Assembly: GCA_044225365.1 (NCBI GenBank)
Contig: JBGAIQ010000011.1
Coordinates: 84,782 to 148,781, forward strand
DNA length: 64,000 bases
Source: Planctomycetota bacterium
GTDB taxonomy: Bacteria; Planctomycetota; B15-G4; JADJEK01
Direction of reading: 5' to 3'
The notes under the pieces are model-generated. The model saw only the letters and a list, made by a program, of their open reading frames with translations. It searched no databases and was not told the origin of the DNA. The position numbers and the translations under genes were made by a program. How positions within the stretch are numbered: position 1 is the stretch's first letter; each line of letters starts with the position of its first letter. Below, in pieces: positions 1-64,000 of this stretch.

Positions 1-789
1 GATCGCCTCGAGGTGGTCCGTCGGCGAGTCGAGCAGGAAGCACGAGCTGAGCTGTTCGTGACGCGTGCCGGCGTTGAACAGGGTCGGCGACGAGGGAACG
101 TAGTCGAGTGAGGAGAAGAGGCGATACAGCTCGATCGCCTCGTGGACATTCTCCGACAACGCGCATGCGACGCGCATGAAGAACTGCTGGGGCGACTCGA
201 TCACGAGGCGCGACGAAGGGTTCTTCAGCAAGTAGCGGTCGTAGAGCGTGCGGAGCCCGAAGTACTCGAAGAGGTGATTGCGCTGGGGATCGATCGCGTC
301 GTTCAGCTTGCGGCTGTTCGCCTGCACGAAGTGCAACACGCGATCGTTGATCAATCGGAAGCGATGCCCGGTCGCGATCGACTGGGAGAAGGAGTGGATC
401 TCCTGGTTCTGGACTTCCTTGTCGATGAAGGTCGCGAGCAGCCGCGCCGCGAGCAGTGAATACTCATGCTCCTCGGCGATCAGCGACGCCGCGGTCTGGA
501 TGGAGAGCTGGTCCAGCTCCTTGGTCGTGGCGCCGTCGTAGATGCCGGAGATCGTCTTCGTGGCGACTCGGATCGAGTCGACGTGCGTGAGTCCAACGCA
601 CGAGCGGCTCACGGCCCGAACGATCTTGTTGAGGTCGACCTTCTCGAGCGTGCCGTTGCGCTTGCGCACGCACATCGAGGTCTGCGCGTCGCCCTCTGCG
701 CCGCCCATTCCGTCATTCAGATCCAGCGAACCGGGCTCGATGACGTGCTCGGGCTCGCGAACGCGAACCGCTTCGCTTCCGCTCTCCAT
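1..789 (-). CDS. nrdA: Ribonucleoside-diphosphate reductase alpha subunit with N-terminal ATP-cone (5' part; runs off window start)
   Basis: Manual translation from ATG 789 (GGAG RBS upstream): MCVRKRNG..VDLNKI ATP-cone, YFGLRTLYDRYLL, ESPQQFFMRVA, PSSPTLFNAGT..QLSSCFL. Not in the ORF track because it is open at the edge. Confidence 0.93.
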   Translation of the reverse strand, partial: MESGSEAVRVREPEHVIEPGSLDLNDGMGGAEGDAQTSMCVRKRNGTLEKVDLNKIVRAVSRSCVGLTHVDSIRVATKTISGIYDGATTKELDQLSIQTAASLIAEEHEYSLLAARLLATFIDKEVQNQEIHSFSQSIATGHRFRLINDRVLHFVQANSRKLNDAIDPQRNHLFEYFGLRTLYDRYLLKNPSSRLVIESPQQFFMRVACALSENVHEAIELYRLFSSLDYVPSSPTLFNAGTRHEQLSSCFLLDSPTDHLEAI

Positions 790-867
790 GATCCACTCCA
801 GCGCTGATGATCGACTTCTGTCGCCTCGCCGCCGGGAACCACGATCCCGACGCCTCCAGAAGCGGGG

Positions 868-915
868 GCCCGTTATATAGGGGCCGGGGCGGAGTGGAAG
901 CACAAAATGTAGGGG
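868..915. promoter_or_regulatory. Tandem NrdR boxes
   Basis: GCCCGTTATATAGGGG (868-883) and GCACAAAATGTAGGGG (900-915), starts 32 bp apart, upstream of nrdA; resemble the NrdR box acaCwAtATaTwGtg on the minus strand. Confidence 0.8.
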
Positions 916-1065
916 TTCGAGCCTACGCCCCCCTCCATCGTGTCGCAGGTCGTCTGGACCCCTTTTCGCGGGACCAACTTGGGAACGAAATGAGGACCGC
1001 CGGGCTCTGCCAGGCATGGATGGAAGATGCCGGGCGGAGCCCGGCGGTTCAGTGCGGTCCGATCC

Positions 1066-2313
1066 CTAGATGAAGCCGAGATCCTGAGGCACGTAGCCCC
1101 CGAAGAGCTGGGTCGCGGTGGCTTGCGATTCGCCGAGCCACTTCATCACGAGGGTGCCGAGGACATCGCGGTAGTCGAGGTTGAGAGAGATCTCACCGGT
1201 GGGATCGAGCTGGGCGGGGTCGAGGGAGGGGTGCGGGTTCAGGAAGCCACCGTGAACGGTGTCGCCGAGGACGAATACGGGGTTGACGGTGCCGTGGTCG
1301 GTACCGCCCGAAGCGTTCTCGCGGAGCGTACGGCCGAACTCGGAGGTGACGACGATCAAGGTGTTGCTCCCGAGTCCAAGAGCCCCGAGATCCGTGCGGA
1401 ATGCGGCGAGGCCCTGCGAGATCAGCGCGAGCATGTTGGAATGGAAGCCGTCCTTGTTCTGGTCGGCGTGCGTGTCGAAGTTGCCGTACTGTACGCGGAA
1501 GAACCGCAGGCCCAGGTTTGCGCTCAGGAGGCGCAATACGATCTGCATCGCGAGGGAGAAGCTGCCGGCCGGATACGCGCCCTGGAACTGGACCTGCGGG
1601 ACGGTCTTCAGCGTGTCGACGAGCTCGAGGAGCTGGTCGCTCGTAGCACCGATGGACTGCAGCATCCCGCTCGTCGCGAGCGACGCGGCGACCATCGATT
1701 CGTAGGCCTTTCGACGATTCGGCCCGTCTTCGGGATGGGCGTAGTCGAACGGGAAATTGAAGGCCTCGATCACGCCGATCGCCGGGATCTCGCCCGCCGC
1801 TCCCGCGGTCAGCAGTGTCGTCGTATCGCCGATCTCCGTCGCGAAGGGGAATGACGGCTTCGGATACAGCGAGAGATAACGGCCGAGCCAGCCCGTGGTG
1901 CCAGGAGCGGAGGGCAACCCTGAGCGCCAGATACGCGCCGAGTAGTCGTGTGACAGATTCGGATTGGGATATCCGACGCCCTGCATCACGGCGAGGCGTC
2001 CCGTGAGGTAGAGGTCGCGCATCTCCTTCCACGACGGATGGAATCCGTAGGGCTTGCCCGCGATCTTGAGCACCTGGCTCTCGGGAACGCCGAGATTCGG
2101 GCGGTAGAGGTCGTAGTACGCGCCTCCGTTCACCCCGAATGGGACGATCGTATTGAGGCCGTCGTTCCCGCCCTGCAGCTCGACGAACACGATGTTGCGA
2201 GCCGGCGCGCCCGGCGCGCCGAAAGCGGTACTCACTCCGAGGGAGCGCAAGGCCAAGAGCGCGGGGATCGCACTCGCGCCCTTCTTCATCAGATCGCGGC
2301 GAGAGAGGCTCAT
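1066..2313 (-). CDS. DUF1501 domain protein with Tat signal
   Basis: MSLSRRDLMK twin-arginine leader; LQGGNDGLNT, PNLSH, FDTH, SEFGRT, GTDHG motifs; ATGA overlap with the DUF1800 gene. Confidence 0.9.
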   Translation of the reverse strand: MSLSRRDLMKKGASAIPALLALRSLGVSTAFGAPGAPARNIVFVELQGGNDGLNTIVPFGVNGGAYYDLYRPNLGVPESQVLKIAGKPYGFHPSWKEMRDLYLTGRLAVMQGVGYPNPNLSHDYSARIWRSGLPSAPGTTGWLGRYLSLYPKPSFPFATEIGDTTTLLTAGAAGEIPAIGVIEAFNFPFDYAHPEDGPNRRKAYESMVAASLATSGMLQSIGATSDQLLELVDTLKTVPQVQFQGAYPAGSFSLAMQIVLRLLSANLGLRFFRVQYGNFDTHADQNKDGFHSNMLALISQGLAAFRTDLGALGLGSNTLIVVTSEFGRTLRENASGGTDHGTVNPVFVLGDTVHGGFLNPHPSLDPAQLDPTGEISLNLDYRDVLGTLVMKWLGESQATATQLFGGYVPQDLGFI

Positions 2314-3677
2314 GCGAACTGGTACTCCGGACTCGCGAGGATGAGCGCGACGAGGCCCCGGACTTTCACTTCCGCTGTCGCGTCGTCGAGTACGAACGGG
2401 ACGATGTCTCCATGGGGAGACTGCTGCATGTACTTCACGAGCGCGTTGAACGTCGCGTTCGATACGTTTCCCACGTTGAGTTGCGCGAGGGCTCGCAGCA
2501 CCACGGTAGGTGCGTCGAGCAACGGCCAGCTCTCGACCGGGCCGAGCAGTTTCTCGAGCTTCCAGGTCACGATCGGCTTGATCTCGACTCGTGCCGTCGC
2601 GAGCTGATCTGCGATGCGAGCGCGCTGCATCATCGTGTTCGTCGTGATCCAGGCCTTGCCTTCGTCCCAACCGAAGACCGAGGGCGGATTGAACAGGACT
2701 TGGCCGAGTAGATTGAGGAGCCACGCGATCTTTGGGCTGTCGATCTTCTTCTTCGAGAACTTTCCGCGCAGCATTCGCAGCGATCCGACGAGGAACTCGA
2801 TCGGGCTCTTGATGCGCGCGTACTTCGTCGAGGGCGCGTAGAACTCGTCCATGCGGAAGATGGTCTCGACCATCGTGCGGATGGAACCTCCGCTCTGCTG
2901 ATACGCCACGACGATCGGCTGCAGGAGTGGATCGTCGAGCGCAACCGGTCGCGCGAAGAACGAGAACAACTTCCAGGCAATTCGCCGCGCGGTGACCAGA
3001 TCGGCGACGACGATTTGCACGATCTGCTCCCCATCGAGATTGCCCGTGATCCCGCGGAAGGTCTTCGATCCGTAATCGTGCAGCTCGGGCTTGAAGGCGA
3101 AGACTCCGTGCTCGAGCGACCAACCGGTGAACGCGCGCGCGCCTTCCTTCACGTCGTTCTCGGTGTAATTCGCCTTACCGTTCGCGGCGTAGACGCCACA
3201 GGTGAAGATCTCCATCAGCTCGCGCGCGAAGTTGAGGTTTGGCGCCCCCTTCACGTTGCTGACGGTATCGAGCCACACGAGCATCGCGGGATCGCGCGCC
3301 ATCGCGAGCGTGAGGTCGTAGAACTTCCCCGCGCAGTGCTTTCGCAGCGTGACGTTCTGCTTGAACATCGCGAGCGGGTCGACGACTTTGGAAATGCCGG
3401 TCGCGAAATGGTTGTGCCAGAAGAGCGTCAGCTTCTCGATGAGCGGCGACTTGGTCTTCAGCATCCGCGCCAGCCACCAGGTCTGCAGGCGGTCGGGCGG
3501 CGCAGGCTTCGCCAGCGTCCCCATGTAGATCTGCTTCGCCTTGTCCGGCTTGAAGAGTTGCTCGATCGTCGCATCGAGCCCTGCCTTCACGGCGGCGTCG
3601 ACTTCTGCGAGCGTGGGGCCGAAACCCGCGCGACGGAGCAGATGTGCGGCATTCTCGGGATCGAAGGAAACGGTCAT
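2310..3677 (-). CDS. DUF1800 domain protein
   Basis: AAHLLRRAGFG, EKLTLFWHNHFAT, DPAML..LD, NFARELME, ARAFTGW, PPSVFGW, SPEYQ. Confidence 0.92.
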   Translation of the reverse strand: MTVSFDPENAAHLLRRAGFGPTLAEVDAAVKAGLDATIEQLFKPDKAKQIYMGTLAKPAPPDRLQTWWLARMLKTKSPLIEKLTLFWHNHFATGISKVVDPLAMFKQNVTLRKHCAGKFYDLTLAMARDPAMLVWLDTVSNVKGAPNLNFARELMEIFTCGVYAANGKANYTENDVKEGARAFTGWSLEHGVFAFKPELHDYGSKTFRGITGNLDGEQIVQIVVADLVTARRIAWKLFSFFARPVALDDPLLQPIVVAYQQSGGSIRTMVETIFRMDEFYAPSTKYARIKSPIEFLVGSLRMLRGKFSKKKIDSPKIAWLLNLLGQVLFNPPSVFGWDEGKAWITTNTMMQRARIADQLATARVEIKPIVTWKLEKLLGPVESWPLLDAPTVVLRALAQLNVGNVSNATFNALVKYMQQSPHGDIVPFVLDDATAEVKVRGLVALILASPEYQFA

Positions 3678-3856
3678 GGGTCGTCTGGGGGTGCTCGAAC
3701 TCTCGAGGACTCGTAGAACGCGAGCATCTTGCCATGCGAACGCATCGCAATATGTAACGGCAACGTGATTCGATCGCGGCAGGCGGATGCGAATGCGGTA
3801 GAGTGGTCGCCCCCCTCATCGATCCTTCACGGCACCCGAGCCCCGGGTGAGAATCG

Positions 3857-5953
3857 ATGTCCTCCAGCAATCACGTCCCTCCTGGACTCCCCTTCTTCCA
3901 ATGGGTCGCGAACGAACTCGCGGCTCGGTTCGATCTCGTTTACACGCACATCGCCGAACCGGTGGGAGATACGTGGGAGAAGATGCGGATCCTCGGCGGC
4001 GTCTGCCGCGGCGATGTCGTGCTACCTCACGACGACGACCTGCTGGGAACTCCCTGCGAGCGACCCTTCCTCGAAGCCGATTGCGAATTCCCCTCCGGCG
4101 TCGCCTCGCGATTCCCGAATCGGACCATTTTATCGCAAATCGGTGCCGAAGGTTACTACGGAACGCGGATCGTCGACACGAATGGCAACGCGCTCGGAAT
4201 CGTGAGCGCGATCACTTCGCGTCCGGTAAGTGATTTCGAGGACTTGAAGCGCTTCCTCGCGCCGATGAGGCCGCGACTCTTCGCCGAGTTCGCGACGCGA
4301 GCGGCGATGCGCGAGCGCGAGGCCCTGATCCAGGGAACGACGCTGCCGTCGTCGGGAAACGTGTTCGCCGCCCTCGCGATGACCATCGCACGGGCGATGC
4401 GCGTGAAGACGGCCTTCATCTGCGAGTCGATCCCGGGCGACCCGACGCACGCGCAGACGCTCGGCTTCGTGTTCGACGGCAAGATTCTGCCGAACGAGAA
4501 GATCCACCTCACGAACGGACCGTGCTCGGACGCCTACGGCAAGAACTGCATGGGCAACGCCGTTTTCGTCGTACCGCACGGAATCCAGCAGCACTATCCG
4601 AAGTGCGAGATCCTGAAGACCTGGCACGCCGAAGCCTACATGGCTGCTGCAATTCGGGACTCGGCAGGCCGCATGGTGGGCCACATCGCCATCATCCACG
4701 ATCATCCGATCCAGGATCGTGCGGGTAGTCACGACCTCCTGCGCATGATCGCGATTCGCGCCGGATTCGAACTCGAACGTCATCGGGTCATCGAAGAGCG
4801 CGTCGCGATCGAGCGCCGTCTGCTCGAGACCCAGCGCCTCGAGAGCCTCGGTCTCCTGGCGGGCGGCGTCGCGCACGACTTCAACAACCTCCTCGTCGGC
4901 ATCATCGGGAACACGAGCCTCGCTCTCTCCGAGATCGAGCCGGCATCCCCGATCCGACCGTATCTCCAGGCGATCGAGCTCGCGGGACAGCAGGCCTCGG
5001 ACCTCGCGCGGCAGATGCTCGCGTATTCGGGGAAAGGTCGCTTCGACGCACGGCGAATCGACCTGAACGACGTCGTTAGAGACACGATCTCCCTGACGCA
5101 GCGTTCGATCCCGCGGTGCGTGCGGGTCGAGATCGAGGTGACGCGCGATCCGCTCGTCGTCCTCGCGGACGTGTCGCAACTGCGACAGGTCGTGATGAAC
5201 CTCGTCCTCAACGCGGCCGAAGCGATCGGAGACGCCGACGGGACCGTCATGATCACGACGCGTCGCTCGATCCTGACGGGCGCTGAATCGGACCCGCTCC
5301 CGCCGGGAGAGTACGCTGCGATCGAAGTGCGCGATACGGGTTGTGGGATGGACGATGCCACGGCACGCCGCATCTTCGAACCCTTCTTCTCGACGAAGTT
5401 CACGGGTCGCGGCCTCGGCCTCGCGGCGGTCTCCGGGATCCTGCGCAGACACGGCGCGTCGATCGATGTGAAGAGCAAGAAGGACCACGGCAGCACGTTC
5501 CGGGTGCTCGTGCCGGTCGCCGCGGGTGCGACGGAATCGAATGCCCCAACGTCGCAAGCCTCCAATCTCGTCGCCGAGAAGGGCGCGGTCCTCGTGATCG
5601 ACGACGAAGAGGTCGTGCGCAACACGACCGCGAACATCGTTCGTCACTGCGGGCTCGCGTGCATTCCGGCCGTCGACGGCGCAGCCGGTATCGAGGCGTT
5701 CCATTCGCATCGACCGCACATCCGCGCGGTGCTGCTCGATCTCACGATGCCTGGAATGAATGGCGTCGAAGTCCTCTCCGAGCTGCGCAGACTCGATCCC
5801 CAGGTGCGAGTGATCCTAATGACGGGATTCGACGAATCCGACGCACTCCTGCGTTTCGAGGAGAGCGCCATCGATGGGCCCGCGGCGTTCCTCGGCAAAC
5901 CGTTTCGGACCGAGGACCTTGCCGAGAAGTTGCGCCAACTCATCGGGGTCTGA
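3857..5953 (+). CDS. Cytoplasmic hybrid histidine kinase (GAF-like sensors, HisKA, HATPase, REC)
   Basis: H-box AGGVAHDFNNLL, N-box NLVLNAAEA, DTGCGM, FFSTKFTGRGLGL; REC with VIDDE, LLDLTMPGMNG, KPF. Confidence 0.93.
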   Translation: MSSSNHVPPGLPFFQWVANELAARFDLVYTHIAEPVGDTWEKMRILGGVCRGDVVLPHDDDLLGTPCERPFLEADCEFPSGVASRFPNRTILSQIGAEGYYGTRIVDTNGNALGIVSAITSRPVSDFEDLKRFLAPMRPRLFAEFATRAAMREREALIQGTTLPSSGNVFAALAMTIARAMRVKTAFICESIPGDPTHAQTLGFVFDGKILPNEKIHLTNGPCSDAYGKNCMGNAVFVVPHGIQQHYPKCEILKTWHAEAYMAAAIRDSAGRMVGHIAIIHDHPIQDRAGSHDLLRMIAIRAGFELERHRVIEERVAIERRLLETQRLESLGLLAGGVAHDFNNLLVGIIGNTSLALSEIEPASPIRPYLQAIELAGQQASDLARQMLAYSGKGRFDARRIDLNDVVRDTISLTQRSIPRCVRVEIEVTRDPLVVLADVSQLRQVVMNLVLNAAEAIGDADGTVMITTRRSILTGAESDPLPPGEYAAIEVRDTGCGMDDATARRIFEPFFSTKFTGRGLGLAAVSGILRRHGASIDVKSKKDHGSTFRVLVPVAAGATESNAPTSQASNLVAEKGAVLVIDDEEVVRNTTANIVRHCGLACIPAVDGAAGIEAFHSHRPHIRAVLLDLTMPGMNGVEVLSELRRLDPQVRVILMTGFDESDALLRFEESAIDGPAAFLGKPFRTEDLAEKLRQLIGV

Positions 5954-5960
5954 AGGCGGG

Positions 5961-7283
5961 ATGAGAGTACGGCGTCGCTTCTTCGTCATCGTGAGCCTCG
6001 TGAGTGCCCTGGCCGCTGCGAGTCCAGAAACGGATCTCCTCGCACGGCAGCTCGCGAGCTGGCTGTCCCTCGCTACGAAGAGCGCGTTCAAGACGCCGCC
6101 GAAAGCGGAACTCGCCAGCGCCGAGTCGATGCGCAATGCCTGCCGAACGATCCTGAACGCGACCTTCTCCGAAGCGGGATGGAAGGCGCGCGCGGAACTC
6201 GCGAGAGCCTTTGGCGCTTTCCCACCAATGCCGAACGCCGCCTTCGACATCGACGATTACTTCATCGAATCGAAGTTACAGCTCGGCACGCAATGCGAGC
6301 TCGCCGGTGCCCGAGCATTGCTCGCGAACACGTTCACCGAGGCGAATGCCGTCACGCTTGCGAGTGAGTTCGGGTTCCTGCTCTTCGACCAGAACGTCGG
6401 CGCTCTCTCGTTCCTTTCGACGGGGGACGACGACGAACGCGTCGCCCGCCGAATGGTCCTCCTCGGTCTCGCCCGTTTCTTCGCACATCGTGCCGTCACT
6501 CTGCACGCGAGTGAGCTCGGCGCGACCGTGAAGGACGCGGATGCGAAATCGTTCCCCCCGAGAACGCTGCGTAGGACCATGGCCGCGATGGCTGCGCCGC
6601 AGTACGTCATCGAGCGATTCGCGCTGGAGGAGGAGCGCGGCTTGGAATGCGTCGAGCGCGTGTACGCGGAGGGTGGTGCGGATGCGTTGCGCTCCCTGCT
6701 CGCCAGCCCGCCGACGGAATCGGCCGACGTGCTGCATCCCGAGCGTTTCCTTGCGAAGCCGAAGGCTCGTTCCGCGCCCTTGAAACTCCTTTTCGCGCCG
6801 TCGGATCTCGGAAAGGGATGGACCGCGACGTACGAAGGGCGAATTGGCGAATTCGAATCGGAGTTGATCCTGCGACTCGGCGGCGACGCGGTGCGCGCGC
6901 GATTGGCGGCCGATGGGATCGGCCTCGACGCCATCTCGATCTTCTCGCACGACGGCGAATCCGAGCGGCTCTATTCGTGGTCGATCGAAGCCGAATCCGC
7001 GAAGGACGCCGCCGAAGTGATCGATGCCTTGAAGAAGCTGTTCGATCGCTTCGATACCACGAAAGCGGCGAACAAGGCGACCGGAAAGCCGCTCGACGCC
7101 GTGACGACCGTCACGGTCGATCCCGCGCGCACGAGCATCCTCGTGCGATTCGGGGACGCCACGCCCAGCGACGCACAGGACGCGGGACGATTGATCGCGG
7201 TCGCGAAACGCGTGAACGACCGCGTCGATGTCGTTCTGTATCGCGGCAGCCGGATCGCGCTCGAATCGTTGCTTCCGCTTTGA
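5961..7283 (+). CDS. Secreted hypothetical protein
   Basis: Signal-peptide-like MRVRRRFFVIVSLVSALAAA; PPTESADVLHPERFL resembles the PPxSTEQxLHPE motif of putative surface metallopeptidase-like families, but no HExxH is visible. Confidence 0.65.
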   Translation: MRVRRRFFVIVSLVSALAAASPETDLLARQLASWLSLATKSAFKTPPKAELASAESMRNACRTILNATFSEAGWKARAELARAFGAFPPMPNAAFDIDDYFIESKLQLGTQCELAGARALLANTFTEANAVTLASEFGFLLFDQNVGALSFLSTGDDDERVARRMVLLGLARFFAHRAVTLHASELGATVKDADAKSFPPRTLRRTMAAMAAPQYVIERFALEEERGLECVERVYAEGGADALRSLLASPPTESADVLHPERFLAKPKARSAPLKLLFAPSDLGKGWTATYEGRIGEFESELILRLGGDAVRARLAADGIGLDAISIFSHDGESERLYSWSIEAESAKDAAEVIDALKKLFDRFDTTKAANKATGKPLDAVTTVTVDPARTSILVRFGDATPSDAQDAGRLIAVAKRVNDRVDVVLYRGSRIALESLLPL

Positions 7284-7353
7284 GCGGAGCCCGATCGTCC
7301 CTCGGAATTCGTTATCCTCTCAACGGGTCTCGCTCGTTTGCTACGGGGGTCTC

Positions 7354-9060
7354 ATGCGATCGCATCGATTCGAAGTCGTCTCGCTCTCCGCCGTCGCCCT
7401 CCTCATCCCCAGCGCGATCGCCGGCGACCGCATCACGGGTCGCTCGTTCGCCACGCGTTCCGAGGTCATCGCGCGGCACGGCATGGTGGCGACGAGTCAG
7501 CCGCTCGCGACGCAAGCCGCGCTCGACGTCCTGAAGGCCGGCGGTAGCGCCGTGGACGCCGCGATCGCTGCGGATGCGATGCTCGGACTCACCGAACCCG
7601 TGAGCAGCGGCATTGGCGGCGACATCATGGCGATGGTCTGGGACGCGAAGAAGCAGGAGCTCGTCGGATTGCTCGGCATCGGGCGTTCGCCGCGCTCGCT
7701 CACGCTCGACGAATTCGAGAAGCGCGGATTGAAGAAGATCCCGAGCTACGGGCCCCTGCCCGTCAGCGTGCCGGGCTGCGTCGATGGCTGGTTCCAGCTC
7801 CACGAACGCTACGGGAAGCTCCCGATGAAGGACGTGCTCGCGCCGGCGATTCGCTACGCACGTGAAGGATTTCCGGTCAGCGAACTCATCGCCTACTACT
7901 GGGGACGAAACGTGAAGTCGCTCGGGAAGTACGAAGGCGTCAACGACACCTATCTCATCGACGGACATCCCCCGGCGAAGGGTGACGTGTTCAAGAACCC
8001 GCGTCTCGCCGCGACGCTCGAGAAGATCGCCGCGGGCGGTCGCGATGCGTTCTACAAGGGCGAGATCGCGGAGAAGATCGCGGCGTACATGAAGCGTCAG
8101 GGTGGCTTCCTCACTACGGAGGACCTCGCGTCGCACACTTCGGAGTGGGTGAAGCCGATCACGTCGAACTACCGCGGGTACGACGTCGCGGAGCTTCCGC
8201 CGCCTACGCAGGGGATCACCGCACTGCAGATCCTGAATCTCCTGAAGGGCTACGACTTGAAGTCGATGGGCTTCTTCAGCGCCGATCACATTCACGCATT
8301 CGTCGAAGCGAAGAAGCTCTCGTTCGAGGATCGAGCTGCGTTGTACGACGATCCCGAGTTCACGAAGGTGCCCGTCGAAGGGCTCGTATCGGACTCGTAC
8401 GCGAACAAGCGCCGCGCGTTGATCGACATGAACCGGGCCGCGCAGCGCTACGACGTCGGCAATCCCGCACTCGAGCACGGAGACACGGTCTATCTCACGG
8501 CCGCCGACGAGGCGGGGAACATGGTCTCGTTCGTGCAGTCGAACTATCGCGGAATGGGTTCGGGCATGTGTCCCGAGGATCTCGGGTTCATCCTGCAAGA
8601 TCGCGGCGAACTCTTCGATCTCACGCCCGGACGCGCGAACACCTATGCGCCGAGCAAACGCCCGTTCCACACGATCATCGCGGCTTTCATCATGAAGGAC
8701 GGGAAGCCGTGGGTGTCGTTCGGCGTGATGGGCGGCGCGACCCAGCCGCAGGTGCACGCGCAGATCGTCTCGAACCTGATCGACTTCGGGATGAACCTGC
8801 AGGAGGCAGGCGATGCGCCACGCATCCTGCACAGCGGATCCTCCGAACCGACGGGCGAGCGCATGGAGGACGGCGGTGTCGTCTCACTGGAGTCCGGCGC
8901 AACGATGGAGACGCAGCGCGAGTTGATGCGGCGCGGGCACAAGCTGCAAGGCAACGTCGGCGACTTCGGCGGATATCAAGCGATCCTGTGGGATGCGAAG
9001 CGGGGCGTCTACTTCGGCGCGTCGGAGTCCCGCAAGGACGGCCAGGCCGCCGGCTGGTAG
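7354..9060 (+). CDS. ggt: Gamma-glutamyltransferase
   Basis: GMVATSQPLA, GGSAVDAAIAA, SGIGGD, catalytic HGDTVY Thr, KRPFHTI, GVMGG..QPQ, SESRKDG. Confidence 0.93.
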   Translation: MRSHRFEVVSLSAVALLIPSAIAGDRITGRSFATRSEVIARHGMVATSQPLATQAALDVLKAGGSAVDAAIAADAMLGLTEPVSSGIGGDIMAMVWDAKKQELVGLLGIGRSPRSLTLDEFEKRGLKKIPSYGPLPVSVPGCVDGWFQLHERYGKLPMKDVLAPAIRYAREGFPVSELIAYYWGRNVKSLGKYEGVNDTYLIDGHPPAKGDVFKNPRLAATLEKIAAGGRDAFYKGEIAEKIAAYMKRQGGFLTTEDLASHTSEWVKPITSNYRGYDVAELPPPTQGITALQILNLLKGYDLKSMGFFSADHIHAFVEAKKLSFEDRAALYDDPEFTKVPVEGLVSDSYANKRRALIDMNRAAQRYDVGNPALEHGDTVYLTAADEAGNMVSFVQSNYRGMGSGMCPEDLGFILQDRGELFDLTPGRANTYAPSKRPFHTIIAAFIMKDGKPWVSFGVMGGATQPQVHAQIVSNLIDFGMNLQEAGDAPRILHSGSSEPTGERMEDGGVVSLESGATMETQRELMRRGHKLQGNVGDFGGYQAILWDAKRGVYFGASESRKDGQAAGW

Positions 9061-9217
9061 CAACACGTCGAGCGTGCCGATTCGGCACAGCCCGAATTTC
9101 ATCTCGCAGACCGTTCGATCGCGTCGTTCTCAGGGACGAAGTCGCGGAACCAATTGCACGGCGCGCACGTTCCCCGACACCGGCACTCTTCTTGCGCACG
9201 CTCCGTCGGAGGATCCC

Positions 9218-10090
9218 ATGCTCACCATTCGCGACCTCGTGAAGGTCTACCCCGGTCCCGTCGCCGCACTCCAAGGCGTACACCTCGAAGTCGAGAAGGG
9301 CATGTTCGGACTTCTCGGTCCGAATGGCGCCGGCAAGTCGACGCTCATGAAGATCGTCGCGGGTCTGCTCGAATCGACCTCGGGCACCGCAATGCTCGAC
9401 GACGTCGATATCGTGAAAGAGCCCGAGAAGCTGCGCAATCGGCTCGGCTACCTGCCGCAGGAGTTCGGTTTCTACCCGCATCTCAATGGGCTCGAGATGC
9501 TGACGCACCTCCTGAAATTGAAGGGCGTGAGCGGCGACGGCGGGCCGCGCGGACTCGCCAAGACATTGCTCGAACAGGTCGGACTCGGCGATGCGATGAC
9601 GCGCAAGGTGAAGGGATACTCGGGCGGCATGCGTCAGCGCCTCGGGATCGCGCAAGCCGTCGCGGGCGACCCACGCCTCATCATCGTCGACGAACCGACA
9701 GCGGGCCTCGATCCCGAGGAGCGCCTGCGGTTCTATCGCATCCTCGCGGAGCTCGCCGAGCGGTGCATCGTCGTGCTCTCGACCCACATCGTCGAGGACG
9801 TCGCGACGCTCTGCCCGCGCTTCGCCCTGCTCTCTCACGGCCGCATCGTCGCCGACACGTCGCCCACGCAGGCACGCGAATCGCTCGTTGGCAAGATCTT
9901 CGAAGGCTCCGTCTCCGCGAGCGACGCCGCCGATCTCACCGCGCGCCACGCCGTGACGCAGGCCGTGCTCGTCGAGGGCAAGAACCGCGTACGAGTGCAT
10001 GAACCCTCGGGCCGTGCTCCGGTCGGATTCATCGCGGTCGAACCGACGCTCGAAGACGCCTACTTCGTGCTCATGCGTCAGGCGGCGTGA
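9218..10090 (+). CDS. ABC transporter ATP-binding protein
   Basis: Walker A GPNGAGKS, signature YSGGMRQR, Walker B IIVDEPT, LSTH; GGAGG RBS. Confidence 0.95.
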   Translation: MLTIRDLVKVYPGPVAALQGVHLEVEKGMFGLLGPNGAGKSTLMKIVAGLLESTSGTAMLDDVDIVKEPEKLRNRLGYLPQEFGFYPHLNGLEMLTHLLKLKGVSGDGGPRGLAKTLLEQVGLGDAMTRKVKGYSGGMRQRLGIAQAVAGDPRLIIVDEPTAGLDPEERLRFYRILAELAERCIVVLSTHIVEDVATLCPRFALLSHGRIVADTSPTQARESLVGKIFEGSVSASDAADLTARHAVTQAVLVEGKNRVRVHEPSGRAPVGFIAVEPTLEDAYFVLMRQAA

Positions 10091-13000
10091 AAGAGCGTGA
10101 TGCGATGAACTTCTCACGAGTCCTCGAGATCGCACGCGTCGAGCTTCGCTTCAATCTGAAGCGACCGTTGTTCTGGTTCCTCTCCGTTCTGATCACCTTG
10201 TTCGCCTTCGGCATGTCGTCGGGAAATCTCCGGGTCACCGCGGGCGACTCGACGACGGGCGGCAAGAAGCAGCTCATCACTTCGATGTTCAAGGCGGCGG
10301 AGATCTTCTCCGTGATCGATCTCGTCCTGTTCTCGCTCTTCCTCGCGATCGTCGCGGGAATGCCGATCCTGCGCGACGAGGAACTGAAGACTTCCGAACT
10401 CCTGCGGTCCACACCGCTGAAGCCGAAGGAGTACGTCTTCGGAAAGTACCTTGGCGTGATCCTCGTCTACGTGGCCGCGATGGTCGTGCAGGTCGGCGTG
10501 ACGATGTTGTTCAATCACGCATTCGCGGGCGCCGCCGACGCCGAGTTCCTCGGTCCGCTGAAGGTGCAGAACTACGTCGTTCCCGAGATCGCGTTCGTCC
10601 TGCCGATGTGCCTGTTCTTCGCGGCGGTCTCGTTCTCGATCGGCTCGCTCACGAAACGGCCGGCGCTCGTCTTCCTGTCGCCGATCGTGCTCCTCGTCGC
10701 CGTCATCGTGTTCGTGTTCGACAAGGAATCCGCGACGACCCGGCCCTGGGTGAACGAGTTGCTCTTGTTCCTCGATCCGTCGGGATATCGCTGGCTCAAC
10801 GAGACGTGGCTGCGCGTCGATCCCGGCGTCGACTTCCTCAACAACGAGGCGATCGGTTTCGATTCGAAGTTCGTGCTCTCGAGATTGGGGCTCGTCGCGA
10901 TCTCGCTCGGGCTCGTCTACTTCACGGCGTTCCGTTTCGAAGCGCGGGAACGAAGGAAGGGAAGAGCGACGGCATCACCGCTTCTTCTTCCGACCCGGGA
11001 ACGCATCGAGATCGAGGAAACGAAGCCCATCCCGGCGATGACCGCTCGGGCGCCGAGTTCGATCGCGCAATTCCTCGCCGTACTGCGACTCGAGGCCGGC
11101 GCGATGCTGAAGCATCCCGCACTGTGGCTCTTCGTGCCGCTCTTCGCACTCGAGATCGAGGGCAACATCCAGGAGAGACACACATTCCTCGAGGCTTCGA
11201 CGCTGATCACGCCCGGCATCGCGGCCGTCGGATCGCTCTCGATCCTCGCGTGGATGGGCGCGTTGCTGCTCCTCTTCTTCATGGTGGAGTCGCTGCATCG
11301 CGAGGCGAGCGAGCGGCTCTCGGGCATCGTCTACGCGACGCCCGTCGGCACTCGCGCCATGCTGTTCGCAAAGGTGGTCGCGAGTTCGTCCGTCGCGATC
11401 GCTGTCTTCGTCGGATGTTTCCTTGCGTTCGCGATCGCCATCCTGGTGAAGGGTCGAGTACCCCTCTCGATCGGACCCTTCGTCTTCTACTGGGGGATCC
11501 TCCTGCTCCCCACCTATTTGCTCTGGTCGGCGTTCGTCGCAGCGATGTTTGGGCTGACGGGCACGAGGATCGGCGCGTACGCGCTCAGCCTCTTCGCGAT
11601 CGCATTCACGTTCGTCGAGGCGCTCTTCTTCGGCCACATGTCGTGGGTGTTCAACTGGATCTTCGCGTTGAGCCCGATCACGTGGTCGGACTTCGGCGCG
11701 CTCGAATTGAATCGCGACGCACTGATCCAGAATCGCGTCCTCGTCCTGATCGCCGCCGTTCTCTTCACGTCCCTCGCCGTGCTGTGGTTCCCCCGAACCG
11801 AGCGAGACTCGACGCGCACGCTGCTGCGACTTCGACCGAAGCCCCTGCTCATGGGAATGCTACGACTCTCCTACGCGATCGTCCCGCTCCTCGTGCTCGG
11901 CGGTTATCTCCACCATCAGATCCAGCGCGGATTCCAGGGGAGCGTCGCACAGAAGGCTGCAAAGGACTACTGGCGGCGCAACGTGCAGACCTATACGGAC
12001 GACGTGACGCCGGACCTCGAGCACGTCGACATCGCGGTCGATCTGTTTCCCGAGCGTCGCGAACTCACGAGCAAGGGGCGACTCGACCTCGTGAACAACG
12101 AGAAGGAGCCGATGCGCGAGATCCTGATGACGCCGGGCTTCGACTGGCGCGATCTCGAGTGGACGCTGAACGGTGCGAAGGCCGCGCCCGAGAATCGCGC
12201 GGGCCTTCACATCCTCCATCTCGACAAGCCGCTCGCTCCGGGCGAGAGGGCGAGCGTCGGGTTCTCGTTCTCCGCGCAGATCCCGCACGGGTTCACCAAG
12301 AACGGCGGCGGCGACATGGAGTTCATCACTCCGTCGTCGGTCGTGCTCACGGCCTTCTCGACCAACTTGATTCCCCGGCTCGGCTTCGTCGAAGGAGCGG
12401 GAGTCGACGAGGACAACAAGTCGGATTCGAAGGAGTATCCCGACGACTTCTACAAGCAGCTCCTGCGCTCGGGATTCGGCAGTGGCGTTCCGATGACCGT
12501 GAAGACCGTGATCTCGGGGCCTGCCGATTTCGTGTTGAACGGCGTCGGAGTGAAGACGTCCGACATCGCGAATGGCGATCGGCACACGGCTACGTGGGAG
12601 ACCGAAGAGCCCGTTCGATTCTTCAACGTCGTCGCGGGGAAGGATCTCGTTGAGACCAAGGGCGAGGGCGTCGCGCTGTGGCATCGCAAGGATCACGAGT
12701 ACAACCTGAAGGAGATGATGGACGCGCTGAACGGTGCGCGGAAGTACTTCTCCGAGTGGTTCTATCCGTACCCTTGGAAGGAGTTGAAGGTCACCGAGTT
12801 CGCGGGCCACGCGAGCTACGCGCAGGGTTTCCCGAGCAACATCTCGTTCTCCGAAGCGATCGGCTTCACGCTCGACAGTTCACCGGAGTCGAATCTCGCG
12901 TTCCTCGTCACCGCCCATGAATCCGCTCACCAATGGTGGGGCAACCTCCTCACGCCGGGGCAGGGGCCCGGCACCGACATCCTTTCCGAAGGGATGGCTC

Positions 13001-13686
13001 ACTTCTCGACGGCGCTGCTGATCGGGCAGGTGAAGGGCGACTACGAGCGGATGGAGTTCCTGAAGCGCATCGAGCAGAAGTACGCCGATGATCGGCAGGT
13101 CGACTCCGAGCGCCCGATGGTCAAGATCGACGGCAGCAAACCGGGCGACACCACCTGTACCTACGACAAGCCCGGTTTCGTGATGTACATGCTGATGGAG
13201 CTGATCGGTCGCGAGGCGATGCTCCAGGGCTGCCACGACTTCATCGCGAAGAACCGCACGAGCCGTGACTATCCCGCGCTCCAGGATTTCATCGAGCACA
13301 TGCGAGGGTATGCCAACGATGTCGCGGCGTATGACGCGTTCGCCGATCAGTGGTTCTTCCATGTCGTCGTGCCGCGACTCAAGGTGCTCGACGCGCAGAA
13401 GGCGCCGCCGTCGGATGGACCGTGGATGGTGAAGGGCACGCTCGAGAATCGCGGGACCGGACGCATGAAGGTCGCGCTCGCGGCCACGACCGGCGAGCGG
13501 TGGGACGACAAGCGAGCCCAGAAGCCCGAGTACAAGGACGCCCGCAAGGTCGTCGAAATCGGCGCGGGTGAGAAGGTCGCCTTCGAGATCCCGTGCGACT
13601 TCGAACCGAGCGAGATCGTCGTCGACCCCGACGTGAAGCAGCTCATGCTGTTCCGCAAGGAAGCGCGGGCCAAGCTCGGGCGGTGA
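10087..13686 (+). CDS. ABC-2-type permease (two membrane blocks) fused to an M1-like zinc aminopeptidase
   Basis: Many TM segments in the first ~600 aa; HESAHQWWG followed by ILSEG, and TYDKP in the C-terminal domain; GTGA overlap with the ATPase gene. Confidence 0.88.
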   Translation: MKERDAMNFSRVLEIARVELRFNLKRPLFWFLSVLITLFAFGMSSGNLRVTAGDSTTGGKKQLITSMFKAAEIFSVIDLVLFSLFLAIVAGMPILRDEELKTSELLRSTPLKPKEYVFGKYLGVILVYVAAMVVQVGVTMLFNHAFAGAADAEFLGPLKVQNYVVPEIAFVLPMCLFFAAVSFSIGSLTKRPALVFLSPIVLLVAVIVFVFDKESATTRPWVNELLLFLDPSGYRWLNETWLRVDPGVDFLNNEAIGFDSKFVLSRLGLVAISLGLVYFTAFRFEARERRKGRATASPLLLPTRERIEIEETKPIPAMTARAPSSIAQFLAVLRLEAGAMLKHPALWLFVPLFALEIEGNIQERHTFLEASTLITPGIAAVGSLSILAWMGALLLLFFMVESLHREASERLSGIVYATPVGTRAMLFAKVVASSSVAIAVFVGCFLAFAIAILVKGRVPLSIGPFVFYWGILLLPTYLLWSAFVAAMFGLTGTRIGAYALSLFAIAFTFVEALFFGHMSWVFNWIFALSPITWSDFGALELNRDALIQNRVLVLIAAVLFTSLAVLWFPRTERDSTRTLLRLRPKPLLMGMLRLSYAIVPLLVLGGYLHHQIQRGFQGSVAQKAAKDYWRRNVQTYTDDVTPDLEHVDIAVDLFPERRELTSKGRLDLVNNEKEPMREILMTPGFDWRDLEWTLNGAKAAPENRAGLHILHLDKPLAPGERASVGFSFSAQIPHGFTKNGGGDMEFITPSSVVLTAFSTNLIPRLGFVEGAGVDEDNKSDSKEYPDDFYKQLLRSGFGSGVPMTVKTVISGPADFVLNGVGVKTSDIANGDRHTATWETEEPVRFFNVVAGKDLVETKGEGVALWHRKDHEYNLKEMMDALNGARKYFSEWFYPYPWKELKVTEFAGHASYAQGFPSNISFSEAIGFTLDSSPESNLAFLVTAHESAHQWWGNLLTPGQGPGTDILSEGMAHFSTALLIGQVKGDYERMEFLKRIEQKYADDRQVDSERPMVKIDGSKPGDTTCTYDKPGFVMYMLMELIGREAMLQGCHDFIAKNRTSRDYPALQDFIEHMRGYANDVAAYDAFADQWFFHVVVPRLKVLDAQKAPPSDGPWMVKGTLENRGTGRMKVALAATTGERWDDKRAQKPEYKDARKVVEIGAGEKVAFEIPCDFEPSEIVVDPDVKQLMLFRKEARAKLGR

Positions 13687-13706
13687 GTCGGGAGAAAGGC
13701 GAAGCG

Positions 13707-14147
13707 ATGGGTTCGTACCTTGCCCGTGGGACGGTGCTGTCATGCATCCTCGCGTTCGTCATCGGCTGTTCGACATGGGACGATCGCCGCGAGCGCGAAG
13801 AGGCGAACTACTCGGACGCCATGGATTCGTACGGGTCCGGTAGCGACCGTGACGACGTCCTATTGCGCTTCCCGAAGACGAGTGGATTTTTCGATGGGAT
13901 GCGGCTCTACGGGGTCGGCAGGCCCGAGGGCGGCTGGGAAGCCGATCTACCGCTCGACCGCGGCAGCATCGCGTTTCGTTACGAACGGAAGTATGGCGTC
14001 GTCATTCGCGCGATCGATGTCATCGAGCGTCCGCGATTTCGCAAGCCGTACTGGTTCGCGGACATCACTCCCGGGATCTGGTGGGATTACCTGCTCTTCG
14101 ATGACGAGCTGACCCTGCGCTACGTCCACCGCCGATTCATCGATTGA
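13707..14147 (+). CDS. Hypothetical lipoprotein
   Basis: MGSYLARGTVLSCILAFVIGC lipobox-like leader, purine-rich RBS; directly follows the permease-peptidase gene. Confidence 0.6.
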   Translation: MGSYLARGTVLSCILAFVIGCSTWDDRREREEANYSDAMDSYGSGSDRDDVLLRFPKTSGFFDGMRLYGVGRPEGGWEADLPLDRGSIAFRYERKYGVVIRAIDVIERPRFRKPYWFADITPGIWWDYLLFDDELTLRYVHRRFID

Positions 14148-14151
14148 GATT

Positions 14152-14604
14152 CCGGCGGTCACGGCTGCGATCCGCCGCCGCCGGTTTGGCGGTTGCGGCT
14201 GCGATCCGCCGCCGCCGGTTCGCGCCGGGCTGGATCACGGCTTGGCGGTCACGGCTGCGATCCGCCGCCGCCGGTTTCGGCGGTCACGGCTGCGATCCGC
14301 CGCCGCCGGTTTCGGCGGTTACGGCTGCGATCCGCCGCCACCGGTTTCGGCGGTCACGGCTGCGATCCGCCGCCGCCGGTTTCGGCGGTCACGGCTGCGA
14401 TCCGCCGCCGCCGGTTTCGGCGGTCACGGCTGCGATCCGCCGCCGCCGGTTTCGGCGGTCACGGCTGCGATCCGCCGCCGCCGGTTTCGGCGGTCACGGC
14501 TGCGATCCGCCGCCGCCGGTTTCGGCGGTCACGGCTGCGATCCGCCGCCGCCGGTTTGGCGGTTACGGCTGCGATCCGCCGCCACCGGTTTCGGCGGTTA
14601 CGGA
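14152..14604. repeat. Tandem array of about 12 copies of a 35-bp palindrome-containing unit
   Basis: Unit ACGGCTGCGATCCGCCGCCGCCGGTTTCGGCGGTC starts at 14161, 14195, 14251, 14286, 14321, 14356, 14391, 14426, 14461, 14496, 14531, 14565; internal hairpin CCGCCG-GTTT-CGGCGG. Confidence 0.95.
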
Positions 14605-14704
14605 CGCGGTCCGTGTCCACCAGGGGCGTGGAGGTTGGAGGCGGAAACGAAACGACCGCGCCGCGGCGAGGGCCGGGCGCGGTCGAAGGGAGGGAGTCGA
14701 GCGA

Positions 14705-17700
14705 TCAGTTCCGGTTGGCGCCGGTTGCCGTGTTCGTTGCGGCGGCCGGGGTGGCTGGCGAGGGAGCGGAGGTCTTGCTCACGTCGCCGGGAAGGGCCTT
14801 CTCGTCGAGGAACGAGAAGATCCGCTCGAGCAGAGCACGCCGGTCATCCGCACTCTTCACGTCCGCGAGGTAGAAGCCGAGCACCACCGCGCGGTAGTCC
14901 TTGCCGGTCTCCTTGTCGGTCCGCGCGATCGTCGCACCCACCCAGCGGCCGTCGTCGAGCACGCAGAGCGGCTCGGCACCCTCGACGCCCACCATCGCCT
15001 CGAACACCATGATCGACTCACCCTTTCGAGCGGGCTCGATCTCGACCGACTTGCTGCCGAGCTTCTGCGAGCCAATCGTCTTGAAGGTGTACGAGTAGTT
15101 CCAACGGAAACCGTACTGCAGGCCGAGCGTGTCGCGATACAGCGGCGTCTCCCACACCTCTCGGGCGACATCGGGCGTCGTGAGGAGCATGCGGCCACCG
15201 TTCTTCAGGTAGCGCATGAGCGTGCGACCGTCCGGACCGATCGAGGTCGGCGCCGAGGCGCCGCTCGCGACGTAGGCGTAGGGGTTGCCGCCATTCGCGG
15301 CTCCCGAGTGATTGTCGACGACGATGATCCCGCTCTGCCAGTTCTTGACGAGACCGAACCAGTCCTCGCCGTACGGGCGGGGATCGGTGATGACGTCGAA
15401 CTTCTTCGAGAGCGCGCCGAGATCGGCTCGCCAGTTCTTCGCGAAATCCCACTTCAGCATGCGATCGCGGAACTCGTCCTTGACGACGACCTTGCCGAGA
15501 TCCTCCCGATCGCCCTTCGTGACGTGATTCACGCCGAGCAGCGCGATCGGCTGCGGATTCTCGAGCTTCTTCAGTGGGAACTTCTGACACAGACCGGCCC
15601 ACGCCGAGTCCTGCGAGAACCGCAGCTTGAGATACTCCTTGTCGAAACCGAGGTACGCCGGGAAGTACAGCGACACGCCATGCGAACGGTTGTTGCTGAC
15701 CATGTGGCCTTCGGCGACGACCGGACCATTCTCGACGAAGTCCGTGGTGATGAACGTATTGTCGAAGTCCTTGAAGACCCGTTTCTCCTGCTCGTCCTCG
15801 AAACGATAATCGATCTGCGAAACCGCCACCATCTTCCCCGTCTTCTGATCCTTCAGCATCGGCGGGAATTGGATGTGAGCGACGTAGTTGCCCTTCTCAT
15901 CCGGCCCGGTCAGCGGCGTCTTCGCCCACTTCGATTTGAAGACGAACGGCGCGAGATTCCGCGGTGGCGATTGCCAATCATTGAAGCCCCACACGACCGC
16001 TCCGGGCGATCGACGCTTCACGACGAATTCGTTGATGAGCTTGTACTGGTCGACGGGATAACCGATGAGGTCGGTGACCGCGGTGCAGGCCGCCTTCAAT
16101 TCGGCGTCGTCCTTCGCCTTCGCGGCGAGACGCGTCGCGAAGTCCTGAACGTCGATGAGACGGCCGAACTTTCGCGTGTCGCGGACGATCTCCTCCGTGA
16201 CTTCACCGAACAATTGCGGGCGCTTCTCCATTTGCTTCGCGAGGTTCTCGACGGCCGTGCGCAAGTCGCCCATGCGATCGAGGCGGATCGCGGACTTCGT
16301 TTCCGCGAACATCGACATGTCGCCAAAGGTCTGTGAACCCTTTGGCGCGTAGCTCTTCACGTAGTTCTCGACCATCGACTTCGCGAACGAGAGCGGCGTC
16401 GACTCCGGGTACTTGACGAGGAATTGTAGATACTCGTCGTACGGCATGCCGTCGCCGGGCTCGGTCTCCTGCGATGCGACGAGGTAATCGACGACGTCCT
16501 TCAACTCGTAGCCGACTTCGGCCGTGGCCATGAGGCACGCGTCGAAGTCGAGGATGTCGATCTTCTTCTTACCATTGTCGAGCTTCGAGACGATTTGCTC
16601 GATGCCCTCGCGGACCTGCGGCAGGTCCATTCCGTGCTTCGAATTGTCGTCGTAGGAAACGCCCGACCAACCCGCGCCGTGATTCCAGATCACGAGCGCG
16701 TAGTTCTCGGCGGGATAATGTTCGACGGCCCACTTGCCGAAATCCGCGAGGCTCTCCTTGCGACCGCCATCGGCCGGTCCCGCGTTGGCCTTCACGACGG
16801 ACTGCACGCGCACCATGTCGTCGTCCTTCAAGACGTAATAACGCGCGTTGCCCGGATCGTTGTCGAGTCCGAAATAGAACTGCGTCTCGCGTTCCTGATA
16901 GGGATTCATGAAGTAGCCGCCGTTCGACTTCGGCTTCTTCTCGATGCCGTGATAGCGAACGAGTTCGACGACGAGATTCATGTCGCGCGTGGAGCCGACC
17001 TTCTCCATCTCGTTGACGTCCTCGATGCCTGCGGGCTCGAGATTGTTCGCGGCGTTGAGGAACACCATGACGGTCCACTTCTTCTTCTTGCTGACGTGGC
17101 TCGCCACGGTCAACGACTGAAGCGGACTCACGAGCTGCGCGGGAATCGCTTTGACGAGCCGCAGTTCCTCCGGACCCTGATACGTGTACTTCTTTCCGTA
17201 TTCGAGGATCGCGTCGGCGATCTCCGATTCGATGTTCGGAATCGTGAGCAATTCCTCACGCGTCGTCTTGTTGAGATCGACGACCGGATAGGGCGGCGAT
17301 GGCGGGACCTCGCCGAATTCATAGGAAATCGGACCGGACGACGGATCGAACCAGTACGCCGGGAATTGATCCGGCGGTACGTCCTTCCAAGTTTGCTTCG
17401 CGAGATCGAGCGCCTCATGTCCGGCCGTACCGTCGATCCGTGTCGTCTCGTCGGCAAGACGCTTCGCGAGATCCTTTGCGAACTCCGCGTCCGAGATGAG
17501 CCCCTTTCGCATCGCGAATCGGTAATTCATTTCGAGCGTGTTCAGCAGATTGGAATATGCAGCCGACGCCGGGAACTTCTTGTCCTTCACGACCTCGAGG
17601 ACGTCCTCGATGCCCTGGAAGCTGTCGGCGCGCAGGCGATGCAGGAGACGTGCCTCGCAGTTCTTGATCTTCTCGACATAGTGATATTCGAGATTCGTAT

Positions 17701-18070
17701 ACGTCGACGTGTCGTCGAGAAGTTGATTGATCTGGGCGGTCGAAGCCGGATCGAGGTCCTTCAGCGCCGCATCGCGGGCCGGCTTCTCGTTCTTCAGATA
17801 CAGCAACGCGAGTCGTCGCTTGAAGACCTCCTCCAGCGTCGCGAGCTCCGTCTTGATCTTCACTTCCTTCGAGGTCTTCTGCAGATCCTCCGCCTTCTCG
17901 GCCCCGGGGGCAGGAGTCGCCGTCGCGGGAGCGTTCGTAGCAGGGGCGGGCGCGGGCGCGGGACTCGGCGGAGTCTGCGGCGCCTGGGCGAGGCAAAGAC
18001 CGGGCAGGAAAAAAGTGATCCCGGCGAACAGACCGACGGCGGTCAGCGAGTGCGTGGGGGCAGGCCGCAT
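14705..18070 (-). CDS. Secreted clostripain-family (C11) cysteine peptidase with ComEA-like helix-hairpin-helix domain
   Basis: Signal peptide and Pro/Ala linker; VDLNKTTREELLTIPNI..IADAILEY HhH; KWTVMVFLNAANNLE, LVIWNHGAGW (His), DFDACLM (Cys), LVASQETEPGDG. Confidence 0.85.
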   Translation of the reverse strand: MRPAPTHSLTAVGLFAGITFFLPGLCLAQAPQTPPSPAPAPAPATNAPATATPAPGAEKAEDLQKTSKEVKIKTELATLEEVFKRRLALLYLKNEKPARDAALKDLDPASTAQINQLLDDTSTYTNLEYHYVEKIKNCEARLLHRLRADSFQGIEDVLEVVKDKKFPASAAYSNLLNTLEMNYRFAMRKGLISDAEFAKDLAKRLADETTRIDGTAGHEALDLAKQTWKDVPPDQFPAYWFDPSSGPISYEFGEVPPSPPYPVVDLNKTTREELLTIPNIESEIADAILEYGKKYTYQGPEELRLVKAIPAQLVSPLQSLTVASHVSKKKKWTVMVFLNAANNLEPAGIEDVNEMEKVGSTRDMNLVVELVRYHGIEKKPKSNGGYFMNPYQERETQFYFGLDNDPGNARYYVLKDDDMVRVQSVVKANAGPADGGRKESLADFGKWAVEHYPAENYALVIWNHGAGWSGVSYDDNSKHGMDLPQVREGIEQIVSKLDNGKKKIDILDFDACLMATAEVGYELKDVVDYLVASQETEPGDGMPYDEYLQFLVKYPESTPLSFAKSMVENYVKSYAPKGSQTFGDMSMFAETKSAIRLDRMGDLRTAVENLAKQMEKRPQLFGEVTEEIVRDTRKFGRLIDVQDFATRLAAKAKDDAELKAACTAVTDLIGYPVDQYKLINEFVVKRRSPGAVVWGFNDWQSPPRNLAPFVFKSKWAKTPLTGPDEKGNYVAHIQFPPMLKDQKTGKMVAVSQIDYRFEDEQEKRVFKDFDNTFITTDFVENGPVVAEGHMVSNNRSHGVSLYFPAYLGFDKEYLKLRFSQDSAWAGLCQKFPLKKLENPQPIALLGVNHVTKGDREDLGKVVVKDEFRDRMLKWDFAKNWRADLGALSKKFDVITDPRPYGEDWFGLVKNWQSGIIVVDNHSGAANGGNPYAYVASGASAPTSIGPDGRTLMRYLKNGGRMLLTTPDVAREVWETPLYRDTLGLQYGFRWNYSYTFKTIGSQKLGSKSVEIEPARKGESIMVFEAMVGVEGAEPLCVLDDGRWVGATIARTDKETGKDYRAVVLGFYLADVKSADDRRALLERIFSFLDEKALPGDVSKTSAPSPATPAAATNTATGANRN

Positions 18071-18217
18071 GGGGGTTCCTTCTTGGTTTCTGCTGCGAGC
18101 GCGGAGAGTCTACCGCAAGCGCCGAATCTCCGAAACGGGGGGAATCGGGCGCGGCTCGTCCGTCTACGCACCGCAAGAGGAATCGTTGGATCGCGACGGG
18201 ATGCGGCGGAAGCGTGG

Positions 18218-19507
18218 TCAGCGCTTAACGAAGAAGATGTCGGGATTCGAATCCTGATCGGCGCCGATCTGCGCGGACGCAGAGCCGAAGACCAGGTACT
18301 TCGCATTCGCCGACATGTGGACGCCGTTGTTGACCCCTCCGTCCGCGTTGAACCCGGCCGTCGTGCGACTCACGAGGATGGTCTCGCCGTGGACGACATC
18401 GAGGAGTCCGATCGAGTCGTCGCCCCCGTCGGCCGGGAACTCGGACGTGAAGTAGCTGATGAACTTCGCGTTCTTCGAGACCGTGAGACCGCTGTAGCCC
18501 GCTTCGACGACGCCGGGAACGTGCGGATCGAAGCGCTTCATCGACGCCGTCGCTGTGTCGAAGAGATAGAGATCCTCTCCCGATCCGTTCGGGTCGTTCG
18601 GAACGAGGTTCGTGCTGGTCGACGAGAATGCGACGTAGCGCCCCTCGGGTGAGATCGCGATTCCGACCGTGTCGCCGTCGACCGGCGCCGACGTCGTATG
18701 CGACTTCGAGATCAACGTATTCGTGGCGGTGATCGTGTCGTGGAGCCAGACGGTCTCGCGACCGAGCACCGATTGCGCATCGCCAAGATTGCCGCCCAAG
18801 GTGTCGAAGACGATCTTCGTTCCGTCCGCGCTGAGATGCGAGACGAAGCAGTTGTCGTTCGCCGATTGGGATTGGGCATTGGCGGAGACGATCGTGGTGG
18901 TCGGCACCGACAGATCCCGCAGGAAGATCTGCTTCTTGCCGTTCGCGAAGGTCCCCAGGTTGTTCGCCGCGGTACTGAACGTGAGACGATCGCCCTTCGC
19001 GGAAATATCCGCGTTGTGGCAGTCCGCGTTGGCGGAGACCCCGAGGGCATTCACCGAGACGAGCAGCGTCGTCTTCGTCACGCGGTCGTAGCGATAGATG
19101 TCGACGTCCGCGTTTCCGTCGGAGCTCGCGATGTCGGTCGCTGCCGTCTCGAAGACCACGTAGCGGCCGTTCGCCGAGATCCGGGGAAACAAACAGTCCC
19201 CGTTCACCACGCCTCCGCTCGCAGTCCGACTCGCGAGCTCGAACTGCTTCGTCTTGCGATCGAGGAGCAGGATCTGGAGCTTGTTGTTCGGGGTCGCCCC
19301 GGCGAGGTCGGCCGAACGGGACTCGAACGCGACGAATCGACCGTTCTTGCTGACGACGGGGTCGTAGCTGTACCCGGCGGCCGGGGTGCCATCCGAGTAT
19401 TTCGTGACGAGGGCTGGCGCACTCTTCGTCGCGTGAGCCGTGTGGACGAGGGCGGCCGACGAGATCAGCCCGAAGAGCACAATGCGACGTGGGATCGTAG
19501 TGAACAT
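18218..19507 (-). CDS. Secreted TolB-like (PD40) beta-propeller protein
   Basis: Signal peptide from ATG 19507 (GAGG RBS); repeated S.NGR.VAF.S / IS.DG..V.F motifs. Confidence 0.85.
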   Translation of the reverse strand: MFTTIPRRIVLFGLISSAALVHTAHATKSAPALVTKYSDGTPAAGYSYDPVVSKNGRFVAFESRSADLAGATPNNKLQILLLDRKTKQFELASRTASGGVVNGDCLFPRISANGRYVVFETAATDIASSDGNADVDIYRYDRVTKTTLLVSVNALGVSANADCHNADISAKGDRLTFSTAANNLGTFANGKKQIFLRDLSVPTTTIVSANAQSQSANDNCFVSHLSADGTKIVFDTLGGNLGDAQSVLGRETVWLHDTITATNTLISKSHTTSAPVDGDTVGIAISPEGRYVAFSSTSTNLVPNDPNGSGEDLYLFDTATASMKRFDPHVPGVVEAGYSGLTVSKNAKFISYFTSEFPADGGDDSIGLLDVVHGETILVSRTTAGFNADGGVNNGVHMSANAKYLVFGSASAQIGADQDSNPDIFFVKR

Positions 19508-19651
19508 GACGCCTCCCCTCTTGGAATCCGGGCGAGACGACTTTCGTCTCGCCACGATCGGCCCCGATTCCCGTCGGTAGGCTGTTTTCCCGGAACTCGC
19601 CCTCTCGCCTCCAGTCTGCGAGGGCCCGGCAGAAACTCGAAGGTGTGAACC

Positions 19652-21754
19652 ATGAGACTCGTTCCGTACGTCCTCGCCCTGCCCATCGCCCTGTCCAGCG
19701 CCGCCCTCGCCGTGGACACCACGCTCCCGATCCAACGCGTCGTCCTCTACAAGCACGGAGTCGGCTACTTCGAGCGTCAGGGAACGGTGAACGGGAACAC
19801 CAACGCGACCTTGCGCTTCAAGCAGAACGAGATGGGCGACGTGCTGAAGTCGCTGACGGTGCTCGACAAGAGCGGCGGACGAGTGTCGTCGATCGCATAC
19901 GACTCGCAGAAGCCCGCGAACGAGATCCTCGCGGAATTCGCCTTCGACCTGCGGAAGAACGACATCCAGCTCGAGATGTTGAAGCAACTCCGTGGCGCTC
20001 GCGTCGCGGTCGACGTGGCGGGCCGCGGCCGCATCACGGGAGCCGTTCTCGGCGTCGACGAACGACTCCATGCCGAAGTGAAGGCGGTGCGCAAGGTGCC
20101 CATCCTCTCGCTGTTCGCGGACAGCGGCGAAGTGGTCAGCGTCGATCTCTTCGATCTCACCAGTCTCGAATTCACGGACCCGGCTCTCGCCTCGGATCTG
20201 CAACGATATCTCTCGACCCTCCGCTCGGCGCAGCGGCGAGACGAGAAGAACGTTCAGTTGGAATGCGAGGGGACGGGCGATCGCTCGATCTTCGCCTCCT
20301 ACGCGATCGAGCAGCCGGTGTGGAAGGCCACCTATCGGCTCGTGCTCCTCGACGACGGCAAGAAGCCGCTGCTCCAAGGGTGGGCGATCGTCGACAACAC
20401 TTCGGACGAGGACTGGACCGACGTCGATCTCTCCCTCATCGCGGGACTGCCGGTTTCCTTCCGGCACGACCTCTACACGCCGCGCCACGTCGAGCGGCCC
20501 TTCTTGCAGATCAAGGAGCAGGCCGTCGCCGCCCTCGGAACGACCGGCTTCCTAACGGGCGCATCGAAAGAGAAAGGTGCGATGGCGGGAGGTGCGATGG
20601 CGGCCGGAAAGAAGCTACGCTTCGCGGGCCGCGGCGGAGGCGGTCCGGGAAGCGGGAAGGACGACGATGCCGGGCTGGCGAAACCCGGTCTTGCCACCCT
20701 GGCCGAGCCCACCTCTCCGGCCCCCATGGGATTCGAGGAAGCGTTCGACGCCCAGCGCGCGGAGAGCGTGACGCGAGAGATCGGCGATCTCCTCGAGTAC
20801 GAGATCGATCACAAGGTCTCGATCCCCCGCAATCGCTCGGCATTGCTCCCGATCGTGAAGTCGGACGTCGAAGGCGAACGCGTCGCTCTGTATCGCGAGA
20901 GTGCCCGCGCCGGGAACCCACTTTCGGCGATCCGCATGAAGAACACTTCGGGCCTCGCGCTCGAAGCGGGACCGTTCACCGTCCTCGAAGGTTCGACGTA
21001 CGCTGGCGAAGCCTACGTCGATTCCCTGAAGCCGCTGGAATTGCGTTACATCCCGTTCGCGGTCGAGCTCGGCATCAAGGCCGAATCGAAGCTCGAGAGC
21101 CGGCGCGAGCGAGTGCGTCGCGTCGAGATCAAGCAAGGGGTGATGCGATCGCGCTACGACCTGCGCGACTCGAAGGTCTATACCTTCACGAGCCATGAGA
21201 AAGAACCGCGCCGGGTCATCATCGAGCATCCACGGCGTGAAGGCTTCCAGCTCCAGGAGCCGAAGCCGTTCGAGCAGGAACTCACGGTCCAACGTTTCGT
21301 CCTGGAACTGAAGCCCGACGAAACCGCGAGCGTCACCGTGATCGAGAATCTCGCACAAGAGGACACGTTTTCGATCTCTGACTTCACCGCGGATTCGATC
21401 CTGGCGTTCGAGAGCCAGGGCATCCTCAACGAAGCGTCGAAGTCGTTCTTGAATGTCGTCCTCGCGGCGAAGGCCGAGCTGATCGACCTGCAGCGAAGCG
21501 TTCAAGGCAAGGAAACCGAACTGAAGGCGATCGACACGGATCAAGGGCGCGTGCGCGGCAACCTTCGCGCGCTGCGGTCGTCTGCGGAGGAGAAGGATCT
21601 TCGCAAGACCTACCTGGATCAGTTGAAGAAGGACGAGGAGCGTTTGCGCACTCTGCGCACGGAACTCGCGACCACGCGCGCCGCGGCCGACGCGAAGAGC
21701 GTCGAGATCCAGAACCTGCTCTCCAATTTCTCGCTCGAGTACGAAGTCAAGTGA
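19652..21754 (+). CDS. Secreted DUF4139-family protein (paralog 1)
   Basis: Signal peptide; LPIQRVVLYKHGVGYFER, DVLKSLTV, WKATYRL, LQGWAIVDNTSDEDW, C-terminal coiled coil. Confidence 0.82.
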   Translation: MRLVPYVLALPIALSSAALAVDTTLPIQRVVLYKHGVGYFERQGTVNGNTNATLRFKQNEMGDVLKSLTVLDKSGGRVSSIAYDSQKPANEILAEFAFDLRKNDIQLEMLKQLRGARVAVDVAGRGRITGAVLGVDERLHAEVKAVRKVPILSLFADSGEVVSVDLFDLTSLEFTDPALASDLQRYLSTLRSAQRRDEKNVQLECEGTGDRSIFASYAIEQPVWKATYRLVLLDDGKKPLLQGWAIVDNTSDEDWTDVDLSLIAGLPVSFRHDLYTPRHVERPFLQIKEQAVAALGTTGFLTGASKEKGAMAGGAMAAGKKLRFAGRGGGGPGSGKDDDAGLAKPGLATLAEPTSPAPMGFEEAFDAQRAESVTREIGDLLEYEIDHKVSIPRNRSALLPIVKSDVEGERVALYRESARAGNPLSAIRMKNTSGLALEAGPFTVLEGSTYAGEAYVDSLKPLELRYIPFAVELGIKAESKLESRRERVRRVEIKQGVMRSRYDLRDSKVYTFTSHEKEPRRVIIEHPRREGFQLQEPKPFEQELTVQRFVLELKPDETASVTVIENLAQEDTFSISDFTADSILAFESQGILNEASKSFLNVVLAAKAELIDLQRSVQGKETELKAIDTDQGRVRGNLRALRSSAEEKDLRKTYLDQLKKDEERLRTLRTELATTRAAADAKSVEIQNLLSNFSLEYEVK

Positions 21755-21783
21755 AGCGCGGCGACGCAAACCGGAATATCCCT

Positions 21784-23862
21784 ATGAAGACCCTCACGAC
21801 GAGTCTCTGCCTCCTTGCCGCCGGCCTCTCCGCTTCCGCAGAGGACGAGGCCGCCAAGGCCACCGCGCCCGCGACATTCTCGGACAAGCTGCCGATCACC
21901 CGCGTCGTGCTCTACAAGCACGGCATCGGCTACTTCGAGCGCCAGGGCACGGTGAACGACGAAGCCCGCATCGCGCTCCGTTTCAAGCAATCCGAGATGA
22001 GCGACGTCCTCAAATCGCTCACGGTGCTCGACCGCAGCGGGGGCGCGATCGAGGCCATCGCCTACGACTCGCAGAAACCGCCCGAGATGCTGCTGTCCGA
22101 GTTCGCGTTCGACCTGCGCACGGACGATCCACAGCAATCGATGCTGTCGCAATTGCGCGGCGCGAACGTCAGCGTCGATTTCGCGGGCCGCGGAGTCGTC
22201 GCGGGATCGGTGCTCGGCATCGATTCGCGCTCGGATCGCGTCGATGGCGCCGAGATCAAGAAGCCGCGCCTGTCGTTGCTCACCTCCACAGGTCAGATCG
22301 TCAGCGGTGAACTCGACGACATCCGTTCCTTCAAGTTCGACGACGCGAAGCTCGCCTCCGAGATCTCCCGGTTCCTCGAAGTGCTGCGCTCGACGCATCG
22401 TCGCGATCAGCGCTCACTCGACCTCCTCTGCCAAGGTTCGGGACAGCGCTCGGTCTTCGCGTCGTATGCCGTCGACCAGCCGGTGTGGAAGGCGACCTAT
22501 CGCCTCGTGCTCGATGCCGGCGAGACGACGAAGAAGCCGTACCTCCAAGGTTGGGCGGTGGTCGACAACACGTCGGACGAGGACTGGACGAATGTGAAGT
22601 TGTCACTGATCGCAGGCCTTCCCGTCTCGTTCCGGCAGGATCTCTATACGCCCGAGTTCCGCAATCGCCCCACTCTCGATATCCAGGAGATCGCCGTCGC
22701 GAAGGTCCTGTTCGATTCGGAGTCGGAGGAAGACGGCGAAGAGAGGGCGAAGGACGCCCGGAAGGACGTGAAGTTCAAAGCGGGGGCATATCGGGGCGCC
22801 GGCGACGTCCAGGCTCCGGTCGGTGGCGTGGACAAGGCGTTCGGCGCGGCGTTCGAAGAAGTTCAGTCGCAATCCGTGACGCGGGAGATCGGCGATCTCT
22901 TGGAGTACTCGATCGATCATCCGGTGACGATCCCGCGCAATCGCTCGGCGCTGTTGCCGATCGTTTCGGGCGCGGTCGAAGGCAGCAAGGTGGCGCTCTA
23001 CAGCGAGCCCGCGCGCGGATCGAATCCGTTCAGTGCGATCCGTGTGAAGAACACGACCGGGCTCTCCCTCGAGAGCGGGCCGCTCACCGTCCTCGAAGGA
23101 GAGACCTATGCCGGAGAGGCCATGCTGGCCTCCCTCAAGCCGAACGAACTGCGTTACATCCCGTACGCCGTCGATCTCGGGGTGAAGGCGACGACGAAGC
23201 TCGATTCGAAGACTGAGAACGTGTTCAAGGTCGCGTTCTCGAACGGAATCATGATCGCGAGTCGCTACGCGATCGAAACCAAGACCTACTCCTTCGACAA
23301 CAAGAACTCGCAGGCGCGAACGGTCGTCGTCGAGCACGCTCGCCGGATGGGCCTCGAACTTCGCTCACCGAAGGCGACCGAGACCGAACTCGACCGCTAC
23401 CGATTCGAAATCGCGATTCCCGCGCTCGAGACGAAGGCGATCTCCGTGGTCGAAGCCTGGCCGACGAACGAGCAGTTCTCGATCGGATCGGTCTCCGAGG
23501 AACAGCTCAGTCTCTTCGTCGATCGCAAGATGCTGAACGACGCAACGCTCGCGTTCTTGAAGGAAGTGGTCGCGGCGCGTGTGGCAATCTCGAAGCTCGA
23601 CGCAGCCGTCGCCCTGCACGACAAGGAACTCGCCGAGATCCACTCCGACGAGGACCGCCTACGCAAGAACCGCGAGGCTCTCGGCGACTCCCAGGAAGAG
23701 AAGGAGCTGGTAAAGCTGTACGTCGACCAGCTTCGAGCCAACGAAGCTCGGGTTCAGGCCCTGTCGAAGCAACTCGTCGAGCTTCGCCAATCTCGGACGG
23801 ACGCACAGAACGCTCTCGACAAGAAGGTTCGCGAGTTCGCGATCGAGTACGTCCTGCCCTGA
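21784..23862 (+). CDS. Secreted DUF4139-family protein (paralog 2)
   Basis: Same motif series (LPITRVVLYKHGIGYFER, WKATYRL, LQGWAVVDNTSDEDW, IPRNRSALLPIV). Confidence 0.82.
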   Translation: MKTLTTSLCLLAAGLSASAEDEAAKATAPATFSDKLPITRVVLYKHGIGYFERQGTVNDEARIALRFKQSEMSDVLKSLTVLDRSGGAIEAIAYDSQKPPEMLLSEFAFDLRTDDPQQSMLSQLRGANVSVDFAGRGVVAGSVLGIDSRSDRVDGAEIKKPRLSLLTSTGQIVSGELDDIRSFKFDDAKLASEISRFLEVLRSTHRRDQRSLDLLCQGSGQRSVFASYAVDQPVWKATYRLVLDAGETTKKPYLQGWAVVDNTSDEDWTNVKLSLIAGLPVSFRQDLYTPEFRNRPTLDIQEIAVAKVLFDSESEEDGEERAKDARKDVKFKAGAYRGAGDVQAPVGGVDKAFGAAFEEVQSQSVTREIGDLLEYSIDHPVTIPRNRSALLPIVSGAVEGSKVALYSEPARGSNPFSAIRVKNTTGLSLESGPLTVLEGETYAGEAMLASLKPNELRYIPYAVDLGVKATTKLDSKTENVFKVAFSNGIMIASRYAIETKTYSFDNKNSQARTVVVEHARRMGLELRSPKATETELDRYRFEIAIPALETKAISVVEAWPTNEQFSIGSVSEEQLSLFVDRKMLNDATLAFLKEVVAARVAISKLDAAVALHDKELAEIHSDEDRLRKNREALGDSQEEKELVKLYVDQLRANEARVQALSKQLVELRQSRTDAQNALDKKVREFAIEYVLP

Positions 23863-23869
23863 GCGACGG

Positions 23870-24400
23870 TCAGCGCGGTTCCGTGAAAGGCGCGAAGGCG
23901 ACGCTGTCCTTCGTCTTCGCGTAATGCTCGAGCGACCACTTCACGGTCGGGAAGGCGAGATCATCCCACGGAATGCAGTCCCAGTCGAACAGCTCGACAG
24001 CCTGGCTCTCGATTCCGGCTGCGAATTCCGGTTTCGCGAGATGCGCGCGATAGATCAGGTGGACTTGGTTGAGACGCGCGATCGAGTAGATGCCGAGCAA
24101 GGCCTCGATCGTGATCTCGGCGCCGGCTTCTTCGAGTGCTTCGCGCCTTGCGCCGTCGTCCGCGCTCTCGCCGGCTTCCATGAAGCCCGCCGGCATCGTC
24201 CAGTAACCGCGACGCGGCTCGATGTCGCGGCGACACAGGAGCAGCTTGCCTTCGTGATGGACGACTGCGCCGACGACGATCACCGGATTGACGTAGTGGA
24301 CCCAACCGCAATCGGTGCAGACGAGCCGTTCCTTGTCGTCGCCCGCCGGCACCTGACGCAGGAAGCGGAATCTTCCGCCATCGTGGGGGTCATTGCTCAT
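23870..24400 (-). CDS. NUDIX hydrolase with N-terminal zinc-ribbon-like region
   Basis: [15 protein letters not shown]; Nudix box [22 protein letters not shown]. Confidence 0.92.
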
Positions 24401-24590
24401 GGCACGTCATCTTCGCACGGGCCTCGATCGTTCGCTGTCCACGCCGATGAGAAAGAAATAGCTCCGTCCGGCGGAATTCCCGGATCGCCGATTGCGGGAG
24501 CGGTGTCTCAGCGCCCGAAGTGCAGTTAGTATGAACCGTCGCTGCGGGCTCCATTTCCCGCAGCTGCGAATGCGATCCAAGGAGTTTCCC

Positions 24591-24788
24591 ATGAAGCGCT
24601 CGATCTTCGTCCTCGCAGGTGTTCTCGCTCTCGTCGCAACCGGCTGCACGAACAAAGCGGTCACCAAGGCGGATCAGGCCGCTCCCACGGCGACCGCCGA
24701 CGGCAAGGCACCGTGCTGCGAAACCGGCAAGGACGCTGCCTGCTGCGCCGAAGGTAAGGAAGGCGCCTGCTGCGACGAGAAGAAGTGA
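24591..24788 (+). CDS. Small Cys-Cys-rich lipoprotein (65 aa)
   Basis: AAGGAG RBS; lipobox VATGC; three CC pairs in the C-terminal tail (PCC, ACC, ACC). Confidence 0.8.
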   Translation: MKRSIFVLAGVLALVATGCTNKAVTKADQAAPTATADGKAPCCETGKDAACCAEGKEGACCDEKK

Positions 24789-24793
24789 TCCGC

Positions 24794-24868
24794 ACTGGGA
24801 CCGCCGCGCTCATGTGACTGGGAGCGCCGGGCTCATGTGACTGGGAGCGCCGGGCTCCAGCCCGGCAT
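24794..24868. repeat. Three 23-bp direct repeats ending in a REP-like hairpin
   Basis: ACTGGGA(C/G)CGCCG(C/G)GCTC starts at 24794, 24817, 24840; the last copy continues as GCCGGGCTCCAGCCCGGC. Confidence 0.75.
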
Positions 24869-24934
24869 CGGGATGGATGCTGTCCTAAAGCAGCGTGTTC
24901 TATCCTACTTGAAGTGCCGGGCTGGCCCCCGCCC

Positions 24935-25567
24935 TCACGACCCCGGGATGGCTTCCGCCGCGAAGGCCTGCTTCTGGCCCGCGTAGCTCGGTTCCTTGTA
25001 GGCCTTCACGATTTCCGCGGCGGCGAGCCGCCACGCCGTGAGCGGGCCCGCGTGATCACCGTTCACCACGGACGCGCCGGTCTTCACCGCGCCCGTCCAG
25101 AGCACCCGTCCATTCTTCGGGTCGATCGCGCGACAGGTCACGAGCAGCCCGCTCTCACCCTTCACGCCGCCTGGCGCGGGCGCGAGCGTCGTCGAGGACT
25201 CGACGAGCGCGCCGACGATCAGGACACGCGCGAGGGTCACCGACCCGAGATCGCTCCTCAGCGTGTTGAGATCGAGTTCTTCGGAGTTGCGCGCGCCGAT
25301 CTCACGTTCGTCGATTGCCGCACGAAGCGTCGATCGCTCGACGGCGTGGATCTTCGCCTTCATGAACTCCTGAGCGAGCAGATCCGAGAATGCGGGACCG
25401 CCCATGCCTTCGAAGTCGAGGACGGCGATGCGGTCGGTCGGGCCGACGGGCGCGACGCCCGATGACGTGAAGCTCGACTGGATGCCCGCGAGGTCCGCGG
25501 CGCACGAGAAACCGAAGGCGGGGATCAAGACGAGGAGACCGCGGAGGAAACCGTTCGATCGAATCAT
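24935..25567 (-). CDS. Putative lipoprotein, CsgG/HfaB-like fold
   Basis: RIAVLDFEG, AVERSTLRAAIDE, RAIDPKNGRVLW; FGFSC possible lipobox; AAGGAG RBS. Confidence 0.65.
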   Translation of the reverse strand: MIRSNGFLRGLLVLIPAFGFSCAADLAGIQSSFTSSGVAPVGPTDRIAVLDFEGMGGPAFSDLLAQEFMKAKIHAVERSTLRAAIDEREIGARNSEELDLNTLRSDLGSVTLARVLIVGALVESSTTLAPAPGGVKGESGLLVTCRAIDPKNGRVLWTGAVKTGASVVNGDHAGPLTAWRLAAAEIVKAYKEPSYAGQKQAFAAEAIPGS

Positions 25568-25580
25568 GTTCGAATCTCCT

Positions 25581-26507
25581 TCAGCGCGCCTTCGATCCTG
25601 CGATCGAATCGACGAGTTGATTCGCGAGCGATGAGACTTCGGCGAGCTCGGAGATCGCCGCCCCGCCATTCTCCGACTCGAGCAATCCGGTGAGCCCGGA
25701 CGGATGATCGGAACAGCCGTACGCGTTCCCGATCCACACGATCTCGCCCGTCTTCACGTCGATCACGCGCACCGAGAGGCCGAGCGCGACTCGAACGTGC
25801 ACGTCGTGCCACACGGGATTCGCGATCGAAAGCGTCCCGCGCTCCCTTGCCGTGATGAGTTCCGAACTCTCGTTCGCGAGCAGAACGATCGGTGCGATGA
25901 GGACGCACAGCGGAAGAGTCGCTGGCTTCACTGAGAAGTCGTAATCGACGGCGTCGACGATCGGATTCCCCACGACGACGTAGTCGCACGGGAGCATCTC
26001 CACCCCGAACTGCTCCTTGCGGCGTTCGGCGTTGAGGAGTGGATCGTCTTCGCCGTTGAGGCGTTGTTCCCCGAGCACGCGAGCAATGCGCTCGCGCTCG
26101 ACGACTTCGACCTTGTGGGCGAGCAACGCCGCCGCGAACGCGTGGTGGAACAGTTCGGAGCGCGCCGCGCGAATATCCGCCGAACTCGATCGCGCATCCG
26201 CGTCGAGGAGATCACCGAGCCTGCGGAAATCCGCAAGGCGCCGCTGCTCGGCCGCTCTCTGCGTCTCGCCCGCTGCGGGCGGGGTCGGCCGCAAGGCAAG
26301 CGCATCGGGGAGGCGATACGCGACGGAATCGTCGAAGGACAGGATCGCTACGCGCTTGCCCTTCACCCCCTCGAAACCTGCCGCGACGTACGATGTCGCG
26401 CCGTCCGCCTTGGGTTGGGGGCTCGCGTTCTGGCACCCTGCGAGCAGGGTCGCCGCGCCGATCGCGAGAGCGGTCGCCGCGATGCCGCGGCTCCGAGGTG
26501 GTCTCAT
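25581..26507 (-). CDS. Lipoprotein, CsgG/HfaB-like fold
   Basis: LLAGC lipobox; RVAILSFD, VVERERIARVLGEQ, RVIDVKTGEIVW. Alternative GTG start at 26546 overlaps the kinase stop. Confidence 0.7.
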   Translation of the reverse strand: MRPPRSRGIAATALAIGAATLLAGCQNASPQPKADGATSYVAAGFEGVKGKRVAILSFDDSVAYRLPDALALRPTPPAAGETQRAAEQRRLADFRRLGDLLDADARSSSADIRAARSELFHHAFAAALLAHKVEVVERERIARVLGEQRLNGEDDPLLNAERRKEQFGVEMLPCDYVVVGNPIVDAVDYDFSVKPATLPLCVLIAPIVLLANESSELITARERGTLSIANPVWHDVHVRVALGLSVRVIDVKTGEIVWIGNAYGCSDHPSGLTGLLESENGGAAISELAEVSSLANQLVDSIAGSKAR

Positions 26508-26542
26508 CGTCCTACTCTTCTCCGAGGGTCCAATCGCCGCGG

Positions 26543-29500
26543 TCACGGTGTGACCACGACGCGAAATCCGATCGTATCCGGGTATTCGCTGCGCAGAACC
26601 GAAGTGCGAGTCGCGCAGCTCGTCGCGTCCGGATTCGACTTCCAGTGCCCGCCACGGACGACGCGTGATTCGGGATCGACTCCGTCGCCTCCCGTCACGA
26701 GCGGATCGCGGAACGCGTCGGCGCCGGCGAACGGATTCGCCGAATAGGCGTCGGCGCACCACTCGGCGGCGTTGCCCACGGTGTCGAACAGCAGGTTCGC
26801 GTTGAAGCCGTACTTCTTGAAGGTCCCGACCGGTGCGAGGTACGTGATTCCGTCATCGAAGTCGAAGGCGCCATACATGAGCTCGCGACGTACTGCCTTC
26901 GTCGCCGGCCCGAGCACGTTCTCGCGATCCTTCAGATCCGAACGAGCATCGCCCCACCAGTACGGACCCGGCGAGCCCGCGCGCGCGGCGAATTCCCACT
27001 CGGCCTCGGTCGGCAGGCGAATGCCGTCGCCGGCCCACTTGCAGAATCGCTCGGCCTGCTCAGCGCGCACGCGCACGACGGGATACGAATCGCCGTACTC
27101 GATTCCCTTGCCGAACGGACTCGCGAGGGGGAACTCGTCGCCCTCGGCATGGAACGGATCGTCTTTCGCCTCGACGAAGCGACGGAACTGTCCGACGGTC
27201 GTCTCGTAGCGCGCGATGTAGAACGACTTCGAGATCGTGACGCGAGGAGTCGTCGCGTTGGGAGCCGCGAGGCTCGGGACGAACGAGCCGGGCTCGATCA
27301 GTGCGAATTCGATTCCGGACTTCTGGTGCCGCACGACCTTCGCGAGGCCCGAAACACCGCGACGCGGAACGATCACCTCGAAACCCTCGGGGCAACCCGG
27401 CGCGAAGCTCGCTCGGCGTTCGAGCGCGTGCCGGCGCGGATTGTTCGGAGCGATCTCGGCGAGCACGGTGAGCGCGGTCGTCACCACTTTCTGCGAGTAA
27501 CCCGGCGAAGGGCCGTCGATCCGGGCGACGAGTTCGTCCTCGAGACTGCGCTCCGCGGTTTCGATCGCCGCATGCGCCGCTCCGGATGCTCGAATCGCCG
27601 CGCTCGGCCGTCGTGCCGCGAGCGCCGCGTCGGCCATCGAAAGATCCTCGCGTGCCGAGTCGATCCTGCCCTTCACGACGTCGGGCAGCGGGAACGCGGC
27701 GGCAACGAGGCCGATTCGTTGTTCGAGGGCCTTGAACGCGTCGTGGGCTTCGTTCGCCGCGCGAGCTGCGTCGGCCTCGCTCTTGCTCTGGTTGCCACGA
27801 AGGGCGTCGAGCTGCTCCGCTTGGAGACCGAGCGATTCGAGCAGCGCGAATCGCCGATCGGAGAGTTCACCGGCGTGCTCGGCGTCGGATTGCGAGGCGA
27901 GCACGATCGCTTCCCGCAGGTCGTTCGCGAGCGCGACGGCTTCGTTCGCGAGTGAGTCGAAATCGTTGCGTCCGTCGCCCTTCATCGAAGGCAGATCCGA
28001 GTGCAGCTTCTCCAGTCGGCTGCGGTGCGCTTTCATGCGTTGCTCGAGCGCCTGGAACGTTTCGGACTCGACGAGCCCCTTCGCCGCGGTGAGCTTCTGT
28101 TCGCTCGAAGCCAGGGTCCCCTCCGCGCTGCGGCGTGCCGCGAACAACGGCCCGCTCTCGGAGAGCGTCGTTTCGAGCGCCGACAGTTTCGCCTTCACCG
28201 TTTCGATCGAACGATCGACTTCGAGAAGCTCGTCCTTCGTCGTCGTACGATCGATCGTGCGGCGCGTCGTTTCGATCTCCGAATCGACCGCGTCGAGCGC
28301 CGCCTTCACCTGCGCCGTGCGCTCCGCCTCGGCCGAATGCGAGGCTTCCTTGAACGACCCGAGGGCGGTGCGCAGGCTCTCGCTCTGGCGGGCGAGTTCT
28401 TCGATCGGGACCCGTCGCGCGTTCTGCTCGCGATTGAACTCTTCGACGAGTTTGCTGGCGTCGGCGAGATTGATCGTCGGCGCGCTCGTGCCGTCGCTGT
28501 TTCGAACCGGAGCGACCGGGCTCTTCAGTCCGAGCCAGTTCTCCACGCGATCGCGCTGCCACCATGCCGCGCCGCCGGCCGCGAGGACGAGGAAGAGGAT
28601 CGTCGCGAGGACCTTCGCGAGGCCGCTCGAGCCCTGCGCCATCGAGGTCGGCTCGATCTGCGCGAGCATCTCCTCGACGGATTGGTAGCGCTTGCTCGGC
28701 TCTTCCTCGAGACACCGCAGGATGACTGGGCGGATCTCCTGCGGAATCTTCTCGGGATCGATCGCGACGGGTTTCATGCCCGTGAGCAGGTGGTATAGCG
28801 TCTTGCCGAGCGAGAAGATGTCGGAGCGCTGATCCGCAGCATGCGCATCGACCCACTGCTCGGGCGCCATGTAGAGCAGCGTGCCGGCGGCTCCGCGCGT
28901 CGACGAGACCGAATGCTCGTCCGTCGCGCGCACGAGTCCGAAGTCCGCGAGCTTCGGCTCGCCGCCTTCCGTGAGGAGGATGTTGTGCGGCTTGATGTCG
29001 CGATGCACCACACCCTTGCTGTGCGCGTAGCCGAGCGCGGCGCCGATCTTGCGCGCGACGTTCAACGTCTCGTAGACGCTGAGCTTGCCCGTCGCCTTCA
29101 CCTTGTCCATGAGCGAGCCGCCCGCGGCCCACTCGAGCACGAGGTAATCGCCCTCGTCGTCGCGCGCCGGCTGCAAGAGCTGCAGGATGTGCGGGTGCGA
29201 GAGCTTCGCGATCGACATCGCTTCGCGATGGAAGCGAACGATCACGTTGGGATCGAGTTGCTGCTGGGCGTGGATGCGCTTGATCGCGACGTAACGCCCG
29301 GTCGCGCGTTCGACCGCTTTGTGCACGCTGCCCATGCCGCCCATCATCGGATCGCCGACGATCTCGTAGAGTTCGTCCGCGGGGCGGAACGGGAAGCTCG
29401 CGCTGCGCGATTCGCCGAGGCTCCCCGAGCCAGAGCCGGTTCGCCCCGCCTTGCTGCTTCGCCCGGGATCGAGGCCGTCGCCGTTCGATCGCGGAGTCGA

Positions 29501-30505
29501 CGGCGGAAGCGTTCCGGACGCGCTCCCCTCGGGCGTCGAATCGATCGCGCCCGGCGCCGACAGCTCGTTCGAGAGATCGAGTTCGTCGCCGCTTCTCGTG
29601 GACGTGCCGCCCCGGACCACGGGCCTTGGCGGCCGCGACACACCCGGAGAGAGCGTGGGCAGCGTTGCGCTCCTGTCGCGAGACGGATCGCCGAAGACCT
29701 GCGATTCCGAGATCGTGATGTCGCCGCCGGGAACGGCGCGTCGCAGTGCGGCGATCACCTCGTCGAACGACTTCATTCGCTGCGAACGCTTCAACGCGAT
29801 GCAGTCGCGGATCACGTCGCGGAACGACTGCGGCACGAGACCGAGTGCGACCGAGAACGGCGCCTCCCCCGTGACCATGTGATACATCACTCCGCCGAAC
29901 GCGAAGATGTCGGGGCTCGGATCGAACTTGCCCTTCTCGACGAGCTCGCCGCCGAGATCGTAGGGATCGGGACGAATCGACGGACCGGGGAGTGAACCGA
30001 GTTCATCCATTCCGAAACCGGCGAGTCGGGCACTCCCATCCTCGCCAAAGACGATGTTGCTCGGTCGCACGTGACCATGCAGCACGTTCTTGCTATGCGC
30101 GAAGCTGAGCGCCTGCGCGACCGAGAGCGCGACCCGGAACGCATCCCGCTCGCCGAGCGGACCTTGCTCGAGGCGATGCGAGAGCGTGCCGTATTCGGGC
30201 CACTCGATCACGCAGTACGTCGACTGCGCATCGCGGGCGATGTCGAAGACGCGAACGATCGATGGATGAACGAGGGCTCGGGCCCGCGCGGCGTCGTTGC
30301 GAAAGCGCGCGATCGCCGTGGTGTCGTGGCTGACCTCGCCGCGCAATCGCTGGATCGCGACCTTCTTGCCGGAGCGACGATCTCGCGCCGGGAAGATCTC
30401 CGTCTGTTGACTGGCAATCTCCTCCCCGAGGAGTTCGAACGACTCCTCGAGAGGAGCAAACGGCAGATCATCGGCTTGCGGCATCGATCGCTTCTTCTCA
30501 CTCAC
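26543..30505 (-). CDS. Membrane Ser/Thr protein kinase: pseudokinase + kinase + TM + helical region + FGE-sulfatase (SUMF1-like) domain
   Basis: Domain 2 has VAIK, HRDIKPHN, DFG, YMAPE; domain 1 is degenerate; TM ILFLVLAAGGAAWW; RLPTEAEWEFAARAG, GNAAEWC, RGGHW, IGFRVV. Confidence 0.9.
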   Translation of the reverse strand: MSEKKRSMPQADDLPFAPLEESFELLGEEIASQQTEIFPARDRRSGKKVAIQRLRGEVSHDTTAIARFRNDAARARALVHPSIVRVFDIARDAQSTYCVIEWPEYGTLSHRLEQGPLGERDAFRVALSVAQALSFAHSKNVLHGHVRPSNIVFGEDGSARLAGFGMDELGSLPGPSIRPDPYDLGGELVEKGKFDPSPDIFAFGGVMYHMVTGEAPFSVALGLVPQSFRDVIRDCIALKRSQRMKSFDEVIAALRRAVPGGDITISESQVFGDPSRDRSATLPTLSPGVSRPPRPVVRGGTSTRSGDELDLSNELSAPGAIDSTPEGSASGTLPPSTPRSNGDGLDPGRSSKAGRTGSGSGSLGESRSASFPFRPADELYEIVGDPMMGGMGSVHKAVERATGRYVAIKRIHAQQQLDPNVIVRFHREAMSIAKLSHPHILQLLQPARDDEGDYLVLEWAAGGSLMDKVKATGKLSVYETLNVARKIGAALGYAHSKGVVHRDIKPHNILLTEGGEPKLADFGLVRATDEHSVSSTRGAAGTLLYMAPEQWVDAHAADQRSDIFSLGKTLYHLLTGMKPVAIDPEKIPQEIRPVILRCLEEEPSKRYQSVEEMLAQIEPTSMAQGSSGLAKVLATILFLVLAAGGAAWWQRDRVENWLGLKSPVAPVRNSDGTSAPTINLADASKLVEEFNREQNARRVPIEELARQSESLRTALGSFKEASHSAEAERTAQVKAALDAVDSEIETTRRTIDRTTTKDELLEVDRSIETVKAKLSALETTLSESGPLFAARRSAEGTLASSEQKLTAAKGLVESETFQALEQRMKAHRSRLEKLHSDLPSMKGDGRNDFDSLANEAVALANDLREAIVLASQSDAEHAGELSDRRFALLESLGLQAEQLDALRGNQSKSEADAARAANEAHDAFKALEQRIGLVAAAFPLPDVVKGRIDSAREDLSMADAALAARRPSAAIRASGAAHAAIETAERSLEDELVARIDGPSPGYSQKVVTTALTVLAEIAPNNPRRHALERRASFAPGCPEGFEVIVPRRGVSGLAKVVRHQKSGIEFALIEPGSFVPSLAAPNATTPRVTISKSFYIARYETTVGQFRRFVEAKDDPFHAEGDEFPLASPFGKGIEYGDSYPVVRVRAEQAERFCKWAGDGIRLPTEAEWEFAARAGSPGPYWWGDARSDLKDRENVLGPATKAVRRELMYGAFDFDDGITYLAPVGTFKKYGFNANLLFDTVGNAAEWCADAYSANPFAGADAFRDPLVTGGDGVDPESRVVRGGHWKSNPDATSCATRTSVLRSEYPDTIGFRVVVTP

Positions 30506-30697
30506 GAACCGAGCGCGGTAATCGAAGTCAACGGACGAGATTCGACGAAGAGCTTAGGGACCCTCGCTGAATCCGCAACGCGAGCCCGACGTCTCGGTCC
30601 GCCGTCCCGATGCGCGGCGTAGAATCTCCCACTCGCCGCGTCGCCGAAGCGCCGGGCGGACTTCACACTTCGCCCCCCGCTTGCCAGGTCGACGTCG

Positions 30698-32353
30698 TTG
30701 CGCCGCATCCTCGGAATCGCTCTGGTCCTTGCGATACTGTTCGTGTTGCGCACGCCGCGCATCACGGCAGATGGCCTCCAGTACTGCCTCGACTCGCGCA
30801 GCGGAGCCGATTTCTTCCATCCTCATCACCTGCTCACGACACCCGCCATCCACTTCGTTCACGCGGTCCTGAACGCGGTCGGCATCGCAGCGGACGAGAT
30901 CCTCGCCGGGCGAATCCACAGCCTGTTCTTTACAGCGGTCCTCGGCCTTTCCTTCCTCGCCCTCCTGCGCTCCGTGTTCGGCAAGGACGCCGTATCGCCC
31001 TTCGAGCCCCTGGCCCTCGTTTTCACGTACGGCGTCGCCACGTTCGCATCGCAACCGGAGTCGTACACGGCTTCGCTCGCCTGCCTCGTCCTCGCGTTCT
31101 ACGTCGTGAGCCAAGAAGGTCGCCTGCGCCACGGGCTCGTCGCGGCGCTCCTTCTCGCGCTCGCCGTGCTCTATCACCAACTCGCGGTGCTCTCCGGTTT
31201 GCCGCTCCTCGGCTACGGACTGTTTCGGCGCGAGAGGCGGGGCGTCGTGCTGGTATGCCTCACCGTGTCGGCCTCGCTCGTGCTGCTGGCCTACGTCGCA
31301 GCCCATCGCGCGAGTTCCTCGCCGCAATCGCTCGTCGAGTTCGCATTGCACTACTCCAAGAACGGTCTTCCCGGGTGGGGCGAGGAAGCGAACTTCGGGA
31401 GCCGCGGGATCGCGAGCTTCGGGAACTCGATCCTGCACAGCGTCACGGGAGCGCTCCCCAACGGCGAATCGCGTGGACGGGGCATCGTCGTCGTGCTCGT
31501 GCTCGCTTTGCTGATCGGTGCGAACGCGATCGAGTTCCTGCGGCGCCGCGAGCGCAATGCGGTCGCCGACCCTGCGATGCGCGGCGCGAGCATCGTCGCC
31601 GTGATCGTCTACTCGATCTTCCTCGTGTGGTGGATCCCGGCGCTCAGCAAGTACGAGCTGTATCTCCTGCCGCATCTCTATCTGCTCGCGCGCTTCCTCG
31701 CGATCGACCACGCGTCGCCGGAGCCTTTGCGACGTCGGGTTCCGTTCGCAGTGCTCGCATTCGCGGGAACGATCGTCCTCGCACGACTCCTCCCCGAACA
31801 TCTCGAACCGCATGTTCCGAGGGAGCGCGCCGCACGACTTGCGCGCGTGGGCGGCCCCGGGACGATTCGGATCTGCGATTTCGAGACCGCGAATTTCCTC
31901 CGCTACGACCACGGCGACGCTCTGGTGATGCCCGCGCAGGTCATCCTCTACTGCGCCTACAACGGGACGTTCGAGCGCGTGAAGGGCCGCATCGCCGATC
32001 CGCTCAGTAACGCTTCGACGATCGTGATCCCGCTCTCGGAACTGGCTCCGACCTATGAAGCCTATGGTCGCAACGCCGACTCGAATCCCGCGGCATGGCG
32101 GCAATTCGCGCTCTGGCTCTTCGATCTGCGCGCCGGTGGGTCACCGCAGGGTGCGGGCACCCGGCGGGCGTTCGAGGTCGAATCCCTCGAGGGCGGCGAG
32201 TTCGTCGTCGTGATGAGTCAGGACCGCGTCGCCACGAAAGGGCTCGCGGAAGTCTTCGAGGCGCTCGACGCCAAGATCGCCGCGCGATCGGCCGATCCAT
32301 CGCTCGTGCGCTTTCGGGTGTGGGACGAGCGCGTCCGCATGGCGCGGCACTGA
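30698..32353 (+). CDS. Polytopic membrane protein, possibly GT-C glycosyltransferase-like
   Basis: About 10 hydrophobic segments; DG..Y, HPHHLL, ESY, LAVLYHQ motifs; soluble C-terminal domain. TTG start uncertain. Confidence 0.6.
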   Translation: MRRILGIALVLAILFVLRTPRITADGLQYCLDSRSGADFFHPHHLLTTPAIHFVHAVLNAVGIAADEILAGRIHSLFFTAVLGLSFLALLRSVFGKDAVSPFEPLALVFTYGVATFASQPESYTASLACLVLAFYVVSQEGRLRHGLVAALLLALAVLYHQLAVLSGLPLLGYGLFRRERRGVVLVCLTVSASLVLLAYVAAHRASSSPQSLVEFALHYSKNGLPGWGEEANFGSRGIASFGNSILHSVTGALPNGESRGRGIVVVLVLALLIGANAIEFLRRRERNAVADPAMRGASIVAVIVYSIFLVWWIPALSKYELYLLPHLYLLARFLAIDHASPEPLRRRVPFAVLAFAGTIVLARLLPEHLEPHVPRERAARLARVGGPGTIRICDFETANFLRYDHGDALVMPAQVILYCAYNGTFERVKGRIADPLSNASTIVIPLSELAPTYEAYGRNADSNPAAWRQFALWLFDLRAGGSPQGAGTRRAFEVESLEGGEFVVVMSQDRVATKGLAEVFEALDAKIAARSADPSLVRFRVWDERVRMARH

Positions 32354-32358
32354 GCGCT

Positions 32359-33207
32359 TCAGATGTCGCTCGTCCGTACGAAGTCGAACGTCGAGTCGAG
32401 TTCGCCGAACGTGACGACGCTTGCACTCGCGCTGGGCTCGATTCCTCGCGCTCTCAATTCGAGGGCGAGCGGGCTCCCGCGTGGCACGCAGAACATGTGC
32501 ACCGCATCCGACGAGAACGCCGGGGTCGAGTGCGGTCCGTTCGCGCCATCGCCGTACCGAAGGTGCAGCAGGTGCATGGGCCGACCCGTGCTCCGTAGCA
32601 CGATGTCCTTCTTGCCGCGGAGATCGATGAGCGTGAGCGAGCCGAGATGCGATTCGAGGAGAGATGATTGGGCCTCGATCTGCGGGCCGGATAGCGAGAA
32701 CAGATCGAGGGTCGCTGGGGTCTTGGGCGCAGGTGAGACGAAGCGCGAGAGATACGGGACGAGCCGATTCGCGCCCGTGGCGTCGTTCATCGAGATCGCG
32801 TAAGCCGCGTTCGCCGAAGCAGCGGCATCGCTGCGAAAAGCGTTCACGAGGGGCAATGCGATGCGGTGGCGCAGCGCGTTGCGATTCGCCTTGAGATCGC
32901 ACAGATACCACGCGAGGCGAGTTCCGCCGTCGCGAAGGGGAACGCGCCGCAGCACCGCCGCGAGCACGCCGAGGATCGTGTCGCCGTCGAGCGCGACGTA
33001 GGAACGCAAGGGCTCGAGCGATCCGTGCTCTATCGTCACTGCAAGGCGGCGGAAGAACGCGAAGTAGTCGGCGCCGCCTCGCCCGTGATCGATCTCGAAT
33101 CGATCGTCGCCGAGCGGATACGTGATGCCCCGTTCGAGCGCGGCGATGCGACGGCCGAAACCGTCGAGTTCCGCGGATTCGAGGCGCCGTACGACGAGAC
33201 CCGTCAT
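32359..33207 (-). CDS. GNAT/N-acyltransferase-like protein
   Basis: Start ATG 33207 overlaps the upstream stop (ATGA); YVALDGDTILGVLAAVLR strand pair followed by AWYLCDLK, a GNAT-like arrangement. Confidence 0.65.
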   Translation of the reverse strand: MTGLVVRRLESAELDGFGRRIAALERGITYPLGDDRFEIDHGRGGADYFAFFRRLAVTIEHGSLEPLRSYVALDGDTILGVLAAVLRRVPLRDGGTRLAWYLCDLKANRNALRHRIALPLVNAFRSDAAASANAAYAISMNDATGANRLVPYLSRFVSPAPKTPATLDLFSLSGPQIEAQSSLLESHLGSLTLIDLRGKKDIVLRSTGRPMHLLHLRYGDGANGPHSTPAFSSDAVHMFCVPRGSPLALELRARGIEPSASASVVTFGELDSTFDFVRTSDI

Positions 33208-33950
33208 GTCGCCCTCGTATGGAGCCCCGCTCGACCATGGCCCCGTGACGACGCTCGACGCCCCCGCGACCGATACAAGTCGCGATAGAGACGGTCGAAG
33301 ACGTACGCACCTTGACGCAAGCCCTGTTCGACGTAGTAGCGACCTTCGTCCGACGCTTCGTAGGACGGCCGCAGCACCGCGAAGAAGTCGTCGGAGTGAC
33401 GCCAATCGAGTTTCTCGTGGAGCGAGTAGTGAATCATCTCCTCCTGCTTCAGGAACCCGCGCGCGACGATCGCCTGACCGATCCACGTCGAGATGTCGGC
33501 GAACATCCGCTCGATGATTCCCATCGTGCCCGCGCTCACGGCGAACTCGTCCATCAGCGATGCGCCGACGAGCGTGGTGTTGAACGCGCGGACCTCCGGC
33601 CACAACGCGCGCGCGTCGATATCGATGGGCGAGATCCCCGCCATTCGCCGCAGCAACTCCTGGAACGTCTCGCCGTGCATCAGCGATGCATCGCCCTCGC
33701 CGTGCTCTTCCCACACGTTGCGGAGAACTTCGAGGCGCTGGCGCGGAAAGGGGATCTTGGCCGCGACGGCCGCCATCGGACGACTGAAGAAGATGACGGC
33801 GAAATAGAACTGGATCTGGGTCTCGACGAAATCGTCCTTCGTGAACGAGCCGTCGCGCAGTGCTGCGAAATAGGGATTGTCGCGATAACCCGACTCTTCG
33901 AGGACGCGCGCGACGAGGGCGTCGAACGATAGGGACTCCGTAGTCGTCAT
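33204..33950 (-). CDS. Heme-oxygenase-like diiron oxidase (CADD/PqqC/TenA fold, iron-containing redox enzyme)
   Basis: NVWEEHGEG....HG, IIERMF, HYSLHEKLDWRHS give the E/H/E/H/D/H diiron ligand pattern; ATGA overlaps at both ends. Confidence 0.82.
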   Translation of the reverse strand: MTTTESLSFDALVARVLEESGYRDNPYFAALRDGSFTKDDFVETQIQFYFAVIFFSRPMAAVAAKIPFPRQRLEVLRNVWEEHGEGDASLMHGETFQELLRRMAGISPIDIDARALWPEVRAFNTTLVGASLMDEFAVSAGTMGIIERMFADISTWIGQAIVARGFLKQEEMIHYSLHEKLDWRHSDDFFAVLRPSYEASDEGRYYVEQGLRQGAYVFDRLYRDLYRSRGRRASSRGHGRAGLHTRAT

Positions 33951-34948
33951 GAGCGATCTCCCATTCCGGCGCGGCGGACGCCGACGTGCAGACTCGAGTA
34001 GAACAGGCTGCGATCGGCGGCGAGTAACGGCCGCGTGAAGTCGGCGTCGAACTCGAATGCTGCGCGGAAGCGTGCTTCGTGGTCGGCCATGTTGTTCAAC
34101 TGGCGGTAGACGATCACGGTGCCGGGCCGAGTCGTCGTGACGAGCCTTGTCGCGAGACGATCGATCTCCGCAGGATCCATCCAGTCGAGCACGTTCGACA
34201 AGTCGATGAGGTCGAAGCGGAAGAAGTCCTCGAGGTCCTCCAGTCGCGCATTCGTCGTCTCGATTCCATGCACGGGCGGAAGGACGCGCAGGTAGTCGGG
34301 CCAGCTCGCGGGATCCTCGCGGTAGGCCCCGAGGAAGACGTGGTGGAGGAAGTAGTTCGTGGCGGCGTCGTCGCGCAGCAGGCCGCGTTCGAAGCGCTCG
34401 CGGAAGTACTTCGGATAACTGCCCGGCTCGGCGTATCGCGTCGCGGCCGCCGTGAACATCGTCTCGAGCAGTTCGTTCGAGAAGAACAACTCGAACGCGA
34501 CCTTCCAGTAGGGCGAGGCGAACCAAGTTCGCAGCGATTCGTGATCGCGGGCACCGCCATCGAAGAACGCCCGGAACTCCGCGTCGCTCGCGACGAACTC
34601 GTTCAGGAAGGAGCGCAGTTGCGCGAAGAGGGATTCGAAGTTGCCCCGTTGCGTCAGGCCTTTGGGCATTGGATGACCGATCCCGAACATCTGTTGGAGG
34701 TCCGCGGGGTCGGCATCGTTCGCGGAACGCGCGAGCACCTCGATCTTCCGCCTCACGAGTTCGAGTTGCGCCGGATTGGGGTCGACGAGGACGAGGTCGA
34801 TGCGGGGATGCGTCGCGCGCAGCGAGAACGCCGTGCAGCCGCCCGAGGCCACGAGCAAGACGTGTCTCGCCCCGTACTTAGCGACGATCGCCTGTTCGAT
34901 CCGCGGGTCCTCACGAACGACGGCGAACTGGATCGGCGGGTTCCTCAT
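33947..34948 (-). CDS. DUF3419/BtaA-like SAM-dependent 3-amino-3-carboxypropyl transferase
   Basis: [36 protein letters not shown] match motifs of the BtaA/DUF3419 family. Confidence 0.8.
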
Positions 34949-35126
34949 CGGCGGCCTCTTGGAAGATCGAGCGGGTAGGACGGCGCGGCCGCGCCCATTC
35001 GGTTCGTTCGCTCACGCCTTCTGTAGTTGCAACCCACGGACCGCGCGGCTTCAATCGTCGGTGCGGCGCATTTGGTTGCGGCGCACGAGTCGAACCGTCA
35101 TCCAACCTCACACCCAAAGCCCTCTC

Positions 35127-36110
35127 ATGTCGAAGCCCATCCGTGTCGCGATCACTGGCGCCGCAGGTCAGATCGGTTACTCCCTCCTCTACCCCATCGC
35201 GCAGGGCGCCATGCTCGGCGCGGATCAGCCGGTCATCCTGCAACTCCTCGAATTGCCCGTCGCCGCGAAGGCGCTCGACGGCGTCGCGATGGAGCTCGTC
35301 GACTGCGGATATCCGCTGCTCCACGGGATCGAGACCTCGACCGAGCCGATGAAGGCGTTCAAGGACGCGGACGTAATCATGCTCGTCGGCAGCAAGCCGC
35401 GCGGACCGGGTCAATCGCGCGCCGACCTCATCCGCGACAACGGACCGATCTTCGTCGGCCAAGGCCAGGCGATCGATCAGGTCGCGTCGAAGGACGCGAA
35501 GATCATCGTCGTCGGCAATCCGTGCAATACGAACTGCCTCATCGCCGCGGCGCAGAGCAAGCGCATCCCGCGCCAGAACTTCACCGCGATGACACGCCTC
35601 GACCACAATCGCGCGCTCGGTCAGATCGCGAGCAAGGCCGGCACGACCTCGAACGCGATCAAGAACGTCATCATCTGGGGCAACCACTCCGACACGATGG
35701 TTCCCGACCTCGAGCACGCGACGGTCAGCGGCAAGCCCGCGCTCTCGACGCTCGACGGCGAATGGCTGAAGGGCGCGTTCGACACCACGGTTCGCACGCG
35801 CGGCAAGCAGATCATCGACGCGCGCGGGAAGTCGTCGGCGGCCTCCGCGGCGCAATCGGCGATGGACCACATCCACGATTGGGCAAAGGGCACGGGTCAC
35901 AACGACTACACGTCGATGGCCGTTCCGAGCGACGGCAGCTACGGGGTGCCCGAAGGTCTCATCTTCTCGTTCCCCTGCCGCGTGAAGTCGCCATGGCAGT
36001 ACGAGATCGTGAAGGACCTGAAGGTCAGCGACGACATCAAGTCCCGCATGAAGAAGACGATCGACGAGCTCGTCTCCGAGCGCGAGACGGTGAGGGACCT
36101 GCTCGTCTGA
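35127..36110 (+). CDS. mdh: Malate dehydrogenase
   Basis: [48 protein letters not shown]. Confidence 0.96.
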
Positions 36111-36311
36111 TCTCCGATGTTCGGTCGCCGCTCGTCCCTGACGTGCGGCTAACTGGAAGTTTGCCTCGACCCGCCTCCCGTGTCGTTCGACGCGAGGAGG
36201 CGGCGTCGTTGCATAGGGTGACGAACAACGGAACTCGTCGGGATCGAACGCCGAACCCATCGCAGAAGAGACCACCGCGGCACGGCACCCAGAGAATGAT
36301 CGAGAGATCGC

Positions 36312-36338
36312 TGTCGAAATTCAGCGCGGTCGATCGTC
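36312..36338 (+). promoter_or_regulatory. ECF42-type promoter upstream of the YciI/DGPF gene
   Basis: TGTCGA-N17-CGTC; matches the ECF42 consensus (-35 TGTCGA, -10 CG(A/T)C). Confidence 0.75.
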
Positions 36339-36396
36339 TTTTCCTCCCGACAGGTTCCCGGATCCCTGCGTATTCCCGTTTTCGAAAGGACGCACC

Positions 36397-36762
36397 ATGC
36401 CGAAGTTCATGCTCATCCTGCGCGATGATCCCGCAACGTACTCCGATTACAGTCCGCAGCAGTTCGAGGACTTGCTCGCCAAGTACCAAACGTGGACGGC
36501 TCGCCTCGCTGCCGAGGGTCGTATCGATCTCGGCCGTAAGCTCACGGACGACAGCGGCAAGATCCTGCGCAAGAAGGACGGAAAACTCGTCGTGAAGGAC
36601 GGTCCGTTCAACGAGACGAAGGAAGTCGTCGGGGGCTTCTACATCATCAAGGCAGACGACTACGCCCACGCTGTAGAACTCTGCGCCGAACACCCCGCCT
36701 ATGCGACGGCGGGCAGCGTCGAGATCCGCCAAGTCGATTTCATGGGCGGTCCCGAGGAGTGA
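36397..36762 (+). CDS. YciI-family (DGPF) protein
   Basis: DGPFNETKEVVGGFYII, GSVEIR; AAAGGA RBS. Confidence 0.93.
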   Translation: MPKFMLILRDDPATYSDYSPQQFEDLLAKYQTWTARLAAEGRIDLGRKLTDDSGKILRKKDGKLVVKDGPFNETKEVVGGFYIIKADDYAHAVELCAEHPAYATAGSVEIRQVDFMGGPEE

Positions 36763-36763
36763 G

Positions 36764-38068
36764 GTGACGGAGCCTCGCACGATCTCGTACGATCCATCGC
36801 CGTCGAGGCGGATCGAGCATGTGTTCCGACATCAGTACGGTCAGGTAGTCGCCGCGCTCCTGAGGAGCTTCGGCCCGTCGCGGCTCGCGCTCGTCGAGGA
36901 TGTCGTTCAGGAAGCCCTGGTCCAAGCGCTACGCACTTGGCCGTTCCAGGGCATTCCGAAACACCCGGACTCCTGGCTCATCCAGGTCGCTCGGAATCGC
37001 GCGCTCGATGTCGTTCGCCGCGAACGGCTTGGGGACAGGAAGCTCCTCGAACTCGCCACGTGGGGAGCGGTCAGCCGCGATGAGGACGCCGTCAAGCCTT
37101 CGGAGACGGGCCTCATCGCGGACGACACATTGAGACTCATCTTCATGTCGTGCCATCCGCAGCTCGCTCCGGAAGTCCGAATTGCTCTGACGCTGAAGAT
37201 CGTCTGTGGATTCGGAGTTGCCGAGGTAGCGCGGGCTCTCCTCGCGAAGGAGACCGCAATCTCGCAACGCCTCGTTCGCGCGAAGTCCTGGCTCGCAGAG
37301 CACGACGTCCCTTTCGACGTACCCTCACCGACAGCGTTTCCGGACCGCCTCGATTCGGTGCTCGAGGTCCTCTACCTGATGTTCAATGAGGGCTACTCGA
37401 CTCATCACGGTCAGACTCTCGTTCGAGTCGAGCTCGTCGAAGAGGCGCTGAGACTCGTCGACCTCGCGCTCGAACATCCGGATCTGCAACGCCCGAAAGT
37501 TCACGCGCTGCGCGCGATCTTCCTGCTCCAGGGCTCGCGACTCGCCGCACGGCAAGCCGACGGGGGCGAGTTGCTCACGCTCGCGAATCAAGATCGCTCG
37601 CTCTGGAATCGCAGTTGGATCGCCGCGGGACTCACCGAGTTCGATCGCTCGATCGTCGGTGACGAGTTGTCGCCGTTCCATGTCGAAGCGGCGATTGCGG
37701 CCCTGCATGCCAGCGCCCGTACTTACGCCGATACGGACTGGAGAGCGATCCTCCTCCACTACGACACTCTGCAGCGTCTCGTCGATTCGCCGATCGTGAC
37801 GCTCAACCGCGCGGTGGCAGTAGCGAAAGTCCGTGGATTCGCCGCGGCTCTTCGAGAACTCGACTCGATTTCCAATCGGCCCCAGCTTGCGCGTTATCAC
37901 CTCTTCGCCGCGGTGCGCGGGCTCCTTCTATGGACGATCGGAGATCCCGAGGCGGCGGCCGTGGAGTTCGAGAGAGCCGCGAACGAGGCGGGGGCCGAAC
38001 CGGAACGCACGTTCCTCGAGCGGCGCGCCGAACTCTGCCGGAGCGGAGCGCCGCCCCCGGAATTCTGA
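36764..38068 (+). CDS. ECF42-group sigma factor with C-terminal TPR-like extension
   Basis: EDVVQEA, WL..VARNRALD, DDTLRLIFMSCHP, QRLVRAK, LYLMFNEGY, QDRSLW, IVTLNRAVA; adjacent to a DGPF gene. Confidence 0.92.
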   Translation: MTEPRTISYDPSPSRRIEHVFRHQYGQVVAALLRSFGPSRLALVEDVVQEALVQALRTWPFQGIPKHPDSWLIQVARNRALDVVRRERLGDRKLLELATWGAVSRDEDAVKPSETGLIADDTLRLIFMSCHPQLAPEVRIALTLKIVCGFGVAEVARALLAKETAISQRLVRAKSWLAEHDVPFDVPSPTAFPDRLDSVLEVLYLMFNEGYSTHHGQTLVRVELVEEALRLVDLALEHPDLQRPKVHALRAIFLLQGSRLAARQADGGELLTLANQDRSLWNRSWIAAGLTEFDRSIVGDELSPFHVEAAIAALHASARTYADTDWRAILLHYDTLQRLVDSPIVTLNRAVAVAKVRGFAAALRELDSISNRPQLARYHLFAAVRGLLLWTIGDPEAAAVEFERAANEAGAEPERTFLERRAELCRSGAPPPEF

Positions 38069-38074
38069 AACGAC

Positions 38075-38101
38075 TGTCGAATCGACGAGTCGCCAATCGT
38101 C
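38075..38101 (+). promoter_or_regulatory. Second ECF42-type promoter upstream of the VOC gene
   Basis: TGTCGA-N17-CGTC, identical boxes and spacing to 36312-36338. Confidence 0.72.
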
Positions 38102-38142
38102 CTCGACGAGCCGCCCAATCACCCCTCGATTAGGATCCCTCC

Positions 38143-38610
38143 GTGTTGCGAAAAACCATGTTGTTCACCGGCGTCGCATTGCTCGTTCCGTTCCTGGTTC
38201 TCGCGTCCGACGGCAAGAAAGACGAGAAGCCTCCCATGCGATGGGAGGGCAGTTTGATCGTCTCCCTCGAGGTCAAGGATCTAGCGGCGGCGAAGAAGTG
38301 GTATGCCGAGACCCTCGGCGCGACGGTTCATTACGAGCTCGCGGAACAGGGTTGGTGCGAGATGACGACGCCCGTCGCAAACACTCTGATCGGGTTGTCT
38401 CAGATGGCGGCCGGCGCCAAGGCGCGCGGGCGAGGTGCGGTCACCGTGATCTTCGGTGTCACCAACATCGAGGACTCGCGCGCCTTCCTGGTGAAGCGGG
38501 GTGTGAAGGTCGCCGAGATCTACGAAATCCCGCAGGTCGTCAAACTGCTCGCGTTCGAGGATCCGGACGGAAATCTGCTCGAGTTCCACCAACCGTATGT
38601 TGCCAAGTGA
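38143..38610 (+). CDS. VOC/glyoxalase-family protein with N-terminal signal-like segment
   Basis: VKDLAAAKKWYAETLG, FEDPDGNLLEF; alternative ATG at 38158. Confidence 0.85.
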   Translation: MLRKTMLFTGVALLVPFLVLASDGKKDEKPPMRWEGSLIVSLEVKDLAAAKKWYAETLGATVHYELAEQGWCEMTTPVANTLIGLSQMAAGAKARGRGAVTVIFGVTNIEDSRAFLVKRGVKVAEIYEIPQVVKLLAFEDPDGNLLEFHQPYVAK

Positions 38611-38867
38611 CGCTTCCGCAGCGGAGTCCCTAAAGGGTAGATGATCCCGGTGATCCCGTGGATGGACCGACGATCGCAGCAAGCGATTCGCGGTTCGAAC
38701 GGAGCCCGGGAAGACCTACTCCCGAAACGCGCCCCGGGCCCTACTGGTGGAAAGCGTGCTGTGGCACCCCCGCGTCGAGATCTTCGAGGCAGACCCGAAC
38801 CCGAGACGACGGAGCATCCAATCGCGTTCGAAAACGGCGGTCACGGACCGCGTCCGCCGCCGCCGTT

Positions 38868-39770
38868 TTAGTAGATCCGGACGCGCGTCCCGACTCGCGC
38901 GACGTTGAAGACGCGGTCGATGTCCTCGGCGAGCAGTCGGATGCAGCCGTGCGAGACGGGTTTCCCGATCCAGTTCTTCGGCGGCGATCCGCTGTAGCCG
39001 TGGATTCCGACGCCGCCCTGGCCGAGTAGCTTCTTGTCGAGCCCGAGCCAGTAGCCGCCGAGCACGTTCTTCTTGTCGTTCGGGCCGTAGACCTTCTTCG
39101 TCTTCGGGTCGCGCCAGGAAGGATGACGCACTCGCACCGCGATCCGAGTCGAGCCGGTCGGGGTCGGTGAGGCATGCGATCCACATGCGATCGGGAAATA
39201 ACCCATGAGCACGTGCTGCGTCGTCGCCATCTCGGCCGGATCATGGGGCTCGTCGAACGTCTCGCCCGGAACACGCACGGAGATCCAGAGCGCGAGCCGG
39301 AAGTGCTTGCGATCGACGACGATCCTCAAGCTGCCGTTGCTGAGATCGACCACCTTCAGTCGCTTGCCCGCTCCGACTCGCCGGGGATCGAGCTGCGGAT
39401 TGAGCGCGAGCAGCATCTCCGGGGCGATGCGATATCGACTCGCGATCCCGGACGGCAATTGCCCCGCCTTCACTTTGTGACGCAGGATGCCGAGCCGCTC
39501 CATCCCCGGGATCACTTCGCCCGAGAAGAACGCCCGCTTCACGAAGGGTTGCAACCGCGCCGCGATCGCATGCCCCTCGTCCGTGGGTCGCTCGGAGATC
39601 GCTCGACTCGCCTCGAGGATCAGCGGCACGATCGCGGCGGGATCGCTCTTGGCGTCGGCGAATCGCTCGTCGAGCGAGATCGACGGAGCCGCGACCGCCA
39701 CTCCCCCGCATGCAAGCAGCGAGACGAGCCACAACACGATCGACTTCGAGAGATCCCAACCGGGCGCCAT
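38868..39770 (-). CDS. L,D-transpeptidase (YkuD) with LysM-like domain
   Basis: HKVKAGQ..SGIASRY..LLALNP LysM; TPTG, GIHG, SHGCIRL. Start codon uncertain. Confidence 0.85.
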   Translation of the reverse strand: MAPGWDLSKSIVLWLVSLLACGGVAVAAPSISLDERFADAKSDPAAIVPLILEASRAISERPTDEGHAIAARLQPFVKRAFFSGEVIPGMERLGILRHKVKAGQLPSGIASRYRIAPEMLLALNPQLDPRRVGAGKRLKVVDLSNGSLRIVVDRKHFRLALWISVRVPGETFDEPHDPAEMATTQHVLMGYFPIACGSHASPTPTGSTRIAVRVRHPSWRDPKTKKVYGPNDKKNVLGGYWLGLDKKLLGQGGVGIHGYSGSPPKNWIGKPVSHGCIRLLAEDIDRVFNVARVGTRVRIY

Positions 39771-39897
39771 GCCGCTCGCGATCGTCGCACAGCCCCACCC
39801 AAGCTGCAAGCGAACGTCGCGGAATCCGCCATCCCGTCCTCTCGCCGTCGTTTGATAGATTGGATCCTCGCGACCATGAATGCCCGGAGTGAGCCTC

Positions 39898-41229
39898 ATG
39901 AAGACCTCGTTCGACCGCGCCACCCTTGATCGGCTGTATCGCGACCACATCGCTTCGCTCACCAGGTCGTACGCGAACGCCCTCGCGGGCACGGGCTACG
40001 ACGGAGTCGTCATCCACTCCGGAACACCCGCGAAGCGAAGCATCTTCGACGACCAGTTCTGGCCGCAGCGCGCCGTGCCGCACTTCCAGCATTGGCTGCC
40101 CCTCGTGACCCCGCATTCCGCGCTCGTGATCGAAGCGGGCAAGAAACCGCTCTTCGTCTACTTCAACATCGTCGACTTCTGGGAGCAGCCCCCGCAGCCC
40201 GAGAGCGACCACTTCTGGTCGTCGTTCGACGTGAAGGAAGTGAACGACCTCGCGAAGATGAAGGACGCGCTTCCCAAGGGCAAGAAGCTCGCGTTCATCG
40301 GCGAGGATCGCGCCGACGCCGCAACGTTCGGATTCGCCGACGCCGACATCACACCCGAAAAGGTCGTCGCGAAGCTCGACCAGCTCCGCATCCACAAGAC
40401 GGCCTACGAAGAACTCTGCCTGCGCGAGGCCAACCTCCGCGCGGCCGCAGGTCACAAGAAAGTCGCCGAAGCCTTCATGAAGGGCGAGTACAGCGAACTG
40501 CAGCTCCACCTCATGTACCTCGAGGCAACGGAACTCGACGACCCCGAAACGCCGTACAAGAACATCGTCGCCCTCGGCGAACACGCCGCGACCTTGCACC
40601 ACGTCGGGTACTCGCGGCAGCCGCAGGCCGCGCAATCCCTCCTCCTCGACGCCGGAGCGCGCTGCCTCGGCTACGACAGCGACATCACGCGCACCTACGT
40701 GAAGGGCAAGGGCGCGACCGTATCCGTCTTCGCGGGGATGATCGAGAAGATGAACGCGCTACAGCTCGAGCTGTGCCGCCGCGTGAAGCTCGGCCTCCCT
40801 TACGAACAACTGCACAATCAATCCCACGAGTTGCTCGCGCCGATGCTGCGCGACCTCGGGATCGCCAAGGGCAGCGACGCCGAACTCGTCGACACCGGCG
40901 TCACGCGCAAGTTCCTCCCCCACGGCCTCGGCCACTCGCTCGGTCTGCAGACCCACGACGTCGGCTGTCGCAACACGCAACCCGAGGCGCGCAATCCGTG
41001 GCTGCGCAACACGACGAAGGTCGAGACCGGCCAGGTCTTCACGATCGAACCCGGCTGCTACTTCATCGACTCGCTCCTGAAGGAACTCGAAAGCAGCCCA
41101 CAAGGTCGCATGATCGACTGGAAGCTCGTTCACGAGCTGCGCGCGTTCGGCGGCGTCCGAGTCGAGGACGACCTCGCCGTGACCACGGGCGGCTCGACGA
41201 ACTTCACCCGCGAGTTCCTGCCGAAGTGA
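39898..41229 (+). CDS. pepQ: Xaa-Pro dipeptidase (prolidase)
   Basis: PYKNIVAL..HAATLH, LLDAGA, SDITRT, PHGLGHSLGLQTHDVG, TIEPG, GGVRVEDD. Confidence 0.92.
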   Translation: MKTSFDRATLDRLYRDHIASLTRSYANALAGTGYDGVVIHSGTPAKRSIFDDQFWPQRAVPHFQHWLPLVTPHSALVIEAGKKPLFVYFNIVDFWEQPPQPESDHFWSSFDVKEVNDLAKMKDALPKGKKLAFIGEDRADAATFGFADADITPEKVVAKLDQLRIHKTAYEELCLREANLRAAAGHKKVAEAFMKGEYSELQLHLMYLEATELDDPETPYKNIVALGEHAATLHHVGYSRQPQAAQSLLLDAGARCLGYDSDITRTYVKGKGATVSVFAGMIEKMNALQLELCRRVKLGLPYEQLHNQSHELLAPMLRDLGIAKGSDAELVDTGVTRKFLPHGLGHSLGLQTHDVGCRNTQPEARNPWLRNTTKVETGQVFTIEPGCYFIDSLLKELESSPQGRMIDWKLVHELRAFGGVRVEDDLAVTTGGSTNFTREFLPK

Positions 41230-42377
41230 CGGCGTCCGCCACGGTCCACGTCCTCGCGCTCAACGTCGGAAGCTCGTCGCTCAAGTACGAACTCGCGCTC
41301 GTCACGAAGGGCCATGTCGTCGCTCGTCCGCTCTCCGGGGAGATCGCCCGCTTCGGCCCACGCGCCGAGGTGATCGAATCGAGCGCAGGCGCGGCGAACG
41401 CCCGCCTGAAAGTCCGACGGGGCAGCCTCGGGACGCTCGAAGACACCGTCGTCTTCGCGATCGATCGCGCCCGCGCGACGGCGACGGAATTGCGAAAACC
41501 GATCGATTGCGTCGCGCATCGCATCGTCCACGGGGGAACGCGATTCACGGTTCCGACGAAACTTGGCAAACGCGAGCTCCTCCAACTCGACGAGCTGTCA
41601 CCCTGCGCGCCGCTGCACCAGCCTGCCGCCCTGCGCGCAGTCCGAACCGCGATGCGCGCGCTGACGCCGCGCACTCCGCACATCGGCGTCTTCGACACGG
41701 CGTTCCACGCGACGCTGCCCGAGGCCGCCTGGCGCTACCCGATCGACAAGGCCCTCGCAGATCGACATGGCATCCGCAAGTTCGGCTTCCATGGCCTCGC
41801 CTTCGAGTCCGTGATGCGACAGTTGCCCGACCTCATCGGCAAGCCGCGCCGGCGCATCGCCGCCGTCCTGCTCCATCTCGGCTCGGGTTGTTCCGCAGCG
41901 GCGGTGAAAAACGGCGAGTGCATCGACACCACGATGGGACTCACGCCGCTCGAAGGGCTGATGATGCGCACGCGCTGCGGCGACATCGACCCCGCCGTCC
42001 CACTGCATCTCTCGAGCGCGGCGGGACTGTCGCGAAGCGAAGTCATGAAGCTGCTCTGGCGGCGCTCCGGCCTTTCTGGGATCGCAGGCGGCGAGGGAGA
42101 CATGCGGACGCTACTTACTCGCGAACGCACGGATCCGAGTGCGCGCCTCGCGCTCGAAATGTTCGTCCTGCGCGCCAAGAAGCAGCTCGGCGCGTATCTC
42201 GCGCTGCTCGGGCGCGCCGATGCGATCGTGTTCTCCGGCGGGGTCGGCGAGCATGCGGTGACGATCCGCCATCGAATCGTGCGCGGCATCGAGACGAAAG
42301 CCCGTGTGCTCGTCGTGAAATCGAACGAAGGCGACGTCATCGCGGTGCTTGCCGCGAATACCTTGACCCGGCGTTGA
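41226..42377 (+). CDS. ackA: Acetate/propionate kinase
   Basis: LNVGSSSLK, HRIVHGG, VFDTAFH, RKFGFHG, HLGSGCS, TTMGLTPLEGL; GTGA overlap with pepQ. Confidence 0.9.
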   Translation: MTASATVHVLALNVGSSSLKYELALVTKGHVVARPLSGEIARFGPRAEVIESSAGAANARLKVRRGSLGTLEDTVVFAIDRARATATELRKPIDCVAHRIVHGGTRFTVPTKLGKRELLQLDELSPCAPLHQPAALRAVRTAMRALTPRTPHIGVFDTAFHATLPEAAWRYPIDKALADRHGIRKFGFHGLAFESVMRQLPDLIGKPRRRIAAVLLHLGSGCSAAAVKNGECIDTTMGLTPLEGLMMRTRCGDIDPAVPLHLSSAAGLSRSEVMKLLWRRSGLSGIAGGEGDMRTLLTRERTDPSARLALEMFVLRAKKQLGAYLALLGRADAIVFSGGVGEHAVTIRHRIVRGIETKARVLVVKSNEGDVIAVLAANTLTRR

Positions 42378-42455
42378 CGTGCGGTTTCGGATCCGACGCG
42401 AACTGGGCAAGCGATTCGCGTTGCGTCGCACCCGCACTTCGCATGGAATCGAACC

Positions 42456-44816
42456 GTGAAGAAGCCGACACTACGCAAGAAGTCCGATCCGCTCGAACTC
42501 TACCTCCGCGCCGCGGACTACCTCGCCGCCGCGCAGATCTACCTGCAGGGGAATGAACTCCTCGAAGAGCCGCTCCAACCCGCGCACATCAAGGAGCGCC
42601 TGCTCGGGCACTTCGGAACGGCGCCTGGCATCAATCGAATCTGCGCGCATCTCAATCGACTGATCCAGAGGACGGGAGCGCACACGCTCCTCCTCACGGG
42701 TCCGGGCCACGGCGCGGCCGCGAACTACGCGAACCTCTTCCTCGAAGGAACGCTCTCCGAATTCTTCCCCAAGATCACGCACGATCGCGCAGGCATTCGT
42801 GAACTACTGCGGCAGTTCTCCTGGCCCTACGGCTTGCCGAGTCACCTCAGTCCGAGCGTCCCTGGAGTGATCCATGAGGGCGGCGAACTCGGCTACGCAC
42901 TCTCGACAGCCTTTGGCGCCGCCCTCGACGCGCCGGGCAAACTCGTGGTGTGCATCCTCGGCGACGGCGAAGCCGAGACCGGTCCGACGGCGACGGCGTG
43001 GCATGGCTCCAAGTTCATGAACCCCCGCACCGATGGTGCCGTGCTGCCGATCCTCCTGCTCAACGGCTACAAGATCGCGAACCCGTCGCTCTCGGCTTCG
43101 ATGAGCGATGACGAACTCGTCGCGCTCTATCGCGGCCTCGGTTGGGATCCGCGGATCGTCGTCTACGAGCGCTTCTTCGAGCCGCAGATGGATGCCGCGC
43201 TGCTGTCGGCTCACACGCGCATCGAAGCGATCCGTCGCCGGGCGAAGGGAAAGCAGGCCCGGCACGGCTGGCCCATGCTCATCCTGAAGACGCCGAAGGG
43301 CATGGGTTGCCCGAAGGAGGTCGACGGGAAGCACGTCGAGGGTTCGTTCCGCGCGCATCAGATCCCGGTGAAGGACCCGAAGCACGATCCCGCGCATCTG
43401 CATCTGCTCGAAGCGTGGCTGCGCTCGTATCGCCCGCAAGAATTGTTCGACGCCACGGGCAAGCCGATCGCGGCGATTCTCTCGACGGTGCCGAAGCACG
43501 ATCTCCGCACGGCCCTCGACCGCGGCGCGAATGGCAATGCGCTCGTGCCGCTCACGCAGCCCGATCCCAAGCGCTACGCCGTCAAAGTGAAGCCGCGCGG
43601 CACCAAGGCGAAGCCGATGGGCCCGCTCACGGACTACTTGAAGGCCATCGTCGAGAAGAACGGAAAGGCGCGGAACTTCCGCGTCGTGTGTCCGGACGAG
43701 CTCGAATCGAATCGCCTCGGCGGCCTGCTCGACGTCACGACGCGGCAATTCAACTGGCCGACTCCGAAGTACACCGAGAAGACGAGCGTCGACGGCCGTG
43801 TGCTCGAGATGCTCTCCGAGCACATGTGTCAGGGATGGTTACAAGGCTACCTGCTCACGGGCCGCCACGGTCTCTTCCCGTGCTACGAAGCGTTCATCCC
43901 GATCGTCGACGGGATGATGAATCAGTTCGCGAAGTTCCTGAAGTCGTCGCGCGAGGTGGCGTGGCGCAAGGCCGTCCCATCGCTGAATTACCTCCTGACG
44001 TCGGAGTCGTGGCGACAGGATCACAACGGCTACTCGCACCAGGGTCCTGGCTTCATCAACAACCTGCTGACCAAGAAAGGGCAGGTCTACCGGATCTACT
44101 TGCCCCCCGATGCCAACTGCCTGCTGTCGACGATCGATCACTGCCTGCGCTCCACGAACTACATCAACCTCGTGATCGCCGGGAAGCAGGAGATGCCGCA
44201 GTGGCTCACGATGAACGAAGCGATCGCGCATTGCCGCGTCGGCGCGTCGATCTGGCCCTTTGCGGGAAATCACGGCGGCGAGGATCCGGAGGTGATCCTC
44301 GGCTGCTGCGGCGACAACCCGACGCTCGAAGTGATGGCGGCGGCCGACATCGTCGCGCAGGCCTGCCCGGATTGGCGAATCCGTGTCGTCAACGTGACCG
44401 ACCTCACATCGATCGGCATCCAGGAGAAGTACGCGCACGGCCTCAGCGAGGATCGTTTCGAGCGGTTGTTCCCGCTCGACATCCCCGTGATCTTCCACTT
44501 CCACGGGTACACGGCGGCATTGAAGCAATTGCTATGGGAGCGTCCGCGGCGCGAGCGCTTCGCGATCCATGGCTATCGCGAAGAAGGATCGACGACGACG
44601 CCGTTCGACATGCACGTCCGCAATCGGACGAGTCGCTACCACCTGGTCCAGCGCATCGCTCGCGTCGTCGCCGTGAAGCGGCCGAACGAAGCTGCACGGT
44701 GCGAAGAGCTGATCCGCGAGTACGAGGAGAAACTCCGCGCGCACCGCATCTACGTCGAGGCGAGCGGGATCGATCCCGTGGAGATCGCGGAGTGGAAGTT
44801 CGGGTCGGTTCGGTGA
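42456..44816 (+). CDS. xfp: Phosphoketolase (Xfp/Xpk family)
   Basis: LLGHFGT, GPGHG, IHEGGELGY, GDGEAETGP, LNGYKI, CPDELESNRL, QDHNGYSHQGPG, EEGSTTTPFDM. Confidence 0.95.
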   Translation: MKKPTLRKKSDPLELYLRAADYLAAAQIYLQGNELLEEPLQPAHIKERLLGHFGTAPGINRICAHLNRLIQRTGAHTLLLTGPGHGAAANYANLFLEGTLSEFFPKITHDRAGIRELLRQFSWPYGLPSHLSPSVPGVIHEGGELGYALSTAFGAALDAPGKLVVCILGDGEAETGPTATAWHGSKFMNPRTDGAVLPILLLNGYKIANPSLSASMSDDELVALYRGLGWDPRIVVYERFFEPQMDAALLSAHTRIEAIRRRAKGKQARHGWPMLILKTPKGMGCPKEVDGKHVEGSFRAHQIPVKDPKHDPAHLHLLEAWLRSYRPQELFDATGKPIAAILSTVPKHDLRTALDRGANGNALVPLTQPDPKRYAVKVKPRGTKAKPMGPLTDYLKAIVEKNGKARNFRVVCPDELESNRLGGLLDVTTRQFNWPTPKYTEKTSVDGRVLEMLSEHMCQGWLQGYLLTGRHGLFPCYEAFIPIVDGMMNQFAKFLKSSREVAWRKAVPSLNYLLTSESWRQDHNGYSHQGPGFINNLLTKKGQVYRIYLPPDANCLLSTIDHCLRSTNYINLVIAGKQEMPQWLTMNEAIAHCRVGASIWPFAGNHGGEDPEVILGCCGDNPTLEVMAAADIVAQACPDWRIRVVNVTDLTSIGIQEKYAHGLSEDRFERLFPLDIPVIFHFHGYTAALKQLLWERPRRERFAIHGYREEGSTTTPFDMHVRNRTSRYHLVQRIARVVAVKRPNEAARCEELIREYEEKLRAHRIYVEASGIDPVEIAEWKFGSVR

Positions 44817-44847
44817 TGCAGAACGGCTGGACGAACGCGCCTTCGAC

Positions 44848-47454
44848 TCATCGAATCGCGATTCGCGCGCCGCGGAACTTCACGATCGTCGCGTCGCCGC
44901 TGTGGACTTGGAACATGAGGTAGCCGTCCGCGTCCATCGCGTCTTCGTAGTCGGCGCAGGGCACGCCGTTGATGAAGCTGCGGATTCGGGAGCCCACGCA
45001 CTCGACTCGATAGTGATTCCACTCGCCGCGTTTGAACGCGGCGCGCGCGGCGGCGTTGCCCTCGAGCGATTGCAGCCAACCGCGACGGCCCTCGTCGTAG
45101 AGGCCGCCGGACCACGCGCGGGCGGAGGAGTCGACTTCGATCTGACAGCCGTACACGATTCCTTGCTCGTTGACGTGACTTCGCAACTGGATGCCGCTGT
45201 TGCCACCGTCTTGCAGCCACACGTCCGTCTCGAGCACGAAGTCCTTCAGCACCTGCGGGCTCATCAGGAAACTGTTGCGCTTCAACGAACCGGTACCGAC
45301 GAGTTCGCCTGCTTCGATCTTGAATTGCGCCTCGCCCACGGTCTTCCAGGTGTCGAGGGGCCACAGTTCGAACAAGGGCTTCAGCGCCTCGTTCGCGGGC
45401 GCCTCGGGGGCTGCGACTTCGGGTCGATGCGGCGAACCCGCGAGCGCTTCGAAGTCGGCTCCCGCATCCTTCGGGATCTTGTTCAGCGTGTACCAGCCCT
45501 CCGTCGCCCACATCCGCGATCCGCGGTCGTCGACGAAACGCAGGAGACGCAGGTGCACGACGCGCCCTTCTTTCAGGCCATCGATCGCGATGAACGCATG
45601 CTGGCGGTCCTTGCCGACCGTCACCGACTTCACGGCGAGCTTCTCTTCATCGACCTTGGGTCCGCCATAGTCGGCCGTCGGCTCGTAGCGCCATTGCTCG
45701 ATCGCGTAGTGCGCCGGGTCCGACAGGACATCGACCGGAACCGGTCGCGTCAGCTCGACGAGGAAGCCGTCGTGTCGCGCCCTCACCGAGAGGATCTCGA
45801 ACGCCGTCCGCCCGTTCGGTTTCAGACGCTGAAGTCCGAATTTGGTCTCGTTCCAGTTCCAGTTGCCGTTGCTCCCGATTCCGCCGACGTACAGGCAACC
45901 ATCGGGTCCGAGGATCGTGCGGTTGATTCCGGCTTCGAGCCCCTGCGTGTGCTGGAAGACGACCCCCTGCACTTCGCTCCCCGCCGGGTCGAGGCGATCG
46001 AGGTAGATTCGATTCAATCCGCCGTGCGTCACGTCGCCGACCAGGATCTGTCCCGCGTACGGGCCGCTCGGCATGAAGAGCGGCTGCGACGGCGAGTTCG
46101 CGATCTCGTTCTGCGGGAGCCACGCGACGGGCGGCACGGCTTGTCGTGCGGCCGTACGGCCCGCTTGATGCCCGTAGAAACCGCCTTTCACGACGCGATC
46201 GAGCCGCGACGACGGCAGCCACGACCCCTGGTTGTCGCAGAGGTAGATGTCGCCATCAGGGCCGAAGGTCATGCCGTTCGGCGTTCGGAAACCATCCGCG
46301 AACACCTCCCAGGTTCCCTTCTTGGCGTCGACCTTCAGCAACGATCCCGGGCCATAGGGCACGGGGAATCCCGGTTCGCTGCCCTCGAGATACGTCGTGA
46401 GCCCCGTCTTCAGGGGCACCGAAGTCGACACGTAGAAGAACCCGTCGCGATGCAGCAGGTTGAACGTGAATTCGTGATAGTTCGCAGACGCGTTCCATCC
46501 GCCCGCGATCGCGTTGTATTCGTCCGCGACTCCATCGCCGTCGCGATCGACGAGCTGCGTGATCTCCTGCTTCTGCGAGACGTAGATCACGCCGTCGACG
46601 ATCGCGCAGCCGAGCGGCTCACCGAGGCCGTTCGCGAAGCGATGCAGGCTGCGCTGCTTCTCGTCGTCGAGATGGTCCATCAAGTACACAGACCCCGTCT
46701 CGTCCCACGTGCAGATCACGAGCCGACCGTCGGGCAGGAACGCGAGAGCGCCGACCTTGGGCTCGAATCCCGAAGGCCGAATCGTCTCGAGGGAATATCC
46801 GGGGTGCACGCCTTCCAGCGGTCGGCCATCGCCCGGGAAGTCGGCCATCGCGCCCTTTCGTGAGTAGCGCTTCTTGCCGGGAGCGACGACGTGAGTGAGA
46901 CCGTCTTCTTCCTTCAGCACGCTGCCGTCGAGCACGGCGAACTCGCCGCCGCCGATCGCGCGCGACGAGAGCACGAGCTCGGGCGTCCCACCGCCGTGAT
47001 AGAAGCGCAGCAGGAACGGATGGCGCCCCGCCGTCAGATCGACGATCGCGTCGCGCGGCTTGCCGAGGGATTCTTCGGCGTCGATCGCCAGCTTGTCGTC
47101 GATTCGCAACTCGGCCCCGCCGGACGCAACGAGTCGAAGCTCACGCTTCCCGTTCTCCGCGATCTCGAGGAATCCGTGGATCTCGCCGTAGAAGTCCGTC
47201 GCGAGCGTTCCGATCGGACCGTGGAAGTCGATGTTCTTCGCGTCGAACGATACGTTCGGCGTCTGCCCTGGAACGAGGGTCGGCATCCCTTCCTGGCGTT
47301 CCTCGATGTCGAATCCATACACCGTGACGCCCGGCTTCACGCTGACCTGCTGCGCGATCGCGCAGGGCGCGAGTGCCGCAAGGGACGCGGCGATCGCGAG
47401 GACTCTCGCAAACTCCTTCGAATCGCCAAACCCCAAGCGCCAAACGCTACTCAC
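44848..47454 (-). CDS. Secreted PA14 + sugar-dehydrogenase-like beta-propeller + DUF1080 protein
   Basis: Likely GTG start 47454 overlapping the upstream stop; PA14-like region, GFRTPNG, DNQGSW, and C-terminal NSGIQLRS, WSGGLYDE, WNHYRV, FQVHSG. Confidence 0.8.
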   Translation of the reverse strand: MSSVWRLGFGDSKEFARVLAIAASLAALAPCAIAQQVSVKPGVTVYGFDIEERQEGMPTLVPGQTPNVSFDAKNIDFHGPIGTLATDFYGEIHGFLEIAENGKRELRLVASGGAELRIDDKLAIDAEESLGKPRDAIVDLTAGRHPFLLRFYHGGGTPELVLSSRAIGGGEFAVLDGSVLKEEDGLTHVVAPGKKRYSRKGAMADFPGDGRPLEGVHPGYSLETIRPSGFEPKVGALAFLPDGRLVICTWDETGSVYLMDHLDDEKQRSLHRFANGLGEPLGCAIVDGVIYVSQKQEITQLVDRDGDGVADEYNAIAGGWNASANYHEFTFNLLHRDGFFYVSTSVPLKTGLTTYLEGSEPGFPVPYGPGSLLKVDAKKGTWEVFADGFRTPNGMTFGPDGDIYLCDNQGSWLPSSRLDRVVKGGFYGHQAGRTAARQAVPPVAWLPQNEIANSPSQPLFMPSGPYAGQILVGDVTHGGLNRIYLDRLDPAGSEVQGVVFQHTQGLEAGINRTILGPDGCLYVGGIGSNGNWNWNETKFGLQRLKPNGRTAFEILSVRARHDGFLVELTRPVPVDVLSDPAHYAIEQWRYEPTADYGGPKVDEEKLAVKSVTVGKDRQHAFIAIDGLKEGRVVHLRLLRFVDDRGSRMWATEGWYTLNKIPKDAGADFEALAGSPHRPEVAAPEAPANEALKPLFELWPLDTWKTVGEAQFKIEAGELVGTGSLKRNSFLMSPQVLKDFVLETDVWLQDGGNSGIQLRSHVNEQGIVYGCQIEVDSSARAWSGGLYDEGRRGWLQSLEGNAAARAAFKRGEWNHYRVECVGSRIRSFINGVPCADYEDAMDADGYLMFQVHSGDATIVKFRGARIAIR

Positions 47455-48530
47455 GGCTTCCCCCACATCTCGACGAACGTCGAATCCCCGTCGCCTTCGA
47501 GCACGAGCACGTCGCCGAGATCGTCGCTGCGCTGACTCGCGTTGCCGCTCACGCGATACGTCGGATTCTTCGCCGTGCCCGCGAGCGAGAGCCAGAGACT
47601 CGTCCCTGCGGGCAGCCCGTTCACGTGGAATCGTCGCTCGAGCGCGCCGCGATCCGCTCCATCGATCGCTTCCGGGCTCTCGTCGACCATCACGGTTTGC
47701 CCACTCTTCGTGAGGAGCGCATAGCGGAGCGTGACGCGGCCGTCTCCGTTCTTGCCGCTGCGCACGTAGCCCTTCCAGATCGGCGTCAGGTTGGATCGTT
47801 CGTCGCCGACGCGCTGGCTCCACGCCAGATACGACCCGTGGATTCGCAGGTTGCGCAGCTCCTTCTTGTCCTCCGCCTTGCCCTGGACGAATCGCACCTT
47901 CACGGTGGGGCCGCCCACCGCGATCGCCTTGATGTTCTCCTGCCAGTCCGTGTCGCTGTCGCGATGCATGGTCGAGAAGAAGTACTGCGCGTCGTAGGCC
48001 TTGCCGCCGTCCTTCGAGACCTCGACTCGGAACGGCGCCCGACGCGACTTCTCGTCGAAGTAGATCATCACGTTGGTGAAGCGCGTGAGGTCGAGCGGGG
48101 GTGTCTCGAACGTCGCTCCGTCCGCGTCGAAGCGGAACGAACTGCCCGTGCTCACGTCCTTCGCCACGAACCCGGATGGGACCGCGCTCGCGTCGAGGAC
48201 CCGCGCGAGGTCCGCGAGTTGGGAGTAGTAGACGGGTGGCTTGCCGACCGAGCACTGCTGACTGAAGTCGTAGACCTTGCCGTGGAAGTCGATCCCACCG
48301 CCGAACGCCTTCACGAGGGAGCAGGTGGCGGGGTCGTAGACCACGAACAGCTCGGGCCGCAGCGCGATGACGCACATGCGCGACTTCTCCTCGAAGATCG
48401 CGCGAAAGACGAACGGGTCGCGGCCGCGGACCGGGGTCACCGGGTTCTCCTCCGCATCGGCCAAAAGCCGCTGGCAAAGAACGAGTAGGGCGCCGCCGCA
48501 GACGGTCAGGAGCCACGTTGCGCACTTCAT
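47451..48530 (-). CDS. Secreted hypothetical protein
   Basis: GGAG RBS, signal-like N-terminus, RDPFVFRAIFE..RM, GGIDFHGKVYD; coupled to the downstream gene. Confidence 0.7.
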   Translation of the reverse strand: MKCATWLLTVCGGALLVLCQRLLADAEENPVTPVRGRDPFVFRAIFEEKSRMCVIALRPELFVVYDPATCSLVKAFGGGIDFHGKVYDFSQQCSVGKPPVYYSQLADLARVLDASAVPSGFVAKDVSTGSSFRFDADGATFETPPLDLTRFTNVMIYFDEKSRRAPFRVEVSKDGGKAYDAQYFFSTMHRDSDTDWQENIKAIAVGGPTVKVRFVQGKAEDKKELRNLRIHGSYLAWSQRVGDERSNLTPIWKGYVRSGKNGDGRVTLRYALLTKSGQTVMVDESPEAIDGADRGALERRFHVNGLPAGTSLWLSLAGTAKNPTYRVSGNASQRSDDLGDVLVLEGDGDSTFVEMWGKP

Positions 48531-48664
48531 GCTGACTCCGAGTACGGACTCGTCGCGAGGACAAAGAGGGTCGACGGCGGAAGTTCCAAGGTGTTCTTCT
48601 ACGTTCGACCCTGCGTTTCGGACGATAATAGAAGCCCACGGATCTCGCTGGATCGACCTTCGCG

Positions 48665-50611
48665 ATGGTACCCGACTGGATCTACGCAAATCTCGACCTC
48701 GTGACGTTCGCGGCGGCGATGATCGCTTGCCTCGCCGGGGTCATGATCGTTGCGCCCAAAGACCGGGCCGGAAGGCTCGCGACGGTCGCTGCTTGGCTCT
48801 CGGCCGGCCTTCTGTTCCTTCTTGCCGCCGTCGCGGTCGAGCGCGCGACGGTATCCGCGAAGTCCTCGCTGCGCGACATGCTCGGCGGCTTTGCGAAGAC
48901 GTATGCCCAGGAACTCTCGGTGTTCGGGCATTGGAAACTCCCGCTCGACGCCAAGGAAGACGACCCTCTCTACCTCTCCCTCATCGCGGCCGAGATGCGA
49001 TGGCTCTCCGTCAACCAGAGCGTCGCGGACATCTATACATTTCGGATGCGCCCCGACGGGAAGGTGTGCCTGTTCGTCGATTCCGCGACCGATTACGACC
49101 ATAGCGGCGCGATCGATTCGGATCGTGAGCAACAGACGCCGATCGGCGAACTCTACGAAGATGGGGTCACGCCGGGTCTGCTCAATGCCTTTGCCGGCAC
49201 CGCCTCGTTCGACGACGAGATCGTCACCGATCGCTGGGGAACTTGGGTCTCGTCGCACGCGCCGATGTACGGACCCAAGGGCGAAGTGGAGGCCGTGCTC
49301 GGCGTCGACTATCCGGCGCAGGGCTGGCTCGCGGCGATCGCGAGCGCGCGCCTCGCGGCGATCGGCTACCTCGCGGTCCTCGGGCTCATCGGAATGGTCG
49401 CGCTCTGCATCATCGTCCTCCAAAGCAAGCGACTCGCCGAACGCCGCGTGATCGAGGAGCAACTGCGTTCTGCGATGGCGCTCGCGCAATCGGCGAGTCA
49501 GGCGAAGTCGGACTTCCTCGCCAACATCAGTCATGAGATTCGCACGCCCCTCAATGGCGTCATCGGCATGAGCGAACTCCTGCGCGACACCGATCTCAAC
49601 GAGGAACAGGGCGAGTTCGCGCGCACGATCCACGAGTCGGCGCAACTCCTGCTCACGCTCCTGAACGACGTTCTCGACGTCTCCAAGATCGAGTCGGGAC
49701 AACTACAGATCGAATCCGCGCCCTTCGATCTCCTGCACACACTCGAAGAAGTGGTCCAACTGTTCGCTCCACGCTGCGCACAGAAAGGAATCGAGATCGC
49801 ACTGCGCTACGCGGCACAGACGCCGCGAAACGTCGTCAGCGACTCGCTGCGCATCCGGCAGATCGTGTCGAACCTCGTGTCGAACGCCGTCAAGTTCACG
49901 AGCGACGGTTCAGTGCGACTCGACGTCTCCGGCAACGAAGTGAACGGCACCGCACGGCTCAAGATCGCCGTCATCGATACCGGGATCGGGATCCCGAAGG
50001 ACAAGCTCGAATCCGTCTTCGAGAAGTTCGTGCAAGCGGACACCTCGACGACGCGCCGCTACGGCGGCACGGGCCTCGGACTCACGATCAGCCGCGAACT
50101 CGCGATGAAACTCGGCGGGCGCCTCGTCGTGACGAGTCGAGAGAACGTCGGATCGACGTTCTCGATCGAGCTCGAGTTGCCGCTCGCATCGGATGGCGAG
50201 TCCGGTCCATCCCCCAAGGTCCGACGCGGTCGTGCGATCGTCGTCTCCGGTACGCCCTCGGTTTCGGCATCGCTCGTCGAGTCCCTGGCGCGAATCGGAT
50301 ACTCCCCGACCCATACGGCGACCGCCGCAGATGCCGCTCGCCGCCTGCGCGATGCGAATCGAGACCACGAACCGTTCGACGTCCTGGTGACCGAGGACTC
50401 GCTGCCCGATGGCAGCGGGCTCACCGCCGCCCGCCAGCAGAGCGACCTCTACGGTGCGACTTCGATCCGGCGGGTGATGCTCTACGCCCGCGGCAACGAG
50501 GCCACCGCCGACGCCTTCCGCAAGGCCGGCCTCGGGATCGCGTTGCCCCGGCCGACGCGCGAAGCCGCGTTGGAAGCCGCGCTCGATGCGAAGACGCCCG
50601 TCTCCGCTTGA
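48665..50611 (+). CDS. Membrane sensor histidine kinase with degenerate C-terminal receiver-like domain
   Basis: TM segments flanking a Cache-like loop; [38 protein letters not shown]. Confidence 0.92.
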
Positions 50612-50672
50612 TCCGATCGTCGCAGCGGCGATCGAGCTATGATGTCGGGCTCGAATCCACTTCGGAGTCCCC

Positions 50673-51818
50673 ATGCTTCCGCCCCGCAAGACGCGCCCGA
50701 TCCATATTCGTGACCTCACGATCGGCGGCGGCGCCAGGATCGCCGTCCAGAGCATGGCGGCGACGAAGACGCGCGACATCGAAGCGACGTCCCGGCAGGT
50801 GAAGATCCTCGAGGACGCCGGCGCCGACCTCGTCCGGATCGCGGTCGACAACAAGGCCGACGTCGAGGCGCTCGCCACGATTCGCTCCCGCACGAAGGCG
50901 CGGCTCTCGGTGGACCTCCAGGAGAGCTACCGCCTCGCCGAGTTCGTCGCCCCGCACGTCGACAAGATCCGCTACAACCCCGGCCATCTGCATCACGTGG
51001 AGCCCGCAAGGCCGGTTGCCGACAAGGTCGCCTGGATCGTCGAGCAGGCGAAGAAGCACGGCTGCGCGATCCGCATCGGCGTCAATGCGGGTTCGATCGC
51101 TCCCGACTACAAAGATCGGTTCGGCGAAGATCACGTCGGCGCCATCGCGCAGTGCGCGATCGACCACTGTGCGATCGTCGATTCCCTCGGTTTCACCGAC
51201 TACTGCGTATCGATCAAGGACAGCGATCCGCGCCTCGTCGTCGACGCCAACGTGCGATTCGCCACGGCTCGGCCCGACGTGCCGATCCACCTCGGCGTGA
51301 CCGAGGCGGGCATGCCGCCCGAGGGGATCATCAAGACGCGGATCGCGTTCGAGCAGCTCCTGTCGCGCGGGATCGGCGACACGCTGCGCGTTTCGCTCAC
51401 GCTGCCGTTCGAGGACAAGGGCCTCGAGATCAAGGTCGGCCGCGAGCTCATCGACGACGTCGCGAACGGACGCTTCCGCTCGGTGCCGCCGAACTTCTTC
51501 AGCGGCCTCAATATCATCAGTTGCCCGTCGTGCTCGCGCGTCGAGAACGAGAAGTTCATCGAACTCGCGGGCGAGGTGAAGAAGCTCACGGCCTACGCCA
51601 AGGAGTTCGACCTCACGATCGCCGTGATGGGTTGCCGCGTGAACGGCCCGGGCGAGACCGATGACGCCGACCTCGGGCTTTGGTGCGGACCGACGACGGT
51701 CAATCTCAAGAAGGGCGCCGAGGAGCTCGGGGCCTACGGTTACGACAAGATCCTCCCCCGCCTCAAGACGGAACTGGATGCGCTGATCGAGAAGAAATCG
51801 GCGACGGCACGGAACTGA
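50673..51818 (+). CDS. ispG: 4-hydroxy-3-methylbut-2-enyl-diphosphate synthase
   Basis: [55 protein letters not shown]. Confidence 0.95.
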
Positions 51819-51946
51819 GCCCTCTTTCGCGCGCCGGAGAGTTGACCGAAAGGACGCTTCCAAGTAGGTTCTTCCAATTCGCTCACGGTGCCCAATTCGA
51901 GCGTCGCAGGGTCGCGACGCTCGATGGGTCGGATGCGGCGGAAACC

Positions 51947-52536
51947 ATGATGCTTCGCCGTTGTTTCGCGCTTCCTGCCTTCCTCCTCGCCGCCGTCGCC
52001 TCGATGGCTGTCGGCTGCGCATCGTCGACGCCGACCGACATCGACTCCGCGCAGCGCCTGCGCGTCGCATACTTCGACTTCCGGACCGGGAAGCACTTCG
52101 AGATCGGCGATCGCGATGATCCCCAGTTCCGCGATCTCTACTCGAAGAAGCAGTCGGCCGCCGGAGTGAAGGTCACCGACGCCGAACACCTGAAGCAGGT
52201 GGTGTCCGAACTCGCCGCAGCCGACTACTTCGAGTACGCCGGCAATCTCGCCGGACCCGAGCAGGTCTCCGGCGAAGGCCCCTACAAGTTCTTCCTCGTC
52301 ACCGCCGACGGCCACCCCTACTCGCTCTACCTCGCGAAGGGCGTCGCGGCCGCGAACAAGGACATCGCGCTCACGATGAGCAAGGCCACGGACATCGTGA
52401 TGCGGGCGTTCAACGACATCCCGCAGCTCCAGTGGGTCGATACGCAGGGCAAGGGCTCGGAGTTCTACAAGGACGAGCAGAAGCAACTGCAAGAACAGAA
52501 CAAGCAGGTTCAGAAGTCCGGAACCGGGGGTCGGAA

Positions 52537-52540
<4 letters not shown>
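51947..52540 (+). CDS. Hypothetical lipoprotein
   Basis: Lipobox AVGC after a hydrophobic leader; stop overlaps the kdsB start (GTGA). Confidence 0.75.
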
Positions 52541-55234
<2,694 letters not shown>

Positions 55235-55572
55235 CGGGCGAGGGGGCTTGGGCGAGCGGCGGAACGCTAGGTTTGCAGCAACGGTTTTCAAGGCCGTTGA
55301 GCGGAGTTGTAAGTATTTTTGTAGTAGTTGTTTGCGACGTCGCATGTGCAAGCGATAGCAGAAACGCTAGCACTCGGGTCGAATGTGTACTGCGTGCGAG
55401 TCCTTGCGAGCCAGTGCGAGCTGGTGCGATTTCTAAGAACTTAGGAGTCGACGCGTAGAGGACAGGAATTGGACGGTTTCGCAACGCGTTCGCGCCGAGC
55501 CGACTTCCCCTTTCGATCGCCCCGCCGAACCGAGTTGCTTCCATCTCTTTTTTGTGATATGCTGCGGCCCGA

Positions 55573-55953
55573 ATGCCGATAACTCAGGTGCACCTCTTCT
55601 GCGAAGCTGACGGTCGGTCCCCGATCGCCGAGTGGCTCAACGAACTGCAAGGCGCCGACCGTTCGGCCTACGTGAAATGCAGAGCCGCGATCGCGTCGCT
55701 GCGGCAGTTCGGGCATGAGCTGCGTCGCCCTACGGCCGACCTGTTGCGCGATGGTATTCGTGAGCTTCGCGTGCGAAAGGGTCATGTGAACTACCGGCTC
55801 TTGTACTTCTTCAGCGGAAAGGACATCGCCGTCCTCGCTCACGGTCTCACGAAGGAGGACGTCGTGCCTGCCGCCGACATCGATCGTGCCGTCCGTCGCA
55901 AGGCCCTCTTCGAAGCGAATCCGAGCCGCCACACCTTCATCTTTGCGGAGTGA
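55573..55953 (+). CDS. Type II toxin, RelE/HigB (Gp49-like) family
   Basis: GHELRRP..D.LRDGIRELR, YRLLYFF, LAHG.TK; toxin gene precedes an HTH gene. Confidence 0.88.
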   Translation: MPITQVHLFCEADGRSPIAEWLNELQGADRSAYVKCRAAIASLRQFGHELRRPTADLLRDGIRELRVRKGHVNYRLLYFFSGKDIAVLAHGLTKEDVVPAADIDRAVRRKALFEANPSRHTFIFAE

Positions 55954-56297
55954 CACCCATGACCCATCGTAAGACCCGCGGAAAGAAGACCACCGACGCG
56001 GAGGAGATCCTTGACCGCATGGCGGGCGACGACCCCTCGCTTCGCCAGGAAATCGAAGACGCGAAGCTCAACATGCGCGTCGCCGAGATGATTCTCGCGG
56101 CCCGCGAGTCCGAAGGACTCACGCAGGCGCAGCTCGCAAAGCTGGTCGGAACTCAGCAGAGCGTCATTTCGCGCCTCGAGGACGCGGACTACGAGGGGCG
56201 ATCACTCACGATGCTCCAGCGCATCGCCGCCGCGCTTCACAAGCGGCTCGAGGTGCGGCTCGTTCCCGAGGAGCCCTTGGCGAGCGGTTCCCGCTGA
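55950..56297 (+). CDS. XRE-family HTH antitoxin (HigA-like)
   Basis: GLTQAQLAKLVGTQQSVISRLE; GTGA overlap with the toxin (alternative ATG 55959). Confidence 0.88.
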   Translation: MTPMTHRKTRGKKTTDAEEILDRMAGDDPSLRQEIEDAKLNMRVAEMILAARESEGLTQAQLAKLVGTQQSVISRLEDADYEGRSLTMLQRIAAALHKRLEVRLVPEEPLASGSR

Positions 56298-56467
56298 TCG
56301 TTTCGAGCCGCGCCGCCAAAGATCAAGATCGCGAGCTCGCGCGCGACTGGCTCGGGCGATTTGACGTCGTGATTCTCGAGGATTACCTCCCGCTCTTGCC
56401 CGCTTCGCGAATTGGAGCCGAGGCCGAATCGCCGGCGGTCGAATCGCCGCTTAGCGTGGCCCGCCTC

Positions 56468-57559
56468 ATGCGCGACTTCGACTCCAACTTCAACCCACTC
56501 GCCTTCCTGCTTGCGTTGCTCGCGAATTGGACTCAACGCGGCCAGCAGCGGCTCGTCGACTATCTCGTCGAAGAGAACCGCGTCCTCAAGGCCAAGCTCG
56601 GCAAGCGGCGGATCTACTTCTCCGATGCCGAACGCGCGAAGCTCGCGCGAGCCGGCAAGGCCCTCGGTCGCAAGCTCCTCGAGAATTACGCAACGATCGC
56701 GACTCCTGACACGATCCTGCGGTGGCATCGAAGACTGATCGCGCTGAAATGGACGTTCGCGAAGGGACTCGAAAAGAAGATCGGCCGACCGCGCATCGCG
56801 GATGAGGTCGAACAGTTGGTCGTCAAGATGGCGAAGGAGAACGCCGGGTGGGGCTACGACCGAATCCAGGGAGCGCTTGCGAATCTCGGACACGAGATCG
56901 GTGCGACCACGGTCAGCGAGATCCTCGCACGCAACGGCATTCCTCCCGCGCCACGGCGACGATCGACGTGGGCCAGGTTCATCAAGTCGCACCACGCCGT
57001 CCTCGCCGGAGCCGACTTCTTCACGACCGACGTATGGACGAAGCTCGGCCTCACGACGGTGTACACGCTCTTCGCCATCCGGCTCGCTACGCGACGCGTC
57101 GAGATCCTCGGCACGACGACGAATCCCGACTCCGCGTTCATGGCGCAGGTCGCGCGCAATATCGCGATCGAGAGAAGTCCGCTCTTCGACGGCGTCACTC
57201 ACCTGATCATCGACCGCGACTCGAAGTACTCGGCGCGATTCGAAGAGCTGATGCGCGAAGCCGGAATCGAGTCGGTCAGGATTCCTGCGCAGTGCCCCGC
57301 GGCGAACGGTGTGAGCGAGCGGTTCGTGAAATCCGTGAAGACCGAGTGCCTGCGCAAGCTGATCTTCTTCGGCATCGGCTCGCTCGAGCGCGCTCTGCGC
57401 GAATATGTCGAGTTCCACTACCGGAGCGAGCGCAACCACCAGGGGATCGGCAATCGGATCATCGAGCCCGGCGCGGAGGTCGGCACGACCGTCGGTCGAA
57501 TCGAGCGTGTCGATCGGCTCGGCGGACTGCTGCGTCACTACCGTCGCGTCGCGGCCTAA
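56468..57559 (+). CDS. Integrase-core (rve) DDE transposase
   Basis: TPDTILRWHR, WGYDRIQGAL, ADFFT (D), LIIDRDSKY (D), SERFVKSVKTEC (E), RNHQG, RLGGLL..Y. Confidence 0.9.
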   Translation: MRDFDSNFNPLAFLLALLANWTQRGQQRLVDYLVEENRVLKAKLGKRRIYFSDAERAKLARAGKALGRKLLENYATIATPDTILRWHRRLIALKWTFAKGLEKKIGRPRIADEVEQLVVKMAKENAGWGYDRIQGALANLGHEIGATTVSEILARNGIPPAPRRRSTWARFIKSHHAVLAGADFFTTDVWTKLGLTTVYTLFAIRLATRRVEILGTTTNPDSAFMAQVARNIAIERSPLFDGVTHLIIDRDSKYSARFEELMREAGIESVRIPAQCPAANGVSERFVKSVKTECLRKLIFFGIGSLERALREYVEFHYRSERNHQGIGNRIIEPGAEVGTTVGRIERVDRLGGLLRHYRRVAA

Positions 57560-57803
57560 AATCGTCGAGATCGATGGCCTGGCTTTCGGTCGCGCGACTC
57601 GCGAGGCGCGGCCATCGCGTGTCACGAGCAGACGAATCGCCGTTCTGAACGTCGTTTCGCCGCTGAGTCGGCCATTCCCCGCCGTCAAGGCGGCCGGGCA
57701 ACGATCGAATTCCGCCATCGCGATTCTCAATTCCGCCGTCGGCGACGCTCCCGTATCACGGAATTGGCGTCGTCTAGCTTTCCGAACCTCCATGAGAAGT
57801 GGC

Positions 57804-58119
57804 CCCGCGTCAACCCGCCTTGGCGAATTTCTTCGAGACGAAAACGATCGACACTCTCCCGTATACGTCCATTCGCACTCGTCGAGGAAGCGGTTCGCGC
57901 TTCGGTGCATTTGGGGGTCCGCTCGATCCGGCGCTGCCATCCACACAACGCCATCCCGATGGGTGGCAGTACGGAAATCGCAGACGCCTGACCGAACGGT
58001 AGAGTGTCTGTCGTTCTCTGCCTCGTAGCTCTTCGCCGGCGGAGTCGCCGAGCGTCTTCGTGATGTCTTCCTATCGAATCAGGTTGCCGACGAGGGTTTG
58101 AAGCGTCACCGCGACCGCA
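57804..58119 (-). ncRNA. Putative bridge/seek RNA region of the IS110 element
   Basis: Non-coding end containing segments that match both arms of the reconstructed target and of the donor junction, each pair separated by a hairpin. Transcript limits unknown. Confidence 0.65.
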
Positions 58120-59193
58120 TCAAGCACAGGTACGTTCCTGGCAGTGACGTTGGTTGCGCAACGGCTCGTACTCCTCACCGGTCTTCCAAAGACTCAAGAG
58201 CAAGACGGATAACCTCCGCGCGACGGCGACTACCGCACGCTTCTTGGCGCGTGGTCCTCCCCTCGCAGCGATGGCCAGACCGTAGCGGCGCAGATCGCTG
58301 TCCTTGCCGAACGGTTCGAGAATGTACTGGGCGCTCTGCACGAGCAGTCGGCGGACGTACCCGTTACCCGCCTTCGTAATCGACATCTGCGGATTGCTGT
58401 TGCCGCTTTGGTACTGCCTCGGCACCAACCCGAAGTAGCTCCCTACCGACCTGGTGTTCTGGAAACGCGAGGGATCGTTCACCGTCAGAACGAAGCTGTA
58501 CGCCGTCAGAGTTCCGACGCCGTTCACCTGGCTCAGCAACGTGACCACCGGATACGCAGCCGGGGCTCGCGCTTCGATCGCGCGGTCGATCTGCTTGATC
58601 TCCTGCGTCAACGCTGCGATTTGCCGGAGGGCCGGCGCAACCAGCTGCTGGACTTCCTCCGACAGCAACGGGTGGATTCGCTTGGCGAACACCGAAGTCG
58701 AGCAAGTCGGCAACGGCACACCGAGCGAGTTCATAATCCCCCGAACCTCGTTCACCAGCGCCGTACGATTGCGAACGAGAGTGTCGCGAATCCGAAGCGT
58801 TGCCAAGTCGCGTTGGTGTGCTTCGGTTCGGTGTTCGACGCGACGAAGCAGCGGCAGGCAGGTCGCACCCATCAGCGCAAGAGCGCGTGCATCGCTCTTG
58901 TCGTTCTTCTGGCGCTGCTTGAACGCGACCTTCAGGGAGTCGAAAGCGACCACCAGCACCTCGTACCCGAGATCCGTGAGCAGCCGGGAAACCCACGGTG
59001 AAGATCCGCAGACCTCCATCACGACACGACACCGTTCCCGGTTCTCAAAAGCCTTCGTGAACGCAGCCCTCGTTCCCGCGATCGAGAACTCCTCGATCAA
59101 ACGGCCATCAAGAACGACGGCAGCGTGAGAAGTCTTCCTCCCGAGATCGATTCCGATCACGCACGACGACGACTTCGAAGTACGATTGTCCAT
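58120..59193 (-). CDS. IS110-family DEDD transposase/recombinase
   Basis: AAAGGAGG RBS; IGIDLG, VVMEVCG, KNDKSDA (DEDD); VNGVGTLTA, SYFGLVPRQYQSG, ITKAGN, VAVARRL. Confidence 0.94.
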   Translation of the reverse strand: MDNRTSKSSSCVIGIDLGRKTSHAAVVLDGRLIEEFSIAGTRAAFTKAFENRERCRVVMEVCGSSPWVSRLLTDLGYEVLVVAFDSLKVAFKQRQKNDKSDARALALMGATCLPLLRRVEHRTEAHQRDLATLRIRDTLVRNRTALVNEVRGIMNSLGVPLPTCSTSVFAKRIHPLLSEEVQQLVAPALRQIAALTQEIKQIDRAIEARAPAAYPVVTLLSQVNGVGTLTAYSFVLTVNDPSRFQNTRSVGSYFGLVPRQYQSGNSNPQMSITKAGNGYVRRLLVQSAQYILEPFGKDSDLRRYGLAIAARGGPRAKKRAVVAVARRLSVLLLSLWKTGEEYEPLRNQRHCQERTCA

Positions 59194-59279
59194 GGTTGGC
59201 CTCCTTTGAGCGGCGACGCTCGACATCATGCAGACCCTCGCGGTACTGCGCTCGAGGCCAGCCACTTCTCATCCCATCC

Positions 59280-59561
59280 ACACAGCGTCGCTTCTGCGGC
59301 TCGTGACGCTGTTACTCGCCGAGCAACATGACGAGTGGCAGGCATCGGAGAAGGCGTACTTCAGTCAGCGATCCATGACGAAGGTCACGACGTCCGTCCT
59401 GCCGCCACCGAGCCTGATGAAGGAGGTGGCGACGTCGTGAAGTCGGGCCGGATGCAGCCGATCGAGCGACGAGCGCTCTGAAGGGCGCTCGCTCGCCCGG
59501 CTGCCCGACCCTCCAGCATTCTTATGACCAACCGAATTACACCACTTGACGAGACACGAAC
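59280..59561 (+). pseudogene. 3' remnant of an IS256-family transposase with its right end
   Basis: TASLLRLVTLLLAEQHDEWQ..YF, stop at 59440; preceding FPN codons lie at 57779-57787; GAATTACACCACTTGACGAGACAC (from 59534) resembles IS256 right termini. Confidence 0.75.
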
Positions 59562-59593
59562 GGAAAACCCGTATTTGGGCGCAGAGCGGCACA

Positions 59594-59974
59594 CTACTTC
59601 TTCGGAATGGTGTCAATGTGCTTTCCAAAGTCGGTGAGAAACTGGAGCTCATGCGACGAAAGCTGACTGCTACACCCGGACGCACTGGGTTTTGCCGTTT
59701 CGGTGTCTCGCCGAACGTCAAACAGAGCCATTGACACATCTCCGTGCGGGGTCTCCGCGAGCATGAAGGCGAGCCTTCCATCTATATTATACATCTTGAT
59801 AGTAGGCACGTCACCATCAACCGAAAGAACTATACGATCCTTGCCGGCGGAGTCCCGGACCGCCAGCTTCTTGGTTACCACATCCTCTTGATTACTAGGC
59901 CTAGCCCCGCCAAAGGTGGACCCTGCACCAAAAGCGACACAAAGCGCAAGACAAGACTGCGTGTAGTTGTTCAT
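59594..59974 (-). CDS. Hypothetical exported protein, lower GC; candidate immunity protein
   Basis: AGGAG RBS, signal-like N-terminus, AT-richer codons; downstream of the Rhs gene on the same strand. Confidence 0.6.
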   Translation of the reverse strand: MNNYTQSCLALCVAFGAGSTFGGARPSNQEDVVTKKLAVRDSAGKDRIVLSVDGDVPTIKMYNIDGRLAFMLAETPHGDVSMALFDVRRDTETAKPSASGCSSQLSSHELQFLTDFGKHIDTIPKK

Positions 59975-60919
59975 GACAAACTCCTAGATCATGTTCGCCT
60001 AGAGCCATCTAGTGACTTCTGGAATGTCGATGCCGTCGCACCGTCCAGCTGCGGAACAGGGTATCACATCGACATGTGCTCGGAAAGACAAAAATAGCCA
60101 CGTCAACGGATCGATGGGTTGAAAGTAGGTCCTCCTGTTCTCCGTGTTGGTAACGTTTTTACGTAGACCGGCCCGTCTTGCGAATTCGGACACGATCTCG
60201 CTTTTCTCGCCGCGAGAGGGGGTTGCGTACCGGATCGCGCGCGAGGAAGGCGTAAAATCTCAATTGGGCGAGGCTGGCAGGTACGCGCGACTAGTCTACT
60301 CAGCCGCTTGTTGAGAGAGTTAGATCATCTTCGGCTCATCGGCGTCCGGATCGAGCCGGGGCATTGGTTCTCGACAGCTGTGTCCGTGGTCGCGCACGTT
60401 GCCCGAAGCGCCGCCGCAGTTGCACCTTGTACCGTGGCCGGCCAGCTCGAGGATGGCGCTATCTCGCTTCCGGCGCGTACCGGTCCGAGATATAGGCGAG
60501 TCTTCGGTGCGCGAATTGAAGGGAACACGGGATTTCGAGGAATACGTCGAGTTCGCCGACTCGACGCCGCCACACACTCCCAGGGTACCGGCGACCTGGA
60601 TGGGTCGGGAGATGGGCATTATCGCCTTCTGCACGAACCTGCGGATCAACTGGCGCACAATTGGTTGAATCATCGAGCGCGTCCTCGTTCGGCGTCGCGA
60701 TCCGATCAACTACGCCAAACCCGAGGGTTGCAACTCCCTCGCCCTCGGTCGCGCCGTGCGGCGAGCGTGTGAGCGACCGTCCCGAGGGCGAAGCGGCCAG
60801 AGGCGGAACCCTCCCCGGCTTCTAACTCGGAGGTTGCGGTTTCCCGGTACCGCGCAGCTTGCCGACTATGCGCGAAAAACGGCGAAAGCGGAGTTCGAAG
60901 GGCGGAGAATTCCGGCGCG

Positions 60920-60960
60920 ATGGGGACGCGCCACGCGCGCTGCGTGCGGCGCGTCCCCAT
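60920..60960. repeat. Perfect 13-bp inverted repeat just after the Rhs stop
   Basis: ATGGGGACGCGCC (60920-60932) and GGCGCGTCCCCAT (60948-60960); no U-tract. Confidence 0.8.
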
Positions 60961-60967
60961 GCCACGA

Positions 60968-63900
60968 TTATTTCTGCGCATCGCAGCTCGAACTGCTGAC
61001 CTTGTGAGTCCAGCATTTTTTAAATCGAAGCTTGAGGTGTGGTGGAGAGACCGGGGGATCGAAAGAGTCGATAATCGTTTTCCCGGCATCCGTGAGGTCG
61101 AGAATGTTACAGCACTTCATCGTATATGTTACTGTTTGGCCCTTTGCCTTTCCGCCAGGACAGGTGGAATTGGCTACCTCGCAATCCTTGATTTCCTTCT
61201 TTATCTTCTGGCAGACAATCCCGGCTGAAGCACCGGTCGGAAAATGTACAAGACCGGACGAAGAATCGATCAGCCCACCTACAGGATCGTTCGATGCGTG
61301 GAGTTGGCAATGACAATGATCGTTACACCAGAAACTGAAGTCGGCGGCAAGAAATGTATATGGTCCTTTATCTATCACAACGTGTTCGGGCCAGTTCAAC
61401 CAATACCCTTCTGTTAGGCCGAAGGGATCTGTGTGTGCGACCGGTGAGCCGCCCATGACTTCTAAGAGATTCAAACCATCGACATATTCGAGCGGATCCC
61501 TTCTAGTCCACCCTCCAAGGGCCTCGTCGCGAACTCTATTTCGATGGTCGAGTAGACGCGAATCTGCCAGCGCGACCACGCCTTCGTAGAACGTTCGATT
61601 GCCGCACAAGGTATTCGCTACACGCCCCAACGTAGCAGCGGTCGCGTTGGACGCGTCCGTACCATCTATGGTCCCGTTCATGTCAACATCGCATCTTACG
61701 TCGTAGCCAGCCGTCCAGCCACTAATTACAGTGAGATCTACGGCATTTGTCTCTCCGTTACTATCGGTGTCTCCCCTTGGCAGCCCGAACGGCACTCCGT
61801 ACGCACTGTACTTCACCCACTCAATCATCGCGCCGCCGCTCGACACGATCGCGCTGACGTCGGCCCGCCAGTTCTGGCAGTAGTAGATCCGGATCTCGCA
61901 CGTTCCATCGCTTGCGCTTGTCCATGAACTCGATTCGTCGCGCTCCCGGCACACGAGGAGGTCGACGTACGAGCTTCCGCCCATTCCGTCCGCGCCCGCT
62001 TGATGCGGGACGAATTCTTCCTTCGGTCCCGAGTCCGTCTCGCGGAACGTCGACAGATGCCGCCACCGCTCGTCGTACATCAGGTAGTACCACTTGTCCG
62101 ACGAGTCGACGTCGAGGTCGGCGTCTGTGTCCTCGTGCTGCGCCGTCCTGAATCCGAGCCCGTTGTACTTGTATTCGGCGACCACCGCGCTGTTGCTTGT
62201 CTTCTTGATGTAGCGCAGGCGACCCCACCCGTCGTAAACGTACTTGTAGTTCTCGGCGTCGTCGGTCAGGTTGCCGTCGGCATCGTAAGTCAGCGAATAG
62301 TTGTTCGACGCGTTGGAATCCGTGTCGCGAGCGTTCAACTGGTTCACGGCGTCGTGGGTACGGGTGTCGTCGTGCTCGTTCGTGTCGACGAAGTCGCCGT
62401 CGCCATTGAGGTCGAGCTTTTCGCGATCCCAGTTGCCCGTGTGCGAGAGCGTCCACTGCTGGTCTCGAGTTCGGGACGTGAGCGTCAACGGCCCCGTGTT
62501 CCACGTTCCTTCTTCGGCTCTCGTCACGCGGTCAAGGTCGTCCATGGTGTACTGGACGTCGAACCCGGTTTGGACCTTGTCATCGACGACCGTCGGATTG
62601 TTCGTGCGATCCCAGGTGATCGCGACATCGTAGAATTCCTTCGAGATCGAGTCCTTCGTCCAACGGCTCTCAATAACGCGATTGAATCGATCGAGGGCGT
62701 CGTAAACGCCAGAAGTCGACTTGTGCAGTTTGCTCGACACCCCGGGTTCCGGATACGTCGTTCCAACGACCATTCCCGCCCCGTTGTACTCGTACTGCGC
62801 GAGGATCTGTGCGCCTTGCTTCAAGTCCGTGACGCGGCTCATCGCGTCGTCGAGCGAACTCGACGAGCTGTACTCGTAGTTGATCGTCTGGCCCGAAGGC
62901 ATCGTCATCGAGGTCTTGCGCACCGAGTTGCGGCCGGTCGTGGACTTCGCGTAAGCATAGCTCACGGCGTACTTGTTGTCTGGGGACGCGCCGACCGCCG
63001 AGTCTCGATCGTACTGGAAGTCGGAGATGTTGCCCCAGGAGTCGTAGAGATACTTCACCTCGTCGACGACGTTTCCTGCTGACGTCGCGTCGTATTGCGT
63101 GACCAGTTGAGGCCTTCCGTCGCTCTGGTAGGTCGATTCGATGCGCCTTACCGCGGTGTCGAACCCTGAGATGTTCGTCGACCAGACGTCCTTCGTCTGC
63201 CGGCCCAGGTCGTCCATCGTGTAGTCGTGGACGTTTCCGGCTTGATCGAGCTTGTAGGTCATCTGACCCTGAGCGTTGTAGGCGTACGTCACGACATCGC
63301 CCCCGCCGTCGGGGTACGTCACCGTGTGGAGCAAGTGGCCGCTCGAGATCTTCGAATCGCCGGCACTTGCCCCCTTCGTGACGCCGTAGGCGTAGGTCGT
63401 ATCCTGCGAGCCTCCGCCCGGCAGCATCGCCTTTAGCTTCGTCATATTGCCGTCGGTGTACTCCCAAGCCGTCGTGACGTTGTCGTCCGTCCCGTAGGGA
63501 TTGCCGGAGTTGACGCCCGAGTTGTAGTTCCGAATCTCCTTCGTCTTTCGACCCATGGCGTCATAGGTGTACTTCGTGACGCGACCCTTCGGGTCGGTCA
63601 CCGTGTCGACCGTGCCGTCGGTGTTGTAGGTCGTAGAACTCCCGAGGATCACGTCCGTACTGCCAGGTGCCGAGCCCGCGGACCCGCGGTCGTAGTCGCT
63701 GCCGTTGTTCGTTCCGAATGCGACCTTGTTCGTCGGCCGATCGAGGTTTGCGTCGTACCATGTGCCGACGATGTTGGCGCGGCCCTTGGTCTGAGCCGCC
63801 TGATCGTTCCGCCGATCGTTGTCGGCGTTGGTGTCGAGAGCGCCCGTCGTCTGACCGCCGCCAACGTCATCATGGAACCGCGAGATCGTGGTTTCGAGCT

Positions 63901-64000
63901 CCAGCAGACCGCTCGTCGGGTTGTACCCGCGGACTTGCTGTTCCACCACGACGTCTCCGGTCACGGTCGAAACGTCGGAATACGAAGCGTCGTTGTCGGT
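60968..64000 (-). CDS. Rhs/YD-repeat protein with variable C-terminal domain (3' part; starts beyond the window)
   Basis: YD repeats (YTYDAMGR, YDADGNL, YDGWGRL), YSAYG, RRDPLEYVDGLNL, PVAHTDPFG; frame is open to 64000. Confidence 0.93.
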   Translation of the reverse strand, partial: TDNDASYSDVSTVTGDVVVEQQVRGYNPTSGLLELETTISRFHDDVGGGQTTGALDTNADNDRRNDQAAQTKGRANIVGTWYDANLDRPTNKVAFGTNNGSDYDRGSAGSAPGSTDVILGSSTTYNTDGTVDTVTDPKGRVTKYTYDAMGRKTKEIRNYNSGVNSGNPYGTDDNVTTAWEYTDGNMTKLKAMLPGGGSQDTTYAYGVTKGASAGDSKISSGHLLHTVTYPDGGGDVVTYAYNAQGQMTYKLDQAGNVHDYTMDDLGRQTKDVWSTNISGFDTAVRRIESTYQSDGRPQLVTQYDATSAGNVVDEVKYLYDSWGNISDFQYDRDSAVGASPDNKYAVSYAYAKSTTGRNSVRKTSMTMPSGQTINYEYSSSSSLDDAMSRVTDLKQGAQILAQYEYNGAGMVVGTTYPEPGVSSKLHKSTSGVYDALDRFNRVIESRWTKDSISKEFYDVAITWDRTNNPTVVDDKVQTGFDVQYTMDDLDRVTRAEEGTWNTGPLTLTSRTRDQQWTLSHTGNWDREKLDLNGDGDFVDTNEHDDTRTHDAVNQLNARDTDSNASNNYSLTYDADGNLTDDAENYKYVYDGWGRLRYIKKTSNSAVVAEYKYNGLGFRTAQHEDTDADLDVDSSDKWYYLMYDERWRHLSTFRETDSGPKEEFVPHQAGADGMGGSSYVDLLVCRERDESSSWTSASDGTCEIRIYYCQNWRADVSAIVSSGGAMIEWVKYSAYGVPFGLPRGDTDSNGETNAVDLTVISGWTAGYDVRCDVDMNGTIDGTDASNATAATLGRVANTLCGNRTFYEGVVALADSRLLDHRNRVRDEALGGWTRRDPLEYVDGLNLLEVMGGSPVAHTDPFGLTEGYWLNWPEHVVIDKGPYTFLAADFSFWCNDHCHCQLHASNDPVGGLIDSSSGLVHFPTGASAGIVCQKIKKEIKDCEVANSTCPGGKAKGQTVTYTMKCCNILDLTDAGKTIIDSFDPPVSPPHLKLRFKKCWTHKVSSSSCDAQK

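Follow-up and report, generated by a model that had tools for sequence, protein, structure and literature searches.

A conserved bacterial cassette of a divergent DUF3419 protein, a heme-oxygenase-like diiron oxidase and a putative tandem GNAT: a candidate SAM-derived pathway

Genes and features of the locus

The window, i.e., the whole stretch of 64,000 nucleotides from a Planctomycetota bacterium that we have analysed, contains three adjoining minus-strand genes, designated here A, B and C (Table 1). The initial annotation had described them as an operon joined by two ATGA overlaps and lying between a divergent mdh gene and a convergent membrane gene. All of these elements have been recovered, the three genes and their overlaps from the open reading frames and the sequence itself, mdh from its Pfam domains, and the membrane gene from its hydrophobic segments.

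Table 1. Coordinates of the cassette and of its flanking features in the window
Feature	Position	Strand	Remarks
Gene A	33947-34948	-	333 aa; divergent DUF3419 (BtaA-family) protein, presumably SAM-dependent; first gene of the operon
Gene B	33204-33950	-	248 aa; predicted heme-oxygenase-like diiron oxidase/oxygenase (HDO)
Gene C	32359-33207	-	282 aa; predicted tandem (double) GNAT-fold acyltransferase
ATGA overlap, stop of A and start of B	33947-33950	-	read directly from the sequence
ATGA overlap, stop of B and start of C	33204-33207	-	read directly from the sequence
Intergenic region between A and mdh	34949-35126	.	178 bp, divergent; putative place of the operon promoter, from position alone
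Malate/lactate dehydrogenase gene (mdh)	35127-36107	+	Ldh_1_N and Ldh_1_C; upstream of A, divergent
Downstream membrane ORF	30698-32353	+	convergent; 7 hydrophobic segments, no Pfam match

No hydrophobic segments have been found in the proteins A, B and C. A scan of the region between A and mdh for the sigma-70 consensus has returned no site, and the terminator scan has given one terminator-like site, which does not exceed what shuffled sequences give. We have also considered a riboswitch or another RNA element at the cassette and rejected it, since Rfam gives no match at E ≤ 1 for positions 31500-36500 and only tRNAs at eleven related loci. For a role in anti-phage defence, PADLOC has matched none of the three proteins, and recent horizontal transfer leaves no compositional sign, as the GC content of 0.64-0.66 resembles that of the flanks.

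Conservation of the cassette and its neighbourhood

The initial annotation had named a lack of co-occurrence of the three genes in other genomes as a result that would refute its proposal, and this is clearly not what is seen. With the profile of A, 80 related loci have been found, spread over at least seven phyla that, going by record titles, include Poribacteria, Planctomycetota, Myxococcota, Bdellovibrionota, Acidobacteriota and Pseudomonadota. A, B and C occur together in 75 of them, and in 73 the strand and the order are the same. Four of the five exceptions stop no more than 402 nt past A, where the contigs end, and only one locus (L061) is without C despite having room for it. The partnership also extends to more distant copies: in the same phylum as the window, DUF3419 matches are weaker at 17 further loci, of which 10 have HDO and/or GNAT partners, and here the gene orders A-C-B and B-A-C are seen. 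Moreover, the genes can be fused, A with B (P0126 and P0127) or B with C (P0123, P0124 and P0132), and such fusions predict that the partners touch each other. On a plasmid of Mycobacterium riyadhense, an MmpL transporter gene comes after the trio, whose proteins are 26% identical to A, 38% to B and 31% to the N-terminal part of C.

This arrangement is far beyond chance, and the trio is a real module. Since it has been kept together across many bacterial phyla, it very likely builds one metabolite or lipid. The co-occurrence and the fusions thus support the earlier suggestion that the three genes form one uncharacterised pathway.

Additional conserved genes of such a pathway have been sought as well, and none is common beyond Poribacteria: an all-against-all clustering of the flanking ORFs has yielded no family shared by the loci outside this phylum. 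The neighbours in Poribacteria themselves (Rieske, WD40, HhH, MORN, LamG and DUF5916) are uninformative. Most loci have no adjoining transporter or lipid gene. Membrane-related neighbours are seen in five of the 49 non-poribacterial loci and on one plasmid: a PEMT-family gene follows C at a distance of 6 nt in L060 and precedes A by 20 nt in L083, and in L051, L066 and L069 a membrane protein of 4-5 segments is encoded 10-11 nt ahead of A. Together with the MmpL gene, these are weak hints that favour a lipid or amphiphile over a soluble metabolite.

The initial annotation had further pointed out that no BtaB-like gene is present in the window, and this holds for the whole contig. Actually, the genome has 39 matches to Methyltransf_11 and 46 to Methyltransf_25, and none of them falls on the contig of the window.

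Families and conserved residues of the three proteins

The family assignments of the initial annotation have been retained, with one refinement. DUF3419 for A and HDO for B are both given by Pfam, and the GNAT assignment of C is borne out by profile and fold and has been narrowed to the tandem, NMT/Eis-like type.

BtaA and BtaB form the pathway to the betaine lipid DGTS in Rhodobacter sphaeroides, with BTA1 in algae, and BtaA and BTA1, the characterised DUF3419 members, are aminocarboxypropyl transferases. A belongs to the same family, PF11899, which it matches with 70.6 bits (E 1.8e-19; cut-off 28.2). The alignment covers positions 12-91 and 128-382 of 385, with ~36 positions absent, and residues 35-74 of A also give sub-threshold Pfam matches to class I methyltransferases. 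The homologues of A (at least 120, among the matches listed) share 44-61% identity with it, and nearly all are of similar length. NxxQ, LSNxxDW and RQLN are among the motifs invariant in the A family, and wherever 18 homologues agree without exception, the window's A has the same residue. It also retains residues common to canonical DUF3419 proteins, such as E13, D14, G37, Q61, K68, S251 and Y317.

On the other hand, A is shorter than the canonical proteins and has diverged from them, as PF11899 gives 262 bits to a canonical member from the same phylum. We have built a DUF3419 tree from 41 selected rows, namely 24 of the 81 A-B-C-type copies (the window and 23 of the 80 loci), 10 variants and 7 proteins without partners, none of the rows being an experimentally proven BtaA. 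In this tree, the 34 proteins with HDO/GNAT partners are split from six partner-less planctomycete proteins by a branch with an SH-aLRT support of 87. That is, by tree and bit score, A falls outside the canonical, high-scoring DUF3419 group despite its membership in PF11899. Because of this low score and separate branch, the chemistry of A may differ from that of BtaA and could be methyl transfer. A search of the PDB with the profile of A has found no DUF3419 structure (best E 0.13).

B matches PF14518, Haem_oxygenas_2, with 61.6 bits (E 1.1e-16; cut-off 28.9). Among solved structures, its profile finds the pABA synthase/CADD entries 9pj4 (E 1.4e-7) and 1rcw (E 3.2e-6), HrmI 9n1a (E 3.4e-7) and BesC 7twa (E 1.1e-4). 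B shares the Pfam family and the six conserved metal-ligand positions with these enzymes, but it is remote from them, with E values of 1e-7 to 1e-4; its score on the CADD family TIGR04305 is 25.7 bits, below the cut-off of 200. All of 25 sequences compared have E81/E82, H92, E147, H178, D182 and H185, and in the alignment with CADD 1rcw these fall on stretches with E, H, E, H, D and H, which we take to be its metal ligands. The window's B, moreover, has every residue invariant across 25 homologues. Judged from its family match and these residues, B is an HDO with a complete ligand set of three histidines and three carboxylates. Opposite Y27 of CADD, presumably the sacrificial tyrosine of the Chlamydia enzyme, HMMER places F28 of B; this residue is nearly invariant, as is the adjoining Y27 of B, and a shift of one residue is possible.

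For the window's C, Pfam and NCBIfam give no family match, and none to a GNAT family even at E ≤ 1, while its relatives P0124, L085 and L096 match Acetyltransf_1. The profile of C finds the AAC(2') GNATs weakly, in the N-terminal half (E 7e-4). The AF2 model (pLDDT 90.4) has been compared with known structures by VIA-align, which gives 4zm6 (Z 13.7), 2wpw (Z 12.4), the NMT 8fbt (Z 12.3) and 2p6e (Z 11.9), and the alignments with tandem GNATs cover 210-222 residues. Foldseek returns 182 matches at E ≤ 0.001 with tandem GNATs on top, and all of the best Foldseek matches and the 50 VIA-align matches listed are GNAT-fold or acyltransferase entries. According to this model, C is predicted to have a GNAT fold made of two GNAT-like halves, as in NMT, Eis-like enzymes, the clavulanate protein 2wpw and the GlcN N-acetyltransferases 4zm6 and 5kf1. 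It differs from these tandem GNATs in showing no sequence similarity beyond the weak AAC(2') match and in its atypical CoA-binding motif, and it is much smaller than NMT.

A further possible likeness to NMT and Eis, which use the C-terminal carboxylate in catalysis, lies in the strongly conserved C-terminal end. The pattern [ST][SGA][DES][IVL] closes 129 of 150 representatives of the C family, the window's C ending in ...TSDI, and the alignments with NMT reach the last residues (1..280 of the model with 2p6e 76..455, and 1..282 with 8fbt 80..466). Every residue invariant across 25 homologues is present in the window's C. The usual GNAT motif for binding the CoA pyrophosphate is R/Q-x-x-G-x-G/A; the C family has the consensus RGxxIP in this place, and the window's copy, NRNALRHRIALP, is more degenerate, as read by eye. 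Since this departs from the usual motif, the acyl donor of C could be other than acyl-CoA. The C family specific to the trio comprises 286 representatives at E ≤ 1e-30. With C (P0003) as the query, no longer proteins have been found at E ≤ 1e-8, a weak negative because B-C fusions came up from the B side and in the search that gave the 286 representatives.

A proposed pathway and its alternatives

Taking these results together, we lean towards the reading that A, B and C make up a self-contained three-enzyme pathway, probably physically associated, which leads to one SAM-derived product. By homology with BtaA, A would bind SAM and release methylthioadenosine, the 3-amino-3-carboxypropyl (homoserine-like) group of SAM being passed on to an acceptor. 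C, as its fold and conservation suggest, may then N-acylate an amino group of the intermediate, possibly with the conserved C-terminal carboxylate as the base. B, with its intact ligands and family membership, would use O2 for hydroxylation, N-oxygenation, desaturation or oxidative decarboxylation. The last two steps could take place in either order, and the product may be carried on a lipid. Points that count against this reading are the low score and separate branch of A, the departure of C from the usual CoA motif, the small number of loci with membrane-related neighbours, and the lack of hydrophobic segments in the three proteins. As a candidate product, the aminocarboxypropylated, oxidised and acylated compound of the initial annotation is reasonable. 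More tentatively, and with distinctly lower confidence than for the pathway itself, the product may represent an undescribed class of SAM-derived compounds with an N-acylated, oxidised aminocarboxypropyl unit. Such a product would most likely be a lipid or amphiphile that contains no phosphorus, and a complex of the three enzymes would make it, with B performing chemistry new to its family on the transferred unit.

The bursatellin pathway of molluscs, described in PMC11869996, offers a chemical precedent: an aminocarboxypropyl transferase acts with SAM, and the amino-acid unit that it has transferred is then tailored by oxidation to a nitrile. Its transferase differs from A in being an isonocardicin-synthase homologue and not a DUF3419 protein, and the proposed oxidases are flavin monooxygenases and a P450, with neither an HDO nor a GNAT.

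Several other explanations have to be weighed against this pathway. A could be a plain methyltransferase releasing S-adenosylhomocysteine, so that the cassette would methylate, oxidise and acylate a small molecule with no aminocarboxypropyl transfer. DUF3419 has a class I methyltransferase-like fold, weak to moderate matches to Methyltransf_11/12/23/25 occur in A and its relatives, A stands on a branch apart from the canonical proteins, and aminocarboxypropyl transfer, according to PMC11869996, is not predictable from sequence. We nevertheless consider this explanation rather unlikely, for the family-wide conserved residues are kept in A and the characterised members of the family transfer the aminocarboxypropyl group; in three of 49 loci, moreover, an ordinary class I methyltransferase lies beside the trio, which would be redundant if A itself methylated. 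Less probable still is a metallophore, in which an aminocarboxypropyl amine resembling opines or nicotianamine would come from A, an amine would be N-hydroxylated by B, and C would acylate the N-hydroxy group to a hydroxamate. Such a scheme mirrors the hydroxylase and acyltransferase pairs of hydroxamate siderophores. Nicotianamine and staphylopine are indeed built by aminocarboxypropyl transfer from SAM, the lysine N-oxygenase HrmI is among the closest solved relatives of B, and behind the mycobacterial copy lies the gene of an exporter of the MmpL family, which also exports mycobactins. However, B is about equally close to pABA synthase/CADD, the cassette is alone in most genomes, and the 25 commonest of the 78 Pfam families among the 88 nearest-neighbour ORFs (49 loci) include no receptor, uptake or exporter family.

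That the trio modifies a macromolecule, such as a protein N-terminus or lysine, a tRNA or an rRNA, with no free metabolite, seems quite improbable to us. Aminocarboxypropyl transfer does occur on tRNA and rRNA, protein N-myristoyltransferases and N-terminal acetyltransferases are among the best full-length structural matches of C, and the cassette has no conserved transporter. But neither a target gene nor a tRNA or other RNA element has been kept beside it, and the MmpL gene and the membrane proteins encoded next to some copies suggest a product that is small and hydrophobic. The known RNA aminocarboxypropyl transferases, listed also in PMC11869996, belong to other folds. The least probable explanation, to which we give hardly any weight, is ordinary DGTS synthesis with A as BtaA, a BtaB encoded at another place in the genome, and B and C as unrelated neighbours. 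The linkage of A to B and C in 75 of 80 loci and the fusions speak against it. The 39-46 generic methyltransferase-domain matches elsewhere in the genome leave room for a BtaB. As A stands apart from the canonical DUF3419 proteins and the contig, like the operon, has no matching methyltransferase domain, we do not take the locus for one of ordinary DGTS synthesis. The obligate partners of A are instead an HDO and a tandem GNAT, neither of which is known to be used in making DGTS; A is the sole DUF3419 gene of its genome, and class I methyltransferases account for only four of the 88 nearest neighbours.

In the published literature on DUF3419, BtaA relatives, HDOs and aminocarboxypropyl transferases, we have found no description of the trio among the matches listed, the search covering the articles themselves, and no publication that combines heme oxygenase-like enzymes with BtaA or 3-amino-3-carboxypropyl. 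One HDO paper, PMC13185094, does not concern the trio in its main part, though the HDO censuses in its supplementary tables may include the cluster.

HDOs and SAM aminocarboxypropyl transferases are small, actively mined classes and a steady source of new chemistry. The cassette consists of three soluble proteins and apparently needs no further dedicated gene, so it is small enough for direct expression tests. Its carriers include the Poribacteria, which are sponge symbionts, and environmentally important bacteria may owe to it a lipid head group, a signal or a metal binder that is new. Solving the cassette would also reveal what a large branch of DUF3419 and a so far unnamed family of tandem GNATs do.

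Operon structure and protein families

We have examined three minus-strand genes, termed A (a DUF3419 SAM enzyme), B (a heme-oxygenase-like diiron oxidase, HDO) and C (a tandem GNAT). ORF and sequence readings agree with the initial annotation in every element of the locus, i.e., an operon with two ATGA overlaps, a divergent mdh and a convergent membrane gene. The latter encodes 551 aa with 7 hydrophobic segments and has no Pfam match. The GC content of the trio (0.64–0.66) is the same as that of the flanks. Farther out, a 1320-aa protein (26543–30505, minus strand) has a C-terminal FGE-sulfatase (formylglycine-generating enzyme-like) domain in addition to two stretches of Ser/Thr kinase domain, and at 36397–38068 (plus strand) a YCII-domain gene is overlapped by the gene that follows it, encoding an ECF-type sigma factor whose C-terminal domain is DUF6596. 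In other trio loci, ECF sigma factors also rank with the commonest neighbours (4/88 nearest-neighbour ORFs).

Features of the trio locus in the window
Feature	Position	Strand	Basis
Gene A	33947–34948	-	ORF, 333 aa
Gene B	33204–33950	-	ORF, 248 aa
Gene C	32359–33207	-	ORF, 282 aa
ATGA overlap, A stop / B start	33947–33950	-	sequence reading
ATGA overlap, B stop / C start	33204–33207	-	sequence reading
Malate/lactate dehydrogenase, upstream, divergent from trio	35127–36107	+	

The three family assignments proposed initially have all been upheld. For A, the BtaA-like assignment rests on a PF11899 match (DUF3419, the BtaA family) of 70.6 bits, covering model positions 12–91 and 128–382 of 385; BtaA is the characterised DUF3419 member. 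The N-terminal nucleotide-binding motif gives sub-threshold class I methyltransferase matches. Residues E13, D14, G37, Q61, K68, G102, N198, G207, L220, S251 and Y317 are common to A and the canonical DUF3419 proteins, i.e., the partner-less group scoring high on the Pfam model (e.g., 378 aa, 262 bits). A search with A returned 1407 relatives, the best 120 being 44–61% identical and, with few exceptions, of much the same length. In the 6.5-Mb genome, A is the only DUF3419 gene and B the only PF14518 gene.

B matches PF14518 (Haem_oxygenas_2), and its profile of 25 homologues finds the solved pABA synthases/CADD (9pj4, E 1.4e-7; 1rcw, E 3.2e-6), the lysine N-oxygenase HrmI (E 3.4e-7) and BesC (E 1.1e-4). 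E81/E82, H92, E147, H178, D182 and H185 are invariant in 25/25 sequences and align with CADD stretches holding E, H, E, H, D and H, which we take to be the CADD metal ligands; the ligand positions are thus intact. B was rejected as a CADD-family member, scoring 25.7 bits where the cut-off is 200.

No Pfam or NCBIfam match was obtained for C, and its GNAT assignment comes from profile and fold. The profile (25 homologues) weakly matches aminoglycoside 2'-N-acetyltransferases via the N-terminal half (E 7e-4), and the AlphaFold2 model (pLDDT 90.4) matches GNAT structures, the best full-length ones being tandem GNATs (4zm6, Z 13.7; 2wpw, Z 12.4; 5kf1, Z 12.0). These best matches include N-myristoyltransferases (NMT; 8fbt, Z 12.3; 2p6e, Z 11.9), with alignments reaching the final residues of both proteins. 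The C-terminus reads [ST][SGA][DES][IVL] in 129 of 150 C-family representatives (SDI 74, SEI 34). In NMT and Eis the C-terminal carboxylate takes part in catalysis, and that of C may by analogy play such a role. The GNAT CoA-binding motif appears atypical, the family consensus at the loop being DLKVHPDYRGxxIP. In the window (32860–32910, residues ~104–120) and in the closest planctomycete relatives (L004, L011) this loop is far from the consensus, with D104, L105 and K106 kept. Among 1.84 billion, the C profile finds 989 representatives at E ≤ 1e-3, 778 at E ≤ 1e-10 and 286 at E ≤ 1e-30. None of A, B and C has a hydrophobic segment.

Co-occurrence, variants and fusions

One genome per species was scanned with the A profile, and in the best 80 of 125 confirmed relatives the three genes were called with HMMs of each. 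The trio proposed as a unit is conserved: A, B and C are all present in 75 of the 80 loci, on the same strand and in the order A-B-C in 73. The order is A-C-B in L070, and C lies divergent upstream in L012. In L050, L054, L059 and L077 the sequence ends ≤402 nt past A, leaving L061 as the sole locus without C despite 6 kb following. The loci are labelled Poribacteria, Planctomycetota, Myxococcota, Bdellovibrionota, Acidobacteriota and Pseudomonadota, with a small number of MAGs of odd binning. When all flank ORFs were clustered, no further gene family was common to the trio loci outside Poribacteria, and the genes next to the poribacterial copies are unrelated in function.

Two contigs that carry the trio have an unexpected taxonomic binning (L012, Candidatus Vogelbacteria; L024, uncultured Enterobacteriaceae), for which mis-binning or transfer may be the cause; L012 forms a pair with the planctomycete L070 in the A tree (SH-aLRT 97). 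In addition, the A proteins of L008 (a betaproteobacterium, complete genome) and L021 (a Lysobacterales MAG) are near-identical tree neighbours nested beside a planctomycete copy (SH-aLRT 96–100), which suggests horizontal transfer of the cassette. A plasmid search found a distant trio copy on Mycobacterium riyadhense plasmid NZ_OY970457 (L085, 6019–11680), annotated as a DUF3419 protein, an iron-containing redox enzyme and a GNAT (325 aa), whose products are 26% (A), 38% (B) and 31% (C, N-terminal part) identical to those of the window. An MmpL transporter comes next on that strand, and the flanks hold PE/PPE genes and an integrase.

Fusion proteins join A to B (P0126, 609 aa; P0127, 611 aa) and B to C (P0123, P0124, P0132), and in P0125 the GNAT stands ahead of the HDO. 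Most are single metagenomic sequences in which gene-calling errors are possible; the two independent A-B clusters agree.

Within the window's phylum, a DUF3419 match at E ≤ 1e-10 was obtained in 23 of 201 genomes and is strong in nine, the window's genome included. The distribution is patchy, as only one of the four other genomes in the family of the window's genome has a match. Among 17 weaker-match loci, 10 have HDO and/or GNAT partners, arranged as A-C-B (L100, L106, L107, L109), B-A-C (L113, L114), on mixed strands (L102) or partially (L098, L099, L105), and DUF3419 is alone in seven.

Ordinary betaine-lipid synthesis as an alternative

The trio might simply perform ordinary synthesis of the betaine lipid DGTS, for which BtaA works with the methyltransferase BtaB. 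The genome holds 39–46 generic methyltransferase-domain matches elsewhere, and a BtaB may be among them. However, Methyltransf_11 and Methyltransf_25 have no match on the whole contig, which bears out the initial observation that the window has no BtaB-like gene, and class I methyltransferases make up only 4 of the 88 nearest-neighbour ORFs in 49 non-poribacterial loci. The partners of A are instead obligate, an oxidase and an acyltransferase.

The tree also argues against DGTS synthesis, as A lies on a branch separate from the canonical proteins. In this tree of 41 hand-chosen DUF3419 proteins (24 of 81 A-B-C-type copies, i.e., the window and 23 of the 80 loci, with 10 variants and seven partner-less), the 34 with HDO/GNAT partners split from six partner-less ones (SH-aLRT 87), and the A-B-C-type proteins form one group (SH-aLRT 99), with L084 on a very long branch. 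The variants are all those with an A match over its length; L099 and L112 were omitted. The context of canonical DUF3419 is lipid-flavoured and different from that of the trio: among four of the seven partner-less loci viewed (L101, L104, L108, L111; genomes G198, G104, G116), three adjoin MMPL/RND-type transporters and one a fatty acyl reductase-type gene (NAD_binding_4). Overall, we consider ordinary DGTS synthesis unlikely.

A putative three-enzyme pathway

We propose that the trio would instead build a tailored aminocarboxypropyl compound. Judging from BtaA homology and the residues common with canonical DUF3419, A would use SAM as donor of the 3-amino-3-carboxypropyl group; C would N-acylate an amine on the intermediate, and B would oxidise it with O2, the last two steps in either order. 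Given the atypical CoA-binding motif of C, acyl-ACP or aminoacyl-tRNA donors are possible. The bursatellin pathway provides a published precedent, in which an aminocarboxypropyl unit is tailored oxidatively after its transfer; the same paper states that aminocarboxypropyl transferase activity is not predictable from sequence (PMC11869996).

Weak but recurrent hints from neighbour genes, including the mycobacterial MmpL, point to a hydrophobic product. A membrane methyltransferase of the PEMT family is encoded 6 nt past C in L060 (8480–9046) and, in L083 (5433–5981), 20 nt ahead of A, i.e., downstream versus upstream of the trio in related genomes; the assignment is from Pfam for L083, and from BLAST pairing with L083 and the total of two PEMT matches for L060. 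In three Oligoflexia-like MAGs, a 248–266-aa protein with 4–5 hydrophobic segments and no Pfam match is encoded 10–11 nt upstream of A on the same strand (L051, 1413–2210; L066, 659–1402; L069, 1262–2023), and may be a lineage-specific fourth component.

The enzymes are members of known superfamilies. In agreement with the initial reading, which knew of no characterised pathway with this combination, we have found no description of it in the full text of literature drawn largely from outside subscription journals, and an earlier mention elsewhere is possible. We therefore rate the trio as a widely distributed, putative three-enzyme biosynthetic cassette for which no characterised counterpart was found, and as a good, directly testable target.

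What the first reader, a model, noticed from the sequence alone, without database searches (positions are those of the whole stretch)
57804..58119. Readable bridge-RNA guides in the IS110 non-coding end match this element's own target and donor
Seen: the reconstructed empty site is TTTCCGA-AC-ACAGCGTC. On the transposase strand the non-coding end reads TTTCCGTAC (57977-57969; 8/9 match to the left arm plus core), a hairpin, then GGCGTTGTGT (57952-57943; 8/10 match to the reverse complement of the right arm, both mismatches wobble-compatible). Further 3' lie ATGCAC (57910-57905), a GAAGCG/CGCTTC hairpin and ATGGACGT (57872-57865; 7/8 match to ATGGAGGT), resembling the two arms of the predicted circle junction CCCATCC-AC-CTCCAT. 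Known: IS110/IS1111 recombinases use bridge/seek RNAs with target- and donor-binding loops. Inference: an intact RNA-guided recombinase with a predictable specificity.
Basis: partly seen in the sequence, partly recalled or inferred. Interest (0 to 1): 0.8.

Follow-up and report, generated by a model that had tools for sequence, protein, structure and literature searches.

The report
IS1111-type insertion sequence with bridge RNA
This is a mobile DNA element whose own small RNA carries short stretches that match the DNA site it sits in, a kind of RNA-guided DNA insertion system first described in 2024, so it is a new example rather than a new kind.

Summary
The element is an IS1111-type member of the IS110 family. 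It has an intact DEDD/SG transposase at 58120-59193 (-), perfect 12-bp subterminal inverted repeats, and a 332-nt non-coding end 3' of the gene.

A covariance model built from 55 homologous non-coding ends, without the window, finds one RNA at 57853-58004 (-): 58.4 bits, E 8.6e-17. Its helices covary.

Across 38 independent target classes, the two strands of the target loop track each element's own flanks (0 of 20,000 permutations). The donor 3' strand tracks the right end. The window's target-loop guides and ATGGACGT are therefore real guides.

ATGCAC is not. Its GCAC pairs with GUGC in 56 of 56 relatives.

It restores GIFPN-T-ASLLRL of an IS256-family transposase gene, the spacing seen in 11 of 11 homologues.

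Verdict: a new member of a known kind (bridge RNA/seekRNA). Its crossover position is unusual relative to its RNA family. Expression and activity are untested. Interest is modest.

The parts
57779..57785 (+). Left target arm on the + strand (TTTCCGA). On the transposase strand this is the flank next to the element's right end.
   Evidence: It is continuous in frame with the right flank as ...FPN|TAS... of an IS256-family transposase remnant.
57786..57787 (.). Left copy of the duplicated dinucleotide AC (GT on the transposase strand): the crossover core.
   Evidence: The single-AC empty site is supported by 11 of 11 IS256-family homologues and an uninterrupted contig in run X3.
57788..57791 (-). 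4-nt terminal extension of the right end (GGAG on the transposase strand).
   Evidence: It lies between the core and the inverted repeat. Relatives have 3 nt (GGA).
57792..57803 (.). Subterminal inverted repeat, right-end arm.
   Evidence: the repeat finder I4, 12 nt, 100% complementary to 59261-59272.
57853..58004 (-). Bridge/seek RNA scaffold, about 150 nt: basal helix, target-loop arm and a hairpin arm, joined at a three-way junction.
   Evidence: Leave-one-out covariance model R1: 58.4 bits, E 8.6e-17, model positions 1-159 of 159. It is the only hit in the window and in the genome. Fold z-score of the whole non-coding end is -4.06.
57996..58004 (-). Basal helix, 5' strand (CUCUACCGU). It pairs with 57854-57862 (ACGGGAGAG).
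   Evidence: for positions. Helix 1 of the family structure has compensatory changes in 4 of 4 pairs.
57980..57988 (-). Outer stem of the target loop, 5' strand (GGCGUCUGC). It pairs with 57930-57937 (GCAGCGCC).
   Evidence: Family helix 2 is 96.8% paired, with 5 of 9 pairs showing compensatory changes.
57969..57977 (-). Target-loop 5' guide UUUCCGU + AC. It is complementary to the transposase-strand core plus right-hand flank, 8 of 9.
   Evidence: Family covariation of this strand with the flank next to the right end: 6.6 of 8 for own flanks against 3.8 for others' flanks.
57950..57967 (-). Inner hairpin of the target loop (GCCACCC AUC GGGAUGGC).
   Evidence: Family helix 3 has compensatory changes in 3 of 4 pairs.
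57938..57952 (-). Target-loop 3' strand GGCGUUGU + GU + GGAUG. It has the same sense as left-hand flank + core + first 5 nt of the left end (13 of 15; both mismatches are G-U type).
   Evidence: Family covariation: 4.6 of 7 own against 1.9 cross.
57912..57917 (-). Candidate donor 5' segment CCCCCA in the junction strand, complementary to TGGG(G) of the left end. Tentative.
   Evidence: The family motif ACCCCA changes to CCUCA, CUUCA, CCCUA or AUACCA where the left end reads ATGAG, ATGAA, TAGGG or TTGGT. The match is not consistent.
57875..57908 (-). Hairpin arm P3: GCAC (57908-57905) pairs with GUGC (57878-57875), with inner GAAGCG/CGCUUC.
   Evidence: Helix 4 is 99.6% paired and near invariant. 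Helix 5 has compensatory changes in 4 of 4 pairs.
57865..57872 (-). Donor 3' strand AUGGAC + GU. It has the same sense as right-end tip + core, 7 of 8.
   Evidence: The homologous strand equals the right end plus core exactly in 124 of 129 relatives, including 14 of 17 with variant ends.
58120..59193 (-). Transposase/recombinase gene, 357 aa from ATG 59193 (a GTG at 59265 is also open).
   Evidence: Pfam DEDD_Tnp_IS110 4.3e-14 and Transposase_20 5.5e-19. D16, E60, D98, D101, S263 and G264 are invariant in a 40-sequence alignment. GLVPRQYQSG is present.
59261..59272 (.). Subterminal inverted repeat, left-end arm.
59273..59279 (-). 7-nt terminal extension of the left end (GGATGGG on the transposase strand).
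   Evidence: It aligns with AG+ATGGG of relatives.
59280..59281 (.). Right copy of the duplicated AC.
   Evidence: A contig of run X3 carrying a related element end matches up to 59281 and then diverges.
59282..59440 (+). Right target arm (ACAGCGTC...) and the C-terminal remnant of an IS256-family (Mutator) transposase gene.
   Evidence: tblastn against an intact 407-aa relative: 74% over 35 aa, E 7.5e-13. That relative is Pfam Transposase_mut, 6.4e-129. Eleven homologues were found.

Best explanation
Window 57786-59281 is an IS1111-type insertion sequence of the IS110 family. Its DEDD/serine recombinase (minus strand) is followed by a roughly 150-nt structured RNA (58004-57853) that acts as a bridge RNA (seekRNA).

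One arm of the RNA is an internal loop. Its 5' strand pairs with the transposase-strand core plus right-hand target half. Its 3' strand pairs with the opposite strand of left-hand target half plus core, and runs on into the first bases of the element's left end (a 'handshake').

The strands of the three-way junction read the donor. AUGGAC-GU matches the right-end tip plus core. A short C-rich segment probably pairs with the left end.

Recombination between the circle junction (right end-GT-left end) and the target (GACGCTGT-GT-TCGGAAA on the transposase strand) placed the element inside the GIFPN|TAS codons of an IS256-family transposase gene.

Shown here: the RNA family, its structure, guide-flank and guide-end covariation, and the empty site. 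Inferred: that the RNA is made, binds the recombinase and directs the reaction, by analogy with ISEc11, ISPa11, ISKpn4 and IS621.
For: Recombinase: both Pfam domains, with the invariant DEDD and SG residues present.

Anatomy: perfect 12-bp subterminal repeats. The long non-coding end (332 nt) is 3' of the gene, against 86 nt at the 5' side.

RNA: a leave-one-out covariance model scores 58.4 bits, E 8.6e-17, full length, and is the sole hit in the window and the genome. On 56 sequences, 90.7% of cells are paired against 30-44% when partners are slid. 17 of 25 pairs have compensatory changes, and 0 of 500 shuffles reach the observed values.

Target guides: in 38 non-redundant guide/target classes (from 109 loci with both flanks), the 5' strand matches its own flank 6.6 of 8 against 3.8 for other flanks. 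The 3' strand matches 4.6 of 7 against 1.9. 0 of 20,000 permutations reach this, and the own flank is the best or tied best in 36 of 38 classes.

Donor 3' strand: it equals right end plus core in 124 of 129 loci and follows 14 of 17 variant ends.

Empty site: 11 of 11 IS256-family homologues read FPN-x-ASLLRL. There is also an uninterrupted contig in run X3 and an intact relative in G004.

Literature: in IS1111 seekRNAs the top-strand-complementary segment lies 5' of the bottom-strand one, the reverse of the IS110 type (PMC11187229, abstract and section 9). IS1111 bridge RNAs lie in the right end, often with donor nucleotides in a multiloop (PMC11208160, passages).
Against: There is no expression evidence of any kind. 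No RNA run holds the stretch, and no sigma-70-like promoter was found (0 sites).

The donor 3' strand differs from the element's own right end at one base (C for G). Only 5 of 129 relatives show any such mismatch.

The duplicated dinucleotide sits at positions 6-7 of the 12-nt 3' loop strand. In 141 of 147 relatives the core (AG) sits at positions 8-9. The donor spacer between the inverted repeats is 13 bp instead of 10, so this copy does not fit its own family's geometry.

The element is single-copy. Yet one site with 2 mismatches and ten with 3 mismatches to the guide-ideal 17-mer exist in the genome.

The 5' donor segment is short and its covariation is inconsistent.
Confidence: 0.88

Rival explanations
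1. Same system, but the crossover core is CC on the + strand (GG on the transposase strand), as the RNA family's register and the IS1111 '7 bp left / 3 bp right' extension rule predict. The true empty site would then be 3 nt longer than the reader's.
For: In relatives the left end is AG+ATGGG and the right end is CATGGA+AG. The window's GG aligns with that AG at both ends and in the 3' loop strand. Uninterrupted targets of relatives fit a single core in 8 of 109 loci (two of these hits are spurious), against 0 of 109 for no core or a double core. IS1111 extensions are 7 and 3 bp (PMC11187229, Introduction passage). Other non-AG cores (GG, TG) keep that register (L137, L077).
Against: It would put an extra codon (FPN-H-TAS) into the IS256-family gene. 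0 of 11 homologues have it, and two read exactly FPNTASLLRL. The X3 uninterrupted contig and G004 also have the shorter spacing. A related element end in X3 stays identical up to 59281. With GT as core, all three guide strands carry a matching core (AC, GU, GU). With GG, the donor strand reads CG.
Confidence: 0.1
2. The RNA-guided system is real for the family, but this copy is an immobile relic. It would be stranded in a decayed IS256-family gene with a donor-guide mismatch and a 3-bp longer donor spacer that the recombinase-RNA complex cannot use.
For: It is single-copy in a 94%-complete genome. No other IS256-family gene is in the genome. There is a donor strand mismatch and an odd register. 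Candidate sites are unoccupied. A 74-bp solo left-end remnant of a related element on another contig shows decay of relatives.
Against: The 357-aa frame is open with all invariant catalytic residues. The RNA matches the model end to end with every helix intact. The inverted repeats are perfect. A near-identical element end at a different site in run X3 (98% over 327 nt) suggests recent mobility of the lineage.
Confidence: 0.3
3. The matches are chance or a by-product of end sequences, for example protein-binding sites or copied flank DNA, and no guide RNA is involved.
For: Short matches of this quality occur about 40 times per genome. One of the four (ATGCAC) is indeed fortuitous.
Against: The guide positions are defined by conserved helices, not by the flanks. 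They follow the flanks in 38 independent target classes with 0 of 20,000 permutations as good. Helices covary. The donor strand follows variant ends.
Confidence: 0.02

Closest known systems
IS1111-group elements with seekRNA (ISEc11, ISPa11, ISKpn4, ISPst6; Siddiquee et al. 2024, PMC11187229)
   Same: DEDD transposase with the GL-P----SG motif. Subterminal inverted repeats of 11-13 bp. Long non-coding region downstream of the gene. The RNA carries a segment complementary to the top strand 5' of a segment complementary to the bottom strand, and the two overlap at the crossover. Each lineage has a different specific target.
   Different: Sequence identity to those named elements was not measured here (no ISfinder sequences were at hand). 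Terminal extensions here are 7 nt and 4 nt plus a 2-nt duplication, not 7 and 3. The target is an IS256-family transposase gene. RNA production is not shown here.
IS621 and ISCro4 bridge recombinases with bridge RNA (Durrant et al. 2024, PMC11208160; PDB 8wt6, 9t56)
   Same: Logic of target guides and donor guides that each include the core, plus a handshake-like extension of a target guide into donor sequence. Same two protein domains.
   Different: Only weak protein similarity: E 3.3e-7 and 1e-7, C-terminal domain only. Here the RNA is 3' of the gene, the guide order is reversed, and the donor-reading nucleotides lie in a three-way junction rather than a second internal loop.
The uncultured-bacterial subfamily recovered here (147 loci with a recognisable RNA; Acidobacteriota, Gemmatimonadota, Eremiobacterota and other MAGs by record titles)
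   Same: Same RNA scaffold (58 bits to a model built without the window). Same end motifs: ATGGGATGAGAAG, and CTTCTCATGGA. Same guide layout.
   Different: The transposase is only 44-54% identical. Relatives use core AG at fixed loop positions and a 10-bp donor spacer. The window uses GT, displaced by 2 nt in the target 3' strand and 1 nt in the donor strand, with a 13-bp spacer.

Membership tests
IS110 family, IS1111 group | DEDD (RuvC-like) N-terminal domain plus PF02371 C-terminal domain with GL-P----S(T)G | tested here: met
   Pfam PF01548 4.3e-14 and PF02371 5.5e-19. D16, E60, D98, D101, S263 and G264 are invariant in 40 sequences. GLVPRQYQSG is in the ORF. The motif is as written in PMC11187229 section 6.
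IS110 family, IS1111 group | Subterminal inverted repeats, usually 11-13 bp | tested here: met
   12 of 12 complementary, 57792-57803 with 59261-59272.
IS110 family, IS1111 group | Longer non-coding region downstream of the transposase gene | tested here: met
   332 nt (57788-58119) downstream against 86 nt (59194-59279) upstream.
IS110 family, IS1111 group | Asymmetric terminal extensions of 7 bp (left) and 3 bp (right), occasionally 6 and 3 | tested here: not met
   With the empty site fixed by the IS256-family homologues, the extensions are 7 nt (GGATGGG) and 4 nt (GGAG) plus a duplicated GT. Relatives do fit 7 (AG+ATGGG) and 3 (GGA).
Bridge RNA / seekRNA | Conserved structured RNA in the non-coding end | tested here: met
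   Covariance model hit of 58.4 bits, E 8.6e-17. 17 of 25 pairs have compensatory changes, and 90.7% of cells are paired.
Bridge RNA / seekRNA | Two loop segments, one complementary to each strand of the target, overlapping at the core and covarying with the flanks | tested here: met
   38 classes, 0 of 20,000 permutations. The window scores 8 of 9 and 8 of 10. The order of the segments is as published for IS1111.
Bridge RNA / seekRNA | Segments that read both halves of the donor (circle junction) | tested here: inconclusive
The 3' donor strand is met: 124 of 129 exact, and 7 of 8 in the window. The 5' donor segment is only 4-5 nt, with partial covariation.
Bridge RNA / seekRNA | The RNA is transcribed, binds the recombinase and is required for transposition | not testable with these tools
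   No RNA run holds the stretch. This needs small-RNA sequencing, pulldown and a transposition assay.
Rfam families | Match to a curated RNA family | tested here: not met
   cmscan of 56000-60500 at E<=10 gave three matches, all far below gathering scores and none inside 57853-58004.

The most novel reading that the evidence does not exclude
This lineage keeps the RNA scaffold of its family but uses a displaced crossover. The core lies two bases further 5' in the target-loop 3' strand and one base further 3' in the donor strand, with a 13-bp instead of a 10-bp spacer between the inverted repeats. It uses this to home into the conserved GIFPN-coding stretch of IS256-family transposase genes. 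If so, the core position would not be fixed by the scaffold, and the element would be a parasite of another transposon's gene.
Probability: 0.3. Interest if true: 0.5.

Novelty: new member of a known kind. Interest (0 to 1): 0.3.

Why it matters
Bridge/seek RNA recombinases are being developed as programmable tools for inserting DNA. Every well-read natural example adds to the rules for designing guides.

This case adds three things. First, a large uncultured subfamily (147 loci, 38 target classes) gives clean natural covariation for both target strands, the donor 3' strand and a one-base handshake. Second, it is one member whose crossover seems displaced relative to a conserved scaffold, which bears on how rigidly the RNA positions the cut. 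Third, it is an example of an RNA-guided element sitting in the conserved core of another transposon's transposase gene.

None of this changes the known mechanism. For a specialist the basic finding is expected: Durrant et al. predicted bridge RNAs in 93% of IS1111 elements.

Tried and rejected
Rfam gave no family for the region.

A single-protein scan of genome contigs found nothing. It was repeated, as allowed, with a 40-sequence alignment.

Searching 61 relatives and then 401 genomes of the phylum found no transposase closer than 54% identity. The register question could therefore not be tested on close kin.

Neither flank recurs in the own genome, so there is no empty site there.

I first favoured a CC/GG core from the family register and the 7/3 extension rule. 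I rejected it after the IS256-family homologues.

I considered that the C77 remnant also lies in an IS256-type gene. tblastn gave nothing significant, so this was dropped.

I tested whether other family members sit in IS256-type genes. Only the window's own locus does: its two stored copies, L001 and L003, were the only hits among the stored loci.

No sigma-70-like promoter was found.

No RNA holder was listed for the element. The laid runs were DNA contigs only. Two short joints in X1 (side 27) were disregarded as likely foreign, as the tool advises.

The own-genome scan used the family register and is superseded.

A paper search for IS1111 + IS256 + 'target site' listed 5 papers. None is, by title or abstract start, about IS110-family insertion into IS256 transposase genes, and only the listing was seen.

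Supplementary files were not opened. These include Durrant Supplementary Table 5 and the images of Extended Data Fig. 10, and Siddiquee Supplementary Figs 2, 6 and 7. They may already contain this subfamily or its consensus RNA.

Rows dropped. L001, L175 and L177 (copies of the window's own locus) were left out of the family counts; L003 stands for the window. 25 of 172 loci had no recognisable target loop by my anchors. For the non-redundant test, 71 of 109 loci were dropped as similar in guides or flanks.

Full report
OBSERVATION. The two junctions read TTTCCGA-AC-CTCCATGAGAAGTGGC... and ...GCCACTTCTCATCCCATCC-AC-ACAGCGTC on the + strand. A perfect 12-bp inverted repeat (57792-57803 / 59261-59272) lies 4 and 7 nt inside the duplicated AC.

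The quoted 9-mer (<=1 mismatch) followed within 60 nt by the 10-mer (<=2 mismatches) occurs 40 times in the whole 6.5-Mb genome on both strands. That is about one 340-nt strand in a thousand. This is suggestive but not conclusive on its own, so I turned to relatives.

ELEMENT. The ORF 58120-59193 (-) has both IS110-family Pfam domains. It carries the residues that are invariant in a 40-sequence alignment: D16, E60, D98, D101, S263 and G264. It also has the GL-P----SG motif that Siddiquee et al. give for IS1111 transposases.

The long non-coding end (332 nt) lies 3' of the gene. That is the IS1111 arrangement (PMC11187229 abstract and section 6; PMC11208160 passages).

The element is single-copy in its genome. 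A 74-bp remnant of a related left end sits on another contig.

RNA FAMILY. The nearest proteins are 69% and 63% identical but could not be fetched. Fetchable relatives are 44-54% identical.

Of 172 loci examined, 145 have the left-end motif GATGGGATGAGAAG (<=3 mismatches). 149 have the right-end motif CTTCTCATGGAAG, and 157 have AGTGCGNATGGAAG inside the non-coding end.

An alignment of 56 non-redundant non-coding ends (A2) supports four structural elements:
- a basal helix;
- a stem, internal loop and hairpin arm;
- a second hairpin arm (GCAC...GUGC);
- single-stranded junction segments.

On this structure 90.7% of cells are paired, against 30-44% with slid partners. 17 of 25 pairs carry compensatory changes, and 0 of 500 shuffles do as well.

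A covariance model built from 55 of these, without the window, finds exactly one match in the window and in the whole genome. It lies at 57853-58004 (-), full length, 58.4 bits, E 8.6e-17. The whole non-coding end folds with z = -4.06.

TARGET GUIDES. The loop strands were located from the conserved stems (CUGC...GCAG), not from the flanks. In 147 loci the 5' strand matches the reverse complement of the flank next to the right end, and the 3' strand matches the flank next to the left end (own against cross: 6.3 vs 4.1 of 8, and 4.4 vs 2.3 of 7).

Reduced to 38 classes that differ in both guides and flanks, the figures are 6.6 vs 3.8 and 4.6 vs 1.9. None of 20,000 permutations comes close. The own flank is the best or tied best of 38 for 36 classes.

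The order, with the top-strand-complementary segment first, is the one published for IS1111 seekRNAs and the reverse of the IS110 type.

The window fits this pattern. UUUCCGU-AC matches TTTCCGA-AC.

DONOR SIDE. The strand after the second hairpin (family consensus AUGGAAG) equals right-end tip plus core in 124 of 129 loci. It follows variant ends: ATAGAAG in 11 of 11 loci, and GGCAG, GGATG and GGGAG once each. The base after the core also tends to equal the first target base (0.78 own vs 0.39 cross).

The window's AUGGACGU is this strand, with one mismatch to its own end (ATGGAGGT).

GCAC is the 5' strand of a helix that is kept in essentially all 56 sequences. AUGCAC is also conserved in relatives whose donors do not match it.

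A C-rich junction segment (ACCCCA; CCCCCA at 57917-57912 in the window) is complementary to TGGG of the left end. It changes with it in several variants, but not consistently. I call it tentative.

WHERE THE CROSSOVER LIES. In relatives the duplicated dinucleotide is AG. It sits at positions 8-9 of the 12-nt 3' loop strand in 141 of 147 RNAs. Uninterrupted target copies fit LT-AG-RT: 8 of 109 loci had such a copy within the fetched DNA, two of them spurious, against 0 of 109 for no core or a double core. Their ends give the 7- and 3-bp extensions described for IS1111.

By that register the window's core would be GG (CC on the + strand), and I first favoured this. The flanks decide otherwise.

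The right flank is the C-terminal remnant of an IS256-family (Mutator) transposase gene. All 11 homologues found read GIFPN-x-ASLLRL, and two read FPNTASLLRL. An uninterrupted, 99% identical copy in run X3 has the same spacing.

Joining the window's flanks with one AC restores SFPN-TASLLRL in frame. The GG register would add a codon that no homologue has.

This copy therefore has a 7-nt and a 4-nt extension and a 13-bp donor spacer, and its core is displaced relative to its own RNA family. I cannot tell whether this is a working variant or an aberrant, stranded insertion.

STATE AND SPECIFICITY. The gene is open, the RNA is complete and the repeats are perfect. Against activity stand the donor-strand mismatch, the odd geometry and the single copy.

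The guide-ideal 17-mer differs from the reconstructed site at 3 of 17 positions, two of them G-U type. Elsewhere in the genome there is one site with 2 mismatches and ten with 3. Shuffled 17-mers give 0.35 and 5.2 on average. Specificity is therefore readable but not sharply predictive from identity alone.

The genome holds no other IS256-family gene.

Run X3, a different sample, holds a closely related element end joined to different DNA. This hints that the lineage has moved recently.

COMPARISON AND NOVELTY. The element works like, and by the tested features belongs to, the IS1111-group seekRNA/bridge RNA elements. The protein is only distantly similar to the solved IS621 and ISCro4 recombinases (E about 1e-7).

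Durrant et al. predicted bridge RNAs in 93% of IS1111 elements and noted donor nucleotides in multiloops, which is what I see here. So this is a new member of a known kind. The displaced core and the IS256-gene target are the only unusual points.

LIMITS. There are no RNA data and no circle junction. The names IS256 and Mutator come from Pfam and source labels. What I say of IS621's guide layout beyond the cited passages is recalled.

Noticed in passing
L002 about 1500-1575 (G000 contig C77:15395-15468): A 74-bp stretch, 88% identical to the left end and 5' leader of the element (window 59215-59288) with no transposase behind it. It is a solo remnant of a related element. Its flank gave no significant IS256-type match.
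   Followed up: partly
window 56369-57559 (+): A 396-aa integrase-core protein (Pfam rve_3, HTH_32, HTH_21) lies directly left of the IS256-type remnant. A 54-bp match to its 3' end lies at the end of contig C16. The locus is a nest of at least three different insertion sequences.
   Followed up: partly
window 57740-57787 (+): The left flank reads RRRSRITELASSSFPN in the frame of the IS256-type gene, where homologues read RRRTRV(V/I)GIFPN. Against the X3 copy it carries a 13-nt insertion 10 nt from the junction. Further left no similarity was detected, so the target gene is a decayed fragment.
   Followed up: partly
window 55573-56297 (+): An overlapping gene pair, Gp49-like (PF05973, 4.5e-14) followed by an HTH_3 protein. 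This is the usual layout of a HigB/RelE-type toxin-antitoxin pair.
   Followed up: partly
window 57813-57808 (-), and right ends of L004, L006, L095: A TTGAC(G/A) hexamer lies 17-18 nt inside the right-end tip in all 4 right ends I read by eye. Together with GAAGAT spanning the circle junction of relatives, it could form a junction promoter like the one described for ISEc11. In the window the corresponding -10 position reads poorly because of the 3 extra bases.
   Followed up: no
run X3 laid on window 58927-59460: Another sample holds three relevant contigs: an uninterrupted IS256-type gene 99% identical to the right flank, a left end 98% identical to the window's, and a contig whose match ends at 59281 and continues into a palindromic sequence. 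In other words, a close relative sits at a different site.
   Followed up: partly
L137 and L077 (family members): Rare non-AG cores. L077 has TG at the right junction, the 3' loop strand and the donor strand; its left junction was not recovered. L137 has GG in both RNA strands and at the left junction, but two extra bases at its right end. L137 is a second irregular copy.
   Followed up: partly
own genome C70:107304 (-) and ten other sites: Sites with 2-3 mismatches to the guide-ideal 17-mer are not occupied by the element.
   Followed up: no
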